Part shown: one piece after another, positions 1 to 63,883 of the stretch | Numbering within the stretch: position 1 is the first letter of the stretch | Layout of the letters: each line of letters starts with the position of its first letter | Source: Clostridia bacterium | GTDB taxonomy: Bacteria > Bacillota > Clostridia > Oscillospirales > CAG-272 | Assembly (NCBI GenBank): GCA_017522795.1 | Contig: JAFWXZ010000032.1 | Location: forward strand, 1-63,883 | DNA length: 63,883 nucleotides | Reading direction: 5' to 3' | The notes under the pieces: model-generated | Told to the model about the DNA's origin: nothing | Databases searched by the model: none | The model's input: the letters and a program-made list of their open reading frames with translations, nothing else | Program-made: the position numbers and the translations under genes

Positions 1-900
1 ATGCGGGTGTTGCAACCGCAGGGATAACCATAGGAATCTCGGCAACTGGAATTTCGGGCTCGTCTTCAAGTGCTGTTGCGGAAACAGTATTCTCAAAGAT
101 ATTTGCTTCGGTTGCAGGAATCTCGACAGGCTCCTCAACATTAGCAAACATATCTGCTACGGGATCGCTTGCAGGAGTTGCAACCGCGGGAATAACAACG
201 GGAATTTCTGCTACAGGAATTTCAGGCTCGTCTTCAAGTGCTGTTGCGGAAACAGTATTCTCGAAGATATTTGCTTCGGTTGTGGGAATCTCGACAGGCT
301 CCTCAACGTTAGCAAACATATTGACAACAGTTTCTGCCGCAGGTGTTGCAACCGCAGGGATAACCATAGGAATCTCGGCAACAGGAATCTCGGGTTCGTC
401 TTCAAGTGCTGTTGCAGAGACGGTGTTCTCAAAGATGTTTGCTTCGGTTGCAGGAATCTCCACAGGCTCCTCAACGTTAGCAAACATATCTGCCACAGGA
501 TCGGATGCAGGAGTTGCAACCGCAGAGATAACCATAGGAATCTCGGCAACTGGAATTTCAGGCTCGTCTTCAAGTGCTGTTGCGGAAACAGTATTCTCAA
601 AGATATTTGCCTCAGTTGCAGGAATCTCGACAGGCTCCTCAATGTTAGCAAACATATCTGCTACGGGATCGCTTGCAGGAGTTGCAACCGCAGGAATAAC
701 AACGGGAATTTCTGCTACAGGAATTTCAGGCTCGTCTTCAAGTGCTGTTGCGGAAACAGTATTCTCAAAGATATTTGCTTCGGTTGCAGGAATCTTGACA
801 GGTTCCTCAACATTTGCAAACATATTGACAACAGGTTCTGCCGCAGGTGTTGCAACTGCGGGAATGACCATAGGAATCTCGGGAGCGGGTGCCATAGGCT
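1..900. repeat. 168-bp coding tandem repeat, at least 5 copies
   Basis: cgtcttcaagtgctgttgc recurs at 61, 229, 397, 565 and 733 (period 168). Confidence 0.95.
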
Positions 901-1915
901 CGTCGCGAAGCTCGGTGGCTGTCACCTTGTTCTCGCAAATAGTGGCGTTGATCTGTACTACACCATCCTCGTCTGCGGAGGTGTAAATAGTGATTGGAAT
1001 ATCCTTAAGATAAGATACAGGATTGGAAAGAGGCGTGACTGCCTCATCGGGAGCCGCAGGAATAGGCTCTGCAACAGGGATAACAGTATCCTCGAGGGTA
1101 GCAGGCTTATAGCTGTTCTCATAAAGAGCTGCTGCGGGAGTCACAAAGGGAATAGCACCGGGAACGCCCGATGTAATAAATGTATACGGAGAAGCGATGG
1201 GAGTTGCGGCAGGCTCTATGGGTTGAGCCTCGGTAGCATCAGGAATATGAATATTGTCCTCAAGAACAGAAGAGGGGACGTTTTCATATACGAAGGAGTT
1301 TTCAGGCTGCTTGAGCGACTCGATAAATGGAGTATCTGTAGGCTCGGCAACGTCGAAGGCAGGCTCCTCAAAAGCATTAAGATCGGAAAGGGTTATGGGA
1401 TTTGCAGGAGTTGCCTCATAAACGGCATTGGAAATATCGTCCGCACGTCTGAAAGCATATGGATCTGCACCCATATTAATTGCCTTTACAGGCTCGATAG
1501 GCTCCTCGGTGATAATGAAGCCGTCAAGTCCGCGAATGGGCTTAACAGGCTCAAGCTCGCTAAGGATAGCCGCCGTTGGCTCAAGCGCATCTATGTAAAC
1601 CGAGTCAGGAGCATCCCACTTAGCATCGTCAAGATCCTCGTAAAGCTTGACCGTGCCCTCGCGTTCCTCATATTCGTGAATCTTATTTCTGTTTCTGATC
1701 GCCTGGAAAATAAGGAATGAACAGATCGCCAGCGATAAGAAGGCAACTACAAGGAAGACGAATTCAAAGAAGAGCGGATCGTCCCAATAGGACTTAGGCT
1801 CACTTCCCTCTCCTCCCGTAGCTTCGGCAAAGACGGTGACTGCCATAGACATTGTCATAATTAATGCCAATACCAAGGCTATTACAAGCTTTCTGTTCTT
1901 GAACAACTTTTTCAT
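1..1915 (-). CDS. Large membrane protein with signal peptide, TM helix and acidic Pro/Glu/Ala-rich 56-aa tandem repeats (3' end outside window)
   Basis: Not in ORF track because no stop falls in the window. Manual translation from ATG at 1915 (RBS GGAGAGAG): MKKLFKNRKLVIALVLALIMTMSMAVTVFAEA...LFFEFVFLVVAFLSLAICSFLIF..., then repeats EEPVEIPATEANIFENTVSATALEDEPEIPVAEIP; frame stays open to the window edge. Confidence 0.85.
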   Translation of the reverse strand, partial: MKKLFKNRKLVIALVLALIMTMSMAVTVFAEATGGEGSEPKSYWDDPLFFEFVFLVVAFLSLAICSFLIFQAIRNRNKIHEYEEREGTVKLYEDLDDAKWDAPDSVYIDALEPTAAILSELEPVKPIRGLDGFIITEEPIEPVKAINMGADPYAFRRADDISNAVYEATPANPITLSDLNAFEEPAFDVAEPTDTPFIESLKQPENSFVYENVPSSVLEDNIHIPDATEAQPIEPAATPIASPYTFITSGVPGAIPFVTPAAALYENSYKPATLEDTVIPVAEPIPAAPDEAVTPLSNPVSYLKDIPITIYTSADEDGVVQINATICENKVTATELRDEPMAPAPEIPMVIPAVATPAAEPVVNMFANVEEPVKIPATEANIFENTVSATALEDEPEIPVAEIPVVIPAVATPASDPVADMFANIEEPVEIPATEANIFENTVSATALEDEPEIPVAEIPMVISAVATPASDPVADMFANVEEPVEIPATEANIFENTVSATALEDEPEIPVAEIPMVIPAVATPAAETVVNMFANVEEPVEIPTTEANIFENTVSATALEDEPEIPVAEIPVVIPAVATPASDPVADMFANVEEPVEIPATEANIFENTVSATALEDEPEIPVAEIPMVIPAVATPA

Positions 1916-2121
1916 ACTCTCTCCGTTTCATCACAAGCCGCACCCCATAATGCGACAAGTGAAACAATAATTATATATATTTCGCGTGAAATAATACGCG
2001 ACGCGCGCGAATATTTCTATACAGATATAATTATAGCACTATCATCGCGTAAAATCAATAGTAAATTTAAAATAAATAAAAAAAGTGGAGACTTTCGTCC
2101 CCACTTCTTTATATGAAAAAA

Positions 2122-2463
2122 TTATTCAGCCTTGGTGTACTTCCAACCGTCAAGCTTGATGTACTCAACGCCGTCCTCTTCACCCTCGCTGTAATCGTAG
2201 GTGTTGTATTCCTCGTTGAAGGTAAGAGTGATCTTGTTGCCGTCTTCGTTGAACTTGTACTCACCCTCGATAGTCTCGCCCTTACCAAGAATGGGATTGG
2301 TGGTCTTGGTTACCTTGCCACCGATCTCGAACTTGTAGGTAACGTCACCGTTAAGAGTAGTACCGGTAAAGCTACCGGTGATGGACTTACCGCAAGAAAC
2401 AAGGGTAAGAAGAGAGCATACGAGAAGTACGCATACAAGGATTGCAGATACTGTCTTTTTCAT
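2122..2463 (-). CDS. Small lipoprotein
   Basis: MKK + hydrophobic stretch + lipobox LVSC; RBS AGGAG; downstream hairpin near 2079-2110. Confidence 0.8.
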   Translation of the reverse strand: MKKTVSAILVCVLLVCSLLTLVSCGKSITGSFTGTTLNGDVTYKFEIGGKVTKTTNPILGKGETIEGEYKFNEDGNKITLTFNEEYNTYDYSEGEEDGVEYIKLDGWKYTKAE

Positions 2464-2587
2464 TGATAAATACTCCTTTTCAAATTTAGTCGGTGTTTTA
2501 CGACTTCAAATATATTTTATCATTATCTTATGCATTTGTCAACGATTTTTTAATTAAATTTTAATTATTTTTTTACATCAATTTTTG

Positions 2588-2616
2588 TTGACTTTCGGGA
2601 TAAGTTGTATTACAAT
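2588..2616 (+). promoter_or_regulatory. sigmaA-type promoter
   Basis: TTGACT-17bp-TACAAT upstream of the 2646 ORF. Confidence 0.65.
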
Positions 2617-2645
2617 ATATGAAGTGAAAATAAAGAGGCGGTTTT

Positions 2646-3185
2646 ATGAGGATATCTAACTTTTTTAAGCATTTTGCTCTCGTTATGCGTCACAAGTGGC
2701 GAGTATTCGTAAATTGCGCCAAGTGCGGCATTGTCTGGCGAGGACTGGTACACGATCTCTCAAAGTTCTCACCAACCGAGTTCGTTGAAAGCGTGAAATA
2801 CTATCAAGGCAACCGTTCGCCCATAGGCGTATGCAGAAGAGAAAACGGCTACAGCCTTGCCTGGCTGCATCACAAGGGCAGAAACAAGCATCATATCGAA
2901 TATTGGACTGATGAGGAATGTACCGTTCAGCCGCTTATGCCCTACAAATATGCCGTTGAATGCGTGTGCGACAAGCTTGCCGCGACGAGAGTTTATGCAG
3001 GGCGTGGATATTCAACCGAGCTTCCCCTGCTCCACTGGAAAAAATACGGCAACAAGGTCGGGGGAAATCCTAAGACCATGGCGTTTGTCGAGCGGGTGTT
3101 CATTGACGTTCGCGATAACGGCGAGGACTTTGTTCTAAGTAAAAAATATATGAGAAAAACCTACGACGAAATATGCAAAAAATAA
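2646..3185 (+). CDS. DUF5662-family (HD-like) protein
   Basis: HK...HDLSKFSPTEF and AWLHHKGRNKHH motifs typical of the family. Confidence 0.75.
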   Translation: MRISNFFKHFALVMRHKWRVFVNCAKCGIVWRGLVHDLSKFSPTEFVESVKYYQGNRSPIGVCRRENGYSLAWLHHKGRNKHHIEYWTDEECTVQPLMPYKYAVECVCDKLAATRVYAGRGYSTELPLLHWKKYGNKVGGNPKTMAFVERVFIDVRDNGEDFVLSKKYMRKTYDEICKK

Positions 3186-4321
3186 GTGAAAAAATAATTA
3201 TTCCGCATACGGTAGCGGAGAAAATAAAGGGCTGGGTTAAGGATAACGTAGTACTGATAGTAGCATTTTTTGCTGCGGTCATAACCTCATTTATCGTTCC
3301 GCCCGACAGCGAGTATCTCGGATATTTCGATTTCAAGACTCTCGCCTGTCTTTTCTGCGTCCTGGCAGTTGTATGCGCCCTTAGAAATATCAGATTTTTC
3401 TACACCTTGGCTAAGGCTATAGTAAGAAAATTCAGAAATGCAAAAATAGCCATTCTCGTTCTGGTATACATAACTTTTATCGGCTCTATGCTGATAGCGA
3501 ACGATATGGCTCTGCTCACCTTTCTCCCTCTTGGCTACTTTATCCTGCATACCACGGGAAAGGAGAAATATCTATCGTTTGCATTTATAATGCAAAACAT
3601 TGCGGCAAATCTCGGCGGTATGCTTACTCCGTTCGGAAATCCGCAGAATCTCTACCTATATTCCAAATTTAATATTCCCGACGGCGAATTCGTTTCTATA
3701 ATGCTTCCTCCCTTTATCGTGGCGGTGATGCTTATCACCGTTTGCTGCCTTATCTTCGTCAAGAGCGAGCCTCTTGAAATACAGGAAAAAGCGGCAAATC
3801 TGCCCGTTGGCAGGGTAATTATCTACCTCGCCCTTTTCGCCGTGGCAATATCTATGGTATTCAGATTTATGCCATATCAGATAGGTCTTGTGGTAATTCC
3901 CGTTGCCCTACTCTTCCTTGACAGAGAGGCGCTTCGTCAGGTAGACTACGGTCTGCTGTTTACCTTTGTATTTTTCTTTATCTTTGCGGGAAATATGGGA
4001 AGAATAGCCATTGTGCGCGACTTCTTCTCCTACCTGCTTGACATCAATACGCTAGTGTTCTCGGCTATGAGCTGTCAGATAATCTCCAACGTGCCATCGG
4101 CGATACTGCTCTCCCAGTTCACCGACAACTATCGTGAGCTGCTGCTCGGTGTAAATATCGGTGGCGCGGGCACTCTGATCGCATCTCTCGCCAGCCTTAT
4201 CACCTTTAAGGAATACACAAAGCAGGACCCAAAGCACACGCTGTCATATATTCTCAAATTCAGTGCGTTTAACTTCGCGTTCCTGATCATACTGACCGTG
4301 TTCTGCTATTTACTTACATAA
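3173..4321 (+). CDS. SLC13/CitM-like (ArsB/NhaD superfamily) anion permease
   Basis: Multi-TM; ANLGGMLTPFGNPQNLYL, ISNVPSAILL and GVNIGGAGTLIASLASLI motifs. Confidence 0.85.
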   Translation: MQKISEKIIIPHTVAEKIKGWVKDNVVLIVAFFAAVITSFIVPPDSEYLGYFDFKTLACLFCVLAVVCALRNIRFFYTLAKAIVRKFRNAKIAILVLVYITFIGSMLIANDMALLTFLPLGYFILHTTGKEKYLSFAFIMQNIAANLGGMLTPFGNPQNLYLYSKFNIPDGEFVSIMLPPFIVAVMLITVCCLIFVKSEPLEIQEKAANLPVGRVIIYLALFAVAISMVFRFMPYQIGLVVIPVALLFLDREALRQVDYGLLFTFVFFFIFAGNMGRIAIVRDFFSYLLDINTLVFSAMSCQIISNVPSAILLSQFTDNYRELLLGVNIGGAGTLIASLASLITFKEYTKQDPKHTLSYILKFSAFNFAFLIILTVFCYLLT

Positions 4322-4354
4322 CAAAAACAACCGTTTGATTCTTTTGCCGAAGCA

Positions 4355-4606
4355 TCAAACGGTTGTTTTTGTTTCCTTATTACTTTTTGCAGAGGATCTA
4401 TTGATCTTCGGATTGTCGGTTCTGCCGAGAAGATAGTCCAATGAAACGTTAAAATAATCGGCGAACTTTATAAGGGTGTTGTAATCAGCCTCCCTCTCCA
4501 GATTTTCATATCGACTTATACTGTTTTGATTCATATTCAGATCGAGAGCAAGCTTTAGCTGCGATATTTTTTTCTTTTTTCGCAATTCCTTTAATCTAAA
4601 CTCCAA
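4355..4606 (-). CDS. XRE-family HTH regulator
   Basis: RLKELRKKKKISQLKLA...ISRYE...FNVSLDYLLGRTD. Confidence 0.85.
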   Translation of the reverse strand: MEFRLKELRKKKKISQLKLALDLNMNQNSISRYENLEREADYNTLIKFADYFNVSLDYLLGRTDNPKINRSSAKSNKETKTTV

Positions 4607-4653
4607 AAACTCACCTTCTTTTTTACTTTTTCCGACATTTTTTGAAAAACTTC

Positions 4654-4702
4654 TTGACTTTATTGTACCATAATGGTATAATTTTAATATCCCAAATTGG
4701 TA
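4654..4702 (+). promoter_or_regulatory. sigmaA promoter overlapped by palindromic operator-like sites
   Basis: TTGACT-17-TATAAT (4654-4682); TACCA-taa-TGGTA at 4666-4678 and TCCCA-aat-TGGTA at 4690-4702. Confidence 0.65.
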
Positions 4703-4925
4703 TATATAGTGGTGCAGAAATGTTTTAAGATAAAGTTTTTCTAAAGCTAAGATTCAAAACTTCTTTATGAAGTGCAATAGTACACAATCATTTAATATAA
4801 TACAATTTCAAAACATAGTCATTTGGATGAAATTAGATAAAGGACTAGACTGGGGTTTGTTCTCAGCACTAATTGATTTTTTATGCTAATTTTTTATATT
4901 TAAAAATAATGATAGGAGACTAATT

Positions 4926-5702
4926 ATGAATTTTTTTGGAACTTTGATTAACGGCGTGCTTTATAATAAAGAAAAAAATGAAGTTGTTGTAACAAAAGCA
5001 ATATTTCCGCAGAAGAAATGTGTGATTGAATCCACCATTGATGAATTGCCTATTACAGTTATAAACCCTAAGGCATTCAAAAATTCTTCAGTAAAAGAAG
5101 TAGTTATTCCTGAAACTGTAAAGAACATTTTCAATGATACTTTTATGAATTGTAAAAATCTTAAATCTGTTTTTTTATCTAAGTAGCTAGAAACAATTTG
5201 GGGCAGATCTTTTGCCGAGTGCAAAAATCTTGAGAACATAAATTTAGAAGGGGTTAAAAAAATAGGAAATGCAGCATTTTACGGTTGCATCTCACTCGAA
5301 TATGCATTTTTAAATTCCGTATATTGCATAGATGCCGGGGGTTTTAATGAATGTGCTCGTTTGCAAACCGTTGTTATAGGAGACGATTGCACTAGAATCG
5401 ATAGCGGTGCATTTAGAAATTGCAAACAGTTAAAAACTGTAGTGCTATCCAAGAATATCGATAACATATGTGGTATTTTTGGAAAAATATATGGTAAGCT
5501 TGATCCCGTTAGAGACAATCCTTTTGCAGGATGTGATAATTTAAAATATCTGTTATATCACGGAACGCAGAATGAAATAAAGGAACATGTTCGCGATTTT
5601 TGGGTTGATGCGTGCAAAATGAACATCTATTACTATTCAACAGAGCCTAAAAAAGGCACATGGCGTTATGACGAAGGAAAAATAATCGTAACCCATGCAT
5701 AA
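4926..5702 (+). pseudogene. BspA-type leucine-rich repeat protein interrupted by one in-frame TAG (5184-5186)
   Basis: ORFs 4926-5186 and 5361-5702 share a frame; reading through gives ...LKSVFLSK*LETIWGRSFAECKNLENINLEGVKKIGNAAFYGC..., a continuous LRR_5 pattern. Confidence 0.75.
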
Positions 5703-5747
5703 TTATACCACTATAAAAACCAACATATTTAGAAAGGAAAATAAAAA

Positions 5748-6224
5748 ATGTATTGGGGCAAGGATCATTTAAAGAAAATGTGGAAGCAGGTGGACTTGGA
5801 GGGTGTAAGATACGGATTTGTAAAAAACAAAACTAACGGATTTATCTTTGCTGTAGTCGATAGTGTTCTTGACTTTGATATAGAGGAGATAGAGATTCCC
5901 GGAGTTGTTAATGACTGTCCTGTTATGGAAATAGGAAAATTTTCTTTTTCAAGTTGTCACGAGTTAAAAAAGGTCGAACTTCCTCAGTGCATTATGGTTA
6001 TCGGAACTTACGCTTTCTCGAGCTGTGAAAACCTAAGCGAAATAAACGTTCCTTCAATGCTTGAAAAAATACATTATGGTGCTTTTAAGGAATGCCGTTC
6101 CCTAAACAAGATTGATATAGGTCCTAACGTAAAAGTTGAGGAAGGCACCTTCATTGACTGTCCGTTAGATAAAAAGTATCAATTTCAAGGCAAATACACA
6201 AGTAGTCGTGATATGTATAAGTAA
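5748..6224 (+). CDS. BspA-type leucine-rich repeat protein
   Basis: IEIPGVVNDCPVMEIGKFSFSSCHELKKVELP...IGTYAFSSCENL repeats. Confidence 0.8.
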   Translation: MYWGKDHLKKMWKQVDLEGVRYGFVKNKTNGFIFAVVDSVLDFDIEEIEIPGVVNDCPVMEIGKFSFSSCHELKKVELPQCIMVIGTYAFSSCENLSEINVPSMLEKIHYGAFKECRSLNKIDIGPNVKVEEGTFIDCPLDKKYQFQGKYTSSRDMYK

Positions 6225-6247
6225 TTTTTAAAAGGAGATATTATAAT

Positions 6248-7102
6248 ATGTTTTTCACCAAACTCAAAAACTTTATCGTTCAATGCTTGTTGCTACCGAT
6301 TTCTTTTTTGATTAATATGTGTAGCGTCGGACCTATTGTATTGGTAATATCCCTCCTTACAGAAGGAGAGAAACTGGCAAACCTTTCAATGACGATTATT
6401 TCAGTAGTCGTTATGCTCCCCCTTGCCCTTGGTCTATCAAAATTACTCGTAAGGATTAAGGGTAAGCAAACTGACGATTACGCTACTTCTTTAGTGTGGC
6501 GTCAGGATGAAGTGACTACTCAATTTACATATGACGGAGAGGTTATCGCGGAATCAAAATACACCACTCCCGAATACTTATCACGCGAAACGAGTCATTG
6601 GTTAACGGGATGGGGAATATTTGCAGTGATTACATCGGTAATCGCCTTCCCTCTCCGTTTAATCGCAGTAATAGTCGCTTTTGTTGGTCTTTTCGTAAGC
6701 GAAATTTATACAACTCACAGGCCCTTGCCCGATGATTCAGGAATTGGAACGGGAAACAGAATTTTACACACACTGTTTGACTTTATTATTCTTCCCTCAC
6801 ACGCAGAGCGTGGCGAATCCTCTCCTCTTGCGTTTGCTTTTATGGGCGGTGACATTATTCTTTGTGTTTTAACATTCTTCATTAATATGCTGGTTTCTTC
6901 TGCCGCGGGAGATAGCGGAATCTGGACTTTACTACTCGCATTCGTTATGCTTATTCCTGTGCTGATTTTATTAATCAGGGACACTGTTAAGCTTTACCGT
7001 AACTATGACCTTCGAACAGGAATAATCAACTCGGCAAAACTACTTTGCATTTCCCTAATTCCTACCCTTATTGCTGTTATACTGATGATATTCGGTATTT
7101 AA
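6248..7102 (+). CDS. Hypothetical multi-pass membrane protein
   Basis: RBS AAGGAG, about 6 hydrophobic segments, terminator at 7110-7133. Confidence 0.75.
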   Translation: MFFTKLKNFIVQCLLLPISFLINMCSVGPIVLVISLLTEGEKLANLSMTIISVVVMLPLALGLSKLLVRIKGKQTDDYATSLVWRQDEVTTQFTYDGEVIAESKYTTPEYLSRETSHWLTGWGIFAVITSVIAFPLRLIAVIVAFVGLFVSEIYTTHRPLPDDSGIGTGNRILHTLFDFIILPSHAERGESSPLAFAFMGGDIILCVLTFFINMLVSSAAGDSGIWTLLLAFVMLIPVLILLIRDTVKLYRNYDLRTGIINSAKLLCISLIPTLIAVILMIFGI

Positions 7103-7109
7103 AACCTTC

Positions 7110-7133
7110 GCCCTCCTAATTGGAGGGCTTTTT
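7110..7133. terminator. Intrinsic terminator between convergent genes
   Basis: gccctcc-taatt-ggagggc followed by T run. Confidence 0.7.
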
Positions 7134-7135
7134 CT

Positions 7136-8038
7136 TTAAAAACCGCGGGGATATTCTCCGCTTTCGGTAAGGGTTGAGAGAAAGGCTGACAAGCCTTTTC
7201 GGTCGGCGCGGTAGGTTATTCCCTGCCAGATGCCCTCACAGGAAAGGACTTGAACGGTAGCGCTGCCCTCGCCTATAAGACGGGAGATAACGGTGGGTAG
7301 ATAAAACTCGCAGCACAGAGGATCTGAAGCTATATTTTCATCAAGAAAACGAGTAAAGCGGCGCTCACACTCGTCAATTATATTTGGGGTAAAGCCCCAT
7401 AAATTTACCGAAACGGTGGCGGCGGGATCAAGCATTATTCTGCCTGACGGGGTATCGCAGAATACGTCATTTCCCTCTCTGACGATTCCCGTCCTCTCGC
7501 ATATTTCGGTGAGAAAGCCCTCCTTTATATTACATACTCCACGAGAGACCTTGCCGTTTTTGCTGAGGGTATTTTCCAGTCGATAGCCAACCATAGCGCA
7601 AGGCTGCCCTGCCCTATTCTGTGACAAAAAACTGAAAATGCTTGAAAGCGCCTCTCTGCCATAGAAATCATCGGCATTTATCAGCGCAAAGGGTGTGTTT
7701 ACTATCCCTTTCAAGCAGGCAACCGCGTGGGCGGTTCCCCAAGGCTTTATGCGCCCCGCGGGACAGGTGAAGCCATCGGGAAGTATGTCTATCTCCTGAT
7801 AGGCATAGTCAACCGAGATGCCGTATTTTTCGGGATAGGTATCGCTGACCTTGCGAAAATCTGCCTCTATCTCCCGATTTATTACGAAAACCACGCGGTC
7901 AAAGCCTACCCGCGCCGCATCATATACCGAGTAGTCTATTATTCTATGTCCGTAGCTGTCAACAGGCTCCAGCTGCTTCAGTCCTCCAAAGCGGCTTCCC
8001 CTCCCTGCCGCCATAATAACAAGAGCTAAATTTTCCAT
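7136..8038 (-). CDS. Sugar-phosphate nucleotidyltransferase family protein
   Basis: LVIMAAGRGSRFGGLKQL, KPWGTAHAV and INADDFYG motifs; start MENL after GGAGG. Confidence 0.85.
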   Translation of the reverse strand: MENLALVIMAAGRGSRFGGLKQLEPVDSYGHRIIDYSVYDAARVGFDRVVFVINREIEADFRKVSDTYPEKYGISVDYAYQEIDILPDGFTCPAGRIKPWGTAHAVACLKGIVNTPFALINADDFYGREALSSIFSFLSQNRAGQPCAMVGYRLENTLSKNGKVSRGVCNIKEGFLTEICERTGIVREGNDVFCDTPSGRIMLDPAATVSVNLWGFTPNIIDECERRFTRFLDENIASDPLCCEFYLPTVISRLIGEGSATVQVLSCEGIWQGITYRADRKGLSAFLSTLTESGEYPRGF

Positions 8039-8086
8039 AAAACCTCCGTTTTCAAGGTATTCCTTAATAATTTTATGCAAGAATAC

Positions 8087-8115
8087 TTGAAAAAAATGGC
8101 GGATAGAGGTATAAT
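8087..8115 (+). promoter_or_regulatory. sigmaA promoter of upp
   Basis: TTGAAA-17-TATAAT. Confidence 0.6.
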
Positions 8116-8144
8116 AAAAGAAAAAACCGAAAGGAACTTTACTT

Positions 8145-8774
8145 ATGAGCAAATTCCAGGTTATTGAGCATCCCCTGATTCAGCACAAGCTGACTATTAT
8201 GCGTGAAAAGGACACCCCCACGAGCGAGTTCAAGCAGCTGCTTGACGAGATATCCATGCTTATGGGTTATGAGATCACAAGAAATCTCCCCACCGAGGAC
8301 GTGGAGATCGAAACTCCCATCTGCAAGACCGTGCAGAAGAAGATCTCGGGCAAGAAGCTTGCTATCGTTCCCATCCTCCGCGCAGGTCTTGGTATGGTGG
8401 ACGGTCTGCTTCGTCTCGTTCCCGTAGCGAGAGTCGGACATATCGGTCTTTACCGCGATCCCGAAACCCATCTCCCTGTTGAATATTACTGCAAGATGCC
8501 CCCCGAGCTTGAGGAGAGAACGGTTATTATCGTTGATCCTATGCTTGCGACAGGCGGATCTGCCAGCGATGCTATCACTATGGTAAAGAACAAGGGCGCA
8601 AAGCACATTATGCTTATGTGCCTCGTTGCCGCCCCCGAGGGAGTTAAGAAGGTGCAGGAGAGCCACCCCGACGTTGACATCTATGCGGCGGCTCTTGACG
8701 AGTATCTTAACGACCACGCGTATATCGTTCCCGGCCTTGGCGACGCGGGCGACAGAATTTTTGGAACAAAATAA
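8145..8774 (+). CDS. upp: Uracil phosphoribosyltransferase
   Basis: [44 protein letters not shown]. Confidence 0.97.
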
Positions 8775-8805
8775 GCAAAGAAAGAAAACTGCGTGAAAGG
8801 AGGTA

Positions 8806-9771
8806 TTGTCGGTGCGTGAACTGATTATTGGCAAAAACGACGCGGGACAGAGGCTCGATAAATTTATCACCAAGGCACTTGATCTGCCTATGAGCCTGCT
8901 GTACAAGTCTATCCGCTTAAAGAAAATCAAGGTCAACCGCAAGAGAGCCGAGAATAATACTATTCTCTCCGAGGGCGATAGGATACAATGCTTCCTTGCC
9001 GAGGAATTTTTTGAAAAAAAGGCGGACAAACACTCCTTTGAGAGCATATCGGTCAAGCTGGATATAGTATATGAGGACGAGAATATTATGCTCCTTAACA
9101 AGCGCCCTGGTGTATCAGTACACGAGGACGAGGACGGCTCGACTAATACGCTGATCACGCACATCCAGGCATATCTCTATCAAAAAGGTGAATATCGCCC
9201 CGAGGACGAGCAGTCCTTTGCCCCTGCCCTATGCAATCGAATAGACCGAAACACAGGCGGAATAGTTATAGCGGCAAAGAACGCCGAGGCTCTGCGCGTG
9301 ATGAATGAAAAGATAAAGCGCAGAGAGATTGATAAATTCTATCTTGCGGCGGTTCACGGAATTCCTAAGCCCGAAAGCGCGACTATAAAGGGCTGGCTGC
9401 TGAAGGACGATAAGAAAAATATCGTAAGGGTATACGACAAAAATCCCCCTCGCTCAGCGAAGGAGATCATAACCAAATATAAGGTTGTGGCAAATAGCGG
9501 TGACAGCGCGCTAATTGAAGTGGAACTGCTGACGGGACGAACTCACCAGATCCGCGCACATATGGCTCATATCGGTCACCCGCTTATCGGTGACGGAAAG
9601 TACGGCATTAACAAGGGAGACAGAGCGAAGGGCTACAAGTATCAGGCTCTCTACTCCTACCGTCTGCGTTTCTCATTTGACGAGAGTGAGCCCAGCTGCC
9701 TCGATTACCTAAACGGTAAGGAATTTAAGATTCCAAAGAAGGATATTTACTTCACTAAGGAGTATTTCTAA
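8806..9771 (+). CDS. RluA/RluC-family 23S rRNA pseudouridine synthase
   Basis: S4 domain GQRLDKF; NRIDRNTGG and LLTGRTHQIRAH motifs. Confidence 0.93.
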   Translation: MSVRELIIGKNDAGQRLDKFITKALDLPMSLLYKSIRLKKIKVNRKRAENNTILSEGDRIQCFLAEEFFEKKADKHSFESISVKLDIVYEDENIMLLNKRPGVSVHEDEDGSTNTLITHIQAYLYQKGEYRPEDEQSFAPALCNRIDRNTGGIVIAAKNAEALRVMNEKIKRREIDKFYLAAVHGIPKPESATIKGWLLKDDKKNIVRVYDKNPPRSAKEIITKYKVVANSGDSALIEVELLTGRTHQIRAHMAHIGHPLIGDGKYGINKGDRAKGYKYQALYSYRLRFSFDESEPSCLDYLNGKEFKIPKKDIYFTKEYF

Positions 9772-9773
9772 AC

Positions 9774-9805
9774 AAAAAAAGCACGCAGAAAATGCGTGCT
9801 TTTTT
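9774..9805. terminator. Bidirectional intrinsic terminator
   Basis: aaaaaaagcacgca-gaaaa-tgcgtgctttttt between convergent genes. Confidence 0.8.
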
Positions 9806-9855
9806 GTGCTTTTTAGCGAATAATGTTTGAAAAATACCAGAATTCGCGGTATTTT

Positions 9856-18931: not shown

Positions 18932-21900
18932 TTATTTTGTATTAACCAAAATCAGACCGTAACCGCCTGGAGTATAAAGGACTATATCTCCATTGCAGAA
19001 AGCAAATCCTTCCTCGGCATAGTAGTCAATAACTGTTGTGTCGGAGCCTGCACTCGCAAGCGCCACTGAAATATCACCTTCAGTATCAAGAATAAGTGCT
19101 GCTCTGCCATTTCCCGATGCAAAGATCGGCTGAACCTCCAAGCTGCGATCAAAAGTCAACTTCTGCCATATGGGCTCGGGACGACTGACGGTCTCGTTCA
19201 TATTTATATCAAAATAAACGTAGGTATCATCAGAGCTTGCTCCATTGCCATGTGTATAATAGGCATACATATATCCACGATTAAGTAAATCATTTTTAGA
19301 AACAGACACCATATAAACCGACTTTCTCACCGTACCATTTAAGGTGCTGTACGCCAAAATTCTATTATTCACCCAATCGGTGGTTATGATAGTGTGATTA
19401 TCTCTGAAGAAGAATATTTCCTCGTGACCTATGAGCCAGTCTATTTTCTCACATTCATTACCGGGAACAAAGCTATACAGTCCTTCTTCGGTTGTATCAA
19501 CGCAATCGGCAACGAAAATCACCCGATCACCGTCGACGTATAAGTGATCAAAAGTACATTCATATTTCTTAAATTCAAGGAAGGACAGCTTGCCACTCTC
19601 AATATCATAGAAATAAATAATGCTTAGTGATGCAGAGCCCATTGCCAAAAGTCCGCCGTCAGAATCCATTATCGAAATAACGTCGGAAATCTCTACGGTA
19701 GACTTCACCTGCCCGTCGGGAGCGAGGAATCTGATAACAGTTCGATTTTCGCCAACCTCGGCAACAGAAATAGTATCGGTAAGAGCGTCATATGCGGCAA
19801 GCGATACAAGTCCGTCATAAATAAGCTCTACCTTTTCGTTTGACGCGGAAAGATTCTCAGCCACACTTATATCTTCCGTCAAGTCCTTCTTGCTATCAAG
19901 CTGATAACCGAGCTTTCCTGTATCTATGCAGGCTTGCATAATTGAAAGATCATCAACCCCATCGGGAAGGAAGATCACATTAACATCTGCCCACTCTGTT
20001 TCATATCCGTTAAGCTTAACAAGCTTCCATTCATCCTCAGTACCCTCATAGAAAATGGTATGAAGATTACTTTCGGTATAGAAAGCACCGTCCTCTATCT
20101 CTTTTATGCTATTAGGAAGAGCTATTACCTGAAGATTGGTTGCAGGAGCAAAGTCTCCCTTCGCGATAACCTGACGTCCTTCAGGAACACGAATTGAAAG
20201 CAATAACGGTACTCCGTTATTATAAAGCTTCAAATCCTGCAGAGCATAACGCTTATACAACTCCTCAGGGAAAATAAGGTGCTTCATATCACCGTTGGGG
20301 CTAACAATACTAGATGTATGGAAGGATATATACGCACTAAAGTTTGAATCCATATATTCCTGGTCATAGTCGATAGCCTGAATTTCTCCGCATCTGCTGC
20401 AAAAAGAATAATGCGCATCATAGTCGGTTTTTCCAACATCATAGGTAAACTCTATTTTCTCCCAGACAATATTATGCATAAGGGCGGATTCTCTGTCACT
20501 TATATATTCATCGTGGCATAGGCTACACTCCCATTTCTTATATCCGCCGGTAGAACAGTCGGCAACCTTAGTCTCAACAAGCACATATGTATGTACCGCA
20601 AGCTCGCCGTTAACAATTGTCGCCGGATGATATACTTTTAATAAATCATTGTTGGGATTGTAATAATAGTTTACATCAACCTTTCCACCAGAATATGATG
20701 CAAATAAGTAAACATCACTTGATTCTAAATAGATATAGATTTTAGATACAAAATGATAGGAGTAATAAGTACAGTTTTTGCGGTAATTCTGGTATAACGT
20801 ATCCATCAGACCTGCGATTTGTAAAGCGGCAGGATCCATAACCATTATTCCCTCCTCGGAAATCGGCATATACTGACCTGTAATTTCTTTATAGATTTCT
20901 GCCAGCTTCTCAGTGGGAAGATTATCGTTAAGTGCTTTTACCTCCTCCGCGGTCATAGAAAGAAGATTATCTCCATCGGGACAGGTGATGTCCTTGGCAT
21001 CGGGGTTTTCCTTTAAGCTAAGGCTGAAGATCGTATCATCGTCATCCGAAGCATTCTTCCCCTCGTCAGTGAAGCCATCGACAGTAAATGAAAGTCCGCT
21101 GTGCTTTTCATATTTTTCAAAGCTTCCATAGATACCTACGCAAGACTCTGTATCTTCTATGTACGTAATAAACTCAACAATGTATTCTCCGCTATCCTTA
21201 TCATAGTTAACGGTTGTTCTACTATTATGCTCGTCAGAGTCATGATTCTTCAAAGAGATATCTATTGAAATCTCAGTAAGCGAATCCTCGAACTTCTTGT
21301 TATATTTGATCTCAAGGTTATCCTCTACCCTTCCCTCTTCCGTCGTAACATCAGAGTGGCAGCTTACAGTTGCAAAGCAGCCGTCTTTACGGGACTCTAT
21401 ATCAACGGTAACATCAAGAACCTCATCATACTCACCGTTTTTAGTCTTGATAACCATATGAACAAATGATATTGAGCCATGCTTAATAATGTAGGTATAC
21501 GTTATCTCGGCGTCGCGAAATTCATCCTTCAGCTTATCACCAAGCTCGGTAATATCAATTTGAGCCTCCTCCAAAATGGCACAAACACGTTCGTTGTTGC
21601 ATATTTCCTCGACAGTAATATCAATTATCTCGGCGATAGCCTCGCTGTCAAGGGTACACACATCCCTTCTTTCGAGAGCAAATTCACCCTCGACAAAGCG
21701 GAAGCCTGTCTCTGTATCAATATGCTCTGCGCTTCTCTTACGAATGCTTTTGAAAACCTCATTGATTTCCTCATCGATAGACTCACCACCATCCTCAAAA
21801 ATCGCGCAGAGCGCATCATAGTTCTCCTGATCAAGAGCATGCTCCGAGCCGCTTTCGGGATGGAATACAGAGTTATCAAGAGCATCAATAACATTTTTCC

Positions 21901-22339
21901 TCGGAAAAAGAATATTCTTGTCCGAATTATCAGAGCCGATACCCTCGATAGCAATAATATTTTCGTCATAAAAAATGCCGAAGGTATGGTTTAAATCAGG
22001 AGTACCAAAGGTAATATCTATATCCGCAACTTCCTCATCACCCGAGCCGTAGCCCGAAAAGTTCGAGTCCACGTATATATCATCAATTAAACCTGTCAAC
22101 TCATTCGGAAAATTGACGGTCATATCAGCATCGTATCCGTTTTTGGCAAGATTACGTTCCACGTTGGAGAGCCAATTCACATCTCCAAAAAGCAACTCAG
22201 CGGTGTTATCAACGGCATTTATTCCTATCGCAGGTACAAAAAGATATGCCGTCACGCCCAAAGCGGTCGCGGAAACCAGAGCAATAATAATGATTATCAA
22301 TAATCCTTTTGTCGACAAGCATCCACTATAAGTCCTCAT
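18932..22339 (-). CDS. Large N-terminally anchored surface protein with Cys/His module and BspA-like LRR fragment
   Basis: 1135-aa ORF; N-terminal TM; CSTGGYKKWECSLCH..CSRCG; LPNSIKEIEDGAF..IFYEGTEDEW. Confidence 0.8.
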   Translation of the reverse strand: MRTYSGCLSTKGLLIIIIIALVSATALGVTAYLFVPAIGINAVDNTAELLFGDVNWLSNVERNLAKNGYDADMTVNFPNELTGLIDDIYVDSNFSGYGSGDEEVADIDITFGTPDLNHTFGIFYDENIIAIEGIGSDNSDKNILFPRKNVIDALDNSVFHPESGSEHALDQENYDALCAIFEDGGESIDEEINEVFKSIRKRSAEHIDTETGFRFVEGEFALERRDVCTLDSEAIAEIIDITVEEICNNERVCAILEEAQIDITELGDKLKDEFRDAEITYTYIIKHGSISFVHMVIKTKNGEYDEVLDVTVDIESRKDGCFATVSCHSDVTTEEGRVEDNLEIKYNKKFEDSLTEISIDISLKNHDSDEHNSRTTVNYDKDSGEYIVEFITYIEDTESCVGIYGSFEKYEKHSGLSFTVDGFTDEGKNASDDDDTIFSLSLKENPDAKDITCPDGDNLLSMTAEEVKALNDNLPTEKLAEIYKEITGQYMPISEEGIMVMDPAALQIAGLMDTLYQNYRKNCTYYSYHFVSKIYIYLESSDVYLFASYSGGKVDVNYYYNPNNDLLKVYHPATIVNGELAVHTYVLVETKVADCSTGGYKKWECSLCHDEYISDRESALMHNIVWEKIEFTYDVGKTDYDAHYSFCSRCGEIQAIDYDQEYMDSNFSAYISFHTSSIVSPNGDMKHLIFPEELYKRYALQDLKLYNNGVPLLLSIRVPEGRQVIAKGDFAPATNLQVIALPNSIKEIEDGAFYTESNLHTIFYEGTEDEWKLVKLNGYETEWADVNVIFLPDGVDDLSIMQACIDTGKLGYQLDSKKDLTEDISVAENLSASNEKVELIYDGLVSLAAYDALTDTISVAEVGENRTVIRFLAPDGQVKSTVEISDVISIMDSDGGLLAMGSASLSIIYFYDIESGKLSFLEFKKYECTFDHLYVDGDRVIFVADCVDTTEEGLYSFVPGNECEKIDWLIGHEEIFFFRDNHTIITTDWVNNRILAYSTLNGTVRKSVYMVSVSKNDLLNRGYMYAYYTHGNGASSDDTYVYFDINMNETVSRPEPIWQKLTFDRSLEVQPIFASGNGRAALILDTEGDISVALASAGSDTTVIDYYAEEGFAFCNGDIVLYTPGGYGLILVNTK

Positions 22340-22531
22340 AAATACGTCCTCCTTTTATAAATATATGCTTCAATTTCAGTATATCATATATTTTTTATCA
22401 TTTCAAGCATTCTCAAAAAATGGTTAATAAATGAAAAAATATCATAATTCTTATCTTTAACACAATTATATCAATAAAATATGTTAAAGTCAAGTAAATT
22501 CTTAATATTAACACAAAATTTGGAGTATAAA

Positions 22532-22774
22532 ATGAAAATTTATGACTTTAACGGAAAGAAAAATATATGTGGAGAAAGAGTTAAGGCGTCAAGAAAGAGG
22601 TTGGGATTATCACAGTCGGATTTAGCAGCCAAATTACAAATTGCAGGGATGATTATAGAACGTGATAGCATAAGCAGAATTGAAATTGGAACTCGTTTTG
22701 TCGCAGATTACGAACTGCTTGTATTAAGCCAAATTCTTAACGTTACCCCCGCATATCTTCTCGGAATTGAATAA
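22532..22774 (+). CDS. XRE-family HTH regulator
   Basis: MKIYDFNGKKNICGERVK..LSQSDLAAKLQ..ISRIEIGTRFVADYEL. Confidence 0.85.
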   Translation: MKIYDFNGKKNICGERVKASRKRLGLSQSDLAAKLQIAGMIIERDSISRIEIGTRFVADYELLVLSQILNVTPAYLLGIE

Positions 22775-22783
22775 AACAAGATG

Positions 22784-22822
22784 AAAAAGACACAAGGTTG
22801 AAGCCTTGTGTCTTTTTTTTTT
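22784..22822. repeat. Second copy of the 18887 terminator
   Basis: Identical core aaaaagacacaaggttgaagccttgtgtcttttttt. Confidence 0.85.
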
Positions 22823-22830
22823 GAAAAAAA

Positions 22831-23110
22831 CCTCATCCGCCGTTTCAAGCAAGGAGAGCTTGGATTAAACGAGAGAATTTTAAAATAGAATGATCGAGTG
22901 CGCCCCGAAGGCGTAGTTTCCCAATCACACACCCTAATCGTGAAAATTTTGATGAAGTGCGAAGATTTTTTAGCGCAAGCCGTAGTTTCTCGCTACGGCT
23001 CGGTCACCTTCGAGGGAAAACAGTTATCAACTGTTTTCTAACACTCTCAGGCCGCTTAGCTACCTACGTCGAGTTTGGTCGGAAGCGACGGTTTTAACCA
23101 AAATATACCG
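22831..23110. repeat. Cluster of REP-like palindromic intergenic sequences
   Basis: cctcatccg end motif, gccgtag..ctacggc, gaaaacagtt-atc-aactgttttc, and acctacgtcgag (also present near 12390). Confidence 0.5.
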
Positions 23111-23117
23111 CTAAAAA

Positions 23118-23843
23118 TTAGTTATCCCAGTTGTGGTAGACGGCGTTCACATCATCATCCTCGTTGAACTTATCAAGCATTTTTTCCATATTTGCAATAT
23201 CCTCTTCGCTTGTAAGCTCTACGTAAGTGGAGGGAACCTTTGCAAGATCGGCAGTGCTGATCTGATAGCCGAGGGAGATTATTGCATCGCGAACGCTGTC
23301 AAGATCTGCAGGATCGGTGTAGATCTGGTACTCGCCCTCATCGGACTTGATATCCTCTGCTCCACACTCGAGAGCATCCTCCATGATCTTATCCTCATCG
23401 ATCTCCTCGTCCTCGTCAACGATGGTGATAACACCCTTCTCCTCAAAGAGATAGCCTACGCAGCCGTTCTGGCCGAGATTTCCGCCGTACTTAGAGAAAG
23501 CGGCGCGAACATTGCCTGCAGTACGGTTGCGGTTGTCGGTCTGAGTTTCAACGATGATAGCAACGCCAGAGGGACCGTAACCCTCATAGGTGATCTCCTC
23601 AAAGTTGATGTCACCGTTGTCGGTGAACTTCTTGATGGTACGCTGAATGTTATCGTTAGGCACGTTGTTTGCCTTCGCCTTTGCGATAAGATCGCGAAGC
23701 TTAGAGTTATTGTTAGGATCGGGGCCGCCCGCCTTGATAGCAACCGCCATCTCCTTACCTATCTTAGTAAAGATCTTCGCCTTGGCAGCATCCGCCTTTT
23801 CCTTCTTGTGCTTGATATTATTCCATTTAGAATGTCCTGACAT
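23118..23843 (-). CDS. yebC: YebC/PmpR family protein
   Basis: MSGHSKWNNIKHKK, YEGYGPSG, TDNRNRT. Confidence 0.95.
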   Translation of the reverse strand: MSGHSKWNNIKHKKEKADAAKAKIFTKIGKEMAVAIKAGGPDPNNNSKLRDLIAKAKANNVPNDNIQRTIKKFTDNGDINFEEITYEGYGPSGVAIIVETQTDNRNRTAGNVRAAFSKYGGNLGQNGCVGYLFEEKGVITIVDEDEEIDEDKIMEDALECGAEDIKSDEGEYQIYTDPADLDSVRDAIISLGYQISTADLAKVPSTYVELTSEEDIANMEKMLDKFNEDDDVNAVYHNWDN

Positions 23844-23885
23844 ATATTTCTCCTATGAATGCATTATGCAGAATTGTAATTAATT

Positions 23886-25622
23886 TTATATTTTTTCGGG
23901 GCTCTGTAAGCAGATGAGATGCAGAGCTGTTTTAAGGATCTGATTGGTGGCTCTGGTAAGAGCGATACGGCTCTCACGAAGTCCGCAGTCATCACAGTTC
24001 ACTATGCTGCACTCGTGATAGAAGCGGTTGAACGCCGCACAAAGATCAAGAATGTATCTTGTCACAACCGAGGGCTCGTAGTCTGCGATTGCCGCATTCA
24101 CGCGTTCGGGGAAGATAGACAAAGTCTTTGCAAGCTCAACCTCGAGCTCGGAAAGAGGAGCTTCGGTCATAGCACGACCTGCCTCGCCTGCCTTCTCAAG
24201 AATGGAGCAGGTACGGGCATAGGTGTACTGTGCGTAGGGACCTGTATTTCCGTCAAAGGAAAGGGCGTCCTCCATAACGAAATTGATGTCACGCATACGG
24301 TTATTGGAGAGATAGTGGAATACCACCGCGCCAACGCCGACCTTCTCTGCGATAGCCTGACACTCCTCCTCGTCGGGATGCTTATCCTTAGCGATCTCCT
24401 TAACCCTTGCGATAGCCTCGGCAAAGAGGTCCTTCAGGAGAATAACGTTACCCGTTCTGGTAGCAAGCTTCGCGCCGTTTACGGATACTGTGCCGTAGGG
24501 AACGTGAACGAGCTGATCGTACCAATCGTAGCCCATAAGCTCAACCACCTTGAACCACTGTGCAAAGTGAAGCGACTGCTGCGCGGCGGTAACGTAGATA
24601 GCCTTATCGAAGTTATACTCGCCCTTGCGGTATACGGCGGCGGCAATATCACGGGTGGGATAGAGAGTGGATCCGTCGCGCTTTAAGATAAGGCAAACAG
24701 GCATATTCCACTGATCGAGATTAACGATGGATGCACCGTCGTCGATCTCAAGAAGTCCCATATCGCGAAGCTTCTGCACCTGGGCAGGCATCTTGTCGGT
24801 ATAGAAGGACTCGCCCTTATAGGAGTCGAACTCTATGCCGAGAAGCTTATAGGTTCTCTGATATTCCTCAAGGCTGACGTCAACGAACCAGCGCCAGAGG
24901 GCGATGTTCTCCTCGTCAAACTCCTCGAGCTTTTTAAACTCGGCGCGGGACTGGTCTGCAAGAGGGGATTTCTTATCCTCGCTCGCGTCCTCCTCCGCCT
25001 TTATCTCATTATTAATACGAACGTAAAGCTTTACAAGCTCGTCAACACCGCCCTGCTCTATGGTAGCCTTATCTCCCCACTTCTTGTAGGCAACGATAAG
25101 CTTACCAAACTGAGTTCCCCAGTCGCCGAGATAGTTGATACCAACGCACTTATAACCAGCGAACTCGTGAAGAAGCTTCAGCGAGTGGCCGATAACGGTG
25201 GTACCGAGGTGGCCGATATGGAAGGGCTTTGCAACGTTGGGAGAGGAGTAGTCGAGAACTACGGTCTTACCCTCACCGTTTCGGGGTGAGCCGTACATAT
25301 CACCGAGAGAAAGAACCTCTGTGGCAACTCTGCGGGAGAAGGCTGTGCCGTCGATCTTGAAATTAAGATAGCCGTTTACCGCGGTGATGGAGGAGAACTC
25401 CTCGCACTTGATAGCATCGGCAAGCAGCTGCGCGATCTGCACGGGAGAGCGACGCAGGCTCTTTGACAGGCGGAAGCAAGGAAGCGCAATATCTCCCATC
25501 GTCCTGTCGGGCGGATATTCAAGCATAGCGAATATTTCCTCGGCAGAGAGAAGCCCCTCGCCGAATCCGCTCGCAACGGCATCTGCAATAAGCGATGCTG
25601 TGTTTTTCTTTAAAGTAAGCAT
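23886..25622 (-). CDS. argS: Arginine--tRNA ligase
   Basis: DYSSPNVAKPFHIGH, NYLGDWGTQFG, GNTGPYAQY. Confidence 0.97.
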   Translation of the reverse strand: MLTLKKNTASLIADAVASGFGEGLLSAEEIFAMLEYPPDRTMGDIALPCFRLSKSLRRSPVQIAQLLADAIKCEEFSSITAVNGYLNFKIDGTAFSRRVATEVLSLGDMYGSPRNGEGKTVVLDYSSPNVAKPFHIGHLGTTVIGHSLKLLHEFAGYKCVGINYLGDWGTQFGKLIVAYKKWGDKATIEQGGVDELVKLYVRINNEIKAEEDASEDKKSPLADQSRAEFKKLEEFDEENIALWRWFVDVSLEEYQRTYKLLGIEFDSYKGESFYTDKMPAQVQKLRDMGLLEIDDGASIVNLDQWNMPVCLILKRDGSTLYPTRDIAAAVYRKGEYNFDKAIYVTAAQQSLHFAQWFKVVELMGYDWYDQLVHVPYGTVSVNGAKLATRTGNVILLKDLFAEAIARVKEIAKDKHPDEEECQAIAEKVGVGAVVFHYLSNNRMRDINFVMEDALSFDGNTGPYAQYTYARTCSILEKAGEAGRAMTEAPLSELEVELAKTLSIFPERVNAAIADYEPSVVTRYILDLCAAFNRFYHECSIVNCDDCGLRESRIALTRATNQILKTALHLICLQSPEKI

Positions 25623-25646
25623 ATATATTTACCTTTCAACTGATAA

Positions 25647-26465
25647 TCAAAGCGAATTTCTCATTCTCACGTACTCACCCTTAGGCTCTGCCTTAACGAG
25701 TGTGGCGGGAATGAAGGTGGAGAAGCTGAACACGTATGCCATAGCAGCCTCAAAGCCGTCTACAAGATAAAACTCACCGTCCCTCTCGCACACGGTAATG
25801 CCCGAAAGCTCCTCGCCGCATTCAAGGCGGGAGGCAAGTGCGGAAAGCTTATCGCCCTCAAGCTCGTGCTCGGGGAAATGAAGTCGCTCGGGGGAAATAA
25901 ACACGCGGCTATAGGACTTGTCCTGCTGCCAAATGGCAAAGGACGTGGCGATACGCTCGGCGATCTGATCGGGAGTGGCAACGGTGGTATCCACGATAAG
26001 CGAATAGTTGGAGAGATCCTTGATGTCAACGCCGTACTGCTCGGTATAGCGCTTTTTCTCGCTCTCGCGACGGGCACGCGTGCAATCAATAGTTTCCTCA
26101 AGGGTTGTGGAATGCTCGCCTGCTCTGTTTGCATTCATAATGCGAAGAGCGCTGGTCTCTATATCTGCGGAGAGATAAACCTTGAAGGTGCCCTTGGTAA
26201 AGTGCCATGCCATGCGGGAGTCGATAATAAGAAATCTCTCGTCATTAGAAAGAGCGGCAATTCCCGCATCTATTTCGTGGTCGATCTCAGGATGAGTTTC
26301 CATATACTTATTAAGCTCGCCGACGGTCATACCGCGCTGGGCGGCGATAGAGCGCACGATAGCTCCAGTGCAGTAGTATTCCGCACCAAGACGCTTGATA
26401 AGTATGTCCGCAACGGTGCTTTTACCGCTGCCAAGATCGCCCGCAAGTGAAATTTTATCCTGCAT
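25647..26465 (-). CDS. cmk: Archaeal-type cytidylate kinase with C-terminal extension
   Basis: ISLAGDLGSGKST, IDSRMAWHF, RRESEKKRY..YGVDI. Confidence 0.75.
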   Translation of the reverse strand: MQDKISLAGDLGSGKSTVADILIKRLGAEYYCTGAIVRSIAAQRGMTVGELNKYMETHPEIDHEIDAGIAALSNDERFLIIDSRMAWHFTKGTFKVYLSADIETSALRIMNANRAGEHSTTLEETIDCTRARRESEKKRYTEQYGVDIKDLSNYSLIVDTTVATPDQIAERIATSFAIWQQDKSYSRVFISPERLHFPEHELEGDKLSALASRLECGEELSGITVCERDGEFYLVDGFEAAMAYVFSFSTFIPATLVKAEPKGEYVRMRNSL

Positions 26466-26648
26466 ACTCTATCCTCCCGAAAAACGTGTAGTATAGTTTA
26501 ATTAAATAATTATAATATATTTTGTCTAAATTGTCAATACCCTTTTATTCTGTATTTGCTTTTTACCAAAGTTATTTTTCCTTTTGCGAATAATTTTTCT
26601 TTTGCTGGTAAGAATAGGTGTAGCATCGAAATAGGAAAGGAAATTAAG

Positions 26649-27350
26649 ATGGATAAAAAAATCAAATTCAGCGATCAGCCAAGAAGAGTTAAAATTATTT
26701 ACGCGGCGGTGATCGGAGTGCTATGCATCACTGCGGTGGTGGTAGGTATTTTCTCGGCGGCGTCAAGAAACAACGAGCCCCCCGAGGACGATCCCACAGT
26801 AAATCAGCCCCCTGCCGATGACGGCAACAATGACGGTGACGGTGGAAATGAAAATGAAAACGGAAATCAGCCCGATGACGAGGGTGACAAAAAGCCCGAC
26901 AAGCTTACTATGGTATCTCCCGTGGTTGGTGAGATAACAAAGCATCATAGCATTGATACACCCGTATTCTCCACCACCCTCAATGAATGGAGAGTTCACA
27001 CGGGAATTGACATTTCTACTGAGGATGGAGCGGAAGTCTTTGCGGCGGCAGACGGAAAGGTCAGCCGCGTGTACAATGATGCGCGCTTCGGCAAGACTGT
27101 GGAGATAACCCACGATGGCGGTATCGTCAGCGTATACTCCAACCTTGCCTCCACCGATATTGCGGTAAAGGAAGGCGACGAGGTCAAATCGGGGGCGCTT
27201 ATCGGTCTTGTTGGTGACACCTCGCTATCCGAGCTTGCCGAGGAGCCTCACCTGCACTTTGGTGTAAAGGTGGATGGTGTTAGCGTAAATCCCCTCGACT
27301 ATATCTCGGAGGAGTCAAAGCAGGCGTCCCTCGGTATTACCGAGGTTTAA
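26649..27350 (+). CDS. M23 peptidase with N-terminal TM anchor (SpoIIQ-like)
   Basis: TM, acidic linker, WRVHTGIDI, YSNL, PHLHF. Confidence 0.8.
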   Translation: MDKKIKFSDQPRRVKIIYAAVIGVLCITAVVVGIFSAASRNNEPPEDDPTVNQPPADDGNNDGDGGNENENGNQPDDEGDKKPDKLTMVSPVVGEITKHHSIDTPVFSTTLNEWRVHTGIDISTEDGAEVFAAADGKVSRVYNDARFGKTVEITHDGGIVSVYSNLASTDIAVKEGDEVKSGALIGLVGDTSLSELAEEPHLHFGVKVDGVSVNPLDYISEESKQASLGITEV

Positions 27351-27393
27351 TGTTGACTCAAAACGGCGGATAATACCAATTTATTTTTTGAAC

Positions 27394-27422
27394 TTGACAA
27401 GAAATGGCGATTATGGTATAAT
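27394..27422 (+). promoter_or_regulatory. Consensus sigmaA promoter of hom
   Basis: TTGACA-17-TATAAT with TG extension. Confidence 0.8.
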
Positions 27423-27484
27423 TTTCTTGTCTGTCGGGGCTTCGTCCACGAAGCTCCGACTTATTTTTTATTTTGAGGTTATTT

Positions 27485-28693
27485 ATGACTAATATTGCAA
27501 TACTCGGCTTTGGCGTCGTTGGTGGCGGCGTTGCCGATCTGATTACAAACAATTCCTATCAGGTGGCAAGACTTGGCGGTGACGATATCAGAATCAAGTA
27601 TATACTTGACCTGAGGGATTTTCCCGACTCTCCCTTTGCCGACAGAGTGGTTCACGATTTTGATATTATTCTCTCAGACAATGAGGTTGACTGCGTTATC
27701 GAGGCTATGGGTGGCTCTCACCCCGCCTATGAATACACGGTGGCGGCTCTTAAAGCGGGCAAGAGCGTTATCACCTCCAACAAGGAGGTCGTGGCAAGGT
27801 TCGGCGACGAGTTCCTTGCGCTTGCACGAGAGAATGGAGTTTGCTATCGCTTTGAGGCGGCAGTTGGCGGCGGAATTCCCGTCATTTCACCTATGATAAG
27901 CTGTGTCGGTCAGAATAAGATCCGCGAGGTGCGCGGTATTCTTAACGGCACTACCAACTATATACTTACGAAGATGTTTTCCTTTGGCGCTTCATTTGAG
28001 GAGTCGCTTAAGGACGCGCAGGACAAGGGCTATGCCGAGAGAAATCCCGACGCGGACGTACTTGGAATCGACGCCTGCCGTAAGATCGCAATATTAACCG
28101 CGCTGGTCAGCGGAGAGCTTCTCCCCACTGATAGAATTCACACCGAGGGCATTACCTCCATTCGCAAGGAGGACGTACTGAATGCCGCAAAGGTAGGTCT
28201 GTCCATCAAGCTGCTTGGCAGATGCGTGATCGGTGATAAGGGTATGCAGGTTATGGTTGCGCCCTTTATGCTCGGAAGTGATTCTCCCCTGTCGAGTGTC
28301 AGCGGAGTTTACAACGCGGTAGAGATTATCGGCGAGCCTATCGGAAACGTTATGTTCTACGGTCAGGGCGCAGGCGCAGGTGCTACAGCATCTGCCGTGG
28401 TCGGTGACCTTATGCAGATCATGCGCTCTGGCAGAAGCTATGCCGAGCCCGTATGGACAAGAGGTACCGATGGTATTTGCAACTTTGCGGACTTTGAGGC
28501 AAGGCAGTATATTGCTATATGCGGCGCTGACAGAGGTGCTGTGGAGAAGGTGTTTGGCTCTGCTCAGGTGATAAGCGAGGGCGAGGAGACGGCATTCATC
28601 ACAGGCATCATCAGCGAGAAAACTGCTCAGGAAGGCATCAAGTCGCTCGAAAGACTCGGCGCGACGGTAAAATCGAGAATAAGACTTATATAA
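27485..28693 (+). CDS. hom: Homoserine dehydrogenase
   Basis: ILGFGVVGGG, FEAAVGGGIP, GILNGTTNYIL, GYAERNPDAD. Confidence 0.95.
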   Translation: MTNIAILGFGVVGGGVADLITNNSYQVARLGGDDIRIKYILDLRDFPDSPFADRVVHDFDIILSDNEVDCVIEAMGGSHPAYEYTVAALKAGKSVITSNKEVVARFGDEFLALARENGVCYRFEAAVGGGIPVISPMISCVGQNKIREVRGILNGTTNYILTKMFSFGASFEESLKDAQDKGYAERNPDADVLGIDACRKIAILTALVSGELLPTDRIHTEGITSIRKEDVLNAAKVGLSIKLLGRCVIGDKGMQVMVAPFMLGSDSPLSSVSGVYNAVEIIGEPIGNVMFYGQGAGAGATASAVVGDLMQIMRSGRSYAEPVWTRGTDGICNFADFEARQYIAICGADRGAVEKVFGSAQVISEGEETAFITGIISEKTAQEGIKSLERLGATVKSRIRLI

Positions 28694-28711
28694 AGCGAAA
28701 AATCCCGAGGT

Positions 28712-29971
28712 TCACTCGGGATTTTTCTTTTTTGAAAGGCAAAGCTCGGCAATCCGTGGAGTTTTTTTCAGGATTGCAGAGAGTGTCATAAGTGACATCA
28801 GAAGAAGCAGAAGGTCGGTAAAAAAAAGCAGAAAGCTCGGTGGCAGAAGGCCCGAAGTGAGAACTGCCGCGACGAATAAAGGCGGATATATCCAAGATAT
28901 TTTGCCGAAATAAAGGCGCGAGCATTCCATACCGTAGTAATACCAGCATATTATGGTGGAGTATGCAAAGGCGAGGATAAGCAAAGTAAGAAGATAAGAC
29001 ACGGGCGCGCCGAGGGCCGAGCAAAAGGCAGCATTCACAAGTGACATCGGTGTATTGAAGGCTGAGATATCAGGAACCGATACAAGCACCGCAAAACCTG
29101 TGAGAATACATAGGAGCGAGCTGTCAAAAACCACCTCGCACATAGCGAAAAGTCCTGCCACGTGGGGACTGCGCCCTTGAGATCGGGAGTGAGCCATAGC
29201 AGACGTGCCAACCCCCGCCTCGTTTGAGAGAATTCCGCGGGCAAAGCCCTCGCGCACAGCGAGAAACATCACACCTCCACCAATCGCGGATTTAAAGTTA
29301 AACGCCGAAGATATTACATCAACTATTACGTCGTCCAGACGGTGAAAATTGACGAAAATAGTAGCAAAGCACAGGGATATGTAAATTATTGTTGTCAAAG
29401 GTATAACAATTTCTGTAATGCTCTCGATTTTCTTTGCGCCGCCAAGCAAGCAAGGCAGGAGCAGGATTATCAGAATTAAGGCGGTTAAAATTGGGCTTAT
29501 ACCAAGGGATTTTTCTGTCACGTCGGTAAGAGCGGCAGACTGCATTGACGCCCCCATAAAGAAAGCGAGCAGCACGGTCAGCGCGGAGTAAATGGGTGCA
29601 AGGAGCCTGCCCGATCGGCTGAAAACGCGAGTGAGAACTGTGGCTGTTCCTCCCTGCTCTGCCCCCACGTCAAAGACGAGAAGCGTCTCTGAATATTTGA
29701 TTATCATAGCGAAAAGCGAGGAGACAAACAGCCAGAAAAGGCTGCCCGCGCCGCCTATCATCAGTCCTGCCGAAACCCCGAAAATATTACCGACTCCGAG
29801 AGTGCCTGCAAGGGCGAGAAAAAAGGCTCTGCGCGCATCTCTGTCACCAAGCGCGGACAGAAACTCTCGCGCTGTTCTTATCGGGTGAGCTATAAAGAAA
29901 AAACGAAGACGTATCAGAAGATACAGTCCAACTACAGTGACGATTATCGGCAGAACAAAAGAAAAATCCAT
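28712..29971 (-). CDS. Alanine/glycine:cation symporter family protein
   Basis: ALAGTLGVGNIFGV, GGAGSLFW, RGILSNEAGVGTS. Confidence 0.9.
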   Translation of the reverse strand: MDFSFVLPIIVTVVGLYLLIRLRFFFIAHPIRTAREFLSALGDRDARRAFFLALAGTLGVGNIFGVSAGLMIGGAGSLFWLFVSSLFAMIIKYSETLLVFDVGAEQGGTATVLTRVFSRSGRLLAPIYSALTVLLAFFMGASMQSAALTDVTEKSLGISPILTALILIILLLPCLLGGAKKIESITEIVIPLTTIIYISLCFATIFVNFHRLDDVIVDVISSAFNFKSAIGGGVMFLAVREGFARGILSNEAGVGTSAMAHSRSQGRSPHVAGLFAMCEVVFDSSLLCILTGFAVLVSVPDISAFNTPMSLVNAAFCSALGAPVSYLLTLLILAFAYSTIICWYYYGMECSRLYFGKISWIYPPLFVAAVLTSGLLPPSFLLFFTDLLLLLMSLMTLSAILKKTPRIAELCLSKKKNPE

Positions 29972-30030
29972 AAAAAAAGCCCCTCCGCACAAGCATATGC
30001 AGCGAGGCTTTTATTTAATTACAAAAGTTA

Positions 30031-30546
30031 TCAGGCATTAAAGAACTGAGAAAAATCAACTCCGAATGCCTCAAGTACCTTCCAAGCGATAAACAAACCG
30101 AGGGCAATACAAGCGCCGATAAGAGTGTAATTGTAGAACTCATCAAACTTCTTGTTTTTCTCCTCGTCGCGTCTGTCCTTTTCTCTATCTTCCTCGGTCT
30201 CAAGCAGCTCCTCGGGAATTTCCTCAAAGCCTTCATCCGCCTGCTCTTCTCCGTCAAGTGAGAAGTCATAGCTACCGTCCTTGATAGCCTTCGCCCTGTC
30301 GGATGCAGCGACCATAAGCTCGCTTACGATAGAATATGTGACGCCATCAGGGTTTCCGTCAGCCATAAGATTACCGATTCTTTCCATAGCCACCTTTATG
30401 TCCTCGATATTTTTTCCGAGGGTGGCGGTATCAAGAAGCGCCGCGCATTCGTCACAAAGGAGTCTCGGATTACCTGCCACACCCATAGCGAGAACAGGGG
30501 CGTCCTCTCTCTCGATATGTCTTCCGCACATACAGCATTTATCCAT
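30031..30546 (-). CDS. Hypothetical protein with N-terminal CxxC..CxxC and C-terminal TM
   Basis: CCMCG..LCDEC; start overlaps upstream stop. Confidence 0.7.
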   Translation of the reverse strand: MDKCCMCGRHIEREDAPVLAMGVAGNPRLLCDECAALLDTATLGKNIEDIKVAMERIGNLMADGNPDGVTYSIVSELMVAASDRAKAIKDGSYDFSLDGEEQADEGFEEIPEELLETEEDREKDRRDEEKNKKFDEFYNYTLIGACIALGLFIAWKVLEAFGVDFSQFFNA

Positions 30547-30706
30547 TTTTGTTTCCCTCCTCCTTTATTCCGCGCAGCTCTGCGCGAACATACGCAAGAT
30601 ACTCGTTTCTGAGGGCGGCTCTTTCCTGCTGCTCCTCGAAGGTAAGCTCGCGCTGCTTTGCAATTCTGCCAAGCTCGTTTATTCTGTCTATCTTTGCCTT
30701 ATCCAT
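30539..30706 (-). CDS. DUF896/UPF0291 (YnzC-like) small protein
   Basis: IDRINELGRIAKQRELTFEEQQERAALRNEY. Confidence 0.85.
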   Translation of the reverse strand: MDKAKIDRINELGRIAKQRELTFEEQQERAALRNEYLAYVRAELRGIKEEGNKNG

Positions 30707-31910
30707 CTTTTCTTCCTCCGTAGAGCTTTGCAAGGCCGCCCGTGGAGGTCTCGCGGTAGTGATGAGAAAGGTCCTTACCCGTCTCGTACATAGTTTTTAT
30801 TACCATATCGAGCGAGATTTTTCTTGAGCCCGAGAGGAAGTTTGCAAGATTGACCGCGTTGATCGCTCTCATGGCCGCAACCGCATTACGCTCGATACAA
30901 GGGATCTGCACAAGTCCGCAGATGGGATCGCAGGTAAGACCAAGATGATGCTCAAAGGCGATCTCGGCAGCGTATTCTATCTGATCAATGCCCATTTCAA
31001 AGAGCTCGCCAAGGGCGGCAGACGCCATAGAACAAGCCGTGCCAACCTCTGCCTGACAGCCGCACTCTGCGCCGCTGATAGATGCATTGGTCTTTGTAAG
31101 CGCGCCGATAAGTCCAGCAACCGCAAGGGCGCGGATGATCTGCTCGTCACTGAAGCGATGCTTTTCCTGCATATATCTGAGAACCGAGGGAAGCACCGCG
31201 CAGGCTCCACAGGTGGGGGCTGTGACAATGGTGCCGTTATCGGCATTCTGCTCGCTGACTGCATAGGCATAGGCGCAAACGATGCGGTTCTCTCTCGTCA
31301 CCTCGCGCTCGTCGATGTGGCGCTGGTTATAGAGATACTGTGCCTTTCGCTCAACCTCAAGTCCGCCGGGTAGAATGCCCGAGGTAGTAAGTCCCTCGTG
31401 GATAGCGTTCTTCATAGTAGTCCACACGATATAGAGAAAATCTCTGATATCCTCTCCCTCGCGGAGCAGGACATAATCAGAAAGGCGAATTCCCTCTCTC
31501 TTACAGAGAGCCGAAATCTCGGCAAAGGTAGTCTCGGGATAAACGAGAGTTGCTCCCTCGCCCTCTCTGCCCTCTATCTCAATATCGCCGCCGCCAACGC
31601 TCATAACGCGCATTTTATCCTGCGCCACGCCGCCGACTACAGAGTATATATCCATAGTGTTCTCGTGGGGAAGCTCTCGGTCGGTGGTATTAAAGACTAT
31701 CTCAACCGCCTTTTCGGTAGCGGCGGAAATAGCCTTATCCGTTCCGTGTCCCTCGCCCGTGTCGGCAAGGCTGCCATAAAGGATAACCTTATAGCTCTCT
31801 GCCTCGGGATGCTCGGACACGTATATGCCCATAGCCTTTGCAGGTCCCATAGTGTGCGATGATGAGGGTCCCTTTCCTATTTTGTATATATCTCTGATAG
31901 ATTTCATCAT
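30699..31910 (-). CDS. sdaA: Fe-S dependent L-serine ammonia-lyase, single chain
   Basis: IGKGPSSSHTMGP, VTAPTCGACAV, SISGAECGCQAE, HHLGLTCDP, QIPCIERN. Confidence 0.93.
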   Translation of the reverse strand: MMKSIRDIYKIGKGPSSSHTMGPAKAMGIYVSEHPEAESYKVILYGSLADTGEGHGTDKAISAATEKAVEIVFNTTDRELPHENTMDIYSVVGGVAQDKMRVMSVGGGDIEIEGREGEGATLVYPETTFAEISALCKREGIRLSDYVLLREGEDIRDFLYIVWTTMKNAIHEGLTTSGILPGGLEVERKAQYLYNQRHIDEREVTRENRIVCAYAYAVSEQNADNGTIVTAPTCGACAVLPSVLRYMQEKHRFSDEQIIRALAVAGLIGALTKTNASISGAECGCQAEVGTACSMASAALGELFEMGIDQIEYAAEIAFEHHLGLTCDPICGLVQIPCIERNAVAAMRAINAVNLANFLSGSRKISLDMVIKTMYETGKDLSHHYRETSTGGLAKLYGGRKDG

Positions 31911-32033
31911 AGCGGTTTTCTCCTAATGGAAAATTTGCATAATTTAACACATACATTTTATCACTATTTTTAATGACTGTCAAGGATTTATTTTCAAGGT
32001 TCATTTTTAAATGTTAATTTTCATCACGCTCAC

Positions 32034-32062
32034 TTGAAATAACATCGATAGAGTGATATAAT
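32034..32062 (+). promoter_or_regulatory. sigmaA promoter
   Basis: TTGAAA-17-TATAAT with TG extension. Confidence 0.65.
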
Positions 32063-32094
32063 TAAAATGAAATTAAATCATTTTGGAGTTGGTT

Positions 32095-33813
32095 ATGAAA
32101 AAGAACAATGCAAAGACTCAGAATAAAATCGTGATGCTATTAAAAGAAAAACTGTCGTCTCTTGCAGACAAGGATACTAAAATTAAAATCACTCTGTCAA
32201 TTATTCTGGGAGCATTAGTTGCGTTTATCGGCTTTTATTTCTTCCTTCCGCCGATCAATCTTATGTCAGAGCGCTTTTGGCTTTACATTCTTGCTATAAC
32301 GGTAGGAGCTTGTCTTCCATTCATCAGCATCAGTCCTGCACATATAAGTATAAAATCCAAGAACGGTGTAACCGTAAAAAGATATTCCGGACCTATAAGC
32401 AATAACAAATTCATTATTATCGCGATAGCCATTCCATTATCCGTGCTTATCCTTGGAAATATAATATCATCCACAGTATTTAACGCTAGAGCATACGCCG
32501 CGATAATCAAAGTGGAGGAGTCGGATTTTACAGAGGATCTGCCCGAAACTACCGAGATCACTAACATTGCACTTATGGACACCGAATCGGCAAAAATTCT
32601 GGGAAATAGAACGCTTGGCTCTTTGTCTCACGTGGTTTCTCAGTACACCGTAAGTGACATATATACCCAGATAAACTACAAGAATACTCCTAAAAAAGTA
32701 TCCAATCTTGAATATGACGGATTCTTCAAATGGATGGGCAACAGACAAAACGGTATTCCCGGTGTGGTAATCGTAGATCCTGTTAAAAGCAGTGCGGAAT
32801 ATATGGAGCTTAAAGCTCCTATGCAATATGCAGAAAGCGCATTTTTCGGTGACGATCTTATGCGAAAGGTGCGGTTTGATTACCCTACTAAAATTTTTGA
32901 CGAGGATGCAATAAGCTTTGAGCTTGACGATGACGGAAATCCCTATTACATTATTTCCTGCTTTGAACCGCAGGTAATGCTTTTTGGAGCGAAGGATGTT
33001 GTTGAGGTCATTATTTTTGATCCTACAAACGGTTCAAGTGAAATATACGGCATTGATGAAACTCCCGCGTGGGTGGATATAGTCTATGACGGATATTTAG
33101 CAAGCGAAAAGTATAATTGGCACGGTACACTTTCAGGTGGATTTATCAATAGCATTATCGGCAACGTTGGCTGCAAGATGGCAACCGATGACTTTGGATA
33201 CGTGGTTCTCGGCGATGACGTGTGGTATTTCACCGGTGTCACATCTGCTGTCTCCAACGACAAATCAAACATTGGTTTTATTCTCACCAATGCGCGTACC
33301 GGCGAATACAAGTTCTACCCTGTTATCGGCGCAGAGGAGCATTCAGCTATGGCTGCCGCCGAGGGAGAGGTTCAGGAAAAGGGATATATCGCATCCTTTC
33401 CTTCTCTTATCAACGTTTCAGGACAGCCTACATATATTATGGTGCTTAAAAACGATGCGGGCATAGTCGAGCTTTACGCGCTTGTTAACGTGGAAAACTA
33501 TAGTCTGGTTGCCACGGGAACAACACAGGCTGATGCTATGAGTGCATATAAGAAGCTGCTGAGGCAGAACGATATTGACATCGGTGACAGCTCAGAAAGC
33601 ATCCAGATAACCGTAGATGACGTAAGGATCGCTATGATATCCAACGTGGCAACAGCCTACATCACCGCAGATGACGGTTCTGTTTACAAGGGATATCTTG
33701 AAGCTGACGAAGCGCTTATCCTTATCCAAAAGGGCGATAAGCTTAGGATAAACTATCTTCCCACAGATATAGAGAAAATTTACAATATATCCTCTTGGGA
33801 ATTTGTTGAATAA
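32095..33813 (+). CDS. Conserved hypothetical membrane protein with large extracellular domain
   Basis: 3 N-terminal TMs; YFTGVTS, GAEEHSAMAAAEGEVQ; long ORF ending at terminator near 33829-33860. Confidence 0.75.
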   Translation: MKKNNAKTQNKIVMLLKEKLSSLADKDTKIKITLSIILGALVAFIGFYFFLPPINLMSERFWLYILAITVGACLPFISISPAHISIKSKNGVTVKRYSGPISNNKFIIIAIAIPLSVLILGNIISSTVFNARAYAAIIKVEESDFTEDLPETTEITNIALMDTESAKILGNRTLGSLSHVVSQYTVSDIYTQINYKNTPKKVSNLEYDGFFKWMGNRQNGIPGVVIVDPVKSSAEYMELKAPMQYAESAFFGDDLMRKVRFDYPTKIFDEDAISFELDDDGNPYYIISCFEPQVMLFGAKDVVEVIIFDPTNGSSEIYGIDETPAWVDIVYDGYLASEKYNWHGTLSGGFINSIIGNVGCKMATDDFGYVVLGDDVWYFTGVTSAVSNDKSNIGFILTNARTGEYKFYPVIGAEEHSAMAAAEGEVQEKGYIASFPSLINVSGQPTYIMVLKNDAGIVELYALVNVENYSLVATGTTQADAMSAYKKLLRQNDIDIGDSSESIQITVDDVRIAMISNVATAYITADDGSVYKGYLEADEALILIQKGDKLRINYLPTDIEKIYNISSWEFVE

Positions 33814-33893
33814 ATATGTATTAATAAAGAAGCCACGGCTCGTATTGAGCCGTGGCTTTCTGCTATTATTTTATCTGCTAGACAACTTGGAAT

Positions 33894-34229
33894 TTATTTA
33901 ACTTTAACTTCTATCCCTACCACACCATACTTTGCAATCTTTTCCACACTGTAATAAACAAGCATATCATTCGGATTCGCAATTTCCTCGTCTGAATAAC
34001 CAATCGATACTTTGTCATGATGCTTGTATAGTTCATCAAAACTACCATACTTAAACAAATTGGTAACTTCGCAATCTAATATTTCATCAGTGCTTGTATT
34101 GGTAAACTCAATACTATCCCCAATAGAAATAATTGAACGCTTTTCATCACACAATCTCATCTCAATCGTTTTGGTTTTATTTTTAACTTTTAGAAAAGAT
34201 TCATTCCAAAGATTCATTTTATGTATCAT
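33894..34229 (-). CDS. ASCH/PUA-like domain protein
   Basis: HKMNL..F..VKNKTKTIEMRLCDEKRSIISIGDSIEF..YGVVGIEV. Confidence 0.85.
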   Translation of the reverse strand: MIHKMNLWNESFLKVKNKTKTIEMRLCDEKRSIISIGDSIEFTNTSTDEILDCEVTNLFKYGSFDELYKHHDKVSIGYSDEEIANPNDMLVYYSVEKIAKYGVVGIEVKVK

Positions 34230-34280
34230 ATTAATACCCCGTCAAATTCAAGTTTATCGATTAGACACCTAACTAAGATA

Positions 34281-34342
34281 ATTATATTATAAAAATTCCC
34301 AAAAGTAAATAGGGCGGCTTGGTTTTTTACCTAAACCGCCCT
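34281..34342 (-). promoter_or_regulatory. Terminator hairpin fused to sigmaA promoter for the ASCH gene
   Basis: agggcggttt..ccgccct hairpin then TTTACT-17-TATAAT. Confidence 0.6.
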
Positions 34343-34380
34343 ATATGGTCTATAAACCTTTATAGTTTCACTATAGCGTA

Positions 34381-35799
34381 TTACTTATTTTTTAAGTACT
34401 CATCAATCGCTTTTGCGGCTACCTTGCCGGCGCCCATGGCGGAGATTACGGTTGCGGCGCCTGTGACGGCGTCGCCGCCTGCGTACACGCCTGCCTTGGT
34501 GGTGGCTCCGTCCTCGGTGACGATAATACCGCCCCAGCGGTTGACCTCAAGTCCCTCGGTGGTGGACTTGATAAGGGGGTTAGGTGAGGTGCCGATAGCC
34601 ATAATAACGGCATCAACGTCGAGGGTGAACTCGCTACCCGCTACCTCTACGGGACGGCGTCTGCCGCGCTCGTCGGGCTCGCCGAGCTCCATACGGATGC
34701 ACCTGATCGCCTGAACGCTGCCGTTTCGCTCGTCGCGGGGGTTGTCGGGATTATTATATCCAAGGATCTCGATAGGATTGCAAAGCAGGCGGAACTCAAT
34801 TCCCTCCTCCTCTGCGTGCTCGACCTCCTCGCGCCTTGCGGGAAGCTCGGTCATCGAGCGACGGTAAACGATGTAAACCTTTTCTGCGCCGAGGCGGAGT
34901 GCGGTACGCGCCGCATCCATAGCAACGTTTCCGCCGCCGACAACGGCAACCTTGCCGCCCTTCATAATAGGCGTTTCGGGATTATCAAGATATGCCTTCA
35001 TAAGATTGGATCGGGTGAGATACTCGTTTGCGGAATATACTCCTTTAAGTCCCTCGCCGGGAATACCCATAAAGTTGGGAAGTCCTGCGCCAGAGCCGAT
35101 GAACACAGCCTCATAGCCCATATCAAACAGCTCGTCCACGGTGAGAGTTTTGCCGATAATAACGTTTGTCACAAGCTTGACGCCCATTTTCTCAAGGGTA
35201 TCGACTTCCTTTTTAACGATTGCCTTGGGCAGACGGAACTCGGGGATTCCGTACACAAGCACACCGCCCGCGGTATGCAGAGCCTCGTAGACGGTGACAG
35301 AATAGCCAAGCTTTGCAAGGTCGCCCGCGCAGGTAAGTCCCGAGGGACCAGAGCCGACAACAGCTACCTTATGACCGTTAGGAGCGGCACACTCGGGAAG
35401 CTCGTCGCTGTGGGAGTTGTGCCAATCGGCAACGAATCTCTCAAGTCTGCCGATGCCGACCGGCTCGCCCTTGATGCCTCTTACACAAAGCTGCTCGCAC
35501 TGGGTTTCCTGGGGGCAAACTCTGCCGCAAACGGCAGGGAGAGTGGAGCTTTTCGCGATTATCTGATAAGCCGCCTCAAAGTCGCCCTCCTTAATTTTGG
35601 AGATAAACTCGGGGATATGGATATTTACGGGACAGCCACTTACGCAGGGCATATTCTTACAGTTCAGACAGCGAAGCGCCTCGTCCATAGCGGTAGCCTC
35701 ATCGTAGCCGAGAGCAACCTCGCCAAAATTACGCGCGCGAACAAGGGCGTCCTGTGTGGGCATCGCGTTCTTTGTGGGGTTCATATTGAATTTTGCCAT
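34381..35799 (-). CDS. nfnB: NfnB / GltD-like NADPH-dependent flavoprotein (bifurcating transhydrogenase large subunit)
   Basis: RCLNC..CVSGCP, CGRVCPQETQC, GSGPSG, YGIPEFRLP, GGGNVAMD, AGGDAVTG. Confidence 0.85.
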   Translation of the reverse strand: MAKFNMNPTKNAMPTQDALVRARNFGEVALGYDEATAMDEALRCLNCKNMPCVSGCPVNIHIPEFISKIKEGDFEAAYQIIAKSSTLPAVCGRVCPQETQCEQLCVRGIKGEPVGIGRLERFVADWHNSHSDELPECAAPNGHKVAVVGSGPSGLTCAGDLAKLGYSVTVYEALHTAGGVLVYGIPEFRLPKAIVKKEVDTLEKMGVKLVTNVIIGKTLTVDELFDMGYEAVFIGSGAGLPNFMGIPGEGLKGVYSANEYLTRSNLMKAYLDNPETPIMKGGKVAVVGGGNVAMDAARTALRLGAEKVYIVYRRSMTELPARREEVEHAEEEGIEFRLLCNPIEILGYNNPDNPRDERNGSVQAIRCIRMELGEPDERGRRRPVEVAGSEFTLDVDAVIMAIGTSPNPLIKSTTEGLEVNRWGGIIVTEDGATTKAGVYAGGDAVTGAATVISAMGAGKVAAKAIDEYLKNK

Positions 35800-35800
35800 T

Positions 35801-36652
35801 TTAGTTTTCCCCCTTCTTGAAGAGATTGCAGGTTGCTTCATAGGCGTGGCGCTCAAAGGATCTGTACGCGCCGCCGCGCATCATAGCCTCGTCGAAGTCC
35901 ACCTGATAGCCATTGAAATCGGGACCGTCAACGCAGGCAAATTTGGTCACGCGCTTACCGTCTACATTGAGAGTAAGTCGGCAGCCACCGCACATACCCG
36001 TGCCGTCTATCATAATGGGGTTCATAGACACATCGCAGGGGATGCCCGTGGGGCGCACTGCCTCAACAATGAATTTCATCATAATAAGCGGACCGATAGT
36101 GATAACCTTATCGAATTTGCGCTCGGCGAGCATCTCCTTCAGGGGCAGGGTCACGTTGCCCTGTCTGCCGTATGAGCCGTCATCGGTCATAACCACAAGC
36201 TCGTCCGAGCAGGCGCGGAATTCGTCCTCTAAAATCACGAGATCCGAGCTTCTGAAGCCGATAATTGAGGTCACACGAGCGCCCTTTTCTTTAAGAGCCT
36301 GCGCCACGGGAAGCGCGATAGCGCATCCAACGCCACCGCCAACGATGCATACGTTTTCAAGACCGTCCAGATGTGTGGGTACACCCAGAGGGCCTGCAAA
36401 GTCCTGAATGTACTCGCCCTTCTGCTTTTCGGAAAGCTTTTTCGTGGTAGCGCCGACTATCTGGAAGATAATTTTTACCGTTCCCGCATTTCTGTCGTAT
36501 CCCGCTACGGTAAGGGGGATTCTCTCTCCCTCTTCGTCCACACGGAGAATGATAAACTGTCCCGCCTGCGCCTTTTTCGCAACGAGGGGAGCTTCAATAT
36601 CCATCATTACGACGGTGGGATTAAGCTGTTTTTTGTAAACTATTCTATACAT
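35801..36652 (-). CDS. nfnA: NfnA / PyrK-like FAD/NAD-binding [2Fe-2S] subunit
   Basis: GERIPLT, GGGVGCA, DGTGMCGGCR..FACVDGPDF. Confidence 0.85.
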   Translation of the reverse strand: MYRIVYKKQLNPTVVMMDIEAPLVAKKAQAGQFIILRVDEEGERIPLTVAGYDRNAGTVKIIFQIVGATTKKLSEKQKGEYIQDFAGPLGVPTHLDGLENVCIVGGGVGCAIALPVAQALKEKGARVTSIIGFRSSDLVILEDEFRACSDELVVMTDDGSYGRQGNVTLPLKEMLAERKFDKVITIGPLIMMKFIVEAVRPTGIPCDVSMNPIMIDGTGMCGGCRLTLNVDGKRVTKFACVDGPDFNGYQVDFDEAMMRGGAYRSFERHAYEATCNLFKKGEN

Positions 36653-36831
36653 ATTGCCTCTTTCTCGCCCGTTTTTAGTCAGAACGCGCGATTTGTCAAA
36701 TAAAATACTCGTATGTTTTTTTACATCCTTTATATTATACAACGAAACTTTGTTTTTTGCAACAGGTTATAGGATTTTTATTCATTTAATTATAAAAATA
36801 AAAAAGCGGAACGAGTCCGCTTTTAGTTATC

Positions 36832-37332
36832 TTACAAATCCACAGAGGAATTGTTGTCCGAAAAGGATATGTGCGCTAGTGACAGCGCTCCTCGATAGAA
36901 GGTGACCGATGCCTTGACACCGTCGGGAAGTCTAAGCTCTATAACTCGCTCGTGGAAAAGTCTGTCAGCTTCATCGCCATTCAGATAAACGATACAACGA
37001 AGCATACCTCGATAGACGGTTATGTAATTCCCGTTTACCTCCGCGGTAGCAAATCTTGAAAAAGCAAGATCCAAAAGCAAAATAACGGGAGTCATCACAG
37101 CGCACCAAACGCCGATCACCACTCCAAAAACATAATCATTGTTATATGTGACGGTCTCGTAGGTAAAGATTCCGCTGCCGTGTACTGTCACCTCACGGCT
37201 CGCCTCTCTGAGAGAATGAAAAACGATAGCGATAGTCGCAAACACGACGATCAGGGCAGCCATAATTACTCTGCGGATTATTAAATTTTTTCTGAGGTTT
37301 TTCTCGAGTGCCTCAACCTTTTCTCTGTTCAT
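36832..37332 (-). CDS. Hypothetical membrane protein (distal cassette 5)
   Basis: 2 TMs; own promoter TTTACT-17-TATAAT at 37359-37387; terminator near 36800-36825. Confidence 0.7.
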   Translation of the reverse strand: MNREKVEALEKNLRKNLIIRRVIMAALIVVFATIAIVFHSLREASREVTVHGSGIFTYETVTYNNDYVFGVVIGVWCAVMTPVILLLDLAFSRFATAEVNGNYITVYRGMLRCIVYLNGDEADRLFHERVIELRLPDGVKASVTFYRGALSLAHISFSDNNSSVDL

Positions 37333-37428
37333 AACGGTTCCTTTGAAGTTTTTTATATATTATAACACGGCAAAAATAAAAAGTAAATATAGTTATAAAA
37401 ATTTACATAATTATAAAAGGATTATAAA

Positions 37429-37460
37429 AGGACGACTCGGATTTCTGAGCCGCCCTGTTT
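37429..37460 (-). repeat. Hairpin copy 4 of the cotJC-array element (no cotJC remnant)
   Basis: aaaacagggcggctcag-aaat-ccgagtcgtcct. Confidence 0.7.
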
Positions 37461-37473
37461 TATGATGTTTGGC

Positions 37474-37824
37474 TCAACTATACTTACTATGTAACACCTT
37501 TATAACATTAATTAAAGTATTATATACTTGATCACTGCTACTCAAAGGATAGGTCATTCTATCATGATTACAGGAATCATACGAAATGACAAATTTATCG
37601 GGATAAATCTCTACGTCAACGCGATACGCCTGATATTTACCATGTACTCTTATGTATTTGTCGTTATCAGAACAATTAGTACGGATAGATATGACTCTTA
37701 TTTTTTCACTTTTAAATTCGCTTTTTAATTTGCCGCTTAAATAATCGAGTAGTAAATAGTCAAAAGCATTTTTATTTTTGTCTACTTTTCTCAAATACGA
37801 TCTAATTTTGCTTTTTTCAAACAT
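37474..37824 (-). CDS. Hypothetical protein (cassette 4)
   Basis: AT-rich ORF with RBS AAGGAAG and own promoter. Confidence 0.7.
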   Translation of the reverse strand: MFEKSKIRSYLRKVDKNKNAFDYLLLDYLSGKLKSEFKSEKIRVISIRTNCSDNDKYIRVHGKYQAYRVDVEIYPDKFVISYDSCNHDRMTYPLSSSDQVYNTLINVIKVLHSKYS

Positions 37825-37855
37825 ATGAACTCTTCCTTAAATAATTGGTAAATTG

Positions 37856-37982
37856 ATTATATCATAGCGAAATGCAAAAGTCAAGGACGGCTCGATTTCT
37901 CGGGCCGCCCTGTTTTTATTTAGTTAGAATTTCTTGTCACGCAGGATGTTAATTGTTTCGTGAGTACAGTCAAACTGAAGTA
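37856..37982 (-). repeat. cotJC-3'-end repeat copy 3 (junction motif + HETINILRDKKF* + hairpin + promoter)
   Basis: tacttcagtttgactgta..ATCCTGCGTGACAAGAAATTCTAA..agggcggcccga-gaaa-tcgagccgtcct; TTGACT-17-TATAAT. Confidence 0.85.
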
Positions 37983-37988
37983 TTGCTA

Positions 37989-38393
37989 TCATCTGGCTTT
38001 CTTAAAAAGTGTTTTCTTTAGATAAGCTCGGATGCGTTTCCAATATATTATAACAAGTATTGAACCTATTTCTAATATGATTGCAATTATCAAAAGTAAA
38101 AATCCTATTGTATTTATGAAGAACATATGATAGGCTAGTATGAGAGAAATTCCCTGCACTCCTACCCACTCCATAAGTATACCGCCTGCTGAGAAATCAT
38201 TTAAATTAACATCTCTCATTATCTTATTTACACCTAATAATGCCATCGGAATAGACGCAATACTAGCAAATATGATTATGTTAATATCCTTAGATTCTAT
38301 ATACAAGAAAATGAATGCAATCCAACCATTGATTAACAAAAAAATCCATCCTAAAATTTTAAGAAGCAAGTTCGTGGTTAATCTTGTTTTCAT
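37989..38393 (-). CDS. Hypothetical 4-TM membrane protein (cassette 3)
   Basis: RBS GGAGGTG; hydrophobic; AT-rich. Confidence 0.75.
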   Translation of the reverse strand: MKTRLTTNLLLKILGWIFLLINGWIAFIFLYIESKDINIIIFASIASIPMALLGVNKIMRDVNLNDFSAGGILMEWVGVQGISLILAYHMFFINTIGFLLLIIAIILEIGSILVIIYWKRIRAYLKKTLFKKAR

Positions 38394-38418
38394 TTGTGAA
38401 CACCTCCCATTTTTCTAT

Positions 38419-38599
38419 ATTATACCACACCCCACATAAAAAAGCAAGGACGATTTGATCTCTCAAACCGCCCTGTTTTTTTCCTCATCCGTCATACTCG
38501 CAATGCTCGTATGCCTCCTTCCCCAACAGGGAAGGCTTATTTAGAATTTCTTGTCACTTAGGATATTCATAGCTTCGCCAATACAGTCAACATGAGGTG
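38419..38599 (-). repeat. cotJC-3'-end repeat copy 2 (GEAMNILSDKKF*) with inserted REP-like element
   Basis: cacctcatgttgactgta-tt-GGCGAAGCTATGAATATCCTAAGTGACAAGAAATTCTAA; REP at 38483-38538; TTGCTT-17-TATAAT. Confidence 0.85.
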
Positions 38600-38604
38600 T
38601 TTTA

Positions 38605-39105
38605 TCATTTCTTCACATTTACGTAAGTGATCTCTACACTACTACATCCAAAATGGTTTATCATTAATTTATACAGCTTCCCCTCTCTTGTCATTGGTTT
38701 AGGTTTTTTTCTAATTTTACCTATTATCCATTCTATAAAACTAAAAAGCTTAATCAAACAAAAAAGCGGAAAGAAAATAATTGTAAACAGTACTTCTATT
38801 ACTTTATCTCTCACCTTGGCTTTCGAATCTCTAGTATCTTCCGGACCAATATATTGAATCGTTCCAACGAGCTCTATTCTGTCATCGAACTCCCAAATAT
38901 CAGGAATAAACCAATATCCCCCACTATGTCCCGCACGTTCAATACCAAATCCTATTTTGTTATCAATAGTGCTTATTATATAGTTTTCAATTTGAAAATC
39001 CCCTTTAGGATTAATACTTATCCTTTTGTCAGGAGAACCGTAACGGCAGTGATTTATAAACATTTCTTTTGTTCCATTGTAACAAAATCTGTATTCTTTA
39101 TCCAT
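38605..39105 (-). CDS. Hypothetical protein with one TM (cassette 2)
   Basis: RBS AAGGAG; AT-rich ORF. Confidence 0.75.
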   Translation of the reverse strand: MDKEYRFCYNGTKEMFINHCRYGSPDKRISINPKGDFQIENYIISTIDNKIGFGIERAGHSGGYWFIPDIWEFDDRIELVGTIQYIGPEDTRDSKAKVRDKVIEVLFTIIFFPLFCLIKLFSFIEWIIGKIRKKPKPMTREGKLYKLMINHFGCSSVEITYVNVKK

Positions 39106-39130
39106 ATACTTTCTCCTTGTTTTTTCTTAT

Positions 39131-39259
39131 ATTATACCACACCAAAGCGAAAAAGTAAATAGGACGATTTGATTTCTCAAACCGCCCTGTTTTTATTTAG
39201 TTAGAATTTCTTGTCTCGCAAGATGTTCATTGCTTCGCCGATACAGTCAATATGAAGTA
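39131..39259 (-). repeat. cotJC-3'-end repeat copy 1 (GEAMNILRDKKF*)
   Basis: tacttcatattgactgta-tc-GGCGAAGCAATGAACATCTTGCGAGACAAGAAATTCTAA..agggcggtttga-gaaa-tcaaatcgtcct; TTTACT-17-TATAAT. Confidence 0.9.
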
Positions 39260-39276
39260 ATGTTGTTCGCTAAAAA

Positions 39277-39705
39277 TCATTTATACCTTTTATCAAATCT
39301 ATAAATTCTATATGAGTTTTGCTGTAGCCTTAAATAGATTCCTAATACAAGTTTTATTAATCCAAACAAAACCAACAAAATAGTGACTGCCTTGATTGAA
39401 AAAACGTTAGTTATTACTAAAATAGCATATTGAATAGGGAGAGTAATCAAAAATACAAGGTATAAATTATAAAAGAATTTATACTCCTTGGGATATACAG
39501 TATGTTCATTTATGTAATCAAAAGTGAATCGATCAAAAAATGACTTCGAACTATGTATCTTTTTAGCACTTTTCCTATTTCTTTTTGACAATAAGAAGCT
39601 AAAAAGCAGACCACGAAAATCCACGAATATGATTATATCTAAAAGAACTAAAAGTATATATAAAACGAGGATTATTTCATTCATTGATAAATTGCTCCTT
39701 TCCAT
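39277..39705 (-). CDS. Hypothetical 3-TM membrane protein (cassette 1)
   Basis: AT-rich hydrophobic ORF; promoter at 39720-39748. Confidence 0.75.
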   Translation of the reverse strand: MERSNLSMNEIILVLYILLVLLDIIIFVDFRGLLFSFLLSKRNRKSAKKIHSSKSFFDRFTFDYINEHTVYPKEYKFFYNLYLVFLITLPIQYAILVITNVFSIKAVTILLVLFGLIKLVLGIYLRLQQNSYRIYRFDKRYK

Positions 39706-39719
39706 TCATTTTCAATTAT

Positions 39720-39780
39720 ATTATACCACACCATAACGAAAAAGTAAAGAGCGATTTGATTTCTCAAACCGCCCTGTTTT
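39720..39780 (-). terminator. cotJC terminator hairpin whose T-tract doubles as the -35 of the next promoter
   Basis: agggcggtttga-gaaa-tcaaatcgctct; TTTACT-17-TATAAT. Confidence 0.75.
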
Positions 39781-39787
39781 TATTTAG

Positions 39788-40345
39788 TTAGAAATTCTTA
39801 TCTCTCAGGATGTTCATCGCTTCTCCGAAGCGCTGGAAGTGGACGATCTCGCGCTGGCGGAGAAATTTGATGGCGTCGTTGACGTCGGGATCATCGGAGA
39901 GGCGGAGAATGTTATCGTACATTGCTCTTGCCTTCTGCTCTGCCGCAAGGTCCTCGTGGATCGAGGCGAGGGCGTCCTCCTTAGAGGCTATAGATGCCGC
40001 ATTAAAGGGCATTCCCGATGCGGATGCGGGGAATATGCCTGCGCCGTGGTCGACGTAATACTTATCAAATCCGCCTGCGATAATCTCGTCGGGAGTGAGA
40101 TTTCGTGTAAGCTGATAAACAATGCTGGCTACCATCTCCTGATGGCCCATTTCTTCTGTTCCGACATCGGTCAGGATGCCCACTACTTTTCCGTCGGGCA
40201 TAGTGTAGCGCTGGTTAAGATAGCGCATTGCCGCGCCCGTTTCACCGTCGGGACCGCCGAGTGCAGTAATTATAATGCTCGCAAGACGAGGATTAGGACG
40301 CTCGATCTTTACGGGATGCTGAAGCTGCTTCTGATATATCCACAT
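39788..40345 (-). CDS. cotJC: Manganese catalase-family spore coat protein CotJC
   Basis: MWIYQKQLQHPVKI, LGGPDGE, RYLNQR, DVGTEEMGH, EDLAAEQKAR, REIVHFQRFGEA. Confidence 0.95.
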   Translation of the reverse strand: MWIYQKQLQHPVKIERPNPRLASIIITALGGPDGETGAAMRYLNQRYTMPDGKVVGILTDVGTEEMGHQEMVASIVYQLTRNLTPDEIIAGGFDKYYVDHGAGIFPASASGMPFNAASIASKEDALASIHEDLAAEQKARAMYDNILRLSDDPDVNDAIKFLRQREIVHFQRFGEAMNILRDKNF

Positions 40346-40346
40346 A

Positions 40347-40799
40347 CTATCTGTCCCCCTCTCTCATAAAGTCGCCTGCCTGCTGCCAGGGCCAGGGGCC
40401 GTCTACCCAATGCCACTGATCGGTGCTGACGTTGCCCATAGCGGTCAGAGGTCCTACGGTGTTCTCGTACTCCTCGGTGAGCCTTTTCAGCTCCTCGACG
40501 GTCTGATAATAGTAATCAAGCGCCGTGCGGCATCTGGGGTGGGTATCAAGATAAAGCTCAAGCTCTACCTTTACGAAGCAGAGCGCACGGATCTGCTCGG
40601 CAAGACTGCCCGAAAGAGCCGCGCCGTTTGCATTTCTGCCACCTCTGCCGTTTCCATTCGGGGCGGTATAGCCGCCGTTCATATTGGTGCCGTTATAGTT
40701 GGTACCGTTCATGTCGGTGCGACCGCCTGTGCCGTTGTTTGTAACACCGCCAACGCGACCGTTCATATTGTTCATACCATTATTTCTCGCTCTATTCAC
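40347..40799 (-). CDS. cotJB: Spore coat protein CotJB with Gly/Asn-rich N-terminal extension
   Basis: F..VELELYLDTHP..ALDYY..YE..VGPL..WHWVDGPWPWQ; GTG start overlaps cotJA stop. Confidence 0.88.
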   Translation of the reverse strand: MNRARNNGMNNMNGRVGGVTNNGTGGRTDMNGTNYNGTNMNGGYTAPNGNGRGGRNANGAALSGSLAEQIRALCFVKVELELYLDTHPRCRTALDYYYQTVEELKRLTEEYENTVGPLTAMGNVSTDQWHWVDGPWPWQQAGDFMREGDR

Positions 40800-41130
40800 G
40801 ACCGTACACCTCCATAGGCTTATACAGCTCCTCAAAGAGCGTGCCGTGCCTTAACGCATCGTTTGCCGAATAGAGCATACGAAAGACCTGGTCGGGAGCG
40901 TAGACGTAGGCGAGAGGCATTCTGTCAAGGCAGGTTCCTGTGCCGCCGCAGGCGTGGTTTCCCTGAACACCGCCGACAGTGCCGTTATTGCCACCGCAGC
41001 CGCCCATACCGTTGTTTCCTCCGCAACCGTTGCCACAGCCGTTTCCGCAACCGCCGTCGCCCGTGTTGCCGCCCATATCGGTCACGCCGCCAACAGAGCC
41101 GTTCGGATATCCGTTTTCATTTTTATCCAT
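40792..41130 (-). CDS. cotJA: Spore coat protein CotJA with Gly/Cys/Asn-rich N-terminal extension
   Basis: PLAYVYAPDQ..Y...ALRHGTLFEELYKP. Confidence 0.88.
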   Translation of the reverse strand: MDKNENGYPNGSVGGVTDMGGNTGDGGCGNGCGNGCGGNNGMGGCGGNNGTVGGVQGNHACGGTGTCLDRMPLAYVYAPDQVFRMLYSANDALRHGTLFEELYKPMEVYGRE

Positions 41131-41212
41131 TTTTTACTGTTTTCCTTGTTGTTTTTGCGGTCAATTATTAAACAAACCGCTATAAGCATTATACGGTTTT
41201 CGCCAAAATTTG

Positions 41213-41848
41213 CTACTCTGAGATACCCCGCCGCATAAGGCTGAATGAGAGAAAAAGGATAATTGAAAACACGGAAAAACCGCATAGGAGAATTGCCCTG
41301 CCTGTCAGAACGGAGTTTGCGCCAAGCAAAGCAAAAACCGAGTACTGCAGATTGAAAACGGACATAAGCGAGGTGGACAAAGAGATGCTGCGCGCGGTGA
41401 AATAAAGGTGATTCTCACCGTCGCGGTGGCGGCGCAGGTCCATGAACGATCGGGTGACCGAATATACGGTAAACGCGAGAAAGCCAAGCAAGATCAGCCC
41501 CGAATAGCTGGCGTAGCTACCGCGGCGAATGGAATACAGCATTATAGAGGCAGATGCAAGGTCGAGAAGCAGAAGCAAAATACCTACGCGAAGGCAGATA
41601 CGCCGTCCGTTTGCTTCATCCGCGCGGGTGCGTCCTACAGTGAGCAGATATAGTCTGATGATTATCAGCATAAGGTGATAAACCGTCAGTGTTGCAGACC
41701 AGATGCTGTGATAGAGGATAGCTGATGCGGCATTGGTGGCAATGTATAGGAAATTCATAAAAGAACCGCCGAGAAGAACGATAATGATTCTGGCAGTAGG
41801 ATTTTCTATGAAAAGATTAAAACAACTCAATAATTTATCTTTTTTCAT
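41213..41848 (-). CDS. Hypothetical multi-pass membrane protein
   Basis: About 6 TM segments. Confidence 0.65.
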   Translation of the reverse strand: MKKDKLLSCFNLFIENPTARIIIVLLGGSFMNFLYIATNAASAILYHSIWSATLTVYHLMLIIIRLYLLTVGRTRADEANGRRICLRVGILLLLLDLASASIMLYSIRRGSYASYSGLILLGFLAFTVYSVTRSFMDLRRHRDGENHLYFTARSISLSTSLMSVFNLQYSVFALLGANSVLTGRAILLCGFSVFSIILFLSFSLMRRGISE

Positions 41849-41898
41849 AGGATTATTTTGCCCGTAGATAAAATTATTATTTACATCGCGGCTTTTTC

Positions 41899-41927
41899 TT
41901 GACTTAAAGGATAAAATATATTATAAT
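41899..41927 (+). promoter_or_regulatory. sigmaA promoter
   Basis: TTGACT-17-TATAAT. Confidence 0.7.
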
Positions 41928-41949
41928 GTATAAGAAAGGCGGTGAAGCT

Positions 41950-42492
41950 ATGGGCGCGGTATATGAATTTGAAAAGGAAAAAATGATAATAGGCGTGATC
42001 TATCACGACAGAGCCCTGCTTCAACGCGCGATAGAGATACTTACCGCGGAGTTTGGCGAGATCGAGGCGGAGAGCGAGGAGTTTTCTTTTTCGAAGGAGT
42101 TCTCCACCTACTACGACAAGGAGCTGGGTGGCGAGGGTCTACGAAGGATCCTAAGCTTCAAGGAGCTTATAGATCCCGCAAGGCAGTCGGAGATCAAGCT
42201 TCGCACAAATGCCATTGAGCTTGAGCTTTCTCCCGAGGGAAGCAGGGTAATCAATCTTGACCCGGGCTTTATAAACCACGGCAGACTTATGCTTGCTACC
42301 ACGAAGGAAACAGGCTTTCGCGTTCCGCTGACAGACGGAATATATACCGAGCTGACGCTGTTCTGGGCAAGGGGCGGATGGCAGAAATTTCCCTGGACGT
42401 ACAGGGATTATCAGTCCGAGCGAGTGCAGAATTTTATCACTGAGGTAAGACGCACTTATTTAGCTCAAAGACGCGAAAAATCAGGCAAATAA
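41950..42492 (+). CDS. DUF4416-family protein
   Basis: TYYDKELG, IKLRTNAIE, RVINLDPG, LATTK, GIYTELTL, FPWTYRDY. Confidence 0.8.
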   Translation: MGAVYEFEKEKMIIGVIYHDRALLQRAIEILTAEFGEIEAESEEFSFSKEFSTYYDKELGGEGLRRILSFKELIDPARQSEIKLRTNAIELELSPEGSRVINLDPGFINHGRLMLATTKETGFRVPLTDGIYTELTLFWARGGWQKFPWTYRDYQSERVQNFITEVRRTYLAQRREKSGK

Positions 42493-42551
42493 TATAACAA
42501 AACAATGATAAACCGCGATTTTTGTCGCAAAAAACAGGAGAAAACAAAGAA

Positions 42552-43796
42552 ATGAGAGATTACGGTCTTATAAGAGAAAACGACCCCCGTCTGTTCGATG
42601 CTATCACCAAGGAGACCGATAGGCAGAGAAATAAAATAGAGCTTATCGCTTCGGAGAATTTTGTTTCCGAGGTGGTGATGGAGGCGAACGGCACTACCCT
42701 TACCAACAAGTATGCCGAGGGTTATCCAGGCAGAAGATACTACGGCGGCTGTGAGCACGTGGACACCGTTGAATCAATTGCTATAGAGCGCGCGAAGGAG
42801 CTTTTCGGCGCGGGGTATGCCAACGTACAGCCACACTCGGGAGCGCAGGCAAATATGGCTGTGTTCTTTGCACTGCTTGAGCCCGGCGATACTATTCTTT
42901 CCATGAACCTTGCCCACGGCGGTCATCTCAGCCACGGCTCACCCGTAAACATTTCGGGAAAATACTGGAAGATCGTGCCCTACGGTGTCACACGCGAGGG
43001 TGGAGTGATAGATTACGACGAGGTTAGACGTCTTGCACTTGAAAGCAAGCCTAAAATGATCCTTGCAGGTGCTTCTGCATACCCGAGAGTGATAGATTTT
43101 AAGAAATTCCGTGAAATTGCCGACGAGGTAGGCGCATATTTAATGGTTGATATGGCTCATATCGCAGGTTTAGTTGCCGCGGGAGAGCATCCGTCGCCTA
43201 TTCCCTATGCTCACGTGACAACAACTACCACTCATAAGACTCTCAGAGGCCCGAGAGGAGGTCTGATTTTGTCAAATGATGAGGAAATCGCTAAAAAAAT
43301 CGATAAATCTATCTTCCCGGGTACTCAAGGCGGCCCACTTATGCACACAATAGCGGCAAAAGCTGTCTGCTTCGGCGAGGCTTTGAAGCCTGAATTCAAG
43401 ATTTATGCGAAAAATGTGATTAAGAACTGCTCAGCACTTGCCGACGAGCTTGTAAAGGAAGGCTTCAAGCTTGTCTCGGGCGGCACGGACAATCATCTGC
43501 TGCTTCTTGACCTGACGGGAATGACTGTGGATACTGGTAAGGAAGCCGAGCATCTTCTTGACGAGGTAGGAATAACCTGCAACAAAAATGCGATTCCCTT
43601 CGATACGCAGAAGCCCTTTGTCACCAGCGGCTTGCGCCTTGGCTCTGCGGCTGTGACCACAAGAGGCTTTGTGGAAGAGGATATGCGCGAGGTAGCAAGG
43701 ATAATCGCCATAACATTAAAGGACTATGAAAACAAGTCTGAGGAAGCAAAGATGCGTGTAAACGCCCTCTGCAAAAAGTATCCTCTGTACGAGTAA
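42552..43796 (+). CDS. glyA: Serine hydroxymethyltransferase
   Basis: [37 protein letters not shown]. Confidence 0.98.
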
Positions 43797-44446
43797 TTTT
43801 GGCATCAATAAAATTAAGATTGGCATTTAAATAAAAAGAAAACCAAAAAGCTATCCGATATAGTTTCGGATAGCTTTTTCTTATAAAAACAATAATAAAT
43901 GAGGTGGAAAATCGAGTTAAAATGGTGGATACCACTCTAAAAAACACCGTTTTAAGCGCTGAATCAGCCCTAAAAACAGCCTTAAAGACTTGAATTAACG
44001 GAAAAATTAAGTTTTCCATACTTTTATATTATTTTGAAAACCTTTTTACTTGTTTTTTTGAAATTTCTGCGAGTTTTATAATTTTTTCGCTTATTTTTGC
44101 CCAAAATTTCAATTTTTATTCGGTTTTTCAAGATTTTTTCGTTAAAAAACAAATTTTGATCGAAAATTACGCGGTTTTTGCAAACTTTTTATGTAAACAA
44201 AAGTTAGGGTTTTAAGCGATTTTGAGGGTTAATTCGAGGCAAAATCCTTTATTTGCGACTTTCGCCGTAGCTTGATGAAATTTCGCTATGCTATCAGTTC
44301 AAAAGGCTGCGCGGAAAACCAAATCTTACTCATTTTCATCATCTTAATTATTTTGATGTGATTTATGATATAATATGATAAAAGATTTGCGAGTTTTTTG
44401 CCCTATCCGCAATAAATATACACATATAAATTCAATTAAGAATATA

Positions 44447-44482
44447 AAAAAATGGGTGACCAGCAGGTGGTCACCCATTTTC
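44447..44482 (-). terminator. rplL terminator
   Basis: aaaatgggtgacc-agca-ggt..ggtcacccatttt inverted repeat. Confidence 0.75.
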
Positions 44483-44497
44483 TCTATGAAGATGAAA

Positions 44498-44869
44498 TTA
44501 CTTAACCTCAACCTCTGCGCCTGCAGCCTTGAGCTGCTCAGCGATCTTCTCAGCCTCGTCCTTTGCGATGCCTTCCTTGATGGTCTTAGGAGCTGCCTCA
44601 ACGAGGTCCTTAGCGTCCTTAAGGCCAAGACCGGTAAGCTCACGAACAACCTTGATAACGTTGAGCTTGGAAGCGCCTGCTGCCTTAAGTACAACGTCAA
44701 ACTCGGTCTTCTCCTCAACGGGAGCTGCTGCTGCGCCGGGAGCTGCTGCTACTGCTACGGGAGCTGCGGATACACCGAACTCCTCCTCAAGTGCCTTTAC
44801 GAGATCTGCGAGTTCAAGAATGGTAAGACCCTTTACGATTTCAAGGATCTGAGTAGACTTTTCGTTCAT
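44498..44869 (-). CDS. rplL: 50S ribosomal protein L7/L12
   Basis: [32 protein letters not shown]. Confidence 0.98.
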
Positions 44870-44924
44870 TTTAAAATCCTCCGTTATTTAAGAAATTTTA
44901 TACTGTGTAAATGTGTTGCAGAAA

Positions 44925-45470
44925 TTAAGCCTCTGCAGGAGCTTCCTCGGTAGCTGCTTCCTCAGCGGGAGCTGCCTCACCGTCTTTGTCGATAATTGCC
45001 TGAAGTACGTATGCAAAGCTGTAAAGGGACGACTGAAGGCTGCCCATCATACGACCAATGAGTACTTCCTTAGAGGGAGTCTCTGCAAGGTCAATAACGC
45101 CTGCCTGATCAAGTAAACCACCGTCAACGAAACCAGCCTTGATCTCGAAGCCCTTAACCTTATCGGCATACTGCTTCATAATCTTTGCTGCTGCGATGGG
45201 ATCGTCCTGGCTGATTGCGATTGCGGTCATACCGTTAAGGTGCTGCTTCATATCACCGTAACCTGCGATGTCGCAAGCACGACCGGTGAGGGTGTTCTTC
45301 ATAACGGTGTATTCTACACCAGCCTTACGAAGAGCCGCACGAAGCTCGGTATCCTCAGCCACTGTAATGCCTTCATACTTCACGAGAACGCCTGCTGCAG
45401 CGGACTGGAGCTTAGCGGCAAGTGCTTCAACGACCTGCTTCTTCTCTTCAAGAATCTTATTACTTGGCAT
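44925..45470 (-). CDS. rplJ: 50S ribosomal protein L10
   Basis: ELRAALR..VMKNTL, IKAGFVDG, PSKEVLI; directly upstream of rplL. Confidence 0.96.
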   Translation of the reverse strand: MPSNKILEEKKQVVEALAAKLQSAAAGVLVKYEGITVAEDTELRAALRKAGVEYTVMKNTLTGRACDIAGYGDMKQHLNGMTAIAISQDDPIAAAKIMKQYADKVKGFEIKAGFVDGGLLDQAGVIDLAETPSKEVLIGRMMGSLQSSLYSFAYVLQAIIDKDGEAAPAEEAATEEAPAEA

Positions 45471-45496
45471 TTTTTCACCTCCATAAAAATTCAATA

Positions 45497-45626
45497 AAAA
45501 ATATCCTTTTCCGAGCTTGGCGCAAACCACCCCCGAGAAAAGGACAACAATAATACAAATATTAAAGTTTACTTACCTCGGCAGGAAAGCTGACGCTTTT
45601 ACCGGAACCTGCTGTCTTCGGACTTA
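45497..45626 (-). ncRNA. L10 leader (rplJ autoregulatory RNA) with attenuator hairpin
   Basis: Minus strand ccgAAGACAGCAGG...CCTGCCGAGGt, then tcctttctcgg..cggaaaagga-tatttttt before rplJ. Confidence 0.8.
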
Positions 45627-45752
45627 GTTATTATACAATATTATTTATTATTTGTCAATAGGTTTATGAAAAGTTTTTTAAAATTATTTATGCATAAGAG
45701 TATAATCTGTCGCGGCAGAGTTTACCGTGCCACCTCACCTTACGTAAGGATG

Positions 45753-45959
45753 CTAATTTTTATCCTTAGTATATACCATAACGTCCTCAACTCTGCAATC
45801 AAGAATTGTGCAAAGATCATTAAGAGTGACCGTAGTTATAGGTCTGTTATGCTTGAGTCTGTCGATAAGACCGCGACTGATATTATATTTGTTAATAAGA
45901 GTATAGGTAGTTATACCTTTCTCTTTCATCGTCTTGTATAAAGGCTCGTAAGAAATCAT
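45753..45959 (-). CDS. Small Cro/XRE (HTH_26-like) regulator
   Basis: MISYEPLYKTMKEKGITTYTL..LNDLCTILDCRVEDV. Confidence 0.85.
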   Translation of the reverse strand: MISYEPLYKTMKEKGITTYTLINKYNISRGLIDRLKHNRPITTVTLNDLCTILDCRVEDVMVYTKDKN

Positions 45960-45986
45960 ATTTTTGTTGTAATATTATAGCATTTT

Positions 45987-46922
45987 TTAATATGTCGATT
46001 TATTCTTCAAAACTCTGTAAATAGCACGATAGCTCTCAAGACGGGTGGGCGCGATTTTACCCTCGGCAGCGGCTGCCGCGACGGCACATTCATCCACTCC
46101 CTCGCCAACGTGGGCGCAGTCGGCATAGCGACACTTACCTAAGTAGGGCAAAAGCTCGGGGAATGTGGGAAGAAGCTCCTCAAGCGAGAAGAAGTCAAAG
46201 CGGGCAAAATCAATAAGCGAGAAGCCCGGTGTATCGGCAAGGAAGCCCGTTTCGACGCTATTTTCAATATCAAAGATCTCAACGTGGCGGGTGGTATGTC
46301 TGCCGCGCTCGATCTTGCGTGAGATCTCTGCGGTGGCAAGAGTAAGGCTGGGGAAAAGGGTGTTCATCAGAGTGGATTTACCTACGCCCGACGCACCTGC
46401 AAAGGCAGAGGTCTTGCCCGATATCACGTTCTCCTTAATGTATGCGGCAAGCTCGGCGGTACCAATGCCAGCCTCGGAGGAGGTGACGAAGGTGGGAATC
46501 CCCACAAGACGATATATAGCCGCGTACTCCTCTGCCGCCTCCGACTGAAGATCCGACTTTGTGATAACGACGACGGGGGTAATGGAGTTATAATTTGCGA
46601 TAGCGATAAGCTTGTCCACCGTTTCAATGACGGGCGAGGGCTTTGCCGCCGCAAAAACTATGAAAAGATAATCAAGATTGGCAAGTGGGGGACGGATAAG
46701 CGAATTTTTGCGAGGGTGAATAGCCGAGATAACAATGCCGTCGGGAGTTGAATCGTCAACAGTGACGGTGACGTTATCACCTATAAGCACCTTTGCTTCA
46801 TCGCGCTTCAAAACACCCTTGGCGCGACAGGCAAGACGGTCAATCTTACCGCCCTCGTCTATTCTGACCTCGTACAGACCGCCAAGTCCCTTGACGACCT
46901 TGCCTCTTTTTTCTGTAATCAA
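45987..46922 (-). CDS. rsgA: Ribosome small subunit-dependent GTPase A
   Basis: TKSD, GASGVGKS, RGRHTT, DTPGF, CRYADCAH zinc finger. Confidence 0.96.
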   Translation of the reverse strand: MITEKRGKVVKGLGGLYEVRIDEGGKIDRLACRAKGVLKRDEAKVLIGDNVTVTVDDSTPDGIVISAIHPRKNSLIRPPLANLDYLFIVFAAAKPSPVIETVDKLIAIANYNSITPVVVITKSDLQSEAAEEYAAIYRLVGIPTFVTSSEAGIGTAELAAYIKENVISGKTSAFAGASGVGKSTLMNTLFPSLTLATAEISRKIERGRHTTRHVEIFDIENSVETGFLADTPGFSLIDFARFDFFSLEELLPTFPELLPYLGKCRYADCAHVGEGVDECAVAAAAAEGKIAPTRLESYRAIYRVLKNKSTY

Positions 46923-46923
46923 A

Positions 46924-47985
46924 TTAATTTTCTTCCTTATTTAATAAATTAGAGCGTCGAAGCTGACCGCATGCGGCGTTTACATCGCTGCCAAGTCTAC
47001 GTCTTACAGTTGCGGTTATTCCACGCCTTTCAAGCGTTTTCGCAAAGGCGTTGACCGATTCGACAGTTCCCTTCTTAAAGCCTGTTTCCTTAACCTCGTT
47101 TACGCGGATAAGATTGACGTGGATAGGTGCGCCCGAGGAACGGAATGCGCCGAGCAAAACATTTGCAAGCTCGGTGGCATCTGCCTCGCTGTCATTTTTC
47201 CCCGAGATGAGCGTGTACTCAAAGGAAATACGTCTGCCCGTCTTCTTGTAATAAGAAAGGCAGGCGGAAAGGAGGTCTGACACACCCCATTTGTTGTTTA
47301 TAGGCATAATCTCCGAGCGGCGCGTATCATTTGCCGCGTGGAGAGAAATGGACAGGGTTATTGGCAGATTTTCCTCTGCCAGCTTATTTATACCGTCAAC
47401 GACACCGCAGGTGGAAAGAGATATATGGCGGTAGCCGATATTAAGTCCGTCGGGGTGGTTGACAAGCTGAAGGAATTTAATAACGTTATCATAATTATCA
47501 AGAGGCTCGCCAATGCCCATCATAACTATGTTGGAGATGCGCTCTCCGCTATCGCGCTCGGCGGCGATAACCTGACCGAGAAGCTCGGACGGAAGGAGAT
47601 CGCGGACTCTGCCACCAATAGTAGAAGCGCAGAATTTGCAGCCCATACGGCAGCCTACCTGGCTGGAGATGCAAAGGGTATTGCCGTGCTTATAGCGCAT
47701 AAAAACACTCTCTATACAGGCTCCGTCGTACAGGCGGAAGAGGTATTTCACCATGCCGTCGATTTTGGAAACATGCTTTTCCTCCACATTAGGCAGGGTG
47801 TCAAGAGTTTCTGCCACAAGGCGCTCCCTGAGTGCCTTGGACAAATTAGTGATATCTGCTATTCGCTCACCCTTGTGAAGTCTTACAAAAACCTGCTTTG
47901 CGCGGAATTTCGGCTCACCAATCGAGAGAAAATAATCCTCAAGCTCGTGGGGCAAAAGCGAATATAAGTCAACTTTAGTTGTCAT
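46924..47985 (-). CDS. rlmN: 23S rRNA m2A2503 methyltransferase
   Basis: CISSQVGCRMGCKFC, MGIGEP, AACGQL. Confidence 0.96.
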   Translation of the reverse strand: MTTKVDLYSLLPHELEDYFLSIGEPKFRAKQVFVRLHKGERIADITNLSKALRERLVAETLDTLPNVEEKHVSKIDGMVKYLFRLYDGACIESVFMRYKHGNTLCISSQVGCRMGCKFCASTIGGRVRDLLPSELLGQVIAAERDSGERISNIVMMGIGEPLDNYDNVIKFLQLVNHPDGLNIGYRHISLSTCGVVDGINKLAEENLPITLSISLHAANDTRRSEIMPINNKWGVSDLLSACLSYYKKTGRRISFEYTLISGKNDSEADATELANVLLGAFRSSGAPIHVNLIRVNEVKETGFKKGTVESVNAFAKTLERRGITATVRRRLGSDVNAACGQLRRSNLLNKEEN

Positions 47986-47988
47986 TTT

Positions 47989-49299
47989 TTACATTTTCCT
48001 TTTAATTTTCGCCATAAAGAAGCCGTCCGTTCTATGTACGTGAGGCAGAAGTGTCAGCATACCGTTATCGCAGGAGATATCTCCTACGGTAAAGGGGACA
48101 AGGGTAAAATCGGGGTTGGCGGTGATAAAGGTTCTGACCACGTCCTCATTTTCCTCGGGGTTAAGGGTACAGGTGGAGTAAACCAGCTCGCCATCCTCCT
48201 TCAGATACCTTGCAGAAGCGGTAAGTATATCAAGCTGAACTGCAGGGAGAGATGATGCATTCGATATATCCTTATAGCGCAGGTCAGGCTTTTTGCCAAG
48301 GACACCGAGTCCTGAGCAGGGCGCGTCGCAGATAACCTTATCAGCCGTGCCGATAAGCTTTCTGTCGGGATCAATGGCATTTCTGCCAAGGGCGGTTATA
48401 CAGTCAAAGCCGAGACGGGATGCACCTGAGCTTACAAGCGAAAGCTTGCTCTCGTGAAGGTCGAAGGCGCGAATGTCGCACTTTCCGCCCGTAAGAATTG
48501 CCGCGCCGAAGCTCTTACCACCAGGGGCGGCACAAACGTCGATGATAAGGTCGTTTTCGCTGGGCGCAAGAACCTCGGAGCATACCGCAGACGCCCTGTC
48601 CTGAACGAAGAAATATCCCTCATCAAAGCCTGGAAGCCACTCGGGATTCACCGATATAGGAATACGCAGAGAATTTGGCGCGAGCGTATTGCTCTCCACG
48701 GGATAGCCGTCTGCCACAAGCATATCAGCGTATTCCAAAACCGATACTTTACTCGTGTTTACCGTAATATCGGTGTATTTTTCATTATTAAAGAAATCAA
48801 GTATTTGCTCGGTTGCCTCTCTGCCGAAAAGAGTGTCAAAATGCTTTACGGTTGCCAAGGGGAAGGAGTGCTTCACCGACAGATATCGGCGGTAATTCTT
48901 CTCCTCAGGAGGCATAGGCAGATCGTTCTTTCGCCTTGCGACAGCGCGAAGCACACCGTTGACGAATGAACGCTCACCGGGATTTTTTGACAAGCTGACG
49001 GTCTCGTTTACCGCCGCGTAGTCGGGTATAGATCTCATATCAATAAGCTGACAGAGACCAAGACGGAGGATATTCTTGGTATGGGTATCAATGCTGCTCT
49101 CCGAGCGCTCTGAAATGGCGCAGATATAGTAATCGTAGGTAAGCTTTCGCTCCACGGTGGTATATAAAAGCGCAGTCAAAGCCGCCTTATCCTCACGGGA
49201 CAAATTATCTGTCAGGTGAGAGGAAAGCGAGAGATTTACAAATTTGCCGCCCGCCTCGTATTCCTCAAGCAGACGAAGAGCTATTTGTCTTAGGTTCAT
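47989..49299 (-). CDS. rsmB: 16S rRNA m5C967 methyltransferase
   Basis: NusB-like N-terminus, DVCAAPGGK, DAPCSGLG, YSTCT. Confidence 0.95.
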   Translation of the reverse strand: MNLRQIALRLLEEYEAGGKFVNLSLSSHLTDNLSREDKAALTALLYTTVERKLTYDYYICAISERSESSIDTHTKNILRLGLCQLIDMRSIPDYAAVNETVSLSKNPGERSFVNGVLRAVARRKNDLPMPPEEKNYRRYLSVKHSFPLATVKHFDTLFGREATEQILDFFNNEKYTDITVNTSKVSVLEYADMLVADGYPVESNTLAPNSLRIPISVNPEWLPGFDEGYFFVQDRASAVCSEVLAPSENDLIIDVCAAPGGKSFGAAILTGGKCDIRAFDLHESKLSLVSSGASRLGFDCITALGRNAIDPDRKLIGTADKVICDAPCSGLGVLGKKPDLRYKDISNASSLPAVQLDILTASARYLKEDGELVYSTCTLNPEENEDVVRTFITANPDFTLVPFTVGDISCDNGMLTLLPHVHRTDGFFMAKIKRKM

Positions 49300-49457
49300 A
49301 GATATAACCACTCCTTTCGTTAGTGCGGTCGTTTGTCTTCGGTTTTCGGAAGAAAATTCGTTTCATCCTCTACGAAACGAAAGACACAAACGACGGTTTG
49401 AAAATTATATTTTCAAACATCCTACCTCCGTTTTTTAAAATTACTAAAGGTATCAGA

Positions 49458-50393
49458 TTACTCAAGAATATCGCCAAGAGCTATCTTTCTGCCGCGGACG
49501 AATGCGCCAGCACTCATTTTGCCCTTGCCCTCGGGAATAAGAAGGGTTATCTTCAGCGCCCCCTCGCCACAGGCTACGGTGACAAATCCGTCCCCCTTGT
49601 CGCTGAGGTCAATGACCTCGCCGGGTCTTCCCTTTCCCGATACCACCGTTGCTTTATTAATCTTCAGCATTTTGCCGTTAAGATAGGCAAACGCGCCGGG
49701 GATCGGAGTGACACCGCGAATGATGCAGTCGAGCCTTGCCGCAGGCAGAGTAAAGTCCACCTTGCAATCCTCCTTCTCCACCTTCTTCGCATAGCAGGCA
49801 AGAGAGTCGTCCTGCTTGATTCTGTCAGCTGTACCAAGATAAATTTTCTCAATAGTTTCGGAAAGAAGTTTGCCGCCCACCTCTGCCGAGCGATCGTGAA
49901 TAGCCTCAAAATCATCCTCGGGAAGTATGGGGAATTTCTCGACCGAGATAATATCTCCCGTGTCAAGTCCCTCTGCCATATACATTACTGTGACGCCCGT
50001 CTCCTGCTCTCCCTCCATAATAGCCCGCTGCATAGGTGCGGCGCCACGATACTTGGGAAGAAGGGATACGTGTAGATTTACACAGCCGTATTTTGGGTAT
50101 TCAATTACGTTAAGAGGCAGGATCTTGCCGTAAGCAACCACAACGATTATCTCGGGCTTATACGTATCAAGAAGAGCTGCAAACGCCTCGTCACGAAGGG
50201 TAGCGGGGGTGTGAACGGGAATACCGTGCTCCATCGCTAAAGTCTTTACCGGCGTGGGGGTCATAACGTTTCCTCTGCCGCGAGGCTTGTCCTCACGGGT
50301 GATTACAGCGCATATGCCGTGACCGTCCTCAATAAGACGGCTAAGACAGGTAGCCGATATTTCGGGCGTACCCATAAACATAATATTTTTCAT
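49458..50393 (-). CDS. fmt: Methionyl-tRNA formyltransferase
   Basis: FMGTP, VVAYGKILP, NLHVSLLPKYRGAAP. Confidence 0.97.
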   Translation of the reverse strand: MKNIMFMGTPEISATCLSRLIEDGHGICAVITREDKPRGRGNVMTPTPVKTLAMEHGIPVHTPATLRDEAFAALLDTYKPEIIVVVAYGKILPLNVIEYPKYGCVNLHVSLLPKYRGAAPMQRAIMEGEQETGVTVMYMAEGLDTGDIISVEKFPILPEDDFEAIHDRSAEVGGKLLSETIEKIYLGTADRIKQDDSLACYAKKVEKEDCKVDFTLPAARLDCIIRGVTPIPGAFAYLNGKMLKINKATVVSGKGRPGEVIDLSDKGDGFVTVACGEGALKITLLIPEGKGKMSAGAFVRGRKIALGDILE

Positions 50394-50408
50394 TAGATAA
50401 AATCCTTA

Positions 50409-50864
50409 CTAATCAGTCAGCTTTTTGATCTGAACGTCAATATAGAGCTTGCCGTCCAGGTGATCGCACTCGTGGCAGATGGCGCGGGCAAGCAGATCTG
50501 TACCGCTGAGCTCAAACTCCTCGCCGTGACGGTCTGTCGCTCTTACAGTGACAGCCTTCGGGCGCTTGGTGATGCCGTACTCACCTGGGTTGGAGAGGCA
50601 TCCCTCCTGCTCGTTCTGCTCACCCGAGAAGGCGATGATCTTGGGGTTGATAAGCTCGATTACGTTGCCATCCTCGACCTCAATAACGACTATACGGCGA
50701 AGAACGCCGACCTGCACGGCTGCAAGTCCGCATCCGCCTGCCTCACGCATAGTCTCAACCATATCGTCAAGCAGTGTGAGTATTCTGGGGGTGATCTCCG
50801 TCACGGGTCTTGAAACCTTGCGAAGCATAGGATCGCCAAATTTTACTATCTTTAATTTTGCCAT
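50409..50864 (-). CDS. def: Peptide deformylase
   Basis: GCGLAAVQVG, EGCLS, HECDHLDG. Confidence 0.97.
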   Translation of the reverse strand: MAKLKIVKFGDPMLRKVSRPVTEITPRILTLLDDMVETMREAGGCGLAAVQVGVLRRIVVIEVEDGNVIELINPKIIAFSGEQNEQEGCLSNPGEYGITKRPKAVTVRATDRHGEEFELSGTDLLARAICHECDHLDGKLYIDVQIKKLTD

Positions 50865-50873
50865 ATTTTCTCC

Positions 50874-53123
50874 TTAAACGGTCATAGGGTTCATATCCAC
50901 TGCAAGAGTCACCTTACGGGAGGTGGAGAACTCGCAGAGCAGCTCGTGGAAAAGTCCGCGTGACTGCTTATTTAGCTTACATTTTACGACCATTCTCATT
51001 CTGTATTTTTCATTTATTTTATAAACCTGTGCCTCAAAAGGACCGAATACGATAAAGGGCAGCTTGCCAAGCTCTCCGCTAAGCTTACTAAGAAGCGTAT
51101 CGGACAGATGCTTTGACTCGCGAAGCAGCTCCTCCTCATCCTCCGAGGTCAAGGTAAGATTTACTATATCACAGAAGGGCGGGTATGAAAGCTCGCGACG
51201 GAGCGCGATCTCGCCCTCATAAAACTTCTCATAATCCTGAAGACAGGCAAGCCTGATAACCTCATTCTTCGGCGCGTAGGTCTGGATAACGGCGATGCCT
51301 CCGTCGGTGGCTCTGCCCGCTCTGCCGATCACCTGCGTAAGAAGCGAAAAGGTCTTTTCCGCCGCGCGAAAATCGCTGACGTAAAGGGAGGTATCCGCAA
51401 GAGCAACGCCGACTAGAGTCACCCTCGGGAAATCGTGTCCCTTTGCAACCATCTGGGTACCGAGAAGTATATCGTGGCGTCCCTCTCGGAAGTCCTCAAG
51501 CATTCTGTCATAGGACATTTTCGTGCCCGTGATGTCTGCATCCATACGGAGAACAGACATATCGGGAATGTATTTGTTAAGCTCTGCCTCCAGCTTCTGC
51601 GTGCCGTAGCCCAGGAAGGATAGCTTGTCCGCCAAGCAGGATGGACATACCTTCGGCACTCGCTCGCTGTATCCGCACATATGGCAAAGCAGCTTACCGC
51701 CGTCCTTGCCGTTGTGATAGGTAAGCGACACCGAGCATCTGGGACAGGAAAGCACCTCTCCGCACTCCTTACAGCTTATCTGCGTGGAATAGCCACGACG
51801 GTTGAGGAAGAGGATCGCCTGATTTTCATTCTCGTAAACCGAGTTCAGCGACTTCAGCAGTCGGTCGCTTATGGGAGAGGTATTACCGAGGCGAAGCTCC
51901 TCACGCATATCAACGATGATCGCATCGGGAAGCCTTACACCGCCGTATCTCTCACGCAGAGGAACGAGGGTATAAACACCCGTTTTTGCCTTATAAAAGC
52001 TCTCAAGTGAGGGGGTTGCCGAGGCGAGAAGCATCAATGCCTTATTCTTGCCGCAACGATATGCGGCTATATCACGGGCGTGGTACTTAGGATCCGACTC
52101 GGACTTATAGGTATGCTCGTGCTCCTCGTCAATAACTATCATACCGATATTGTCAAGGGGAGCAAATATTGCCGAACGGGTGCCTATTACAAGGTCCACC
52201 TCGCCCCGCTTGATTCTGCGCCAGGCGTCAAAGCGCTCGCCCTGAGAGAGAGAGGAATGTATTACCGCAACCCGCTCGCCGTATCTGCGGCAAAAGATGT
52301 TGACTGTCTGTGGTGTCAGCGCGATTTCGGGTACTAGCATTATTACCCGTCTGCCCTCTGATAGCGTCTTGTCAATGGCTTTCATTATGACCTTTGTCTT
52401 GCCGCTGCCCGTTACTCCAAAGAGCAGCGCCGCACGAGCCTCATCGGAAAGCAGCTCCGACTCGATAGTATCGTATGCGGTCTGTTGGGCGGAACTCAGG
52501 ACTATCTCGGAGTTGTCCTTTATCCTGGCATATTCAGCATAAGGATTACGGATGCTCTCCGACTGAATTATTTTGATTATGCCCTTGTCCGCAAGGGCGG
52601 AAATGTTTGCGTAGGACACGCCGGGGGTGGCTCTGATAAGCTCAATATCAGCGATACCTATGCTCTTGAGATACTCGACAACAAGCCTCTGTCCCTCACT
52701 GCGAAGCCCTGCCCTGCCCTTTGCCGCAAGGAGAGCGTCAGCTTCCTCGGGTGAGAGTGTCAGCACGCAGGTCTTTTTCACCTTGACGCTAGGGATATCC
52801 GAAAGCGCCGCAGGAGGTATAACCGACCGTGCCGCCTCGCCAAAGCTGCAGAGAGTGTGCCCTTTCATAAACAGACAGAGTCCAAGCATCTCTTCACTCA
52901 ATGAATAACGGGTGTCAAGCCGTGAGTGAACCGACTTGATTCTCTCCCCTTCACAGGCATCCTTTACCCGAGTGACGACCGCAAGGCGCAGAGAGTTAGC
53001 TCTGCCAAAGGGAACCTTTACGATATCGCCCGCGCGAATATCGTCCTCGCATAAATAGTCAAAGGGGCGGTCTATATGATATGGAGCATCAAAAAGATAT
53101 ACTTCACAATACATACAGTCCAC
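50874..53123 (-). CDS. priA: Primosomal protein N'
   Basis: [20 protein letters not shown], zinc fingers, QVIGRAGR. Confidence 0.97.
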   Translation of the reverse strand: MDCMYCEVYLFDAPYHIDRPFDYLCEDDIRAGDIVKVPFGRANSLRLAVVTRVKDACEGERIKSVHSRLDTRYSLSEEMLGLCLFMKGHTLCSFGEAARSVIPPAALSDIPSVKVKKTCVLTLSPEEADALLAAKGRAGLRSEGQRLVVEYLKSIGIADIELIRATPGVSYANISALADKGIIKIIQSESIRNPYAEYARIKDNSEIVLSSAQQTAYDTIESELLSDEARAALLFGVTGSGKTKVIMKAIDKTLSEGRRVIMLVPEIALTPQTVNIFCRRYGERVAVIHSSLSQGERFDAWRRIKRGEVDLVIGTRSAIFAPLDNIGMIVIDEEHEHTYKSESDPKYHARDIAAYRCGKNKALMLLASATPSLESFYKAKTGVYTLVPLRERYGGVRLPDAIIVDMREELRLGNTSPISDRLLKSLNSVYENENQAILFLNRRGYSTQISCKECGEVLSCPRCSVSLTYHNGKDGGKLLCHMCGYSERVPKVCPSCLADKLSFLGYGTQKLEAELNKYIPDMSVLRMDADITGTKMSYDRMLEDFREGRHDILLGTQMVAKGHDFPRVTLVGVALADTSLYVSDFRAAEKTFSLLTQVIGRAGRATDGGIAVIQTYAPKNEVIRLACLQDYEKFYEGEIALRRELSYPPFCDIVNLTLTSEDEEELLRESKHLSDTLLSKLSGELGKLPFIVFGPFEAQVYKINEKYRMRMVVKCKLNKQSRGLFHELLCEFSTSRKVTLAVDMNPMTV

Positions 53124-53249
53124 CTCTTTTCCCTTTTTGTTTGGTTTTTAATTAAGATATGTGTTTTTTGAGATAAAATTGTCGCTTGTGACCGATGGCG
53201 CAGATATCTGCGGCGAGAGTTCAGCAACGGCAATTATAGTCAAAAAACA

Positions 53250-53513
53250 TTAGTTTTCAGGATGTCTAAGCTTAAAGCGACCTGTCTCAAGCTTTGCAAT
53301 GGCGATCTTAACCGCCTTTTTGTCCTTATATTCAGGATCGATAAGAGCCGCAAGGGGCTTCTCGGTCTCGTGGTTGTCGATCATCTTCTGCGCCTTTGCT
53401 CTCATCTCAATATACTCGTCGGTGACGATGCGAGCGCACTTTGCCACGCCGATAACAAGCTCGTAGCGGTTGAACTCGTCATTTGTAAGCTGTTTCACTG
53501 TAGGATAAATCAT
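53250..53513 (-). CDS. rpoZ: RNA polymerase omega subunit
   Basis: MIYP..NRYELVIGVAKCAR..KAVKIAI; position upstream of priA. Confidence 0.85.
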   Translation of the reverse strand: MIYPTVKQLTNDEFNRYELVIGVAKCARIVTDEYIEMRAKAQKMIDNHETEKPLAALIDPEYKDKKAVKIAIAKLETGRFKLRHPEN

Positions 53514-53570
53514 TTTTATTCTCCATTCTGCCTCTTGGGCCTCATAAATTAACTGTTTTTTTGAGGAAAA

Positions 53571-53837
53571 CTATTCCTCTTCCTCCTCACCGTCGTCAAC
53601 GGTATCATCGGAAAGACGGTTTGTAATAGTCTCTGTCTGTATTGCAGAGAGAATAACGTGCTCGGAGTCGGTGATGATAACCGATCTTGTACGTCTGCCG
53701 CAGGAAACGTCAATAACTCTGCCATCCTCCTTTGCATCGCGAACAAGCCTCTTGATAGGCTCGGAGTCGGGAGATGCAATAGCGACGATACGACCCGCGG
53801 AAACCATATTGCCAAATCCTATGTTGATGAATTTCAT
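53571..53837 (-). CDS. remA: RemA/DUF370 regulator
   Basis: [38 protein letters not shown]. Confidence 0.93.
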
Positions 53838-53849
53838 AACCGACCTCTC

Positions 53850-54737
53850 TTATTCAACGTTCTGAATTTGTTCTCTAATATTTTCCAATTCGCCCTTCAT
53901 ATTTACAACTATGCGGGCTATTTTTGCATTATTTGCCTTTGAGCCTATGGTATTGGTCTCGCGGTTAAGCTCCTGCATAAGAAAGTCGAGCTTTCTACCC
54001 GAGGGCTCGTTTGCAGCACAGATATCATAGAATGCGCCGAAGTGAGATCTGAGCCTTACAAGCTCCTCGTCAATGGCGATCTTATCTGCCCAGATAGCGC
54101 ACTCGGTAAGTAGGCGGTTCTCGTCGGGAGTGATCTTGGCATCCTCAAGGAAGCTTCTGATCTTTGCCTCCAGCTTATCGCGATAACCTACGGTGTCCTC
54201 AAGCGAGATCTTCTCAACCTCGTCGGCATAGGAGCGGACGAGCTCGATCTTAGCCTTGATGTCGGTCTCTGCCTTAGCGCCCTCACGCTCGCGCATTTCA
54301 TTATATCCTGCGATCGCCTCGTCAAGCACCGAGCGGAACAACTCCCACTCTGCCTCAAGATCCTCCTCAGGCTTATCATAGGTGAATATCTCCTGATTTC
54401 TGGCAACCGTCATAACGCTGATATCATCGCGAAGACCGAACTCCTCGGAAAGACGGCGCAGAGCCGAAAGATAGCTCTCAAGATATGCCGTGTCAAGACC
54501 TACGTTGCCAACGCCTGAGGTATGATTGTCAACGGTGACGAAGACGTCAACCTTTGCTCTGGCAACCGCTGTCTTACGGATATGCTCCTTTATACGCTCC
54601 TCAAGGAAAACGTATGCTCTCGGAAGCTTTACGTTGCAGTCAAAGAAGCGGGAGTTTACACTCTTTATTTCAATGGTAATATCCTTGGCTTCGCCCTGGC
54701 GCTTTGCTCTGCCAAAGGCAGTCATACTTTTAATCAT
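53850..54737 (-). CDS. yicC: YicC/YloC family endoribonuclease
   Basis: MIKSMTAFGR, EIKSVNSRF, EELVRLRSH, GRKLDFLMQELNRETNTIGSK, REQIQNVE. Confidence 0.93.
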   Translation of the reverse strand: MIKSMTAFGRAKRQGEAKDITIEIKSVNSRFFDCNVKLPRAYVFLEERIKEHIRKTAVARAKVDVFVTVDNHTSGVGNVGLDTAYLESYLSALRRLSEEFGLRDDISVMTVARNQEIFTYDKPEEDLEAEWELFRSVLDEAIAGYNEMREREGAKAETDIKAKIELVRSYADEVEKISLEDTVGYRDKLEAKIRSFLEDAKITPDENRLLTECAIWADKIAIDEELVRLRSHFGAFYDICAANEPSGRKLDFLMQELNRETNTIGSKANNAKIARIVVNMKGELENIREQIQNVE

Positions 54738-55216
54738 TACTTTTCCTCCCGGTTTGTAGGAAGCTTTTTCTTAGGCTTTTTTGAAAGAGCCTTCAGCTCA
54801 GCAGTAAAGGAATCTATGTCCTTGAAATCTCTGTATATAGAAGCGAAGCGAATGTATGCGACGATGTCACACTCCTTTAATCTGGTGAGAACCATCTCGC
54901 CGATATCGGTAGAGGTGATCTCGGTGATAATAGCATTCATAAGCTCCTGCTCTATGGAGAGAGCAATTGCGTCGGCATCCACCGCGCGCTTCTGGCAAGC
55001 GATCTTAATACCGCGGGCAAGCTTATGCTTATCAAAGAACTCACGTCTGCCGTCACGCTTGATAACCGCGATCGGAACGGTATCAACAACCTCGTAGGTG
55101 TTAAACCTCTTACCGCAGGAGATGCACTCGCGTCTACGCTTTATACTGGTGCCTTCCTGGGTAGGTCTGGAGTCAAGCACTCTGGAGTCGGGATAGCTAC
55201 ATAAGGGACATTTCAT
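54737..55216 (-). CDS. nrdR: Transcriptional repressor NrdR
   Basis: MKCPLC..VLDSR..IKRRRECISC, ATP cone, AYIRFASIYRDF. Confidence 0.96.
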   Translation of the reverse strand: MKCPLCSYPDSRVLDSRPTQEGTSIKRRRECISCGKRFNTYEVVDTVPIAVIKRDGRREFFDKHKLARGIKIACQKRAVDADAIALSIEQELMNAIITEITSTDIGEMVLTRLKECDIVAYIRFASIYRDFKDIDSFTAELKALSKKPKKKLPTNREEK

Positions 55217-55360
55217 CTGTTCTTCGCCTTTCTAAGCAAAATACATACTTTTAAAAAATAAAACATATTTAATCAGTATATTATAACATAAATATCTAAA
55301 AAAGTAAAGTATTTTTATAAAAAAAGGCTCGGCGGTATGCCGAGCCTGAGTATGTTACTG

Positions 55361-56371
55361 TTATTTTGCCTTTTTGAGAGAGGCAAGCTTGCCTGCTACC
55401 CAAGCGGAGAATTTCTCCATAAAGCCGATGCGAAGCTTTGCAAACCACTTGAAGGTAAGAGGCCATACGCTGCCCGCAAAAAGAACGATAAGGAAATAGC
55501 GAACCGCGCGTGCCACCATCTCATTTCCAAAGAGAGCGGTAAGAGGTGAACTAAGTCCTGCCTTAATGGCAAGAACTCCAAGGAGTCCGAGAACAAGCTT
55601 AATTATCTGCGCGTACCAACGGCCCTTCGTCTCAAATTTAATAACAGTGCGGTCGAGTATGTATACGGGAATAAGACCGAGGGTGCATCCGAAGAGGGTG
55701 CAGACGTTTTTAAGTCCGCTGTTATAGTTGTGAGGATCAAGAGTAGTGTCAGCCGAGATTGCGAGAACATAGCCGAGGAATCCAAGAGAAAGAAGCACGG
55801 ATACGCCAACGATCCAGGGCATAAACCTATTCATTCTCTCATCGGTCTTGAACATGGGGCGAACAAGAAGAATAAGTGCCAGAGCTACGAGCAGAGAAAC
55901 TACTACGTCAAGGGGTGTATGAACACCAAGATACATTCTGGAAAAAGCGACCAGAGCGATAACGGTGACGCAGATGGCGGTTTTCCACTTTTTAGGCTCA
56001 AAAGCACAGATCGAACCAAAGGTTCCTGCAATATTCTGCGTGTGTCCTGAGGGGAAGGAATAGCCTGTAGCCTCTTCGACAGCAGAATCAACAACATCAA
56101 ATTCAGGATCGATTATCCAAGGACGAGGCACGCGGAAGAAGAGCTTTGCGATCTGGTTGACAACGGTACCTGCAAGTCCTGTAATAAGAACGAAGTAGCC
56201 TTCCCTCTTATTGATACACCAGAAAACAACAATAGCAACAACAAGAAAATATGTTTCCTCGCCAAGATGAGTGATGGTTGAGAAGAACCAATCAAACACA
56301 GGATTTCTTATACTTTCAAGAAAATGGAGAAATGGCATACAAGCCACAGCAAGATTTTCCATAAAAGCCAT
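55361..56371 (-). CDS. PAP2-family membrane phosphatase
   Basis: K..FRVPRP, YSFPSGH, SRMYLGVH. Confidence 0.9.
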   Translation of the reverse strand: MAFMENLAVACMPFLHFLESIRNPVFDWFFSTITHLGEETYFLVVAIVVFWCINKREGYFVLITGLAGTVVNQIAKLFFRVPRPWIIDPEFDVVDSAVEEATGYSFPSGHTQNIAGTFGSICAFEPKKWKTAICVTVIALVAFSRMYLGVHTPLDVVVSLLVALALILLVRPMFKTDERMNRFMPWIVGVSVLLSLGFLGYVLAISADTTLDPHNYNSGLKNVCTLFGCTLGLIPVYILDRTVIKFETKGRWYAQIIKLVLGLLGVLAIKAGLSSPLTALFGNEMVARAVRYFLIVLFAGSVWPLTFKWFAKLRIGFMEKFSAWVAGKLASLKKAK

Positions 56372-56398
56372 ATTTAAACCTCCCGTCTATAATAAGAC

Positions 56399-57208
56399 TT
56401 AATTTTTAAACAAATAAAGATATATTCCGATCCACTGAACCACTGCGCCCGCAAGCACGAAGAAATGCCAGATAAAATGACTGACGCGATTGCGGATCAG
56501 GAACGGTATAATACCAAGAGTATAAAGTATTCCGCCGCCAAGAATCCAAAGGGCGAGCGAAACGTTAGAAGCAAACATCTCGGGAAGAAGCATCAGCGCG
56601 CTCCAACCGAGCAAAACGTATATGGGAATATGCAAGAAGCTAAGCTTTGATGGTCCAAAAACACCGACAAGGCTTATTCCGGCGGCAATAACAGCCCATT
56701 GAACAGCAAAGAAAATAAAGCCAAAGAGATTGCCGAAGAAGCATAGAAGAACCGGAGCAAAGGTAGCACCGATCAGAAGATAGATCGAGCAATAATCGAA
56801 TCGATGGAAGAGCCTTTTTACAGCACTGCCGTGAGCAAATGCGTGATAAAGGCAGCTTGAAATAAAGAGGATAAACAGTCCTACAAAATATATTGCCGCG
56901 GAAACGTACTCAAGAGACGTGTCAGCCTCAACAAGCATCAATCCAAAGGCGATAATCGCAAACACAGCTCCAAGACCGTGAGTAATAGAATTTCCTATTT
57001 CCTCAAGGATGGGACGCTTCGGTGGGTTTACAGGCTGCTTCTTCCCTACTGCAGCATAATACTCTGACAGGGCAAGGTCGTATTCGCGCTCGGCAAGATC
57101 AAGCTCCTCGTGATATTTTTCTTCGGCTGCGGTAAGCAGCTTCCTATACTTCAACCTTGCATCTTTTTTGATTTTTTTGAAATTACTTTTTATTTCTTTT
57201 TTCGTCAT
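56399..57208 (-). CDS. Hemolysin III / PAQR family membrane protein
   Basis: EEIGNSITHG, SCLYH, DYCSIYLLIGAT, HFIWHFFVLAG. Confidence 0.9.
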   Translation of the reverse strand: MTKKEIKSNFKKIKKDARLKYRKLLTAAEEKYHEELDLAEREYDLALSEYYAAVGKKQPVNPPKRPILEEIGNSITHGLGAVFAIIAFGLMLVEADTSLEYVSAAIYFVGLFILFISSCLYHAFAHGSAVKRLFHRFDYCSIYLLIGATFAPVLLCFFGNLFGFIFFAVQWAVIAAGISLVGVFGPSKLSFLHIPIYVLLGWSALMLLPEMFASNVSLALWILGGGILYTLGIIPFLIRNRVSHFIWHFFVLAGAVVQWIGIYLYLFKN

Positions 57209-57349
57209 TTTTCGATAAAAAGTGCAAATATGTTAACAAGACTTGACTTATTTAGACAAAATTCGGCGCAAAACTTCATTTAAAATATCAAGTGATGCGC
57301 CGAAAATGTGATGAAAAGATTATTATTTTATCTTGAAATATTAGAGTAA

Positions 57350-57991
57350 TTACGCCTCAAGAAGGCCTCTTACGCACTCTGCTATTCTCTCATCCTTGCA
57401 ATTAGCAAAGAAGTATTCCTTAAACCTTTTGCCCGATAGTGCTCCCACGGTAAGATCGCGGTCAAGATGCTCGAGAATATAAACAAGGTCATTGTGAGTA
57501 ACCTTCTTTACCTCGTCAAGAATTCTCTTATTTCTCTGCTCGGGAATGGCTCTCTCACGAGGATAACCAAGTCCCCACTCAGAAACGAAGAGCTTCTCAA
57601 ATACATACTGAAGATTTAGCTCGCAGCCCCAGCCCCAGCCCTTTGCAAAGGGCATAGAGATCGCGTTGCCGTTATTTACCTGGGTGAACTGATATGCGTC
57701 TGTGGGGTCTACAACGTGGCCACAGAGCACACCGGGAAATGCATTGCAAGCAAGCATAGCGCCCTCGCCTGTGCCGCAACCTGTAATTACAAGATCGCAA
57801 GCACCCGAGTTGAGGAGTACAGCAGACAGAATGCCGATCTGCACATAGGTAAGCTGCTCCTTATCCTCGGCAGAATACATACCATGATTAAAAACCTCGT
57901 GACCGAGAGGCTCAACTACAGAGCGAAGAGTAGACTCAATCAAGGCGTTCTTAGCCGCCTGGCTGTTCTCATTTATAAGAGCTATTTTCAT
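57350..57991 (-). CDS. RpiB/LacA/LacB family sugar-phosphate isomerase (long form)
   Basis: MKIALINENSQAAKN, TGCGTGEGAMLACN, NNGNAIS, GWGWG. Confidence 0.9.
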   Translation of the reverse strand: MKIALINENSQAAKNALIESTLRSVVEPLGHEVFNHGMYSAEDKEQLTYVQIGILSAVLLNSGACDLVITGCGTGEGAMLACNAFPGVLCGHVVDPTDAYQFTQVNNGNAISMPFAKGWGWGCELNLQYVFEKLFVSEWGLGYPRERAIPEQRNKRILDEVKKVTHNDLVYILEHLDRDLTVGALSGKRFKEYFFANCKDERIAECVRGLLEA

Positions 57992-58198
57992 TGGAAATCT
58001 CCTAAAAGTTTGTAAATAATGAAGGCGTAGATTACTACGGCGATTTAAGTGCGTCGCCCGACAACAAGAATCATATGAAATTATGGTGTTCCGACAAACT
58101 TAATTTTGCGTCAGACGAGGCACACCGAGAAGCGCAGGCGACGGTGCAGTTACCTACTCCGAGCCGAGCATCACAGGTGAACAAAAGATTACACAAAA

Positions 58199-63883: not shown

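What the first reader, a model, noticed from the sequence alone, without database searches (positions are those of the whole stretch)
36832..39826. Serial gene-cassette array built on repeated copies of the cotJC 3' end
Seen: five unrelated ORFs, the proximal four visibly AT-rich, lie in tandem behind cotJC. The first three are each followed by a displaced copy of the last 12 codons plus stop of cotJC. Native GEAMNILRDKNF* (stop 39788) compares with GEAMNILRDKKF* (39201), GEAMNILSDKKF* (38541) and HETINILRDKKF* (37924), at spacings of 587, 660 and 617 bp. Each copy carries the same downstream hairpin and promoter. Copy 1 differs from the native end mostly at synonymous sites (GGC/GGA, GCA/GCG, TTG/CTG, CGA/AGA, GAC/GAT), and amino-acid decay increases with distance from cotJC. 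Established: integrative elements targeting gene 3' ends restore the gene and displace the old end. Inference: about 600-bp self-expressing single-gene cassettes were inserted one after another at the same site, newest next to cotJC. This is an integron-like gene-capture locus with no recombinase in the window.
Basis: partly seen in the sequence, partly recalled or inferred. Interest (0 to 1): 0.9.

Follow-up and report, generated by a model that had tools for sequence, protein, structure and literature searches.

The report
Mobile gene-cassette array behind cotJC
Behind a spore-coat gene of an uncultured gut Clostridium lies a row of small, self-expressed, swappable genes, each ending in half of the docking site of a serine recombinase, so it looks like a new integron-like way of collecting genes.

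Summary
Behind cotJC (39788-40345, minus strand) lie five unrelated small ORFs. The first three are each followed by a displaced copy of the cotJC tail. Four are each preceded by the same terminator hairpin and TG-extended promoter.

It is not a local oddity. A conserved block (from 26 nt before to 7 nt after a centre GA) ends 56 distinct cassettes. The 18-nt motif occurs in 36 of 213 genomes of the genus; the reversed control matched twice. Most arrays follow cotJC, and gene content varies.

One occupied/empty pair (G065 and G183) shows a cassette inserted exactly at this core, bringing its own new cotJC tail and displacing the old one.

The motif is also the right end of 8-kb elements carrying a large serine recombinase (LSR). 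These elements sit at the same cotJC codon, at the head of arrays (3 of 3 LSR genes with a readable 3' flank). Their attP is an inverted repeat of the motif around the core.

Best reading: recombinase-less single-gene cassettes accreted at a cotJC attB and moved by that LSR family in trans or in cis. Homologous exchange between the conserved terminator-promoter modules reshuffles them.

No cognate LSR was found in this 78%-complete MAG. No circles were seen, and the mechanism is inferred. I rate it a new variant of SCC-like or integron-like accretion.

The parts
39788..40345 (-). cotJC (Mn-catalase-type spore coat protein), the gene whose 3' end is the attachment site
   Evidence: Pfam Mn_catalase 3.7e-51. 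cotJB and cotJA lie upstream.
39815..39826 (-). Native core 'O' (GGAGAAGCGATG, codons G-E-A-M). The inferred crossover dinucleotide GA is at 39822-39823. This is an intact attB-type site.
   Evidence: The position is homologous to the junctions of the LSR element in G123, of the pseudo-site in L065 and of the L053/L066 insertion.
39788..39826 (-). Native cotJC tail, GEAMNILRDKNF*
39720..39775 (-). Terminator hairpin (39748-39775) overlapping the -35 box of a TG-extended promoter (39720-39748). This module heads cassette 1.
39277..39684 (-). Cassette 1 ORF: 135 aa from the ATG behind the RBS (142 aa from 39705). Predicted membrane protein, GC about 0.27.
   Evidence: No Pfam, PADLOC or NCBIfam family.
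39201..39260 (-). attR-type site 1: P motif (39241-39258), core and displaced tail GEAMNILRDKKF*
39131..39188 (-). Terminator (39161-39188) and promoter (39131-39159) heading cassette 2
38605..39105 (-). Cassette 2 ORF, 166 aa. The family recurs in the arrays of G107 and G023 and in locus L099.
   Evidence: 40 unnamed homologue clusters.
38541..38600 (-). attR-type site 2: P motif (38581-38598), core and displaced tail GEAMNILSDKKF*
38481..38536 (-). Hairpin-rich insert (CCTTCCC...GGGAAGG...GGATGAGG type) between tail copy 2 and its terminator
   Evidence: The same kind of insert is seen in relatives.
38410..38474 (-). Terminator (38447-38474) and promoter heading cassette 3
37989..38393 (-). 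Cassette 3 ORF, 134 aa, predicted membrane protein
   Evidence: No relative in the fetched loci.
37924..37983 (-). attR-type site 3: P motif (37964-37981), a degenerate core (TCACGAAAC) and displaced tail HETINILRDKKF*
37856..37912 (-). Terminator with compensated stem changes, and promoter (37856-37884), heading cassette 4
37474..37824 (-). Cassette 4 ORF, 116 aa. The family recurs in the arrays of G107 and G096.
37359..37456 (-). Terminator (37429-37456) and promoter (37359-37387) with no P motif and no tail copy; heads ORF5
36832..37332 (-). ORF5, 166 aa, GC 0.42-0.47. It is the distal member and ends at its own terminator (36802-36824). It may be a cassette that lost its site, or a resident gene.

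Best explanation
What it is (confidence about 0.9): a variable, horizontally exchanged array of single-gene cassettes accreted at one point in the last 13 codons of cotJC.

A cassette consists of a terminator hairpin, a constitutive-type TG-extended promoter, one AT-rich ORF, a 26-nt motif P (AATACTTCAYNYTGACTGTAT plus TGGC) and the core GA-AGCnATG.

How it works (about 0.55-0.6, inferred): the point is the attB of a family of large serine recombinases. Autonomous elements of about 8 kb from this family insert at the same GA dinucleotide, and their attP is P, core and inverted P.

The cassettes carry only P and the core, followed by a cotJC tail, so each is an attR-type site. They are moved by that recombinase in one of two ways:
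- in trans, as small circles recombining with the cotJC attB;
- in cis, when an LSR element excises with a more distal attR, carries cassettes to a new host, and later leaves them behind.

Each insertion gives cotJC a fresh tail, terminator and promoter, and pushes the old tail distally. The newest cassette therefore lies next to cotJC, and cotJC stays intact.

Homologous exchange or deletion between the nearly identical terminator-promoter modules then reshuffles cassettes and unlinks them from their tails.

The own promoters express the cargo independently of the sporulation-specific cotJ operon. The cargo is small membrane or soluble proteins. In relatives it includes DMP19-like, DUF4240, Abi_alpha and Nmad3 proteins. 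I read the array as a bank of accessory, probably immunity or defence, genes; that function is not shown.
For: 1. Spread. Motif P occurs at 62 places in 36 of 213 genus genomes; the reversed control matched twice. It forms clusters with P-to-P spacing of 494-2656 nt, median 742, over 30 spacings. cotJC lies directly upstream in 12 of the 20 loci fetched, as it also does in the window and in L033.

2. Site conservation. Across 56 distinct cassette ends, information of at least 1 bit runs from -26 to +7 around the centre GA, except at four positions. The left edge is sharp, although the adjoining ORFs are unrelated.

3. Link to LSR elements. The stop codon of an LSR gene is followed at once by P, core and tail, then by a terminator-promoter module and a cassette. 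This holds in 3 of 3 LSR genes with a readable 3' flank: G096 L055, G123 L087, and metagenome L138 at 74% identity. The LSR has Resolvase, Recombinase and Zn_ribbon_recom domains.

4. Element junctions. In G123 the left junction is cotJC, core and the reverse complement of P. attP is therefore an inverted repeat around a 10-nt spacer with GA at its centre. Inverted P was found nowhere else in the loci examined.

5. Occupied/empty pair. L053 differs from L066 by one unit of new tail, hairpin insert, terminator, promoter, a 203-aa ORF, P and core, inserted at the core. The displaced tail differs from L066's native tail at one base.

6. Secondary sites. In L062/L065 a two-cassette array lies behind an unrelated gene, with junctions ...GCC-GA-AGC... 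and ...TGGC-GA-CTC.... In L068 a single cassette lies at the 3' end of another gene, and G000 holds the empty site.

7. Cargo. There are 50 cassette ORFs and only 18 homologous pairs among them; the same families occur at different array positions in different genomes. 8 of 20 scanned proteins have a Pfam family over cut-off.

8. Expression signals. Terminators and promoters are confirmed by the scan.
Against: - The cognate LSR (over 70% identity) is present in only 2 of 213 genus genomes. In G000 (78% complete) the four LSR genes are only 22-28% identical to it.
- The cassettes have no inverted P. As far as I recall, canonical LSRs recombine attP with attB, and attL with attR only when a directionality factor is present. 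A reaction between an attR-type site and attB is not established.
- In 11 of 12 homologous cassette pairs, raised identity starts at the terminator and not at the upstream core. The tail predicted to travel with a cassette is therefore usually not co-inherited, and an added homologous-recombination step is needed.
- In L068 the host gene's last 36 nt are duplicated exactly on both sides of the cassette. A single crossover cannot produce this; a two-step history is needed.
- Terminator-promoter-ORF units without P exist: the unit headed by the 37359-37456 module (ORF5), a lone unit at 33894-34341, and a unit in L052.
- No circular form or excision junction was seen; only short contigs could be laid.
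- The motif occurs in only 4 of the 74 high-quality genomes.
Confidence: 0.58

Rival explanations
1. Homologous recombination only. P plus core is a fossil attR left by one ancient LSR insertion. The array grew by unequal crossing-over. Cassettes are exchanged between strains and species by ordinary recombination in the conserved flanks (cotJC and terminator-promoter on the left, P-core or downstream genes on the right), with no site-specific step today.
For: - Shared blocks begin at the terminator in 11 of 12 pairs.
- A 1.3-kb block about 99.7% identical between G065 and G183 ends on the right inside a flanking core gene.
- The LSR is rare, in 2 of 213 genomes.
- Tails within one array are often of one type.
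Against: - It does not explain how more than 30 unrelated ORFs each came to sit precisely between the same promoter module and P.
- A 26-nt non-coding block stays conserved with a sharp edge across 56 ends.
- Arrays at sites without flanking homology have junctions at the GA.
- Adjacent tails are near-identical in only 2 of 25 measured pairs, which is not what recent unequal crossing-over would give.
Confidence: 0.2
2. Another enzyme moves the cassettes. Candidates are a hairpin-recognising single-strand (HUH-type) transposase, a tyrosine recombinase, or an unknown integrase. It would use the terminator hairpin as the left end and the imperfect palindrome in P as the right end. The LSR elements would merely share the target.
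For: - The left boundary of shared blocks sits exactly at the start of the hairpin.
- The hairpin keeps pairing through compensated changes.
- The exact 36-nt duplication at L068 is not a serine-recombinase signature.
- Terminator-promoter-ORF units occur without P.
Against: - No such gene lies next to any array examined.
- G000 has only two tyrosine recombinases, neither on this contig.
- P matches 14-16 of 18-19 positions of both arms of the LSR attP, by my comparison of the sequences. The LSR gene abuts P in 3 of 3 cases.
- The hairpin with its T-run also reads as a plain terminator.
Confidence: 0.12
3. Not a mobile system: a local tandem duplication with diverged paralogues, or a mis-assembly of repeats in a MAG.
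For: - The genome is a 78%-complete MAG.
- Contigs of some relatives break right behind cotJC: G001, G005 and G006.
Against: - The ORFs share no similarity with each other.
- The same architecture, with different genes, is found in dozens of independent assemblies.
- 8 sequencing runs from 4 studies hold half or more of the sampled words of this stretch.
Confidence: 0.03

Closest known systems
Staphylococcal cassette chromosome (SCC/SCCmec) composite islands with ccr-less pseudo-SCC elements
   Same: - Large serine recombinases are involved.
- The attachment site is in the 3' end of a conserved gene that stays functional.
- Elements accrete in tandem, separated by repeats of the site.
- Recombinase-less members ride along.
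For the composite-island structure I saw the abstract of bioRxiv 10.1101/336396 and the listing. The rlmH 3'-end details are recalled.
   Different: - Units here are single genes of 0.5-2.7 kb with a standard terminator-promoter head, not 3-60-kb islands.
- The target is cotJC, not rlmH.
- The LSR scores far below the CcrA/B/C cut-offs (113, 86 and 84 bits against 900, 700 and 900).
- The cassettes keep only one attP half-site.
Integrons (IntI, attI, attC cassettes)
   Same: - Serial capture of single-gene cassettes at one site.
- Newest cassette proximal.
- Highly variable, mostly unknown cargo.
- Cassette arrays can exist without an adjacent integrase.
   Different: - There is no tyrosine IntI: the only two tyrosine recombinases of G000 lie on other contigs.
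- The boundary element is a 26-nt half-site plus core, not a folded attC.
- Every cassette has its own promoter and terminator.
- The platform is the end of a coding gene.
CIMEs and accretion-mobilisation of ICE/IME tandems in streptococci
   Same: - Non-autonomous units are bounded by att sites.
- They accrete at the 3' end of a target gene.
- They can be moved in cis by an incoming autonomous element.
Source: passages of PMC5704250, section 2.3, read.
   Different: - Those elements retain both attL and attR, and derive from decayed ICEs or IMEs with tyrosine integrases.
- Here the units are minimal and uniform, and show attR-type sites only.
Gene-intervening elements of sporulation genes (skin, SPbeta, gin)
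   Same: LSR-bearing elements are inserted in a mother-cell-expressed sporulation gene, with the recombinase gene at one end. I saw the abstracts of PMC5595907, PMC4191935 and PMC5499854 in the listing. The 8-kb elements of G096 and G123 fit this pattern.
   Different: The window's cassettes do not interrupt cotJC; they restore it. Arrays of cargo cassettes behind the site are not described in the abstracts I saw.
rAID-1 recombinase-associated orphan-immunity arrays of Bacteroidales
   Same: - Low-GC arrays of small genes in gut bacteria.
- Repetitive intergenic sequences.
[quoted passage not shown]
Source: passages of bioRxiv 10.1101/471110, read.
   Different: - rAID-1 has a conserved XerD-family tyrosine recombinase at its head.
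- It occurs in a different phylum.
- Immunity function is not shown for the cassettes here.

Membership tests
Integron | Adjacent intI (tyrosine recombinase) with attI and Pc | tested here: not met
   PF00589 matches only on contigs C5 and C17 of G000, none on the window's contig C36. No recombinase ORF lies beside the array.
Integron | Cassettes bounded by attC sites, and mostly promoterless | tested here: not met
   The boundaries are a conserved 26-nt motif plus core. Four of the window's five cassettes are each preceded by the conserved terminator-promoter module. Three of these promoters and the native-end one are scored by the scan; the one before ORF3 is seen in the alignment only.
Large-serine-recombinase integrative element (attP x attB) | Recombinase with Resolvase, Recombinase and zinc-ribbon domains | tested here: met
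   L055 LSR: PF00239 2.1e-37, PF07508 1.1e-10, PF13408 3.7e-10. This holds for the elements in relatives, not for the window.
Large-serine-recombinase integrative element (attP x attB) | attP with inverted-repeat half-sites around a central dinucleotide; attL and attR hybrid sites at the ends | tested here: met
   The G123 junctions give P, a 10-nt spacer and inverted P, with 15 of 19 positions symmetric by my count and GA at the centre. The window's cassettes have the P side only, so as units they do not meet this feature.
Large-serine-recombinase integrative element (attP x attB) | Recombination of these sites by the enzyme | not testable with these tools
   Needs an in vivo or in vitro assay.
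SCC / pseudo-SCC | Ccr-family recombinase and rlmH target | tested here: not met
   CcrB, CcrA and CcrC models score 113, 86 and 84 bits against cut-offs of 900, 700 and 900. The target is cotJC.
Sporulation-gene intervening element | The element interrupts the reading frame of a sporulation gene and carries its own recombinase | tested here: not met
   In the window cotJC is intact at 185 aa and no recombinase is present. The feature is met by the elements of G123/G096 (cotJC cut at about residue 177) and of G007/G108 (cut at about residues 133-137).
CIME (cis-mobilisable element) | Non-autonomous unit retaining both attL and attR | tested here: not met
   Only attR-type sites are present. 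No inverted P lies at any cassette's left side.

The most novel reading that the evidence does not exclude
This is a functional analogue of the integron, built on a large serine recombinase. Single-gene circles carrying a hybrid site (one attP half-site, the core and a copy of the target gene's tail) are inserted into, and excised from, the attB at the end of cotJC. The enzyme is supplied in trans by a sporulation-gene intervening element.

Both product sites are of the same types as the substrates, so the reaction is freely reversible and the array can grow without limit. Each cassette brings its own terminator and constitutive promoter.

The array would serve as a strain-specific bank of immunity or defence genes in gut Clostridia, a group in which, as I recall, integrons are not reported.
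Probability: 0.3. Interest if true: 0.9.

Novelty: new variant of a known kind. Interest (0 to 1): 0.74.

Why it matters
- If the cassettes are moved by the LSR, this is a second, mechanistically unrelated solution to the integron problem: cheap serial capture and expression of single genes. It occurs in anaerobic spore-forming gut bacteria.
- It would show that a serine integrase can service minimal units carrying only half of its attP. That bears on the rules of LSR site choice and directionality, which matter for genome-engineering uses of these enzymes.
- The array gives a defined, sequence-addressable catalogue of more than 30 families of small accessory proteins, mostly of unknown function, for immunity or defence screens.
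- It identifies cotJC as a repeated landing site. Relatives carry LSR elements at three different positions in the gene.

Tried and rejected
1. Reads. The look-up of sequencing runs listed 20 runs from 9 studies that hold the stretch or part of it, all kept as short Logan contigs. Laying X5, X6, X7 and X9 gave fragmentary pieces. The joints had short sides (20-54 letters) and lay inside the repeated modules. The loose ends at 39816-39825 turned out to be cotJC genes of other species with the long tail form. Holes over ORF1-ORF3 in some runs cannot be used. This is no evidence for or against circles or strain variation.

2. Viral contigs. The P-core pattern had 0 hits. The core-plus-inverted-P pattern had 2 hits, both inside a dehydratase-like coding region, so they are chance matches.

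3. Function of the window's ORFs. Pfam, PADLOC and NCBIfam gave nothing over cut-off for 5 of 5 ORFs. The ESM Atlas search for ORF4 gave only scores of 0.82 or less to unnamed clusters. The 40 homologue clusters of ORF2 are all unnamed. No structure prediction was run.

4. A target-site-duplication model, in which each insertion duplicates the local tail. It was suggested by L068 and by L033 native against copy 1. It was rejected as a general rule because adjacent tails are at least 0.90 identical in only 2 of 25 measured pairs; many pairs were not measurable by the script.

5. A resemblance between the start of the terminator and inverted P (a shared CAGGG). It was judged too weak, and it needs a 1-nt gap, so it is not claimed.

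6. Literature. Searches found no paper describing cassette arrays at cotJC or LSR-based cassette arrays. That is the basis of the novelty statement. Subscription journals are not covered, and supplements were not consulted.

Full report
**1. Observation**

On the minus strand the window carries cotJA, cotJB and cotJC (39788-40345). Pfam identifies CotJA, CotJB and Mn_catalase. Five small ORFs follow: 39277-39684, 38605-39105, 37989-38393, 37474-37824 and 36832-37332.

GC content falls from 0.50-0.58 in cotJABC to 0.26-0.35 over the first four ORFs. It is 0.42-0.47 over the fifth.

The last 12 codons plus stop of cotJC recur after ORF1, ORF2 and ORF3, with stops at 39201, 38541 and 37924. Each copy, like the native end, is followed by a hairpin with a T-run and a promoter with a TG-extended -10 box.

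The hairpin pairs on the coding strand through G-U pairs. It keeps pairing through compensated changes in the third copy and behind ORF4. The module behind ORF4 has no tail copy.

In the whole 1.65-Mb genome the module matches only at this locus, with E values from 1.6e-39 to 9.7e-13.

The alignment also shows that copies 1-3 share about 20 further bases upstream of the tail, ACTTCAnnTTGACTGTAT. These are absent from native cotJC. I call this motif P, and I call the following GGCGAAGCnATG the core.

**2. The same system across the genus**

cotJC was found in 34 of 41 genomes searched, G000 and 40 relatives. Displaced tails also occur behind it in G023, G003 and G007.

Motif P, with up to one mismatch, occurs at 62 places in 36 of 213 genomes of the genus. 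The reversed control matched twice. Only 4 of the 74 high-quality genomes have the motif.

I fetched 20 of these loci. cotJC lies just upstream in 12 of them. The other 8 break down as follows:
- 2 end at a contig end;
- 1 has an LSR element between cotJC and the array;
- 4 sit at other genomic sites;
- 1 is a chance match.

P-to-P spacing is 494-2656 nt, with a median of 742 over 30 spacings.

The 50 ORFs that precede a P motif give only 18 homologous pairs. The same family appears at different array positions in different genomes. Of the window's five ORFs, only the ORF2 and ORF4 families recur in the loci held.

A scan of one genome per species across bacteria and archaea found 42 stretches with the exact 19-nt P-core pattern. 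About two thirds are Clostridia or Eubacteriales MAGs whose record titles name goat, yak, roe deer or sheep gut. The rest are single hits in unrelated phyla, at about the number expected by chance by my own estimate.

**3. Anatomy of the boundary**

Across 56 distinct cassette ends the conserved block runs from -26 to +7 around a centre GA, except at four positions. It has a sharp left edge directly behind unrelated stop codons. Beyond +7 the conservation is patchy, as expected of decaying codons.

**4. Link to a recombinase**

In G096 (L055) a 519-aa protein ends, and its stop codon is followed at once by a variant of P, the core, a cotJC tail, and then a terminator-promoter module and cassettes. 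The protein has Resolvase, Recombinase and zinc-ribbon domains.

A 99%-identical gene in G123 and a 74%-identical one on a metagenome contig (L138) show the same arrangement. That makes 3 of 3 LSR genes with a readable 3' flank.

In G123 the whole 8.15-kb element can be read. Its left junction is cotJC up to the core, followed by the reverse complement of P. This truncates CotJC about 9 residues early. The attP is therefore an inverted repeat of P around a 10-nt spacer whose centre is GA.

Inverted P occurs nowhere else in the loci examined. The cassettes therefore carry attR-type sites, and the native cotJC end in the window is an intact attB-type site.

**5. Direct evidence for insertion at the core**

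G183 (L066) has cotJC, core, tail B, terminator-promoter and cassette B.

G065 (L053) has cotJC, core, tail A, a hairpin insert, terminator-promoter, a 203-aa cassette A, P, core, tail B, terminator-promoter and cassette B. Tail B differs at one base between the two genomes, and tail A is a different allele.

From the core onward, about 1.3 kb is roughly 99.7% identical between these two species. The cotJC side is 80% identical and the far side about 78%. The region has therefore been exchanged recently.

Two further cases show insertion where there is no flanking homology:
- In G053/G170 a two-cassette array lies behind an unrelated 188-aa gene, with both junctions at the GA.
- In G096 contig C4 a single cassette lies at the end of a 381-aa gene whose site is empty in G000.

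**6. What does not fit a simple crossover**

- In 11 of 12 homologous cassette pairs, raised identity begins at the terminator and not at the upstream core. It ends just after the downstream core (nucleotide alignments for 2 pairs). Tails are thus usually unlinked from both neighbours.
- I explain this by deletion or exchange between the near-identical terminator-promoter modules after insertion. That step is inferred.
- In L068 the host gene's last 36 nt flank the cassette as an exact duplication. This needs a two-step history, such as excision using an alternative left site and then re-insertion, or else another mechanism.
- Terminator-promoter-ORF units without P exist.
- The cognate LSR is present in 2 of 213 genomes and not in G000, whose four LSRs are 22-28% identical to it.
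- Whether an LSR can recombine an attR-type site with attB is, to my recollection, not established.

**7. Cargo**

None of the window's five ORFs has a Pfam, PADLOC or NCBIfam family over cut-off.

I scanned 20 of the 47 cassette proteins from relatives. Eight have a Pfam family over cut-off: DMP19-like (twice), DUF4240, Abi_alpha, Nmad3, SF0329, DUF2310 and DUF2691.

That some of these families occur in immunity or defence contexts is recalled, not tested. The function of the array as an accessory-gene bank is inference.

**8. Comparison and verdict**

The logic matches integrons and, more closely, SCC composite islands and CIME accretion. Membership in each fails on defining features (see the membership table).

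I found no description of such arrays in the searches.

I rate it a real, mobile, genus-wide cassette system (about 0.9). It is most likely serviced by a cotJC-tail-specific large serine recombinase (about 0.55-0.6). It is a new variant of known accretion systems. If single cassettes are shown to cycle through circles, it would be a new class.

Noticed in passing
L046 (G007:C21), L057 (G108:C30), L087 (G123:C48); also G003, G015, G024, G008, G031, G025: cotJC is split in many relatives, at three different places.
- Near residues 57-66: G123, by a 6.6-kb element with a 586-aa LSR. G003, G015 and G024 have pieces on two contigs.
- Near residues 133-137: G007, by about 16.6 kb with a 519-aa LSR; also G108.
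- At about residue 177: G096 and G123.
The three LSRs are only 23-31% identical to each other. G123 carries two elements in one cotJC.
   Followed up: partly
window 38481-38536; L033, L055, L057, L060, L061, L063: Between tail and terminator many cassettes carry mini-arrays of 3-4 short hairpins separated by a fixed 8-9-mer. The 8-9-mers come in three kinds: AACTTCAC-type, CAATTCATnA-type and GGATGAAATC-type. There are also CCTTCCCC...GGGGAAGG...GGATGAGG units. Their role is unknown.
   Followed up: no
window 33894-34341, minus strand: A lone terminator-promoter module of the same kind heads a 111-aa AT-rich ORF, with no P motif. It lies behind the two-gene operon that follows the array. A strict pattern for this module matches four places in G000, all in this window; two further modules of the array escape that pattern.
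   Followed up: partly
L053 4553-5865 against L066 3895-5200: A 1.3-kb block is about 99.7% identical between two species whose flanks are 78-80% identical. It starts at the core and ends inside a convergent flanking gene. This indicates recent inter-species exchange.
   Followed up: partly
L062/L065 (G053:C27, G170:C62), L068 (G096:C4), L061 (G188:C55): Cassette arrays also occur at sites other than cotJC. In L068 the host gene's 36-nt tail is exactly duplicated. In L061 there is a partial duplication of a tail-like stretch.
   Followed up: partly
table; CotJC has two C-terminal forms. One is short, ending 10-13 residues after FGEA, and is found in the array-bearing and some other close relatives. 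The other is long (...LR..Q(D/E).L(D/N)SKNF... and more) and is found in relatives without the motif. The cassette-borne tails look like abbreviated versions of the long form.
   Followed up: no
G000 contigs C17 (two), C21, C22: The genome has four large-serine-recombinase genes, all within about 2.5 kb of contig starts. They are 22-28% identical to the cotJC-targeting LSRs. Their targets were not examined.
   Followed up: no
window 37964-37983; L056 7273; L052 3736: A distinct variant of the site (...GACTGTAC-YCA-CGAA...) occurs at the distal end of three arrays. In two of them it lies just upstream of the ORF4-type cassette. It may be an old junction shared by descent.
   Followed up: no

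Follow-up and report, generated by a model that had tools for sequence, protein, structure and literature searches.

Tandem single-gene cassettes behind the spore-coat gene cotJC of a Clostridia bacterium and their junctions, probable hybrid attachment sites of large serine recombinases

The closest precedents for the locus described here are the SCC composites at rlmH and the ssrA islands of Dehalococcoides. SCC elements without a recombinase of their own exist and are termed pseudo-SCC. SCC att sites, located at the 3' end of rlmH, are composed of two degenerate half-sites in inverted orientation with a GA between them, and in tandem and composite arrays the units are separated by internal att sites (PMC13739063). 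The Dehalococcoides ssrA islands, associated with the CcrB-like serine recombinase DsiB, have a conserved 15-bp motif unlike ssrA directly ahead of every repeated ssrA end, and some islands without an integration module have been discussed as cis-mobilizable elements that move by accretion (PMC3146451). Elements bearing large serine recombinases (LSRs) interrupt mother-cell sporulation genes, as in skin/sigK, SPbeta/spsM, and gin/gerE (PMC5595907, PMC5499854, PMC5025042), and cotJC has been named among the targets of gene-intervening elements (bioRxiv 10.1101/2021.11.22.469490, citing Abe et al. 2013). The accessible portions of the literature on cotJC with cassettes or serine recombinases contained no description of arrays such as the one reported below.

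The stretch of DNA analyzed in this study (63,883 nucleotides, hereafter the window) contains an intact cotJC gene, preceded by cotJA and cotJB and followed by five cassette ORFs (Table 1). Read from its sequence, the region is a tandem stack of small, AT-rich, promoter-bearing, single-gene cassettes without a recombinase. A Pfam search identified no recombinase among the five cassette ORFs, none of them matched Pfam or PADLOC, and the comparison with PHROGs returned a single weak match, to cassette 1. The stems of the recurring terminator hairpins show compensatory changes, and their G-T pairs are consistent with the sense strand only; terminator-like sites numbered eight, against 1.9 expected. 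A homologue of cassette 4 in another locus (L094) has an arrangement identical to that of cassette 4 in the window.

Table 1. Features of the cotJC array, with positions in the window; attachment-site assignments are predictions.
Feature	Position	Strand	Remarks
cotJA	40792-41130	minus	before cotJC; Pfam CotJA, E 5.4e-10
cotJB	40347-40835	minus	before cotJC; Pfam CotJB, E 6.7e-27
cotJC	39788-40345	minus	intact, 185 aa; Pfam Mn_catalase, E 3.7e-51
Predicted attB-like site (B-B') within cotJC	39803-39842	minus	GA center 39823-39822, Gly-Glu codons GGA-GA-A
Terminator hairpin after cotJC	39748-39775	minus	
Further hairpin copies	39161-39188, 38447-38474, 37883-37916, 37429-37456	minus	
Extended -10 promoter, cassette 1	39720-39748	minus	TGnTATAAT
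Equivalent promoters	39131-39159, 38419-38427, 37856-37884, 37359-37387	minus	38419-38427 is the -10 only
Cassette 1 ORF	39277-39705	minus	142 aa, hydrophobic, without family; weak PHROG match, E 0.0055
Motif copy 1	39259-39242	minus	reads TACTTCATATTGACTGTA
Putative P-type half-site 1	39237-39259	minus	motif 39242-39259 + TCGGC; attR-type junction
GA, then displaced cotJC end 1	GA 39236-39235; TAA 39203-39201	minus	
Cassette 2 ORF	38605-39105	minus	166 aa; same-flank homologues in other genomes, one copy outside cotJC
Motif copy 2	38599-38582	minus	reads CACCTCATGTTGACTGTA
Putative P-type half-site 2	38577-38599	minus	motif 38582-38599 + TTGGC
GA, then displaced cotJC end 2	GA 38576-38575; TAA 38543-38541	minus	
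Cassette 3 ORF	37989-38393	minus	134 aa, hydrophobic, without family
Motif copy 3	37982-37965	minus	reads TACTTCAGTTTGACTGTA
Putative P-type half-site 3	37960-37982	minus	motif 37965-37982 + CTCAC
GA, then displaced cotJC end 3	GA 37959-37958; TAA 37926-37924	minus	most decayed
Cassette 4 ORF	37474-37824	minus	116 aa; own promoter, hairpin after; without motif, without cotJC end
Cassette 5 ORF	36832-37332	minus	166 aa, hydrophobic; ordinary terminator 36824-36802; without motif

Three copies of an 18-base motif, TACTTCA-nnn-TGACTGTA, were present at the minus-strand positions at which an earlier note on this DNA had placed them. As that note had described, each copy follows closely behind a cassette stop codon (17, 5, and 6 nt past the ORFs of cassettes 1, 2, and 3, respectively) and ends 2 nt ahead of the codon at the Gly position in every displaced cotJC 3' end, this codon being CAC in the third displaced copy. 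Native cotJC differs from the motif and reads cacttccagcgcttc at the equivalent place. The pattern YACYTCANNNTGACTGTA with at most two mismatches had three matches in the window against 0.20 expected, and none of 100 shuffles reached three. With at most one mismatch, the whole assembly (1,652,110 bases) contained three matches, all in the array of the window, while a backwards control pattern at the same threshold had none. A reading of the motif as the start of a small ORF (ATG or TTG, then ACT-GTA) was rejected, as a ribosome-binding site is absent and the ATG is not conserved.

Beyond the window, 27 further loci have the motif after stop codons of unrelated ORFs that lie behind cotJC; 21 genome loci and six metagenome contigs came from a pattern scan. 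The positional bias anticipated for an attachment site was evident: in 28 loci, 56 forward matches and one reverse match were counted at up to four mismatches, and of 48 sites with an upstream ORF that could be called, 44 have the motif at -13 to +27 nt from its stop codon. Within the assembly of the window and five other whole MAGs, it is confined to the cotJC array. Among 51 non-redundant sites, which were chosen by the 18 motif positions and not by the flanks (-2/-1 and +18 to +27), the conserved block spans -2 to +27, and the C, G, and A at +22 to +24 are invariant (51/51). The GA at +23/+24 is likewise found in native cotJC (GGA or GGC, then GAA) and in four attL sites. The 53 flanking ORFs belong to 37 families, and the cargo includes Abi_alpha, DMP19-like, and Nmad3 proteins as well as many unknown proteins. 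Internal junctions number three in the window and up to four in other arrays. A BLAST search of 200 family genomes with the repeat unit 39115-39265 returned, besides the copies of the window itself, only generic promoter and terminator parts, and a pattern combining the motif with the cotJC end identified, among 400 family genomes, the window, two g93 genomes, and otherwise chance-like matches.

Genes of LSRs were found next to the motif. In locus L097, the ORF adjoining a motif variant has Resolvase, Recombinase, and Zn_ribbon_recom domains, and the C-terminus of a homologous LSR adjoins a motif variant in L086; in sum, an LSR gene adjoins the motif in two arrays and at least five other genomes. 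Homologues at E <= 1e-80 occurred in 16 of 400 family genomes (18 matches). Seven of the 18 show a stop codon followed by a half-site-like sequence and a cotJC 3' end, the half-site starting 0 nt (L114), 10 nt (L113), or 20-35 nt (L115, L116, L117, L125, and L127) after the stop; one further match (L128) is doubtful, and the other 10 are located elsewhere. The closest NCBIfam names for this LSR are CcrC, XisF, and CcrB, and its assignment as a Ccr or XisF equivalog was rejected since all bit scores are below the cut-offs (CcrC 123 against 900, CcrB 112-114 against 900, CcrA 76-109 against 700, and XisF 121-139 against 375).

The dyad partner of the motif was found at the opposite end of recombinase-bearing elements in other genomes, and none was found in the window. 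In four LSR elements (G125, G378, G370, and G044), the far end is joined to a truncated cotJC at ...TTCGGCGA-A. When the P arm was compared with the reverse complement of the P' arm about the GA, 17, 19, 13, and 17 of 23 positions agreed, respectively. The dyad is centered 5 nt beyond the motif, on the GA of the Gly-Glu codons, which gives a 23-2-23 half-site geometry with the LSR adjoining, and the two inverted half-sites would form a roughly 50-bp imperfect palindrome in attP. Half-sites 1, 2, and 3 of the window match the P arm of the G125 element at 19, 18, and 16 of 23 positions; as a background, random 23-mers of the window average 7.4 matches to the inverted P' arms of the four elements. 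Among phage relatives (68 loci), TGA[TC]TG follows the LSR stop within 35 nt in 30, and a palindrome of at least 13/20 is present in 24, a level reached by 4.5% of random windows. The exact point of cleavage is predicted from symmetry only. The earlier note had described the motif as an imperfect inverted repeat around a variable 3-bp core and had proposed it as a recombination or attachment site on the cassette side. Its internal TCA-nnn-TGA symmetry is real, but exchange is not predicted there; the supposed core is instead a variable spacer inside one half-site, and the crossover is predicted at the GA 5 nt downstream.

Since an LSR adjoins the motif, an inverted partner exists, and the motif is not a donor allele (see below), each motif with its displaced cotJC end would represent an attR-type junction. 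The motif is most probably the outer 18 bases of a 23-base P-type half-site used by a clade of LSRs that targets the last codons of cotJC. The proposal in the earlier note, a site-specific mechanism acting at an attachment site on the cassette side, is thus supported in its essentials, having withstood the comparisons for positional bias and for a donor allele. LSR elements would integrate into the last codons of cotJC, with strand exchange predicted at the GA of the Gly-Glu codons (GGC-GA-A), and the P half-site of the element would be joined to the B' half-site of the gene to give the attR-type junction. The center of the attB-like site in the window is deduced from attL/attR pairs elsewhere and from the invariant C-G-A, and its extent of about 40 bp is likewise an estimate. 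At least three stacked junctions would separate the cassettes, each of which has one ORF behind a terminator hairpin and an extended -10 promoter. An LSR element upstream of older junctions may excise via a distal attR, taking cassettes along, and in a new host its excision via a proximal attR may leave these cassettes behind. The outcome would be an intact cotJC with last codons from the newest cassette and with the older gene ends displaced downstream, and the stack could grow because the restored gene end again makes a usable attB.

A more far-reaching reading, which we put forward tentatively and with low confidence, is that the cotJC array works as an integron-like gene-capture platform on an LSR supplied in trans by transient elements. 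Single-gene cassettes would be excised, pass from one species to another, and insert again at the restored attB of cotJC, with occasional landing at look-alike sites, for example the Gut-1-bearing MITE of another genus. In favor of the half-site explanation itself, a homologue of cassette 2 was found outside cotJC, within a MITE-like repeat of another genus, where it has the same hairpin, promoter, and motif. Both of its junctions fall at the identical point of cotJC-like sequences, an empty site is present in G403, and this insertion site is similar at only about 16/20 bases. The platform would need an LSR that acts on P-B' sites, or shuttling of cassettes by alternative attR choice. The arrays contained no P' half-sites (only six chance-like matches, inside ORFs), and a mini-cassette circle would therefore carry a P-B' site; we know of no classical LSR that recombines P-B' with attB. 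An A-rich stretch with CAGGG before the hairpins was considered as a decayed P' arm and found unconvincing, with about 11/22 matches by eye. A scan of viral contigs for the half-site with GSCGA returned no circular or phage form carrying a cassette. Like the missing P' half-sites and the missing free form, the lack of a half-site in cassettes 4 and 5 and the position of unrelated ORFs 0-27 nt upstream of half-sites count against the half-site explanation.

No close homologue of the cotJC-type LSR was identified in the 78%-complete assembly of the window, where four LSR genes are 26-32% identical in the N-terminal part, and none was identified in the five other array-bearing MAGs, where a single match was weak (40% identical over residues 6-233). 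In the array-bearing G435, the contig with the LSR element stops about 2 kb upstream of the LSR, and attL would lie beyond the contig. The missing cognate LSR is relevant to whether the site is active today rather than to how it arose. Contig cover was missing over 39261-39683, the region of the cassette 1 ORF, in two of four gut-metagenome runs (X5 and X8), which is no evidence of its absence there. Two metagenome joints, 38591>39739 and 39780>39131, were treated as unreliable, as their sides span only 24-36 letters inside repeats.

For a cassette present in two genomes, the flanking cotJC ends differ on both sides, and the shared stretch begins 4-7 nt before the hairpin. Because shared segments start near the hairpin and not at the GA, some of the shuffling resembles homologous exchange in the hairpin-promoter scaffold. 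This pattern, together with cotJC ends that do not travel with the ORF, is what a passive relic would leave behind, in which one ancestral LSR integration was followed only by duplication and homologous exchange within the repeats and the motif is functionless now. Contigs from other samples that match cassettes 2-4 without differences and diverge just upstream of the cassette 2 hairpin (39184/39193), as well as the failure to find the cognate LSR in six array-bearing genomes, also favor a relic. However, a relic should decay like its surroundings, whereas the half-site is near-invariant in the 51 sites and adjacent third-codon-like cotJC positions vary freely. Neither the placement of each of the 37 unrelated ORF families within a few nt of the half-site nor the occupation of the cargo-ORF position by LSR genes in some loci is in line with such a history, and the limited similarity at the non-cotJC cassette site is insufficient for homologous exchange. 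A purely passive origin is therefore regarded as unlikely.

The remaining alternatives are far less probable still. The motif could be coding sequence from a divergent donor allele of cotJC, duplicated with the gene end: its frame reads L-H-V/I-D-C-I-G, which retains the His and Gly of the native V-H-F-Q-R-F-G with the hydrophobic residues aligned. The native alleles whose 3' end was readable, 25 in total (sets of 11, 10, 2, and 2; one more locus had no match to the search pattern), all encode H-F/Y-Q-R-F instead, and none encodes the motif. The similarity ends sharply at -2, where unrelated ORF ends start, and the motif sequence recurs inverted at non-coding element ends, with a related architecture in phage attP; a donor allele is hence very improbable. 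A tyrosine recombinase site, either Xer/dif-like (pdif modules, IMEX) or an integron attC, is suggested by the small dyad inside the motif, by the integron-like look of the array, and by the lack of a recombinase in the cassettes, a trait shared with pdif modules and integron cassettes. XerC/D-like proteins had been proposed as candidate enzymes, but every recombinase gene found adjoining the motif is of the serine type, and the enzyme is likely an LSR rather than Xer-type. The 23-2-23 spacing and the dyad partner fit an LSR attP, not an 11-6-11 dif or a folded attC, and the cassettes have their own promoters, which leaves a tyrosine site with hardly any probability. Equally little can be said for a regulatory element, whether an operator bound by a protein dimer or an RNA element in the 3' UTRs transcribed from the cassettes: the short 7-3-8 dyad is operator-like and lies within the transcribed 3' region upstream of the terminator, but no Rfam family matched 36400-41300 at E <= 0.01, the small hairpin would have only 3+3 pairs, and the fusion to the cotJC end, the inverted copy at element ends, and the adjacency to LSRs would be unaccounted for.

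With the motif read as an LSR half-site, the repeated spore-coat gene ends and the small foreign genes between them could be explained as the footprint of serine-recombinase traffic at one gene end, with exact coordinates for the half-site and the predicted crossover. The LSR clade is thereby provided with a putative attP (about 48 bp) and attB (about 40 bp), and pairs of a recombinase and its sites serve as starting material for genome-engineering tools. Provided that the cassettes have remained mobile, Clostridia of the ruminant gut would possess an integron-like route to collect and exchange small accessory genes; integrons are regarded as rare in these bacteria. A platform of this type would amount to a counterpart of integrons among the anaerobic Firmicutes of the gut. 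Should the junctions be no more than scars, the array would be a neat but ordinary case of tandem accretion, as in SCC and the ssrA islands.

In comparison with SCC/SCCmec, where the LSRs CcrAB/CcrC act at rlmH (orfX), the locus shares integration at the 3' end of a conserved target gene that is kept intact, tandem units, internal att sites, and units without a recombinase. It differs in its target, cotJC of ruminant-gut Clostridia, and in the size and build of its units, which are about 0.6-0.9 kb with one ORF, their own promoter, and a conserved terminator. In addition, the internal junctions of the array lack a second element-side half-site, and the left side of a unit is always of the cotJC type (B'). 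The ssrA islands resemble the array as multiple tandem islands downstream of one gene, bounded by direct repeats of its 3' end. In contrast, these islands range from kilobases up to tens of kilobases in length and have an RNA gene as their target, whereas single-gene cassettes are found here and the gene end that is duplicated consists of about 40-80 bp or more of coding sequence. The likeness to gene-intervening elements is seen in G378, G125, G370, and G044, where an LSR element truncates cotJC; cotJC of the window is uninterrupted, and what remains is a stack of attR-type junctions and cargo, for which sporulation-specific excision is neither needed nor implied. Finally, the array is similar to integrons and CALINs in its ordered, small, mostly single-gene cassettes of unrelated functions with a conserved site after the stop codon, and in that new cassettes appear to join at one end. 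Unlike in integrons, the recombinase implicated is of the serine and not the tyrosine type, a half-palindrome without a local partner takes the place of an attC folded through R''/L''-L'/R' boxes, and each cassette brings a promoter and a terminator of its own, whereas integron cassettes are mostly promoterless and share Pc.

The intact cotJ operon of the window (see table) is followed by a stretch of about 30% G+C that carries five short cassette ORFs, compared with about 53% in the flanks. Upstream of every one of them lay a hairpin resembling a terminator, together with an extended -10 promoter of the form TGnTATAAT. A terminator scan returned 8 terminator-like sites against 1.9 expected, and the hairpin copies showed compensatory changes in their stems, together with G-T pairs compatible with the sense strand only. 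An 18-bp motif, proposed in the earlier note as a cassette-side attachment site, was confirmed after the first three ORFs, and the last 12-13 cotJC codons were copied directly 3' of each motif. The 3 motif matches in the window compared with 0.2 expected (0 of 100 shuffles reached 3), and they were also the only 3 in the whole 1.65-Mb assembly, where a backwards control gave 0.

Coordinates and annotation of the cotJ operon and its cassette array in the window
Feature	Position	Strand	Basis
cotJA	40792-41130	minus	Pfam CotJA
cotJB	40347-40835	minus	Pfam CotJB
cotJC, intact	39788-40345	minus	Pfam Mn_catalase
Cassette ORFs 1 to 5	39277-39705, 38605-39105, 37989-38393, 37474-37824, 36832-37332	minus	
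18-bp motif copies, after first three cassette ORFs	39259-39242, 38599-38582, 37982-37965	minus	sequence

Cassettes 2-4 were partly matched, without differences, by contigs of other gut-metagenome samples (runs X5, X8, and X9). One contig from another sample, covering positions 39040-39193, lost its similarity to the window directly upstream of the cassette-2 hairpin, which is suggestive of strains whose cotJC-proximal cassette is a different one. Additionally, a second low-G+C islet (30-34%, 33750-34350) with a 111-aa ORF (33894-34229, minus strand) was located just past a glutamate-synthase-like operon.

Translated in the cotJC frame, the motif reads L-H-V/I-D-C-I. At this position, native cotJC encoded H-F/Y-Q-R-F in all 25 alleles with a readable 3' end, among them 11 of 11 alleles beside arrays, 10 of 11 same-genus loci (the eleventh gave no match to the search pattern), two alleles of another genus, g93, and two at element junctions (genomes G370 and G044); the alleles of genomes G125 and G378 were examined there as well. 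Homology between native and displaced ends started only at GGC-GAA-GC. The alternative that the motif is part of a duplicated cotJC end, from a donor allele, was rejected, as none of the 25 alleles contained it. Two C-terminal types of CotJC were distinguished: a short one, ...FGEAM(N/E)IL.DKKF* or ...FGEAMRSLTE* (window 39788-39830 and related loci), and a long one, ...FG(D/E)ALR...NFYA.NPSFD.... The short type occurred in array-bearing genomes and the long type in most cassette-free relatives of the same genus; possibly, the short end was itself delivered along with cassettes.

A wider search with the motif and the next ten bases identified 21 stretches in species-representative genomes and 6 metagenome contigs. 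The records of these 27 loci are titled as Clostridia, Eubacteriales, and Oscillospiraceae MAGs, several of them labelled yak or roe deer. Across these loci and the window, the consensus TACTTCATGTTGACTGTA with at most 4 mismatches was found at 56 sites in the orientation of cotJC and at 1 on the opposite strand. The middle triplet was variable, as originally parsed (TGT, TAT, CCC, CGT, GTT, CTC, TTT). All 34 variant sites listed continued with TTGGC, TTGCC, CCCAC, or a similar sequence, after which came GAAGCnATG. An upstream ORF of 55 aa or more could be assigned to 48 sites, and at 44 of these the motif started between -13 and +27 nt relative to the stop codon of that ORF. In five whole MAGs the motif occurred 2-4 times each and was confined to the cotJC array, with 0 control matches; the motif is thus biased in strand, in distance to the stop codon, and in genomic location. 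The 53 flanking ORFs represented 37 families, and the few with Pfam matches included DMP19-like (2), Abi_alpha, Nmad3, SF0329, GyrI-like/Cass2 with an AraC HTH, HTH_3, and several DUFs. Among 51 non-redundant sites, where the search had selected for the 18 motif positions and left the flanks free, the conserved block began sharply at -2 and extended to +27, with C, G, and A invariant at +22 to +24 and a codon-like pattern beyond.

XerC/D-like proteins had been named as candidate recombinases, but the ORFs abutting the motif pointed to a serine recombinase instead. Specifically, a motif variant on metagenome contig L097 abuts an ORF whose 492-aa product contains Resolvase, Recombinase, and Zn_ribbon_recom domains, and a C-terminus homologous to this large serine recombinase (LSR) abuts another variant in locus L086. 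Of the 400 family genomes, 16 held homologues at E <= 1e-80, and 18 hits were inspected for their downstream context. A half-site followed the LSR stop codon after 0 nt (L114), 10 nt (L113), or 20-35 nt (L115, L116, L117, L125, and L127), with a cotJC 3' end, mostly one with a longer C-terminus, behind it in all seven loci. L128 was a doubtful case, and the remaining 10 hits lay in other contexts.

The far end was located for the LSR elements of genomes G125, G378, G370, and G044, where cotJC extends to ...TTC-GGC-GA|A and is followed by element DNA that forms an inverted half-site. The inverted copy matched the recombinase-side half-site at 17, 19, 13, and 17 of 23 positions, respectively, with GA as the symmetry centre of all four pairs. 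cotJC is truncated in these genomes, as in ...FGE-TKQSG* of G378. Since the half-sites are inverted about GA, the free attachment site would comprise a pair of 23-base half-sites flanking GA (some 48 bp in total), and the reported motif would represent positions 1-18 of one of them. The three half-sites of the window matched that of G125 at 19, 18, and 16 of 23 positions. Overall, both the proposed cassette-side attachment site and a site-specific mechanism are supported, with a serine recombinase in place of a Xer-type one and with the predicted crossover at the GA, 5 nt past the motif.

Phage-borne relatives of the LSR (48-74% identical; 80 loci, of which 68 had 80 nt or more of downstream sequence) showed the same design directly after the stop codon, composed of 6-7 outer bases, 2-3 variable bases, TGATTG, seven bases, and the centre. 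TGA[TC]TG was present within 35 nt of the stop codon in 30 of the 68 loci, and a palindrome of at least 13/20 in 24 of 68, compared with 4.5% of windows drawn at random from these loci. A cognate LSR was found neither in the window's assembly (completeness 78%) nor in five other array-bearing MAGs. The four LSR genes of the former, all at contig starts (C17, 4-486 and 1632-2153; C21, 173-1501; C22, 173-1498), were at best 26-32% identical to the cotJC-type enzyme. A second insertion point splits cotJC at about residue 133-138 in contigs G093:C54/C3, G320:C63, and G403:C83 and in genomes G421 and G422, and a recombinase C-terminus with DUF4368 directly precedes cotJC residues 133-183 in locus L073 (oriented, 11-456).

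At the window junctions, the element-side half-site lies on the left and cotJC from GA onward on the right, which in composition is an attR-type hybrid site. A search of the arrays for inverted half-sites with at most 5 mismatches gave 6 matches, all inside ORFs and none beside GA; hence the part that carried the recombinase has been lost from whatever delivered the cassettes, and cotJC is whole. In g93, a cassette-2 ORF homologue with the same hairpin, promoter, and motif was found inside a copy of a MITE-like repeat of about 380 bp, and genome G403 contains the corresponding empty chromosomal site. The left 110 nt of this cassette read as a long-type cotJC end. Its two junctions with the repeat share one position within sequences that resemble the cotJC core: the left reads TTYGCC and then GA, and the right reads the motif, TTGGC, GA or AA, and then AGCGAAGAATATC, where typical repeat copies read TTTGCG(A)AAGCAAAGAATATC. 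This arrangement looks like a case of pseudo-site use and is difficult to account for by homologous exchange. It was accompanied by the loss of approximately 143 bp of the repeat, for which no explanation is apparent. The dinucleotide of the predicted crossover at the right junction (loci L083, L084, and L076) was AA in G315, as in typical copies, and GA in G218 and G403; this difference could be a simple mutation or the trace of an exchange at a mismatched pseudo-site.

The MITE-like repeat itself (about 370-390 bp; L049, 4833-5731; typical copies L063-L071) had 1-25 BLAST matches per g93 genome, with at least 10 in 10 of the 16 genomes searched, and its copies sit in the loops of terminator hairpins. 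Its interior scored 50.7 bits (gathering score, 50; E 1.7e-8) for the Rfam Gut-1 RNA (RF01706), so Gut-1 may be part of a mobile element.

The simplest scheme that we infer for array formation involves canonical LSR reactions alone. An LSR element would insert into the attB of cotJC, with older attR junctions lying downstream of it, and excision via a distal attR would carry off the intervening cassettes. In a new host, integration followed by excision via the proximal attR would leave the cassettes behind, such that cotJC would be completed by a cassette-borne end and the resident end displaced. The distribution of long and short C-termini fits this scheme, as do the LSR elements upstream of arrays in L097 and L086 and locus L081, whose functional end is of the usual cassette-accompanying type and whose lone displaced end differs. 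Several observations do not follow from it: a cassette shared between genomes has differing cotJC ends on both of its sides, shared cassette segments start 4-7 nt before the hairpin, cassettes 4 and 5 of the window carry no half-site, and a cassette in G378 and L085 is flanked by two cotJC ends of the same host type. A probable further contribution comes from homologous exchange within the hairpin-promoter scaffold of 70-80 bp. The presence of 37 unrelated ORF families beside a half-site is accounted for by no scheme.

Literature searches on cotJC found no description of such cassette arrays. bioRxiv 10.1101/2021.11.22.469490 (citing Abe et al., 2013) lists the gene as one of the sporulation genes that serve as integration targets. 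The cotJC array is a new form of an already known process, tandem accretion where an LSR site lies in the 3' end of a gene. For example, as described in PMC13739063, SCC elements integrate at the rlmH 3' end via large serine recombinases, each att site has a central GA flanked by two degenerate half-sites in inverted orientation, and the elements commonly form tandem composites that contain internal att sites. Similarly, PMC3146451 describes tandem arrays of Dehalococcoides ssrA islands, bounded by ssrA-end repeats and associated with a CcrB-like recombinase, for which accretion of cis-mobilizable elements was proposed; the 15-bp non-ssrA motif upstream of every repeat there is the direct counterpart of the 18-bp motif. 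The cotJC-type LSR is not a Ccr or XisF equivalog. The cotJC array differs from these systems in target gene and host group, in its very small units, each a single gene with its own promoter and terminator, and in internal junctions without a second element-side half-site. If still mobile, these mini-cassettes would constitute an integron-like system.
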